Part shown: positions 1 through 25,754 of the stretch, one piece after another
How the letters are laid out: every line of letters begins with the position of its first letter
Position numbering within the stretch: the first letter of the stretch is position 1
IMG/VR virus record: IMGVR_UViG_2740892213_000014
Source of the DNA: a virus
Lineage: Duplodnaviria; Heunggongvirae; Uroviricota; Caudoviricetes
Strand: one strand, 5' to 3'
Length of the DNA: 25,754 nucleotides
Made by a program: the position numbers and the translations under genes
Notes under the pieces: model-generated
Databases searched by the model: none
What the model saw: the letters and a program-made list of their open reading frames with translations, nothing else
What the model was told of the DNA's origin: nothing

Positions 1-993
1 CTAATCGATGGACAGTTTATGGACACTTTCAGCCAGCGGATTAAAGTTGATCGCGTCCAGTAAAAAGTCCGGCGAAAAATGAGCGTACGTCATTGTTTGC
101 TGAATCGTTGCGTGCCCCAGGATTCGTTGCAACGTAACAATATTTCCGCCATTCATCATAAAGTGTGTGGCAAATGTATGACGCATGACATGCGTAGCCT
201 GCCCCTTCGGCAAATCCGGTTTCACCTCCTGAAGAATCTCCCGGAACTTCAGATAATCAACCTGATACAATAACCCCGTTCGACGGGTTTTAATCAGAGG
301 CACGACCGAATCCGCCACAGGAACCGAACGGGATTTTCCGTTTTTGGTGTTAAAGAACGTCACCCGGTTGCCAACGATATGCTCTCCACGTAGTTCCGAT
401 GCTTCACTCCATCGGGCACCAGTAGAAAGACACAGAATGGCAACACGACGCGCATCACCCTCCAGTCGCTCAAGAAGCCGTTCAATCTCATCATCAGAAA
501 GAAAGGCCATCTCTGTGTTCTGAACTTTCAGTTTTCGTATACCGCGTACAGGGTTCGCGTTGTGAAAGACCTCAGCTTCAATCAGCACCGTGAACATGGT
601 AGACAGTACGCATAAGTCACGATTAATACTGGACGGCATTAATCCGGCCTGTAATTTCTCTGACCGATATTCAAGCATAAATTTTCGCGTCATCTGACTG
701 GCGCGAGGATCTCCCATTTCACGAACAACCTTCCCTAGCCTAACCCTGTAGCTATCCCCGTAAGCCTGATTACGCCCATCAAGCATCCACCACGCATCAA
801 GCAGCTCTGATAATCGCCGCTGATCAGCTGGCTTAGCCTGCCATGGCTTGTCATGAAAGTTCTGTAACACATACTTCTCAAACTCCTGAGCCTTTGATTT
901 CAGGGCAAAGATTTTTCGAATCCGCTTTCCTTCCGCCCCCTGCGGTCTGACATCGACCTGATAACGTCCGTCTTTGAGTTGCTTAATCGACAT
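1..993 (-). CDS. int: Phage tyrosine integrase (P2-type site-specific recombinase); stop codon at 1-3
   Basis: ORF track 1..1008 translation has tyrosine-recombinase C-terminal signature (…HVMRHTFATHF…LGHATIQQTMTYAH…). Start placed at ATG 993 (MSIKQ…) because the track start at 1008 is TTG, and a GGAGGGG Shine-Dalgarno lies just upstream of 993. Confidence 0.9.
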   Translation of the reverse strand: MSIKQLKDGRYQVDVRPQGAEGKRIRKIFALKSKAQEFEKYVLQNFHDKPWQAKPADQRRLSELLDAWWMLDGRNQAYGDSYRVRLGKVVREMGDPRASQMTRKFMLEYRSEKLQAGLMPSSINRDLCVLSTMFTVLIEAEVFHNANPVRGIRKLKVQNTEMAFLSDDEIERLLERLEGDARRVAILCLSTGARWSEASELRGEHIVGNRVTFFNTKNGKSRSVPVADSVVPLIKTRRTGLLYQVDYLKFREILQEVKPDLPKGQATHVMRHTFATHFMMNGGNIVTLQRILGHATIQQTMTYAHFSPDFLLDAINFNPLAESVHKLSID

Positions 994-1062
994 GATTAGC
1001 CCCTCCAACGGATAAATTAACTAAACACTCCTTGCGATATGTAATTCGCTCAATGTGTAGAG

Positions 1063-1404
1063 TCAGCCAACATTGCGGCCTGATCGGGGTGATTTTTGGG
1101 TAATACCGATTGAAACCTGATCGCCCTCCGACTGAATAGATCCATCAAGAGAGAGAGCCGGAGCAATCTGCCCGGCGACAGGTAGCGTCTTATCTTTTAT
1201 TAGCCACAGCATGTATTTTTCAAAGCGATCGACTTGCAGAACCGCCTCAACGATTTTTGCTCTAGCGTTCTTTTGCCCCGATTCGTAATTCCTTATGGTT
1301 GCCAAAGACAACCCAGTAATATCCGCAAACTGCTTTTGTGTTAACCCTTCCGCCTTACGTATCTGACGTAACTTTTTTGCGTAGTCTATTGACAAGATAA
1401 CCAT
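1063..1404 (-). CDS. C: Immunity repressor, P2 C-like (HTH)
   Basis: Start moved to internal ATG at 1404 (MVILSIDYAKKL…). HTH segment LTQKQFADITGLSLATIRNYESGQ and C-terminal GQIAPAL motif recalled from the P2 C repressor family. Adjacent to int and divergent from the cox-position gene. Confidence 0.75.
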   Translation of the reverse strand: MVILSIDYAKKLRQIRKAEGLTQKQFADITGLSLATIRNYESGQKNARAKIVEAVLQVDRFEKYMLWLIKDKTLPVAGQIAPALSLDGSIQSEGDQVSIGITQKSPRSGRNVG

Positions 1405-1447
1405 TTGAGTATTAACCTCTCGCACAAAGATAACCTTTTGGTTATCT
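1389..1447. promoter_or_regulatory. Immunity switch region: -35-like TTGACA (1389-1394) abutting half-site AGATAACC (1395-1402); perfect 20-bp palindrome AGATAACC-TTTT-GGTTATCT (1428-1447)
   Basis: Read directly from sequence. Three copies of an 8-mer lie between divergent repressor and cox-position genes, consistent with repressor/Cox operator sites in a P2/186-type switch. Confidence 0.45.
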
Positions 1448-1508
1448 TTACAAGCCAAAACAAACCATCACAAGGCGCGACAAGCGCACCAACGCAAGAG
1501 GATAACAA

Positions 1509-2030
1509 ATGCGGGACTTCATTGCCGATAAAGAGTTATCTGACCACCAACCACTTCAGGAAAGTGACGCACTCAGCGGATCCATTGATGCCGCCAACGA
1601 CGACGAGCACGAAGAAAACAAGAAAAAGCGTTCCTACAAAAAAGGAGCGACTTTGCGGCTGGATGGTCCGATCGCCGGGCTTTGCTCTCTGGAAAAAGGC
1701 GCGGCATATATTGGGCTAACAAAATCTGCACTGCGCGTAGCCATTCATCGCGGTCAAATGCCGGGACACAAGACGCGCACAAACCCGGAAGATGAAAACT
1801 CAGACGGAGTATGGTGGTTTAACGCCAAAGAGTGGGACAAGTTGGCTGATGAGCTACCAGAGCACGAGCCCCCAGAATGGCACAACTGGAAAAGTTACTG
1901 GACGTATGACCGCCAGAAAAGGAAGTTCTCTCCAGCTAATAAAGAAGACTGCCAGACCATTAACGGTAAGCGAGTTTATACAGGCAGAAGCTCAAAACTG
2001 GACCAACTCAGAAACAACAGAGGCAACTAA
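1509..2030 (+). CDS. Cox-position protein with excisionase/AlpA-like HTH, 173 aa (unusually long)
   Basis: AGAGGA RBS before ATG 1509. Central segment AAYIGLTKSALRVAIHRGQMPGHK resembles the Xis/AlpA-type HTH. Acidic N-terminal stretch and W-rich C-terminal part have no obvious P2 Cox equivalent. Confidence 0.55.
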   Translation: MRDFIADKELSDHQPLQESDALSGSIDAANDDEHEENKKKRSYKKGATLRLDGPIAGLCSLEKGAAYIGLTKSALRVAIHRGQMPGHKTRTNPEDENSDGVWWFNAKEWDKLADELPEHEPPEWHNWKSYWTYDRQKRKFSPANKEDCQTINGKRVYTGRSSKLDQLRNNRGN

Positions 2031-2034
2031 TCGT

Positions 2035-2457
2035 ATGAAAACAAACACGTCAGATTTCACAATAACTATTTCAAAAAATGACCAAGCATTAATTGATAAC
2101 CTGAAATACCTTGCGGAAAAACATAATAACGGACGAATTGCAATTAATTTACGACACATCACAGGAGTAACAATTGTAACCAGTTACTGGCATCTATATC
2201 TAATCGCTAAATCAGTACTTGAAAACAAAGATTCTGTTGTCAATGGAAGAGATATAGATACTCTTCCTGCACAAATCAAACCGATAGCCTATCAATTGCG
2301 TAATCGTTTTAAAAATGAAGGTGGGATTATATTTGACTTTCCCGCAGCTGTAGCCGTGAGCTTCTCTCGGGAGGATATACTTCACTCATTTCGTTTTGCT
2401 CTATCAGGTGACGAGACATTATGGCAGCTAGAAGATGCCGGGAGCAGCCCGGCATAA
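2035..2457 (+). CDS. Hypothetical protein, 140 aa, AT-rich moron
   Basis: Start moved from track 1792 to ATG 2035 (MKTNTSDF…), just after the stop of the previous gene. Upstream part of the track ORF overlaps the previous gene out of frame. Visibly AT-rich codon usage relative to flanks. Confidence 0.5.
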   Translation: MKTNTSDFTITISKNDQALIDNLKYLAEKHNNGRIAINLRHITGVTIVTSYWHLYLIAKSVLENKDSVVNGRDIDTLPAQIKPIAYQLRNRFKNEGGIIFDFPAAVAVSFSREDILHSFRFALSGDETLWQLEDAGSSPA

Positions 2458-2463
2458 ATCAAA

Positions 2464-2655
2464 TTAAAAATCAACCAGTTGTGTGACAGGTGGGTATTTA
2501 CGCTGAATTTTGTCAGTTACTAACGCCAGTAATATATGAATCTCTGCGTTTAATGCGTCTTTATCACCCGTCGTTTTTACCCTGGGAGGGTTAATGTTAT
2601 CCAGAGCAGCACTAAGTTCACTCAACAAATTAACAACTTTTTTATCTTCTGACAT
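2464..2655 (-). CDS. Hypothetical small protein, 63 aa, convergent with the 140-aa gene
   Basis: ORF track. AAGAGG Shine-Dalgarno on minus strand upstream of ATG 2655. 3' ends of the two genes are 6 nt apart. Confidence 0.45.
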   Translation of the reverse strand: MSEDKKVVNLLSELSAALDNINPPRVKTTGDKDALNAEIHILLALVTDKIQRKYPPVTQLVDF

Positions 2656-2792
2656 GAAAACCTCTTAACAATTTAATTAAACATAAGCCAGGACCTGAAC
2701 CGGCCAGTCCAAGTCCTAGACACACAAAAAAAATACCACAAATCAATACAAGGTGACACGAGTACACCTTACCGAAGGTACAGAGTTTTAAT

Positions 2793-3143
2793 ATGAAACT
2801 ACAGCGCAATTCTTCACAGCAGCGCTTCCGCAACGGTGCGGAACGCCATGCTAACCGTTTCGCTACCAGTGCATCACGTAGCAACTCTCGCTACAGCCTG
2901 AGCGAAACACACGCAACGCCGGATGGCTACCCAGTAAAACAAATTGGTGAACACACTTGGCTGATTGAAAAAGCAGGAATCGTGGTTCACAGATGCCAGC
3001 GCAACCCATTTACCGGAAACCGCATTTTTGCACTGAGCAACGGCGACAATCAGTTCGGGCAGGATTTCACATTGTACGAAGCACTTCGCACAGTTGATCG
3101 TCTGCTTCGCGGACAAAGTTTTATTAAACAGGCTGATTTATAA
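2793..3143 (+). CDS. Hypothetical early protein, 116 aa
   Basis: ORF track; same orientation as early operon; weak RBS. Confidence 0.5.
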   Translation: MKLQRNSSQQRFRNGAERHANRFATSASRSNSRYSLSETHATPDGYPVKQIGEHTWLIEKAGIVVHRCQRNPFTGNRIFALSNGDNQFGQDFTLYEALRTVDRLLRGQSFIKQADL

Positions 3144-3153
3144 CAGGTGCTTT

Positions 3154-3432
3154 ATGACCAAAGAGCATGCACAAGGTGTATTTATTCGTTTTATTGATTT
3201 TCGCGGTGAACTGTTATTACGCGCATCAGCTATTGATGGAGTCGTTCCATCCGAAAAAAATGCAGCTACTTACGTTTATCTGAACGGCACGCGCCTGACC
3301 GTAGAACTTCCGTACCAGACTGTACACGAAATCATTAGCGAAGCGGAAAAAGCACGTAAGACTAATGGCGATGAACCCTATATCGAAATTATTTGTATGG
3401 ATTCAGAAGCAGAAATTCAGAAAGCAGATTAA
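3154..3432 (+). CDS. Hypothetical early protein, 92 aa
   Basis: Start moved to ATG 3154 (MTKEHAQGVF…) with AGGTG RBS at 3144-3148. Confidence 0.55.
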   Translation: MTKEHAQGVFIRFIDFRGELLLRASAIDGVVPSEKNAATYVYLNGTRLTVELPYQTVHEIISEAEKARKTNGDEPYIEIICMDSEAEIQKAD

Positions 3433-3443
3433 AGGGCGTTGCG

Positions 3444-3686
3444 ATGGGCAAAGAATATAAAACTCTCATTAATAAAGCACTTGAGCGTTTTTATTTTCGC
3501 TTAAGTGCATCAGGCGCTCATGCTGAACGTGCAGCCCGTGACTCATTGACCAGGGCAATCCGGAGTCTGTATGACGTGGCTTTTTACGCTGATGATCTGG
3601 ATGCACTTAACGAACTTTCCGAGCTGATCTGTGCCGCAGAATGCGGGGAACATATTGAACCGTATAAGCTGGGGAATATTGCATGA
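3444..3686 (+). CDS. Hypothetical early protein, 80 aa
   Basis: Start moved to ATG 3444 (MGKEYKTL…); AAAGGG upstream. Confidence 0.5.
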   Translation: MGKEYKTLINKALERFYFRLSASGAHAERAARDSLTRAIRSLYDVAFYADDLDALNELSELICAAECGEHIEPYKLGNIA

Positions 3687-3796
3687 GTATATTTATCTCA
3701 TGGCTTGTTCTGATTATTTCGGTGGTCTGCGCCATTGGGATTATGCGAATTATTAATTCAGTGAAAAAGATCGAGCGTTTTTTCTCTGATGAATAA
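3683..3796 (+). CDS. Small hydrophobic ORF, 37 aa (MSIFISWLVLIISVVCAIGIMRIINSVKKIERFFSDE), predicted single transmembrane helix
   Basis: Translated by hand; not in ORF track (below its size cutoff). ATG 3683 overlaps TGA of upstream gene (ATGA coupling). Confidence 0.35.
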   Translation: MSIFISWLVLIISVVCAIGIMRIINSVKKIERFFSDE

Positions 3797-3888
3797 CGAT
3801 ACAAATAAAACATCAAATTAAATAAGAAAACGTGAAAACCATCCGTATTAACGGAGGTATTCGCACACGTAAATAATGGAGATATAAA

Positions 3889-4305
3889 ATGAACGCAAAA
3901 GAAGAAGGCATTATCAACACATTAAAAAAAATATCAGAAGCGGAAGATGAAATGGCTAAAGATGCCGTGAAGCGTAGCCAACATATGGCAGCACTTCACG
4001 CACTGACCATCGCAAAAATCACCGCTGACGCAGCCAAAATTATTGAGGAACAGGGCAAAGAAATCGACACTCTTAAAACACAGTCAACAGTTGCAGCCAT
4101 GAATCCGTCCAGCATTGGACGCCGCATTTACATTCTTGGTTCGGCAATAATGACGCAATACACCATTATTGCCGAACTGCACGGCAAATACCTGATAACG
4201 CCTTACCACACAAAGGAGTCAGAGCTTCTGACAAATCTCCGCCTGATAGAACGCTCTCAAGCTGTATTCATTGATGACGCGCAACGTGCCGTATTTAACG
4301 CATAG
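3889..4305 (+). CDS. Hypothetical early protein, 138 aa
   Basis: ORF track; GGAG RBS at 3876-3879. Confidence 0.55.
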   Translation: MNAKEEGIINTLKKISEAEDEMAKDAVKRSQHMAALHALTIAKITADAAKIIEEQGKEIDTLKTQSTVAAMNPSSIGRRIYILGSAIMTQYTIIAELHGKYLITPYHTKESELLTNLRLIERSQAVFIDDAQRAVFNA

Positions 4306-4328
4306 GGTTACTGGACAAAGGGGGCGCA

Positions 4329-4532
4329 ATGGCAATTAAGCATTTTCCCGTCGTTCGCTTTACCTCCAGAGGGCGCGAATACGAGGTCGACGAACGCCTG
4401 ATTACCACTATCGACAAACATCGTTCGGAAAAGGATGCACACCACATCTACCTCACTGACGGCACTTACTTCTGCGCCACCAACGTGGCGCGGGTGAATC
4501 TTATCCGACAGGTACAGGAGCCACGCAGATGA
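4329..4532 (+). CDS. Hypothetical early protein, 67 aa
   Basis: ORF track; AAGGGGG RBS upstream of ATG 4329. Confidence 0.5.
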   Translation: MAIKHFPVVRFTSRGREYEVDERLITTIDKHRSEKDAHHIYLTDGTYFCATNVARVNLIRQVQEPRR

Positions 4533-4795
4533 CCATTCTGGACTACATCGCTACTCATCCGGGGTGTAGCGGCGGAGAGATCGCCGCAGCACTGAATACT
4601 CCAACCACAGCCATTAATGCTGAGTTACGCCAACTTTGGCGCGGCGGCTTAGTCATCAGAACAAACCGCAGCACAGGTGGTCGCGCTCGCAAAACTGGAG
4701 GCCAGGCTTCTTACCACGTAAACCCGATGCCGTTCGGGTGTAGCAATCCACTTACTCACATGTTTAACCAGCTACTGAAGGAAGCCAGAGCATGA
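4529..4795 (+). CDS. Hypothetical protein, 88 aa, possible winged-helix DNA-binding fold
   Basis: ORF track; start overlaps stop of previous gene (coupled). HTH-like N-terminal segment; fold assignment is inference only. Confidence 0.5.
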   Translation: MTILDYIATHPGCSGGEIAAALNTPTTAINAELRQLWRGGLVIRTNRSTGGRARKTGGQASYHVNPMPFGCSNPLTHMFNQLLKEARA

Positions 4796-5091
4796 GCACC
4801 ATCAACCACCAGAAGCTACGCGAACTGGCATTTGCCCTGCAACGAATGGCAACGCCTCAAAAATTACTGGCATTTCGCGCAATGCTCTCGCCGTCTGCTG
4901 TGCTGGCATTGCTGGATGAGCTGGAGCACGCCAGAACCACGGCTCCTGCCATTCGCCTGACGCTCCATCATGAAATCGCTGATTTCTGCGCGACATTGGA
5001 GGCGCCAGGCGAACCGGAAACGCCGGAAGCAATACAGCAAGAGCTGCTGCAACGCATTGACAAGGTTTTTGATTTTTTTCTGAACCAGTAA
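4792..5091 (+). CDS. Hypothetical early protein, 99 aa
   Basis: ORF track; start overlaps stop of previous gene. Confidence 0.5.
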   Translation: MSTINHQKLRELAFALQRMATPQKLLAFRAMLSPSAVLALLDELEHARTTAPAIRLTLHHEIADFCATLEAPGEPETPEAIQQELLQRIDKVFDFFLNQ

Positions 5092-5213
5092 GAAACCAGA
5101 GCATGCACACACAAAAAAACCGCTTGCCATGCCGCAATCGGTCAGGTTACATTTCCGCTGCACCTCATAAAACGGGTGCCGGGATTCTCAACCCGATACA
5201 GAGCAAAGCGCAT

Positions 5214-5236
5214 AACCGCGCCAGCGGTTTTTTTGT
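5214..5236 (+). terminator. Candidate intrinsic terminator: stem AACCGC/GCGGTT, loop GCCA, then 7-T run
   Basis: Read directly from sequence at 5214-5234; lies in a ~320-bp non-coding gap inside the early operon. Confidence 0.45.
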
Positions 5237-5413
5237 GCGTACTGTATTGCCACGTCTTTTTCGCGTCAGAATTATGGCGGGGCGTACGGGGCCGACTTCG
5301 GTCGGGCCGGATTCTTTGCTCTCCGGTGTTGAGAACCCTGTACGTCTCGCCACCCCGAGATTCTCAACTCTGGATGGTGAGTTATTTCTATCACCGAGCA
5401 AAGAGGCCACACC

Positions 5414-5644
5414 ATGGCAAACCGCAAACAGCACCGCGCTATCGCGGAGCGTCGTCACATCCAGACTGAAATCAACCGCAGACTTTCCCGCGCATTCCGC
5501 GTCGCTAAAATCATGCACATCAATATGCTGCATGAGCGTAGCTGCGAACTTTCAAACCTCTACTCATCCGCTGTTTTCAGCTATCTGGCGGATGATCTGC
5601 GCGAGCTTCAACAGCTCATCCAGCAGCAAAACAAACTCCATTAA
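5414..5644 (+). CDS. Hypothetical early protein, 76 aa
   Basis: ORF track; AAGAGG RBS at 5401-5406. Confidence 0.55.
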   Translation: MANRKQHRAIAERRHIQTEINRRLSRAFRVAKIMHINMLHERSCELSNLYSSAVFSYLADDLRELQQLIQQQNKLH

Positions 5645-5716
5645 TTCCTGTTCCGGGCCTTTCCTGCACCTTGCGGCGGGAGGCCTTCGCACATCTGTAA
5701 CAAGAGGATTGCCGCA

Positions 5717-6082
5717 ATGATTCTCGCCAACGACTTTCTTGAATACCTGCTCAACACAGAGCGTGATCTTGCCGCTCGCGTACGTGATCGTTATGACATG
5801 TATCTGAAATCCCTGCCTGTGCCGCAGCTCGCTGACGGAAAGATTGTTATTGATGGTCGCTACATGATTGACAGCCACGAGGGAAATTACAGGCTTTACC
5901 GCATTGAAGGTGGCACCCCGTCCGTTATTGGCATTTACCAGCGCCCATCCTCTGCAATCGTCGATGTGATTGCCGACAGCATCCGCATCACACATCGCCA
6001 TGCCGACACAGAAGACACCGTGCTGGAAATTCAGCGGCTGGCTGCCGTCTGCCGCGACACCCTGAATGGCATGACGAAGTAA
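5717..6082 (+). CDS. Hypothetical early protein, 121 aa
   Basis: ORF track; AGAGGA RBS upstream; immediately precedes gene A. Confidence 0.55.
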   Translation: MILANDFLEYLLNTERDLAARVRDRYDMYLKSLPVPQLADGKIVIDGRYMIDSHEGNYRLYRIEGGTPSVIGIYQRPSSAIVDVIADSIRITHRHADTEDTVLEIQRLAAVCRDTLNGMTK

Positions 6083-6088
6083 ATCACT

Positions 6089-8911
6089 ATGACGGCAGAG
6101 TACATCAGGGACTGGCAACAACCGCGCCACGCAGTGGGACGTGAAGGAACGGGGATCCCCGTTCCTGAATCCGCGCTTTCCTCCTGGCTGGATGCCTACC
6201 GGGCAGAGAACGAGCGCCGCCAGGAAATGGCTGATGCGGCGTTCTCCGCCACGCCGCTGGGCAACCTGATTAATAAAAGCCTGGATGCACAGGAAAAACA
6301 GGACAAAACCATCACACTGGCAGGAGACGCCAGAAAACAGGTACGCGGTGCGGTGGATGAAGCCATGGCCTCGCTGCGCCTGCTGCCGTCCTATCTGCGC
6401 GATCCGCTTATTCGCCACCTCTCCTTCCTGCGCAAAAAACAGGAAGCCGATCGCCGGAAAGGCAAAAAGAGCTGGCAGGCTGAACGCTACGCGCGCGGAA
6501 CCCTGCGCAAAATATTCGAACGTCTGGACCGCACCGACCACCGCTGGCTGACACCGGGTTATCGCTCCCTTGCCGGACGCGAACGCCTGGATGATTTGCT
6601 TTACCTGCCGCAGCTCAACAAGCACCAGATACAGACGCTGGCCACCATGACGGCGGCGATGTTCAGCAGCACCTTCGAAAAACTCTGCGATGGCTTTGGC
6701 GCGACTGATGGCGAGCTGACCATGGATGTAACGCTGAAGGCGTATCAGATGCTGGCCCGCATGGCGTTACACCTGCACGCCATGCCTCCGCATTATGACG
6801 CACTGACAACAGACAAAGACCGGAGGAACGAACCGGACACGGAGCTGCTGCCGGGCGCAATCCTTCGCCTGACCTGTGCGGAATGGTGGAAACGCAAACT
6901 GTGGCTGTTACGTTGCGAGTGGCGGGAAGAACAACTCCGCGCCGCCTGTCTGGTTTCCAGAAAAACATCGCCCTATCTGAGCCAGGACGCGTTAAGCGAG
7001 TTTCGCGCACAGCGCGAGAAAACACGCGATTTCCTGAAAAGTTTCATGCTGGAAAACGAAGACGGGTTCACGATTGATCTCGAGACGGTGTATTACGCGG
7101 GAGTAAGTAACCCGGTTCACCGTAAGGCAGAAATGATGGCCACCATGAAGGGGCTGGAACTTCTGGCCGAAGCCCGTGGCGACAAAGCGGTGTTTCTGAC
7201 TGTCACCTGCCCGTCAAAATACCACGCCACAACAGAGAACGGTCATCCGAATCCCAAATGGAACGGGGCCACCATGCGCGACTCCAGCGATTACCTGGTT
7301 AACACGTTTTTTGCGGCGGTCCGCAAGAAACTGAACCGCGACGGCCTGCGCTGGTATGGCATCCGCACGGTGGAGCCTCACCATGACGGCACCGTGCACT
7401 GGCATATGATGGTCTTTGCTCATCCGGAAGAAATCGACACCATTGTGTCCCACACCCGCGATATTGCCATTCAGGAAGATCGTCACGAGCTGGGTGATGA
7501 TATTACCCCACGCTTTAAGGCGGAGTACGTCGACGGCTCAAAAGGCACACCGACCAGCTACATCGCCACCTACATCGGGAAAAACCTGGACAGCCGTGCC
7601 GTGGATGGCATCGACCCGAAAACGGGCAAGCCACGCGTTGACCACGAAACCGGAAAATCAATGGCCGAGAGCGTGGAACGCGCCATCGGCTGGGCGCGCC
7701 TTCACCGGGTCCGCCAGTTCCAGTTCTTTGGTATCCCCTCCCGTCAGGTGTGGCGTGAACTGCGCCGCCTTGCCAGCCAGATGGCTCGCAACCCGGAAGG
7801 ACCGCAACGGCTGAAGGATGACGCAATGGACGCGGTTCTTGCTGCCGCTGATGCCGGATGTTTTGCCACCTACATAGAGAAACAGGGCGGCGTACTTGTT
7901 CCACGCAAGGACTACCTGATTCGCACCGCCTACGACCTCGCCGATGAGCTGAACGATTACGGTGAACAGAGCGTACAGATTTACGGGATCTGGTCACCGC
8001 TCATCGGGGAGTCTTCCCGCGTATGCACGCATCCGGACAACTGGAAGCTGGTAAGACGCAAACCGGAAGCGGAAGACAGCGCCCGCGAAAATGGTTTTGA
8101 CCTTCAGGGCGGCCCTGCCGCACCTTGGACTCGTGGCAATAACTGTCCCCGTGTACAGGAAACGGACAACAACGGGACAGAACAGCCGGAAGAACGGCCA
8201 GCACCGTGGCCGCAGCTTCCTGACGGCGTTGACGTGAACGAATGGATGCGCTCACTGAAACGGCACGAACGCCGGGCGCTGATGCGTTCGCTGCGTGACA
8301 AACAGGCAAAAAACAGCAGTGATGAAATGCAGAGCTGGACACAGAGCCGCAAACAGCAGCGGCCTTTGCCTGATAACCACGAATTACTCGCTAAAGAATG
8401 GCGGGAATCTGCCGAATCTCTCGGCCTGCATATCGGTGAACAGCAGATGCAGCACCTGTTACGGGGCGGCAGCCTGTACGTTGACGGCAGCATCATTGCA
8501 CCGCAGGGATTTGAAATTGTACGCAAACCGGATACCCGCCCGGACAGCCGAATCACGCAGCTCTGGCAGCGCCTGAGCCGTAATCACGGCGTAAGCAGCA
8601 CGGAGATCCGCCATAACCCGGTCGCCAGCTATCTGGAACAGCTGGGGGCATCAGACCCCGAAGCCGCCGCACGTCTGGCATCCACACTTCAGCAGGACCA
8701 GAACACCATGAACCCCCCCGTTACCGTGCTTTCTGACATGCTGCGCGCCATCCGCGACGCAGAGCACGCACAGAGAATCAGTGAAACCACTGAACGTGCC
8801 CGCCGCAAAGCAGACCTGCTGCGGGGTGGCCTGACCAGTGGAAACAAAAAACAGACAGAAACGGGATTCACAAATCCCGTAAATGAGCAAAAAACGCGCC
8901 GCGATATATGA
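6089..8911 (+). CDS. A: Rolling-circle replication initiator / replication endonuclease, P2 gpA family, 940 aa
   Basis: HUH-type motif VHWHMMVF and paired catalytic tyrosines in SYIATYIGKN (Y-x3-Y) are typical of gpA/phiX174-A-type initiators. Position between early genes and portal matches P2 synteny. Protein is longer than I recall for P2 A, with a C-terminal extension. Confidence 0.88.
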   Translation: MTAEYIRDWQQPRHAVGREGTGIPVPESALSSWLDAYRAENERRQEMADAAFSATPLGNLINKSLDAQEKQDKTITLAGDARKQVRGAVDEAMASLRLLPSYLRDPLIRHLSFLRKKQEADRRKGKKSWQAERYARGTLRKIFERLDRTDHRWLTPGYRSLAGRERLDDLLYLPQLNKHQIQTLATMTAAMFSSTFEKLCDGFGATDGELTMDVTLKAYQMLARMALHLHAMPPHYDALTTDKDRRNEPDTELLPGAILRLTCAEWWKRKLWLLRCEWREEQLRAACLVSRKTSPYLSQDALSEFRAQREKTRDFLKSFMLENEDGFTIDLETVYYAGVSNPVHRKAEMMATMKGLELLAEARGDKAVFLTVTCPSKYHATTENGHPNPKWNGATMRDSSDYLVNTFFAAVRKKLNRDGLRWYGIRTVEPHHDGTVHWHMMVFAHPEEIDTIVSHTRDIAIQEDRHELGDDITPRFKAEYVDGSKGTPTSYIATYIGKNLDSRAVDGIDPKTGKPRVDHETGKSMAESVERAIGWARLHRVRQFQFFGIPSRQVWRELRRLASQMARNPEGPQRLKDDAMDAVLAAADAGCFATYIEKQGGVLVPRKDYLIRTAYDLADELNDYGEQSVQIYGIWSPLIGESSRVCTHPDNWKLVRRKPEAEDSARENGFDLQGGPAAPWTRGNNCPRVQETDNNGTEQPEERPAPWPQLPDGVDVNEWMRSLKRHERRALMRSLRDKQAKNSSDEMQSWTQSRKQQRPLPDNHELLAKEWRESAESLGLHIGEQQMQHLLRGGSLYVDGSIIAPQGFEIVRKPDTRPDSRITQLWQRLSRNHGVSSTEIRHNPVASYLEQLGASDPEAAARLASTLQQDQNTMNPPVTVLSDMLRAIRDAEHAQRISETTERARRKADLLRGGLTSGNKKQTETGFTNPVNEQKTRRDI

Positions 8912-8956
8912 AGCGCACACAAAACAGGCAAAAACGGGATTTCAGAATCCCGTAAA
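8858..8956. repeat. Two ~26-bp direct repeats, each with a perfect 8-bp-arm palindrome ACGGGATT-N4-AATCCCGT (8861-8880 and 8934-8953); candidate parC-like centromere or operator
   Basis: Read directly from sequence. Repeats bracket the stop codon of A and lie just upstream of the ParM homologue. Confidence 0.35.
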
Positions 8957-8987
8957 CGATTAATTAATCAACATAAGGAAAAGCGAC

Positions 8988-9947
8988 ATGAAAATTTGTA
9001 TCGACGACGGCTCCACCAACATCAAGCTGGCATGGACTGAGAATGGCGAACGCCGCAACGCCATCAGCCCGAACAGCTTCAAGTCGGAATGGTCTGCGCC
9101 GTTCGGTGGCATGCAGCCCGCGAACTACATGCTTGATGGCGTGCGCTATGGTTTTGATCCGGTCAGCGATCGCTTTGTCCAGACGACCGACACGCAATAC
9201 CAGTACAGCGATGTGAATGTAATCGCCATTCATCACGCGCTGGTCAAATCAGGCATCACGCCACAGGAGGTGGATGTGGTTGTCACCCTGCCACTGAGCG
9301 AGTATTTCGACACAAACGCACAGCCGGACATGGCCAACATCAACCGCAAAAAAGCGAACGTTATGCGCCCGGTGGAGTACCAGAACGGCGAAGCATTCAC
9401 TATCCGTAACGTGCGGGTTATGCCTGAATCCATTCCGGCTGGCTTTAAAGCACTGGCTGACATGAGTCCGTTTGAATCCCTGCTGATTGTGGATTTAGGC
9501 GGAACCACGCTGGATGTGGCAAAGGTTCAGGGGCAACTGGCAGGTATCAGCCAGGTGTTTTGCGATCCACACGTAGGCGTCTCCCTGATGGCCGGTGCCG
9601 TGCTGTCGGTGATGGCCGCTAACGGTATGCGTACCAGTCACCACATCGCCAATACCATTATCGAACATCGCCATGATGAAGCCTGGTTGCGCCAACACAT
9701 CCACAATGACGCGCATTACGCCAGCCTGATGGCGGTTATTCGTGAAAAGGAAGAAACACTGAAACAACGCGTGATCCGCGCGCTGGCGGGTTTTTCGGGT
9801 TACGGGCGGGTGATGGTTGTCGGTGGCGGGGCGGAGATTGTGGCACCCGCTATCCGCGAAGCCTGCGGAGTTAATGCGACTTTCATCGCGGACGGGGTGC
9901 CACAGTTTGCTCTGGTTAATGGGCTGTACGCAATGGACAAGGAGTAA
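8988..9947 (+). CDS. parM: Actin-like segregation ATPase, ParM/StbA family, 319 aa
   Basis: Long-range similarity to plasmid R1 ParM as I recall it (N-terminal IDDGSTNIKL, YSDVNV…HHAL, VMPESIPAG, DLGGTTLD, VGGGAE). AAGGAA RBS upstream. Confidence 0.8.
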   Translation: MKICIDDGSTNIKLAWTENGERRNAISPNSFKSEWSAPFGGMQPANYMLDGVRYGFDPVSDRFVQTTDTQYQYSDVNVIAIHHALVKSGITPQEVDVVVTLPLSEYFDTNAQPDMANINRKKANVMRPVEYQNGEAFTIRNVRVMPESIPAGFKALADMSPFESLLIVDLGGTTLDVAKVQGQLAGISQVFCDPHVGVSLMAGAVLSVMAANGMRTSHHIANTIIEHRHDEAWLRQHIHNDAHYASLMAVIREKEETLKQRVIRALAGFSGYGRVMVVGGGAEIVAPAIREACGVNATFIADGVPQFALVNGLYAMDKE

Positions 9948-9951
9948 ACCA

Positions 9952-10266
9952 ATGACGACACCAACCAGACGGATAAGTTTCTATCTGAAGCCAGTCGCCG
10001 TCAATAGTGAACGGGAGGCGTGTAATTACCTCGACAGCCTGCCAGCCTCTGAACGCAGCCGCGCGCAACGCGCGGCCTTTCTGGCCGGGCTGGCACTCAT
10101 AAAACGCGATCCTGCATTTGCCTATTGGTTGGCCGAATGGCCGGAAGAAGGAGCTGCGCCAGCCAAGAATAATATTCAGAGTAAATATGCCAGCACACCT
10201 GCCACCGGAAGCAATCACAGCACTAGCGAGATAAGAAAGAACATTCAGTCATTTTTCCCAGAGTGA
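9952..10266 (+). CDS. parR: ParR/StbB-like centromere-binding adaptor, 104 aa
   Basis: Start moved to ATG 9952 (MTTPTRRISFYLKP…), 5 nt after parM stop, with AAGGAG RBS. Segment DSLPASERSRAQRAAFLAGLAL resembles R1 ParR as recalled. Confidence 0.65.
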   Translation: MTTPTRRISFYLKPVAVNSEREACNYLDSLPASERSRAQRAAFLAGLALIKRDPAFAYWLAEWPEEGAAPAKNNIQSKYASTPATGSNHSTSEIRKNIQSFFPE

Positions 10267-10285
10267 AAACAGGAGAGGAGCATCT

Positions 10286-10747
10286 ATGGCAACTATCCCC
10301 AAAAAATGGTTACAACGCAAAATTGCAGACCTTGAATCGTGTCGTGAAGACATCCCGTTTGGCCTTGATGAAAACGATCACAATATGTTAATCGCACTGA
10401 AAATCGCACTCACATCGCTGGAAGCAGAGGCAGTTATGTTCTGTATATCAGGACAAAATGTAGATTCAGAAGAACATGTATCAACCAGCAAAGCGGTTGT
10501 TGATGCCTGGGTTGAAGAATGGAATCAGGTTGACGGAAGTCCTGGCGAACCACTGTACAAAACTATGCCACTCTACTATCACGCTGCCTTGCCAGCGCCG
10601 GTAGTGCCGGAAGAAGCAACTCCGGAAAACGTAGAAATGCTCTCTGGCTATGTTTCCACATACAAATTAACCGATAGCGAGCGCGATATTGCTGCCGAAA
10701 TATGGAACGCCTGCCGCGCCGCTATGCTTCATGGGAAAGGAGAGTGA
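10286..10747 (+). CDS. Hypothetical acidic protein, 153 aa
   Basis: ORF track; strong RBS AGGAGAGGAG. Composition is strongly acidic; no recognisable motif. Confidence 0.55.
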   Translation: MATIPKKWLQRKIADLESCREDIPFGLDENDHNMLIALKIALTSLEAEAVMFCISGQNVDSEEHVSTSKAVVDAWVEEWNQVDGSPGEPLYKTMPLYYHAALPAPVVPEEATPENVEMLSGYVSTYKLTDSERDIAAEIWNACRAAMLHGKGE

Positions 10748-10748
10748 T

Positions 10749-11012
10749 ATGGCAACTTTAACAAAAAAAGAACGGGCATGGTTGAACGAATTACAGGACG
10801 TTCTTGATCGCTGCCCATCACCGAAAAAAATTGGTTTTTACACCATTGGCGATAAAAGCATTTACCTGTATGACCTGCGCCGCATGGATGAAATCATGGA
10901 GGCTCTTGATAATCGTTCGTCAATGGATTGGTGTGTTGCTGTCCATGATATGAATGCAGGGTTTGATGAAAAGATTTTGTTCCCCTCATCAGTTGAAAGC
11001 ACAGCAGGATAA
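10749..11012 (+). CDS. Hypothetical protein, 87 aa
   Basis: Start moved to ATG 10749 (MATLTKKERAWLNEL…), 2 nt after upstream stop, with AAAGGAGAG RBS. Confidence 0.5.
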   Translation: MATLTKKERAWLNELQDVLDRCPSPKKIGFYTIGDKSIYLYDLRRMDEIMEALDNRSSMDWCVAVHDMNAGFDEKILFPSSVESTAG

Positions 11013-11046
11013 GGACCCAGCCAATATACACAACCTATAAAACACT

Positions 11047-11073
11047 AAAGCGCCTCAGGGGCGCTTTTTGTTT
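11047..11073 (+). terminator. Intrinsic terminator: 8-bp stem AAAGCGCC/GGCGCTTT followed by T-run
   Basis: Read directly from sequence, 35 nt after the last plus-strand accessory gene. Confidence 0.6.
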
Positions 11074-11099
11074 GCACAAAAGTGCACAAATTTGCACAA
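11073..11099. repeat. Three direct repeats of TGCACAA / GCACAA at ~10-bp spacing
   Basis: Read directly: tTGCACAAaagTGCACAAatttGCACAAt, in the presumed cos-proximal non-coding region. Confidence 0.3.
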
Positions 11100-11473
11100 T
11101 TTTTTTGAACGACTTTTTACCCTTCCGGCCCGCATGGCGGCTGGATCCGTCAAGGATCCGTGCGTGCACAAAAAAACGCGCTTTTTCTACGCGCAGGTGA
11201 CGGGGGAACAGCCCGCGTTTCAGGGGGTAAATAGCATTCCCTGAACGATGTCGCAGAGATACAACAGAATGGCTGTATTTCTCACGCTGAGCGTGAAAAA
11301 GACGTGAGGGCTTTTGATTTGATGGGGTGAAAGGTAAGGCCGTCAAAATCGCACTGAGACGGCGAGAACATGCAGTCAACGCGGTGGGATTGCGTAAGAG
11401 TCTGGCTGTCGATGATGGCAATAAGCAGGAAAGCGTCGTGAAATTATCTGATTGATACAGGAGCTGGAGAGTC

Positions 11474-11496
11474 GGGGCATAAATTTTTTATGCCCC
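11474..11496. other. Perfect 23-bp palindrome GGGGCATAAATTTTTTATGCCCC, downstream of portal gene
   Basis: Read directly. 10-bp stem with 3-nt loop and no flanking U-tract; possible terminator for the P-Q operon or a protein-binding site. Confidence 0.35.
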
Positions 11497-11523
11497 GGCG
11501 AAGCAGCAGACAAGCGAAGCGCG

Positions 11524-12570
11524 TCAGGATGTGGGCTGGGTGTCCAGCAGTGCATAAGGGTTAAAGCGGATCACCTCTTCGCCAAGCCAGTCATTGATGT
11601 GCTTCATGGCCTCCATGACGGGCATCAGCTCGTTAATTGCGTAAACCCGCGCGGCCTTCTCCACATCACCAAACGCACTTTTTTCGCCCGGCATCGCCCC
11701 CATCAGTTGCGGCGGAACGCGGTGCGCAGCCAGCACATCATCACGGGATGCCGCCTTAACATTCATGAACTCATCCTTTGCGGTGATCTGCTGGAACGGC
11801 AAAATTTGCACCCCCTCTTTGCCCCCGTTGGGCGCATGGATGAGCACGTTTTTAAACGCACCACCACCACGCGCACCCTGTAGCGTTTCTTTCAGGGAGT
11901 CCATGCTTTCGCGGTTTACCTGCGCTGCACCGATGTAGATGATGCACCCGGCGTGGGATCCATTGTCGTAATACAGTTTTCTGAACATGTCCGCCGAATG
12001 AGACAGGCTGGCCGAGAGTAATGCGCCAAGATATTCCGGCATGCCGTAAATTTCCTGGTTAATGTCAGGATTCATCAGGTGGCACACTTTGCCAGGGCGA
12101 AACTGAAACGCGTCCTTGCCATCCTGCACATACCACCATGATTCAAGATCGCTTCCGCGTCGCATGTATTTCGCCAGGGCGTGCCGTAATTTAAGCGGTT
12201 CGCCGAGCATATTGCTTCGAAGCTCAAGGAATGCGTTACCGAACACAAACCAGTCCAGCGCCAGCGCCGAGAAATCCTGCCGGGAAAGCAGCGGGTGCGG
12301 AATATAGCAGCCGAGCAATACATTGCGCTTAAAGTAAAGCGCAGACTGATGCCAGGACGTTTGCCGGGCAGCTCTTGCCAGACCGTACCAGTCCACCGGG
12401 GTTTCGTACCACCGCCCGTTATCAGCACAGTACATATTGTCCAGCAGGTCATGCCCGGTCAGGCGATAAGGACCATCAAATGTGAATGCACTGAGCGATG
12501 ATTCTTTCCTGAGCGCATCAGCGAGATCAATGCGTGAACTCATGCGCACTTTTTTATTTTTTCTGCTCAT
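11524..12570 (-). CDS. Q: Portal (capsid portal) protein, P2 gpQ family
   Basis: Size (348 aa) and position downstream of terminase large subunit match P2 Q. Start ATG at 12570-12568 overlaps the TGA stop of P (TGATG coupling). Confidence 0.88.
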   Translation of the reverse strand: MSRKNKKVRMSSRIDLADALRKESSLSAFTFDGPYRLTGHDLLDNMYCADNGRWYETPVDWYGLARAARQTSWHQSALYFKRNVLLGCYIPHPLLSRQDFSALALDWFVFGNAFLELRSNMLGEPLKLRHALAKYMRRGSDLESWWYVQDGKDAFQFRPGKVCHLMNPDINQEIYGMPEYLGALLSASLSHSADMFRKLYYDNGSHAGCIIYIGAAQVNRESMDSLKETLQGARGGGAFKNVLIHAPNGGKEGVQILPFQQITAKDEFMNVKAASRDDVLAAHRVPPQLMGAMPGEKSAFGDVEKAARVYAINELMPVMEAMKHINDWLGEEVIRFNPYALLDTQPTS

Positions 12571-14321
12571 CAGAACTCCATAACCGTGAAACGCTCGTTT
12601 TCTCCTTCGCCGCCAATCGGTTCGTTAATGACAGCAAGCATGGTTGCCCACGCAAGGTCGCCGTGGCTGATCCCCCTCGCTCGGTCCGTTTCGTAAGTGA
12701 TAAAGCCGCCCGGTGTTTTCACCTTACGCACGGCGTTAAAGGCCGCGACCAGCTCGCGTTCGGCGCGATCGTATTCCCACCGCCCGGCACGCATTATTTG
12801 CAGCATTTTCAGTACCAGCGACCGTTTTGATGACAGCGTGAAGGTGTACGGAATAGCAGCAGGGAAAAACCGTTTCACTATCTGATAAACAGCCTCCCCG
12901 TTCCCGCCCGTCACATCAATGCCGATGTGTTCCACGTTGTAGCGATACGTGAACTCTTCAATGACTCTGGCCTGTTCTTCAAACTCCAGCCCCTGAACGC
13001 GTCGCGTCTCCACCGTTCGAAAACGGCCACCAGGAACAGCCGGAGGAACCACCACGGACACAGCGCCGCTGTCGCCGTTGCCACTGCTGCCGTTTGCGTC
13101 ATACCCAATCCATACTGGACGATTCCCCATCGGGCGGGGAGCAAAAGGTTTCCAGTCTTTCCAGTCGTCGTATCCGTCAACACCGCAGCCAATCAGGATA
13201 TTCAGGTTAAATGCCGATTCCCCTTCGCGGACAAACTCACACATATAGAGATTGAGGAACTCGTCTTCGGTGTTTTCATCACGAATTTCGTCGATATCGG
13301 TGTGTTTCCAGCCGTGATTGACCACATCTTCCAGCGTGACAATTTGCCGCCATGTCCGGTCAGGGCAGATAAGCCCGTTATGCAGCGTTTTCCAGTCCAC
13401 AGAAAAACGCTGGCGTTTATGCGAGGCCTTTTTCTCGTTCCAGCGGTCGCCGTTCCAGTAGGCGTATGCCTCGTGCGTTTCGGTGGATGGCGTGGAGAAG
13501 TAGGTGCGCCGCAATCCGCTGAGGGTTGCCATAGCGCCAGCCACCTTGCGCAGTTCAGCAAAGCGACTGACCCAGAAAAATTCATCAAAATAAAAATTGC
13601 CCGTATAGGACTGTGCCGACGCAGCAGAAGTGCCGAGAAAATGCAGCTCTGCGCCGTTGGAGAGGATGATTTTATCGCCCCCTTTCAGCTCCACATCAAC
13701 TTCAGCCGCGGCCTTCTGAATAATGCTTTTAAACTGGAACGCCTGACGACGCGACGCAGACAAAAAAATCTGGTTACGCTGGTAAGGTTGCGCCACATCG
13801 TCACGCAGCGCCATCAGCAGTGCTTCCTGTGCAAAATACCAGGTCGCCCCAATCTGTCGGGATTTCAGGATCATCCTGTTACGTATCCCGGCTTCCCTGC
13901 AAAGAGTCAGGGAGTCAAACCAGCCCCGCTGATGCCACTCCAGCCTGCTGATGATTTTTTCCCGCAGTGCAGCAATCTGTTCCGGCGTGAAATGATTTTT
14001 AAGTTTTTTCGCCCGGCCTTTCTTTCCTGTGGCCGTCGCATCTGGCTGGCCATCATGCAGTTTTTTAAGCTGCCGGGTCAGCAGGTCTATTTCCTTGAAG
14101 TCACCACCTGTTTTATTCTGTTTTTCAGTAAGCTGGATGAGGCGCGCATCGATGGACTGCGTGACACGCTGCACGGGTGGCGTTTCATCCCACTGGTCGC
14201 GTTTTTTCCACGCATAAATCGTGTTCGGGTTTATTCCCATCAGACGTGAGATTTCTGCGGGCGGATAACCCTGCCAGTAAAGTTGCCGCGCACGCTGGCG
14301 CACAAAAGCGTCCTGAATCAT
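12570..14321 (-). CDS. P: Terminase ATPase (large) subunit, P2 gpP family, 583 aa
   Basis: ORF track; size and synteny (divergent from O, upstream of Q) match P2 P. GGGGGAG RBS on minus strand upstream of ATG 14321. Confidence 0.9.
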   Translation of the reverse strand: MIQDAFVRQRARQLYWQGYPPAEISRLMGINPNTIYAWKKRDQWDETPPVQRVTQSIDARLIQLTEKQNKTGGDFKEIDLLTRQLKKLHDGQPDATATGKKGRAKKLKNHFTPEQIAALREKIISRLEWHQRGWFDSLTLCREAGIRNRMILKSRQIGATWYFAQEALLMALRDDVAQPYQRNQIFLSASRRQAFQFKSIIQKAAAEVDVELKGGDKIILSNGAELHFLGTSAASAQSYTGNFYFDEFFWVSRFAELRKVAGAMATLSGLRRTYFSTPSTETHEAYAYWNGDRWNEKKASHKRQRFSVDWKTLHNGLICPDRTWRQIVTLEDVVNHGWKHTDIDEIRDENTEDEFLNLYMCEFVREGESAFNLNILIGCGVDGYDDWKDWKPFAPRPMGNRPVWIGYDANGSSGNGDSGAVSVVVPPAVPGGRFRTVETRRVQGLEFEEQARVIEEFTYRYNVEHIGIDVTGGNGEAVYQIVKRFFPAAIPYTFTLSSKRSLVLKMLQIMRAGRWEYDRAERELVAAFNAVRKVKTPGGFITYETDRARGISHGDLAWATMLAVINEPIGGEGENERFTVMEF

Positions 14322-14382
14322 TGCTCCCCCTGAGTAATTACAGGAAGATTACCCGCGCGCGAAACCGTTCTCCTTAACCCCC

Positions 14383-14403
14383 TGTTCTGGCCGTTTTCTT
14401 ACA
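14383..14403. promoter_or_regulatory. Candidate late-promoter dyad TGT-N15-ACA in the divergent P/O intergenic region
   Basis: Read directly. P2 late promoters are reported to carry an Ogr-dependent dyad near -55. Spacing here differs from the TGT-N12-ACA consensus I recall, so this is tentative. Confidence 0.25.
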
Positions 14404-14475
14404 ACAAAAGCCCTTTGTATCAGCCTGTTACGCTTTGCCATCATGACTGAAGAACCAGTCAGAGGGGCAAAAACT

Positions 14476-15312
14476 ATGGCTAATGAAAAAAAGACATCCC
14501 GCAAAAAGTTTCGCGTGGCTGTCTCCGGATCAACTGTTGATGGCCGCGAAATCAGTCCGGTGCATCTGCGTGAAGCCGCCGAGAACTTCAACCCGGATGT
14601 TTACGCCGCCCGCGTGAACGTTGAGCACTATCTCTCGCCATGCCCGTCAAGCGAATTTTCCGCAATGGGCGATGTCACCGCGCTGAGTACGGAAGACATT
14701 ACGGAAGGTCCGCTGGCCGGACGTACTGCGCTGTATGCAGAAATCGAACCGACCGAGCGCATGAAGCAGCTTGTCGCGGACGGCAAGAAAATCTATTCCA
14801 GTATCGAATTGCACCCGCAGTTCTCCGTTAACGGGCGCGCCTATCTGGTCGGGCTGGCGATGACCGACACCCCGGCAAGCCTGGGCACTGAACGCCTGAA
14901 ATTCACGGCACAGCAACGTCAGGCGGTGATGACGTTCAACAGTGTCCAGGGTGAAGCACCGCTTATCTCCGAAGCCATCGAGTCTGAAATCATCGAAATG
15001 GCAGAACAACGCCAGGAAGAAGGCACCCAGTGGTTTAACCGCGTAATGGGGATTATTGGCCGTGGCCGCAAAGCGGATGACGCCAGTTTCTCCCGTATTC
15101 AGGAAGCGGTGGAAGGCGTCGCAACGTCACAGGCCGACATTATCGACCGTTTTAATGCGCTGGAAACCCGCCATCAGCAGGACAGCCAGAAAATCACTTT
15201 ACTGACCACAGAGCTGACAGCACTGAAGGAAAAACTGCGCACGCAGGACGGCGATCCGCAGAACCGGTTCACCGCAACGGGCGCAGCCTCCGATCAACTG
15301 GCTGACTTCTGA
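14476..15312 (+). CDS. O: Capsid scaffolding protein, P2 gpO family
   Basis: Start moved to ATG 14476 (MANEKKTSRKKF…) with AGAGGGG RBS; size and position between P and N. Confidence 0.85.
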   Translation: MANEKKTSRKKFRVAVSGSTVDGREISPVHLREAAENFNPDVYAARVNVEHYLSPCPSSEFSAMGDVTALSTEDITEGPLAGRTALYAEIEPTERMKQLVADGKKIYSSIELHPQFSVNGRAYLVGLAMTDTPASLGTERLKFTAQQRQAVMTFNSVQGEAPLISEAIESEIIEMAEQRQEEGTQWFNRVMGIIGRGRKADDASFSRIQEAVEGVATSQADIIDRFNALETRHQQDSQKITLLTTELTALKEKLRTQDGDPQNRFTATGAASDQLADF

Positions 15313-15335
15313 TAAGACAAAGGAGCAAATTTTTT

Positions 15336-16388
15336 ATGAATCTGGTGATGTCAGATATTACCCGCAACAAGCTGGGTTGCTATATGGCGCAGCAGGCGTC
15401 GCTTAACAATATCCCGGTTTCCGCACTGGTATCGCGATTTACCGTGGAACCCGCGGTGCAGCAACGTTTTGAAAACGCCTCAAAGGAAAGTACCGAATTT
15501 ACGAAAAGAATTAACGTGATCGGCGTGACCGACCAGAAAGGCGAAAAAATCCTCCCGGACACCACCGGGCCAATTGCGCGCACGAATAGCAGTTATGACG
15601 GCATCAAACGCCGTAACCCGAATAACGTGATCGATATGAAGTCTCGTCAGTACCAGTGCGAACAGGTGAACTACGATACCTTTATTTCGTACCCACAGCT
15701 TGATACCTGGGCGGCCCACAGCGATTTTCAGTCCCGTATCAGTACACAGATCGCCCGGCAGGTAGCGCTTGATCGCATCATGATTGGCTTTAACGGCACA
15801 TCCCACGCCTACGAGTCTGATTTTCACACCAACAAGCTGCTTCAGGACGTAAACGTGGGCTGGCTGGAGCACATCAGAACCGATGCCAGCGAGCGCGTAA
15901 TGAATGACGTGACGCTGACCTCCCGCAACATGGACAACACTGTGGCGCACGCGGGTAAGTATGCGAATGCCGATGCTCTGGTACAGGATGCGCGCTCATC
16001 CCTGCTGGATGAATGGCACAAGGAAGCTGACGACCTCGTGGTGATTATGGGGCGCAACCTGTTTAACTCGCTGCGTCTGCCCGTGCTGAACAGCATCAGC
16101 GGCCAGAATCCCAATGCGGAATTACTTGCCGGGCAGCTCATCCTGTCATCGCGCACCATTGGCGGGCTGGGCGTGTTCCTTGCGCCGTTCTTCCCGGATG
16201 CAACGATGCTTATCACCTCGTTCAACAACCTGTCGATTTACTGGCAGAAAGGTTCAATGCGTCGCCTGATGAAAGACGAGCCGGAATACAACCGCATCGC
16301 CACCTACCAGTCCATCAATGACGCTTATGTCGTTGAAGACTATGGCAAGTGCGCGATGATCACTGGCCTGAAGTTCGCCGACAGCTAA
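15336..16388 (+). CDS. N: Major capsid protein, P2 gpN family, 350 aa
   Basis: ORF track; AAGGAG RBS; size and synteny. Confidence 0.88.
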   Translation: MNLVMSDITRNKLGCYMAQQASLNNIPVSALVSRFTVEPAVQQRFENASKESTEFTKRINVIGVTDQKGEKILPDTTGPIARTNSSYDGIKRRNPNNVIDMKSRQYQCEQVNYDTFISYPQLDTWAAHSDFQSRISTQIARQVALDRIMIGFNGTSHAYESDFHTNKLLQDVNVGWLEHIRTDASERVMNDVTLTSRNMDNTVAHAGKYANADALVQDARSSLLDEWHKEADDLVVIMGRNLFNSLRLPVLNSISGQNPNAELLAGQLILSSRTIGGLGVFLAPFFPDATMLITSFNNLSIYWQKGSMRRLMKDEPEYNRIATYQSINDAYVVEDYGKCAMITGLKFADS

Positions 16389-16433
16389 TCAACTCACGGC
16401 GGGCATCATGCCCGCCTGTAACGGAGAGAAAAA

Positions 16434-17234
16434 ATGATTACTCCTGCACAACAACACTGGCAGAACGTGATGGCACAGCGCGCAGGCCGGGCGAATGAAG
16501 GTGTGGACCACGCCGCGCGTACCGCGCATGAAGAGGTGCTGTATCGTCTGCGTCTGGCACAGGCCAGGCTAAAGGGCGTACAGGCCAGAAGCGCGAAAGC
16601 CGCCATCAAAAAAGAGTTGTTGCCGGACTTTTCCGGCTGGATTGAGGGAACGCTGGAGACTGACGGCGGGCAACAGGACGAAGTAATTGCCACGCTGATG
16701 GTGTGGGCGATTGACTGCGGCGATCTTCCGCTGGCGCTGCGTATTGGTGCATATGTGGTCCGTCACAACCTCATCATGCCGGATAACTTTGGCCGTACTG
16801 CTGCCACGGTACTGACCGAAGAAATCTGCAACCCGGTACTGACGCAGGCCGGGACGGATGCCGACGCGGATTTATCCGCCTTTATCGAACCACTGGACAC
16901 ACTTTGGGAAATTGTCGCCAACCAGGACATGCCGGACGAAGTGCGCGCCAAATTATGCAAGGCGTGTGCCTTTGCCCGTCGTGGCCTGACCGATGCAGAC
17001 AACATGGCCTCATCACTGAAGCTGCTGCGCGAAGCGATGCACCTGAACCCGAACGCAGGTGTGAAACGCGAGATTGCAACCCTTTCCCGCGCCCTGAAAA
17101 AAGCCGATTCCGCAGCCGCACCAGAAGACGCCAGCGCACAGCAGACGCAGGACGAAAGCAGCAAAAGTAAAAAGACAACGCAGAAGCCTGCAACACGAAA
17201 AACCACCGCGACGCAGAAAGCAAAGCGCGGTTAA
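16434..17234 (+). CDS. M: Terminase small/endonuclease subunit, P2 gpM family
   Basis: ORF track; ACGGAGAG RBS; position after N; basic low-complexity C-terminal tail. Confidence 0.82.
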   Translation: MITPAQQHWQNVMAQRAGRANEGVDHAARTAHEEVLYRLRLAQARLKGVQARSAKAAIKKELLPDFSGWIEGTLETDGGQQDEVIATLMVWAIDCGDLPLALRIGAYVVRHNLIMPDNFGRTAATVLTEEICNPVLTQAGTDADADLSAFIEPLDTLWEIVANQDMPDEVRAKLCKACAFARRGLTDADNMASSLKLLREAMHLNPNAGVKREIATLSRALKKADSAAAPEDASAQQTQDESSKSKKTTQKPATRKTTATQKAKRG

Positions 17235-17250
17235 CGACTGACCCCGTCAG

Positions 17251-17321
17251 CGGGCGGCGTGCGCGGTGTTCCGGTTTGACTCCGTGACCGTTTACACCGC
17301 GCACCCACCGCCCGATTTTTT
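17251..17321 (+). terminator. Large imperfect hairpin (CGGGCGG…GCGCGGTGT / ACACCGCGC…CCGCCCG) followed by TTTTTT, between M and L
   Basis: Read directly; possible attenuator inside the late operon. Confidence 0.35.
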
Positions 17322-17335
17322 CAGGAGTGAACCCC

Positions 17336-17830
17336 ATGAGTATGGTTGCCAGAACTAACCCCGGCCCCGCAGAGGACGACATCACCGACACCGATGATGG
17401 CGATACCCGTATTTCAGCGGGTGCATTCTGGCCGGATATTGTGCTGCGCGAGCTGCGTCTGGCGGTACGACTGCCGGGCCGCGTGACCACCTCCCGCCTG
17501 CTGCATACCGCCACCGGGGCCATAGCACACGTTACCCGCGAGCTGGAAGCATGGCAGCAGGAACAACAGGCGGCTGGCTATCAGACGCTGGCCGATGTTC
17601 CGGCCCCTGTAATTAACGGAGAAAGCGTCAATCTCTGGCACTGGCGCAATGCTGTTTATACCGCCACACGCGCCCTGATTCTGGAGCGTTACCGCGATGC
17701 GGACACAACGGACAAGGGCGACCGCCGGGCGGACGCACTGGATATACAGACATCGGATTTGTGGCGCGATGTGAGCTGGGCCATCTCTGACATTCTGGGA
17801 CGACCGCGAATGTTTGCGGAGCTGTGCTGA
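17336..17830 (+). CDS. L: Head completion/stabilisation protein, P2 gpL family
   Basis: Start at first ATG 17336, 8 nt after AGGAG; size and synteny. Confidence 0.82.
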   Translation: MSMVARTNPGPAEDDITDTDDGDTRISAGAFWPDIVLRELRLAVRLPGRVTTSRLLHTATGAIAHVTRELEAWQQEQQAAGYQTLADVPAPVINGESVNLWHWRNAVYTATRALILERYRDADTTDKGDRRADALDIQTSDLWRDVSWAISDILGRPRMFAELC

Positions 17831-18030
17831 TGAAAGTGAAGGCACTGGAAGGCGACACCGTGGATTCGCTCTGTTTCCGGTACTACGGCACGACACAGGG
17901 CGTCACCGAAAAGGTGCTGGATGCCAACCCCGGACTCTGTCAGCAGGTATTTCTGGACGCCGGGCAGGAAGTGGAGATGCCGGAGCCGGAGAAGAAGAAA
18001 CGAGAAATGATTCAGTTGTGGGGGGAGTAG
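17830..18030 (+). CDS. X: Tail protein X, P2 gpX family, 66 aa
   Basis: Start ATG 17830 overlaps L stop (TGATG). Sequence MKVKALEGDTVDSLCFRYYG… resembles P2 X as recalled. Confidence 0.75.
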   Translation: MKVKALEGDTVDSLCFRYYGTTQGVTEKVLDANPGLCQQVFLDAGQEVEMPEPEKKKREMIQLWGE

Positions 18031-18032
18031 CA

Positions 18033-18356
18033 GTGAGCACCATTCAAACAGGGATCACAGAGCAGGTTATTGCGTGGCTCTTTGACCACCTGCCAACGGT
18101 GTATGCAGTAGGCGCGGCGGTCAGCATTTCCGCGCTGATGAGTCTTTATGACGGACGAACACTGGTTCAGACCGTAACGGGATCGCTGGCGTGCGGCGTT
18201 CTTGCCATGGCCGTGGCCGGGTCGCTGCGCTTCTTCGGGATCCCTGAGGATGCAGTGACGTTTTTTGGTGCCTCAATCGGTTTTATGGGCGCAGAGAAAG
18301 CACGCGACAAGGTTATTGCAATATTTGATCGCAGGGTGAAGGAGAGGAACGAATGA
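18033..18356 (+). CDS. Y: Holin-like membrane protein, 107 aa (P2 Y position)
   Basis: GTG start at 18033 preceded by GGGGGAG; hydrophobic segments; stop overlaps endolysin start (ATGA). Confidence 0.6.
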   Translation: MSTIQTGITEQVIAWLFDHLPTVYAVGAAVSISALMSLYDGRTLVQTVTGSLACGVLAMAVAGSLRFFGIPEDAVTFFGASIGFMGAEKARDKVIAIFDRRVKERNE

Positions 18357-18745
18357 GCAACACATTTAAATTCAGCAGCCGGAGCGAAAAGAATTTGCAG
18401 GGTGTAAATCCTGATCTGGTGAAAGTGACCCGACGGGCGCTGGAAATCTCGGAAGTGGATTTTGGTATCACCGAAGGATTGCGCAGTCGTTATCGTCAGA
18501 AGCAGCTCGTGACCACAGGCAAGAGCCAGACCATGAACAGTCGCCATCTCACAGGGCATGCCGTGGATGTTGTGGCTTATGTCGGCAACCAGGTGTCATG
18601 GGAATGGCCGCTGTACGAAAAAATCGCAGCAGCATTCAGACAGGCCAGCCAGGAACTGAATATTCCGGTGGAATGGGGCGGCGACTGGAAGACCCTGAAA
18701 GACGGACCGCATTTTCAGTTACCACACGGAGCCTATCCGGCATGA
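18353..18745 (+). CDS. Endolysin, peptidase M15 family (L-alanyl-D-glutamate peptidase type)
   Basis: Motif SRHLTGHAVDV matches the zinc-binding signature of M15 peptidases; sits in the lysis cassette between holin and spanins. Confidence 0.8.
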   Translation: MSNTFKFSSRSEKNLQGVNPDLVKVTRRALEISEVDFGITEGLRSRYRQKQLVTTGKSQTMNSRHLTGHAVDVVAYVGNQVSWEWPLYEKIAAAFRQASQELNIPVEWGGDWKTLKDGPHFQLPHGAYPA

Positions 18746-19137
18746 AGCTCTGGCCCACGCTTGGCGTCGCTTTCCTTCTGATTACATCCATGCGTCTGTC
18801 GTGGTCGCTGGGCCGGGAGAACGCCAGAAACGAAGCGCAGGCCAGCACCCTGAAAAGTACCGTCGACACACTGAATATCATCAGCGCCGGGGTACAGGAT
18901 ATGCAGCAGGTGCTGGCTCAGCTCCGCGCGGAAAATCAGCAACGCAATCAGGACGGAGAGGTAAGACGTGAACAGCTACGCAACGATATTGCAAAAGATG
19001 AATGCGCCCACGCTTTGCCTGACGCTCGTTTTACTGACAGGTTGCGCAGGCACGCAGAACGCGCCAGGGCCAGCGCCGTCAGTCCGGCTTATACCGCAGA
19101 CGCTGACCATGCCGGTAACGCCTCCCCCCTTCCCTGA
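18742..19137 (+). CDS. lysB: i-spanin (Rz / LysB-like), 131 aa
   Basis: Start moved to ATG 18742 (MKLWPTLGVAFLLITSM…), overlapping endolysin stop (ATGA). N-terminal TM helix followed by coiled-coil-like Q/R-rich region. Confidence 0.7.
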   Translation: MKLWPTLGVAFLLITSMRLSWSLGRENARNEAQASTLKSTVDTLNIISAGVQDMQQVLAQLRAENQQRNQDGEVRREQLRNDIAKDECAHALPDARFTDRLRRHAERARASAVSPAYTADADHAGNASPLP

Positions 19138-19279
19138 CCCACCCACATGGGGAAACCTCGGAATATGGGGCGACCGCCTTCTGGATGCACTGGAAACCTG
19201 TAACGCGGATAAACGGGCCATTGCTGAACTGGATAAGAGAATAGCCGAACTGACACACCAGACGGGAGTAACACAATGA
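18998..19279 (+). CDS. lysC: o-spanin (Rz1 / LysC-like) lipoprotein, starts embedded in lysB in a different frame
   Basis: Start moved to ATG 18998 (MNAPTLCLTLVLLTGCAG…); lipobox LLTGC; proline-rich mature part. Confidence 0.65.
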   Translation: MNAPTLCLTLVLLTGCAGTQNAPGPAPSVRLIPQTLTMPVTPPPFPDPPTWGNLGIWGDRLLDALETCNADKRAIAELDKRIAELTHQTGVTQ

Positions 19280-21073
19280 CCAGTAAGAACTTTGCACTGA
19301 TTACAGCCATGACACAGGCTGAACTGACTCAAAAGGTGAATGAACATCTTGCGAAAGGGTGGCATCTTCAGGGGGAGACGCGGGTTGCCTACGAACCCGG
19401 CACCCCGTGGTATCTAATGCAGGCAATGGTGGCCGATGGCACTACAGACATCTCACCTGATTCCCCCCAGCACGGCAGCGTGCCGGAGTGGTATTACGTG
19501 GTGGTACTTGCTGGTCAATCCAATGCCATGTCATATGGTGAGGGAATGCCGCTGCCGGATTCTTACGATGCGCCCCACCCACGCATTAAGCAACTGGCCC
19601 GTCGCAACACAGTGACTCCCGGTGGTAAAGCATGCGCATTTAACGACATCATTCCGGCAGACCACTGCCTGCATGATGTTCAGGATATGAGCGCACTGAA
19701 TCACCCGAATGCAGACCTGAGCAAAGGGCAGTATGGCTGTGTCGGACAGGGCTTGCATATTGCCAAACGCCTGTTGCCTTACATTCCACAGAATGCCGGG
19801 ATTTTACTGGTTCCATGCTGTCGTGGTGGTTCGGCATTCACCCAGGGCGCGGAGGGGACATTCAGCGAGTCCACAGGAGCCAGTCAGGATTCGGCTCGCT
19901 GGGGTGTGGGTAAACCTTTATATCAGGACCTGATTTTGCGCACGAAGGCCGCATTGCAGAAAAACCCAAAAAACATGCTGCTGGCCGTATGCTGGATGCA
20001 GGGCGAATTTGACATGAGCGCCGCTACGTACTCACAGCAACCTCCGCTGTTTACGGCCATGCTGAAACAGTTTCGTGCGGACATTACCGAGTTTAACACG
20101 CAGTGTCATGGAGGCAGAGCGGCAAGTGTGCCATGGATTTGTGGTGACACGACGTATTACTGGAAAAACACCTACGGCACGCAGTACGACACCATTTACG
20201 GGGCGTACAAAAACAGGGAGAGCGACAACGTTTTCTTTGTGCCGTTCCTGACCGATGGTAGTGGCAACAATACCTCCACCAACGCACCAACGGAAGATCC
20301 GGATGCTGCAAGTGAGGGATATTACGGTTCGGCATCCCGAACGAACAAAAACTGGGTATCATCAAATCGCCAGACGCATTTCAGCTCATGGGCGCGTCGT
20401 GGCATTATTCCCGATCGTATGGCAACCGCTATTCTGAACGTAGCCGGTCGCACCTTAGCCTTCATCAGTGGTAAGGCACCGGAAATCAAACCCTCGCCCG
20501 GCGGCGACACGCCATCGGGGCCGTCTGAAGATGCATCCGTACGCACAATCTCCCTGTTGCCGACAGCCGGAGATGCTGCTGCGCAGGGCTGGAGCATTAA
20601 GAATGGCGGAATTCAGTTGTCAGAGGGTGTATTTAAGATCACCAAGCAGAGCAATAAAACCTGGTCCCTGACGCGCCCGGTGGATGACGCAGTCTCCCTG
20701 CTGACACGGGGTGGCAGACTGAGCTGTAAGTTTCGACTGTCAGGCGCACTGACCAACAATCAGTTCGGTCTGGGAATTTATCTGTATACCGATGTAGCGT
20801 TACCTGACGTCGTGGCGATGACCGGGACTGGTAACCCGTTCCTGATGTCGTTCTTCACCCNNNNNNNNNNNNNNNNNNNNNNNNNNNNNNNNNNNNNGCA
20901 GTGCCACGGTTACTCCGAAACTGAATGGAGTGGCTGGCCCGGCATTCCAGGTCATAAAAGACAGTCTGACACTGGGGCTGAATGCGCTGACGTTAACTGA
21001 TATCACTAAAAATGCCGCGTACGGCGTCGATATCGGCAGCCTGGTGCTGGAAATCAATAATCCCGCAGCATAA
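19276..21073 (+). CDS. NanS-p-like sialate O-acetylesterase (N-terminal DUF1737-like segment plus SASA/SGNH esterase domain); interrupted by N-gap, C-terminus re-framed
   Basis: N-terminus MTSKNFALITAMTQAELTQKVNEHLAKGWHLQGE and motif VVLAGQSNAMSYGEG (GQSN esterase block) as recalled for NanS-p of E. coli prophages. ATG 19276 overlaps lysC stop (ATGA). After the gap, frame 3 reads …SATVTPKLNGVAGPAFQVIKDSLTLGLNALTLTDITKNAAYGVDIGSLVLEINNPAA and stops at 21071-21073, just before the RBS of R. Confidence 0.65.
20861..20897. other. Run of 37 N (assembly gap or masked bases) inside the esterase gene
   Basis: Read directly; reading frame across it is undetermined. Confidence 0.99.
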
Positions 21074-21096
21074 GGAAGAGCAGGAGAGCAAAACAG

Positions 21097-21564
21097 ATGC
21101 TTAAGACAAACAGTCTGCGAGAGTCCATGCTTCATGGGTGTCGGTGGTGCCAGGCTAATCCCGAGAAATTCACCATTTTCGTGGAGAGCGGCAACATTGA
21201 AACGACCGGAGAAGCGCCCTCGTTTGTTTACCGCTATCAGATGGTGATGTTTGTCATGGATTACGCCGGAGAGCTGGACGACCTCACGCTGCCGCTGCTG
21301 GCGTGGTTATCCGAAAATCAGCCACAGTTGTTGCTCAATCCGGAGCGTAATCAGGACATCAAATTTTCTGCCGTTATCAATGACGATGACAGCGCCGATC
21401 TCCTGTTTACGCTCCCCCTGCGGGAACGCGTTCGCATCACGCGCAACAGTCAGGGCACACCGCAGGCAGAACACCTGCCGGAGCCAAAACCCCGTCTGCC
21501 TTCTTCCGAAGGCGACTGGTCGCATGTATTCCAGGATGTGACGTGGGGTGAAAGCGATGGATAA
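21097..21564 (+). CDS. R: Tail completion protein, P2 gpR family, 155 aa
   Basis: ORF track; AGGAGAG RBS; size and synteny. Confidence 0.82.
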   Translation: MLKTNSLRESMLHGCRWCQANPEKFTIFVESGNIETTGEAPSFVYRYQMVMFVMDYAGELDDLTLPLLAWLSENQPQLLLNPERNQDIKFSAVINDDDSADLLFTLPLRERVRITRNSQGTPQAEHLPEPKPRLPSSEGDWSHVFQDVTWGESDG

Positions 21565-22192
21565 GGCATTCACCCGCGTGGATGAAACCTTTGAGGCTAT
21601 CCGCGACAGCCTGAATCAGCAGGCCATCAATAACATCGCCAGAAAGCTGGCACAGGATTTACGTCGCGCCCAGCAGGCACGTATCCGGTCACAAAAAGCG
21701 CCGGACGGGACCGAATGGACACCACGCAGACGCCGCGTAACCCGGATACAGGAGCGCATTCGCTTTATCTGGAATAACGAAGCACGCACGCTGAAAAACT
21801 GGCATCACGACACAGGGAAATACGGGCGAACCATTACCGGGTGGGATGAGGATAAAAACAATATCCGCACGTTTTACCGGGATGACATCGACCGTTTTCT
21901 GGAAATACGCACCCGGCGCATCAACCAGGACAGCACAAAGCGCGTCCCCATGTTCGTAAAACTGCGCACCGCCCGCTACCTGAAAGCCCGTGCAGATGCC
22001 TCCGGTGTGACGGTGGGTTACAGCGGCGTGGCCGCACGTATTGCACGCGTTCATCAGTTCGGTGAGCGCGATCAGGTTGCGCCGGGCATTTTCACCGATT
22101 ACCCGGTACGTGAGCTGTTGGGTATCAGCCAGGCAGATGAGCGCCTGATTTATAACACGGTGCTGGGCCGGATTGCGGAGGCTGTACGGTGA
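21557..22192 (+). CDS. S: Tail completion / virion morphogenesis protein, P2 gpS family
   Basis: Start at ATG 21557 overlapping R 3' end by 8 nt; synteny. Confidence 0.75.
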   Translation: MDKAFTRVDETFEAIRDSLNQQAINNIARKLAQDLRRAQQARIRSQKAPDGTEWTPRRRRVTRIQERIRFIWNNEARTLKNWHHDTGKYGRTITGWDEDKNNIRTFYRDDIDRFLEIRTRRINQDSTKRVPMFVKLRTARYLKARADASGVTVGYSGVAARIARVHQFGERDQVAPGIFTDYPVRELLGISQADERLIYNTVLGRIAEAVR

Positions 22193-22770
22193 GCGCAGAA
22201 CTCATGCGACTGCTGAGCAACATCATCCGCACCGGGATCATCTCTGAAGTTGATGAGAAGTCCTGGCGCGTGCGCGTTCGCAGCGGCGAACTGGAAACAG
22301 GCTGGTTGCGCTGGAACACCACGCGCGCGGGAGCCTTCAATGTGTGGCTGCCGCCATCACCAGGCGAACAGGTGGTAATTGCCTGCATTGGCGGCAACCC
22401 GGAAACCGCCATGATAATTGGCAGCCTGTGGAGTGATGCCAGTCCGGCCCCCGGCAAAAGCCTGAAAGAAATCGTGGTCAGCGCGCCGGATGGCGCGGTG
22501 TTCCGCTACGACGCAGACGCTGGCGCACTGAGCGCCAGCGGCATGAAAACAGCCACCCTGCAGGCATCCGTCAGCGTGACACTGGATACGCCCGTCGTGG
22601 AATGCACAAACCTTCTGAGAACGGCGACGCTTGACGTCACAAAAGGGGGAAAGATGAGCGGCAATATCACGCACAGCGGCGGCAATTTCACCTCAAACGG
22701 CATTACCGTGCATACGCATAAGCACGGTGGCGTTAAAGGTGGCAGCGATTCGACAGGAGGCCCGCAGTGA
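22189..22770 (+). CDS. V: Baseplate central spike protein, P2 gpV family
   Basis: GTG start overlapping S stop (GTGA). N-terminus MSAELMRLLSNIIRTGII and C-terminal region HSGGNFTSNGITVHTHKHGG resemble P2 V as recalled. Confidence 0.85.
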   Translation: MSAELMRLLSNIIRTGIISEVDEKSWRVRVRSGELETGWLRWNTTRAGAFNVWLPPSPGEQVVIACIGGNPETAMIIGSLWSDASPAPGKSLKEIVVSAPDGAVFRYDADAGALSASGMKTATLQASVSVTLDTPVVECTNLLRTATLDVTKGGKMSGNITHSGGNFTSNGITVHTHKHGGVKGGSDSTGGPQ

Positions 22771-23117
22771 CAACCCGCTACACAGGAATGAACCCGGACG
22801 GGACGGGAAACCTGAACGATATGGAGCACCTGAAACAGTCAGTCAGGGACATCCTGATCACCCCGCTGGCAAGCCGGGTTATGCGACGGGAATATGGCAG
22901 CCTTGTGCCTGATTTGATTGACGAACCCATGAATAACACCACGCGTCTGCAATGCATGAGTGCTGCCGTGATTGCGCTGACACGATGGGAACCCCGCATT
23001 GCCCTGGACGCCATCGACGTTGTCTGGAAGGCAGGAGGCCGCGCCGGGGTGACGCTGTCGGGCACTGTCATGCAGACCATGCAGAATGTTGAATTAACCA
23101 TCACGCTAAGGGAGTAA
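22767..23117 (+). CDS. W: Baseplate wedge protein, P2 gpW (gp25-like) family
   Basis: GTG start overlapping V stop (GTGA). MTTRYTGMN… and VMRREYGS resemble P2 W as recalled. Confidence 0.85.
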   Translation: MTTRYTGMNPDGTGNLNDMEHLKQSVRDILITPLASRVMRREYGSLVPDLIDEPMNNTTRLQCMSAAVIALTRWEPRIALDAIDVVWKAGGRAGVTLSGTVMQTMQNVELTITLRE

Positions 23118-23120
23118 ATC

Positions 23121-24017
23121 ATGCCCGCCGTTGACCTTTCACAGTTACCGGACCCCGCCATCATCGCGGAGCCTGACTTTGAGGCAATTCTGGCTGACAC
23201 AAAGGCCATGATAATTGCGGCTTATCCCGCCGAACAGCGTGAAGCCGTTTCCGCCGCGCTGGAGCTGGAATCGGAACCCCTTAACGTTATCGCTCAAACC
23301 ATGTCTTTTCGTGAAATGCTGTTACGCCAGCGGGTTAACGAGGGGGCACGCGCCTGCATGTTAAGCCACAGCGCCGGGACAGACCTGGACAACCTCGCGG
23401 GCAATATGAACACAAAGCGCCTGGTTATCACTCCGGCAACGGATACCACCGACGCGGTGATGGAGAGCGACACCTCGCTGAGACTGCGGGCGCAGCGGGC
23501 GTATGACGGCCTGAGTGTTGCTGGCCCGTCAGGTGCATACGAGTATTTTGCACGCAGCGCCAACGGTCTGGTGCGTGATGCGCGGGCCATCAGCCCGTCT
23601 CCGGCCTGTGTGACGGTTTCCATTCTGTCCACTGAAGGCGACGGCACAGCAACGGAGGCGTTGCTTAATACCGTTCGCGCCGTTCTGAATGCAGAGGATA
23701 CCCGCCCGGTGGCCGACCGCCTGACGGTACAGAGCGCCAGCATCGTGACATGGCGGCTGAATGCAAAACTGTACTTTTATCCCGGCCCGGAATCCGAACC
23801 TATTCTGGCCGCGGCAGAATCGTCATTCAGGAAGTGGCTGGCTGAACAGGGGCTTATCGGTCAGGACGTGGCGTTGTCCGCCATTGCTGCCGCACTGCAT
23901 GTGCACGGTGTGCAACGCGTGGAGATAACCGAACCCACACAGAATATGGCCATCAGCGACATACAGGCGGCGCGCTGTGAGTCATTCACCATCAGCGAAG
24001 GTGGGCGCAATGAGTAA
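23121..24017 (+). CDS. J: Baseplate assembly protein, P2 gpJ family, 298 aa
   Basis: ORF track; size and synteny. Confidence 0.88.
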   Translation: MPAVDLSQLPDPAIIAEPDFEAILADTKAMIIAAYPAEQREAVSAALELESEPLNVIAQTMSFREMLLRQRVNEGARACMLSHSAGTDLDNLAGNMNTKRLVITPATDTTDAVMESDTSLRLRAQRAYDGLSVAGPSGAYEYFARSANGLVRDARAISPSPACVTVSILSTEGDGTATEALLNTVRAVLNAEDTRPVADRLTVQSASIVTWRLNAKLYFYPGPESEPILAAAESSFRKWLAEQGLIGQDVALSAIAAALHVHGVQRVEITEPTQNMAISDIQAARCESFTISEGGRNE

Positions 24018-24618
24018 TTCACTGTTACCACCATCAGCCAGCAATTTCATGCGTTGTGCCGAAGCCGTCGGAACACGCATTACAGACATTCCGGTAGACC
24101 TCAACACGCTGTGGTCGCCGGACACCTGCCCGGTGCATCTGCTGCCTTATCTCGCCTGGGCGTTTTCCGTTGACCGCTGGGATCGCAACTGGCCGGAAGA
24201 GACAAAGCGACAGGTGATTCGTGATGCATGGCTGACACACCGACACAAAGGGACCATCAGCGCACTGCGAAGAGCCGTGGAGCCTCTCGGCTACCTGATT
24301 GAAGTAAAGGAGTGGTGGCAACTCAACGAGGAGCCAGGAACATTTCGCATTGTTGTCGGAGTACTTGATCAGGGCATCACCGATGAAATGTATCAGGAAC
24401 TTGAGCGCCTTATTGCGGATGCAAAACCAGTAAGTCGCCATCTGACGGGGCTGGCGATCAGCCTGAGTGTGAACGGAAAGATTTTCGTTGGTACGGGATG
24501 CTATCACGGCGATGCCCTGACGGTTTATCCCTACACCCCGGAGTCTATTATTGTCGAAGGGGATTATTTCCCTGCTCCGGCCATTCATTTAATTGATAAT
24601 CTGAGAGTAAACGCATGA
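24010..24618 (+). CDS. I: Baseplate/tail protein, P2 gpI family
   Basis: Start moved to ATG 24010 (MSNSLLPPSAS…), overlapping J 3' end; synteny. Confidence 0.8.
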   Translation: MSNSLLPPSASNFMRCAEAVGTRITDIPVDLNTLWSPDTCPVHLLPYLAWAFSVDRWDRNWPEETKRQVIRDAWLTHRHKGTISALRRAVEPLGYLIEVKEWWQLNEEPGTFRIVVGVLDQGITDEMYQELERLIADAKPVSRHLTGLAISLSVNGKIFVGTGCYHGDALTVYPYTPESIIVEGDYFPAPAIHLIDNLRVNA

Positions 24619-25754
24619 CAGCGAAATACTACGCCATTCTGACTAATCAGGGCGCGGAACGACTGGCTAACGCGACGATGCTCGGCAGTAAGCTGAATTT
24701 GACGCAAATGGCCGTTGGTGATGCAAATGGTGTGTTACCAACACCAAACCCTGCACAAACAAAACTGATTAACCAGAAACGCATTGCACCGCTGAATCTT
24801 CTGAATGTTGACCCTAACAATCAGAGCCAGATTATTGCGGAGCAAATCATCCCTGAAGACGAGGGAGGATTCTGGATCCGTGAGATTGGTCTTTATGATG
24901 ATAAAGGTGTACTCATTGCGGTGGCAAACTGCCCGGAAACGTACAAACCGCAGTTGCAGGAAGGCAGTGGACGCACCCAGACTATCCGCATGATTCTGGT
25001 TGTCACGAACACCAAAGCCATCACGCTGAAAATCGACCCGTCTGTGGTTCTGGCAACCCGCAAATATGTGGATGATAAAATCTCAAAGCACGAGCAGTCA
25101 CGACGTCACCCGGACGCCTCGCTGACCGCAAAAGGCTTTGTTCAACTCAGTAGCGCCACTAACAGCGATTCTGAAACGCTGGCTGCAACGCCGAAAGCGG
25201 TTAAGGCCGCGTATGACCTTGCTAACGCAAAATATACCGCTCAGGACGCCACGACGGCACGAAAAGGCATTGTCCAGCTCAGTAGCGCCACCAACAGCGA
25301 TTCAGAAACGCTGGCGGCAACACCAAAGGCGGTAAAGGCAGCCTATGACCTTGCTAACGGGAAATATACCGCACAGGACGCCACGACGGCACAAAAAGGA
25401 ATTGTCCAGCTCAGTAGTGCAACCAACAGCACATCTGAAACGCTTGCTGCAACACCGAAAGCAGTGAAAGCAGCTAATGACAATGCGAATGGTCGGGTAC
25501 CTTCTGCCCGTAAGGTGAATGGTAAGGCGCTTTCGGCGGATATAACACTGACGCCGAAAGATATTGGTACGCTTAACTCAACAACAATGTCATTCAGCGG
25601 TGGTGCTGGTTGGTTCAAATTAGCAACGGTAACCATGCCACAGGCGAGTTCTGTTGTTTCAATTACGTTGATTGGTGGCGCTGGATTTAACGTCGGTTCA
25701 CCTCAACAGGCAGGTATATCTGAACTTGTTTTGCGTGCAGGTAATGGTAATCCG
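24615..25754 (+). CDS. H: Tail fibre protein, P2 gpH family; N-terminal 380 codons only, continues past window end
   Basis: Translated by hand (no in-window stop, so absent from ORF track). ATG 24615 overlaps I stop (ATGA). MTAKYYAILTNQGAERLANATMLGSKLNLTQMAVGDANG… matches conserved tail-fibre N-terminal domain as recalled. Confidence 0.88.
   Translation, partial: MTAKYYAILTNQGAERLANATMLGSKLNLTQMAVGDANGVLPTPNPAQTKLINQKRIAPLNLLNVDPNNQSQIIAEQIIPEDEGGFWIREIGLYDDKGVLIAVANCPETYKPQLQEGSGRTQTIRMILVVTNTKAITLKIDPSVVLATRKYVDDKISKHEQSRRHPDASLTAKGFVQLSSATNSDSETLAATPKAVKAAYDLANAKYTAQDATTARKGIVQLSSATNSDSETLAATPKAVKAAYDLANGKYTAQDATTAQKGIVQLSSATNSTSETLAATPKAVKAANDNANGRVPSARKVNGKALSADITLTPKDIGTLNSTTMSFSGGAGWFKLATVTMPQASSVVSITLIGGAGFNVGSPQQAGISELVLRAGNGNP
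25131..25490 (+). repeat. Tandem 132-bp (44-codon) repeats within H, about 2.7 copies (KGxVQLSSATNSxSETLAATPKAVKAAxDLAN…)
   Basis: Read directly; copies are near-identical in protein but differ at many silent positions. Confidence 0.8.

Follow-up and report, generated by a model that had tools for sequence, protein, structure and literature searches.

Near the 3′ end of the window, the 25,754-nt stretch of viral DNA analyzed here (IMG/VR record IMGVR_UViG_2740892213_000014), a tail-fiber gene encodes three successive copies of nearly the same 44-residue peptide. This raises the question of what the repeated unit is, how old its duplication is, and whether the number of copies bears on fiber length or host range. 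The gene is the 5′ part of a P2-type tail-fiber gene H (24615..25754, + strand; 380 codons, open at the window end), identified from its translation and matches to PHROG tail-fiber families (E of 4e-176). The four open reading frames (ORFs) 5′ of H match PHROG families of the baseplate V, W, J, and I equivalents. The entire 1140-nt H segment has 100% identity to its counterpart in a P2-like prophage of Escherichia coli 2013C-3342 (NZ_CP027766.1), in which the gene order is V-W-J-I-H followed by a PF02413 tail-fiber assembly gene (locus L001) and H is annotated as "tail fiber protein." Two Pfam domains are present in the H fragment. PF12571 (Phage_tail_fib, "Phage tail-collar fibre protein N-terminal") covers the N-terminal, baseplate-proximal domain (residues 1–150; 24615..25064, + strand; E of 6.6e-62, profile positions 1–150 of 150), and PF03406 (Phage_fiber_2) covers the repeats. 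The array is very probably a set of three tandem PF03406 (Pf2) units within the shaft of gpH, a P2-type tail fiber, with the baseplate-proximal N-terminal domain on one side and a distal receptor-binding half on the other.

The array spans 25113–25508 (+ strand) in 132-nt (44-codon) units that are in frame with the coding sequence starting at the ATG at 24615, and it corresponds to residues 167–298. Unit 1 (25113..25244, + strand; DASLTAKGFVQLSSATNSDSETLAATPKAVKAAYDLANAKYTAQ) was delimited by repeat searches, is of a first type (DASLTAKGF...), and includes the best PF03406 stretch of the protein, residues 169–210, which spans profile positions 1–42 of 42. Unit 2 (25245..25376, + strand; DATTARKGIVQLSSATNSDSETLAATPKAVKAAYDLANGKYTAQ) is of an internal type (DATTARKGI...) and unit 3 (25377..25508, + strand; DATTAQKGIVQLSSATNSTSETLAATPKAVKAANDNANGRVPSA) is of a last type that ends in AANDNANGRVPSA, both delimited by unit comparison and Pfam matches. 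The last ∼8 codons of unit 3 diverge from those of units 1 and 2, and alignment of the next 44 codons to the units gives only 7–9% amino acid identity, indicating that they are unrelated. The distal module starts at this point (25509..25754, + strand; RKVNGKALSADITLTPKDIG...) and is common to lambdoid side-tail-fiber genes.

Boundaries drawn from DNA alone are slightly narrower. Tandem Repeats Finder reports a single long-period array in the window (25130–25481; period of 132, 2.7 copies, 85% matches, no indels, score of 508), and a repeat search of the window recovers three 132-nt copies, all in register. The preliminary description had placed three tandem 44-codon copies at 25131–25490. The copies are real, counted as 2.7 by DNA and as three full Pfam matches by protein, the period is exactly 44 residues, and the described span falls within the true array. 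Other ORFs overlap the array, one antisense (25343–25636, − strand, 97 aa) and two in the +2 frame (25138–25335 and 25345–25467). They are probably by-products of repeat composition, as the third-position bias fits the frame of H alone.

Assignment of the units to PF03406 is straightforward. The profile matches three times (210.9 bits against a cut-off of 22; E of 1.2e-63), all units match the full 42-position model, and the longer ORF from L001 gives the same result. The family motif, G-x-V-Q-L-S-S ... S-E-x-x-A-A-T-P-K-A-V-K with a periodicity of ∼44 residues, is present in the window array. Across 234 unique units the consensus is DAtt..KG.vqLSsatdS.SE.lAATPKAVKaA.D.Ang, and the columns that are invariant in an alignment of 35 units (G8, L12, A24, T26, and K31) are all kept in the window units. 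The array is thus already known, its units being unremarkable members of the catalogued "phage tail fibre repeat."

Relationships among units across phages correlate with their position in the array. We retrieved 156 related loci with a three-unit query, keeping the best-scoring, and searched them for units with an HMM trained on the three units of the window. In the 55 unique genes that have three units and a P2-type N-terminal domain, the nearest relative has the same unit index in 55, 54, and 54 genes for units 1, 2, and 3, respectively. Mean between-gene nucleotide identity is 0.80, 0.80, and 0.77 for units in the same position and 0.63–0.74 for units in different positions. The closest relatives of unit 1 of the window are first units of other genes (up to 95.5% nucleotide identity), those of unit 2 are internal units (2/4 and 3/4; up to 93.9%), and those of unit 3 are last units elsewhere, including those of lambdoid Stf genes (up to 97.7%). 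Three distinct unit types can therefore be recognized: first (DASLTAKGF...), internal (DATTA[RQ]KG[IL]...), and last (...AANDNANGRVPSA). Because units are positional orthologs across the 55 genes, the duplication is old, as had been suggested, and it predates the dissemination of the array in this group of phages.

An alternative is that the similarity of units is kept mainly by concerted evolution, through gene conversion or unequal crossing-over within genes, such that no ancient duplication is needed. Some data are in line with such processes. Units 1 and 2 are more alike within a gene (0.793) than unit 1 is to unit 2 of another gene (0.739), patches of clustered mismatches in otherwise near-identical arrays resemble conversion tracts, and freshly duplicated internal units occur. 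The within-gene excess implies that some gene conversion or lineage-specific duplication blurs a simple picture of old duplication. However, at each position, the closest unit in 53 of 55 genes is the same-position unit of another gene, closer than a unit's own neighbors. Likewise, the units of the window are 94–98% identical in nucleotides to their positional counterparts elsewhere but only 67–83% identical to each other, and the nearest-neighbor test points to separate first, internal, and last classes across genes. We therefore regard concerted evolution as an improbable main cause. Homogenization of units appears to be minor, though present, and the old duplication remains the preferred reading.

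Old units do not imply a fixed number of units. Repeat number had been proposed as a variable of this region, and related H genes do differ in it, with one to seven units. Of 107 unique genes that have the P2-type N-terminal domain, 19 have one unit, 16 have two, 58 have three, 11 have four, two have five, and one has seven, a distribution skewed to three by the three-unit query and by the ranking of loci on score. Several apparently full-length genes with the P2-type N-terminal domain carry zero units, and genes with the distal flank of the window have two, three, or four. Differences can separate genes that are otherwise nearly the same. For loci L080 (three units) and L087 (four units), identity is 99% over the 480 nt that precede the array and 100% over the 600 nt that follow; for L090 (three units) and L086 (four units), the corresponding values are 97% and 98%. 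Each of these pairs differs by one internal unit.

The units that come and go are of a single class. Extra units in arrays of four or five copies are of the internal type and are gained and lost as whole 132-nt steps. Only five adjacent pairs of units are at least 95% identical in nucleotides, one of them at 100%, and all are internal units of four- to five-copy arrays. The expansions are therefore recent. The array follows birth-and-death dynamics, with stable units at its two ends. The seven-unit gene (locus L091, 4001–6190, IMG/VR UViG_2541047897_000007), which has the N-terminal subtype of the window, is organized differently. Its spacing alternates between 44 and 56–57 residues and its unit types also alternate (AASLTAKGT... 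and DATTTRKGI...), suggesting duplication of a two-unit super-repeat.

At the codon level, the units have diverged mostly at silent sites. Units 1 and 2 are 83% identical in nucleotides and 86% in amino acids, with 5, 3, and 14 differences at codon positions 1, 2, and 3, respectively (dS of 0.63 and dN of 0.085; all values are Nei–Gojobori estimates). Units 2 and 3 are 73.5% and 80% identical, with 8, 6, and 21 differences (dS of 1.19, dN of 0.17), and units 1 and 3 are 67% and 68% identical, with 13, 8, and 22 differences (dS of 1.37, dN of 0.27). Differences are concentrated at third codon positions, dN/dS between window units is ∼0.13–0.19, and synonymous change exceeds nonsynonymous change in each comparison (Fisher's P = 2.5e-5 for units 1 and 2, 2.2e-6 for units 2 and 3, and 2.6e-5 for units 1 and 3). 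The preliminary description of a conserved peptide with divergent silent sites is accurate by both codon alignment and Fisher tests. The alignment identifies the copies as homologous, in-frame repeats, and the significant synonymous excess supports the purifying selection that had been proposed to act on the repeated unit. The divergence is typical of the family, as adjacent unit pairs have a median nucleotide identity of 0.765, pS of 0.49, and pN of 0.15 (175 pairs from 86 unique arrays).

Silent sites of the units have drifted apart but fall short of saturation. At positions where residues are identical, codons are also identical in 26 of 38, 20 of 35, and 15 of 30 cases, compared to 14.7 ± 2.9, 12.6 ± 2.7, and 10.9 ± 2.5 expected if codons were chosen at random from local codon usage. 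The excess fits neutral decay since duplication. It also argues against the idea that silent divergence is itself selected, with codon diversification shortening identical tracts and thereby suppressing RecA-mediated deletion of units. The longest exact in-register runs between window units are just 16, 11, and 17 nt, as this idea would have it, and efficient RecA-dependent recombination in E. coli is usually quoted as needing ∼20–30 nt of identity. Given these lengths, the three-unit array of the window should be fairly stable. But in relatives, arrays hold adjacent units that are 96–100% identical and near-identical genes still differ in copy number, making selection for silent divergence highly unlikely. 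Neutral decay under purifying selection on the peptide is the more plausible history of the silent sites.

The 5′ edge of the array coincides with a junction between two lineages. Per-base mismatch maps, made for this one junction in the H gene of the window, place it in the stretch from 18 nt upstream to 35 nt downstream of the first base of unit 1. This 54-nt interval (25095..25148, + strand; gene nucleotides 481–534) encodes SRRHPDASLTAKGFVQLS. Compared with locus L092, H has one mismatch in the 185 nt up to position +35 of unit 1, followed by ∼25% and later ∼80% mismatches. Compared with L090, mismatches make up 40–60% of positions up to −18, followed by one mismatch in the next 89 nt. Flanking identities mirror this switch. 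Over the 480 nt that precede the array, H is 98% identical to L092 but 61–62% identical to L090, L079, and L086; over the 600 nt that follow it, identity is 98% to L090, L079, and L086 but 51% to L092. BLAST alignments suggested that L091–L093 are 95% identical to H as far as gene nucleotide 740. The mismatch maps reveal that high identity really ends ∼35 nt into unit 1, so that identity of L091–L093 past the seam is ordinary repeat similarity.

Upstream of the seam, H thus follows the P2-like lineage of L092 and L093, and downstream that of L090, L079, and L086 together with lambdoid Stf genes. The array and distal half (gene nucleotides 526–1680) are 94–95% identical in nucleotides to loci L010, L156, and L157. 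Of these, L156 carries the lambdoid PF08400 N-terminal domain, and most genes that match the array and distal part in complete E. coli genomes carry the annotation "prophage tail fiber N-terminal domain-containing protein." The seam shows the classical pattern of module exchange between the tail fibers of unrelated phages. Reports that P2, lambda, Mu, and related phages exchange tail-fiber segments date back to the early 1990s (references cited in PMC3945230). The duplication had also been suggested to be protected from recombination. This part of the claim is too strong, since the edge of the array is itself a junction in H and relatives hold fresh internal duplicates that are 96–100% identical in nucleotides.

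The conservation and mobility of the array suggest how it may function. Each unit would be a fixed structural module of a trimeric fiber shaft, and copy number would set the length or flexibility of the shaft. Units could be gained and lost by unequal homologous recombination or slippage between them. Through the homology of its conserved DNA, the repeat would in turn enable unrelated phages to swap distal halves of their fibers. In a further, joint extension, unit number would be a fast-switching control of fiber reach and the conserved 5′ edge of the array a preferred crossover point. If so, single 44-residue steps could match fiber length to the thickness of the host O-antigen or capsule, and contractile-tailed P2-like and noncontractile lambdoid phages could exchange distal fiber halves at this point. 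This extension draws on the single-unit difference between near-identical genes and on one junction mapped at the edge of the array, and we consider it speculative and rather unlikely to hold as a whole.

The repeats could instead be receptor-binding or host-range modules, for example, ones that bind surface glycans, rather than parts of a shaft or linker. Beyond the place of the array in the fiber, nothing favors this possibility. The peptide-conserved repeat is joined to unrelated distal sequences (L153, L152, and L091, as well as L092, which is 51% identical after the array) and occurs in P2-like, lambdoid, and Mu fibers alike. Moreover, receptor-binding tips usually diversify, the reverse of the strong purifying selection seen in the repeats. 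In these fiber families, receptor specificity resides in the C-terminal part and its assembly chaperone. Since the repeat joins unrelated distal sequences and evolves conservatively, a direct role in receptor binding is unlikely, and we find the proposal as a whole hardly credible. Host range had been suggested to vary with repeat number, but the array occurs together with distal parts that are unrelated to one another, so any effect of it on host range would be indirect at best. Finally, an assembly artifact or chance resemblance has next to no probability, because a complete genome and an independent IMG/VR contig each carry the identical segment, the 44-residue period recurs in more than 120 unique related arrays, and the Pfam E-value is 1e-63.

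Repeats of this family are found in several known fibers, which differ from the window in what surrounds the repeats. Lambda Stf and StfR of E. coli K-12 have the same repeat (PF03406 Phage_fiber_2, IPR005068, Pf2). Lambdoid Stf-type genes have three units and the distal half of the window at 94–95% nucleotide identity. Before the array, these genes encode PF08400 and a long coiled-coil-like stretch, unlike H of the window, which encodes PF12571. The gpH proteins of P2-like phages (Peduovirus) resemble H of the window in the N-terminal domain (92–97% nucleotide identity) and in gene order, V-W-J-I-H and then the assembly chaperone, and many P2-like H genes carry one to seven units. No record in the phage collection spans more than ∼41% of the 1140-nt segment in one piece. 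H of the window is a particular mosaic of N-terminal subtype, array, and distal half.

Mu gpS (gp49; PDB entries 5YVQ, 9KI1, and 8JU3) has one copy of the repeat (residues 111–153, DASLNKKGLVQLTSATDSPSETLAATAKAVKIAMDNANARL; profile E of 7e-19) that most resembles the last-type unit of the window. Unlike H, it has a lone copy rather than an array, and its N-terminus is unrelated. In sequence and profile searches of the PDB, gpS was the sole repeat carrier, and we know of no solved structure that covers an array; matches to TPR and hemoglobin entries in these searches were noise (E of ∼0.2–0.7). The cryo-EM model of Mu has the fiber built at its N-terminus alone (PMC11915804). AlphaFold2 run on the 380-residue fragment as a monomer from a single sequence gave a mean pLDDT of 35 and pTM of 0.23, which is too low to use. 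Pf2 was first identified in lambda Stf, and little is known of its structure and function (PMC3368898). In rotary-shadowing EM of an enterohemorrhagic E. coli (EHEC) prophage fiber, an internal globular feature between collagen-like stalks is presumed to include Pf2 domains, a provisional interpretation of this node (PMC3368898). EHEC collagen-like fiber proteins of the EPclB type share the Pf2 repeat with H, but there it is flanked by collagen triple-helix segments; a Pfam search of the H fragment of the window found no collagen-like sequence.

As a discovery, the array matters little, because the repeat is a curated Pfam family and exchange of fiber segments has long been described. The first, internal, and last identities of units are stable across phages. 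Single-unit differences between near-identical genes represent a natural isogenic series (two, three, and four units) for tests of shaft length and adsorption. Engineered chimeric P2-type fibers could sensibly be fused at the 54-nt seam at the start of the array, where the baseplate-binding module meets the exchangeable distal one.

The distal half of H continues beyond the window and can be followed in relatives. It has a Collar domain (PF07484), short repeats (GTKTTSSFDYGTKTTSLFDYGTKTTS), and His-rich repeats (L078 ∼5600–6010 and L001 ∼7600–7790), and the related protein of L010 has a PF03335-type match. In NZ_CP027766.1, H is annotated as a frameshifted pseudogene. Its ORF ends at codon 595, and the frameshift is located just after GANQGGK in the distal half, suggesting that the fiber may be nonfunctional in some carriers. 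The close relative L078 encodes an intact H protein of 671 residues. Gene W of NZ_CP027766.1, like H, is annotated as a frameshifted pseudogene; the W ORF of the window (22767–23117) reads through. Outside of the H segment, the window and NZ_CP027766.1 (L158 and L001) are 84–99% identical compared to 100% within it, and the left end at ∼2800–4800 is arranged differently. The window therefore derives from a distinct, though related, P2-like prophage.

Other genes in the window and its relatives are also of note. Following the replication endonuclease gene, the early region encodes a ParM-type actin-like segregation protein (PF06406 and PF21523, E of 3e-82; 8988–9947 and 9817–10266, both + strand). 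In the corresponding place of NZ_CP027766.1, a "plasmid partitioning/stability family protein" is annotated beside the ParM-type gene, so that this P2-like prophage has a partition module in the style of plasmids. A 574-aa ORF (19276–21000, + strand), flanked by the lysis cassette and tail genes R and S, encodes DUF1737, a sialate O-acetylesterase domain (SASA, PF03629), and a weak match to DUF6645, the domain makeup of NanS-type esterases of EHEC lambdoid prophages. It had no match in PADLOC and is cargo within the P2-like late operon. A serine acetyltransferase gene in L001 (8637–9209, − strand), located beyond the tail-fiber assembly gene and before the tail genes, likewise looks like a cargo (moron) insertion.
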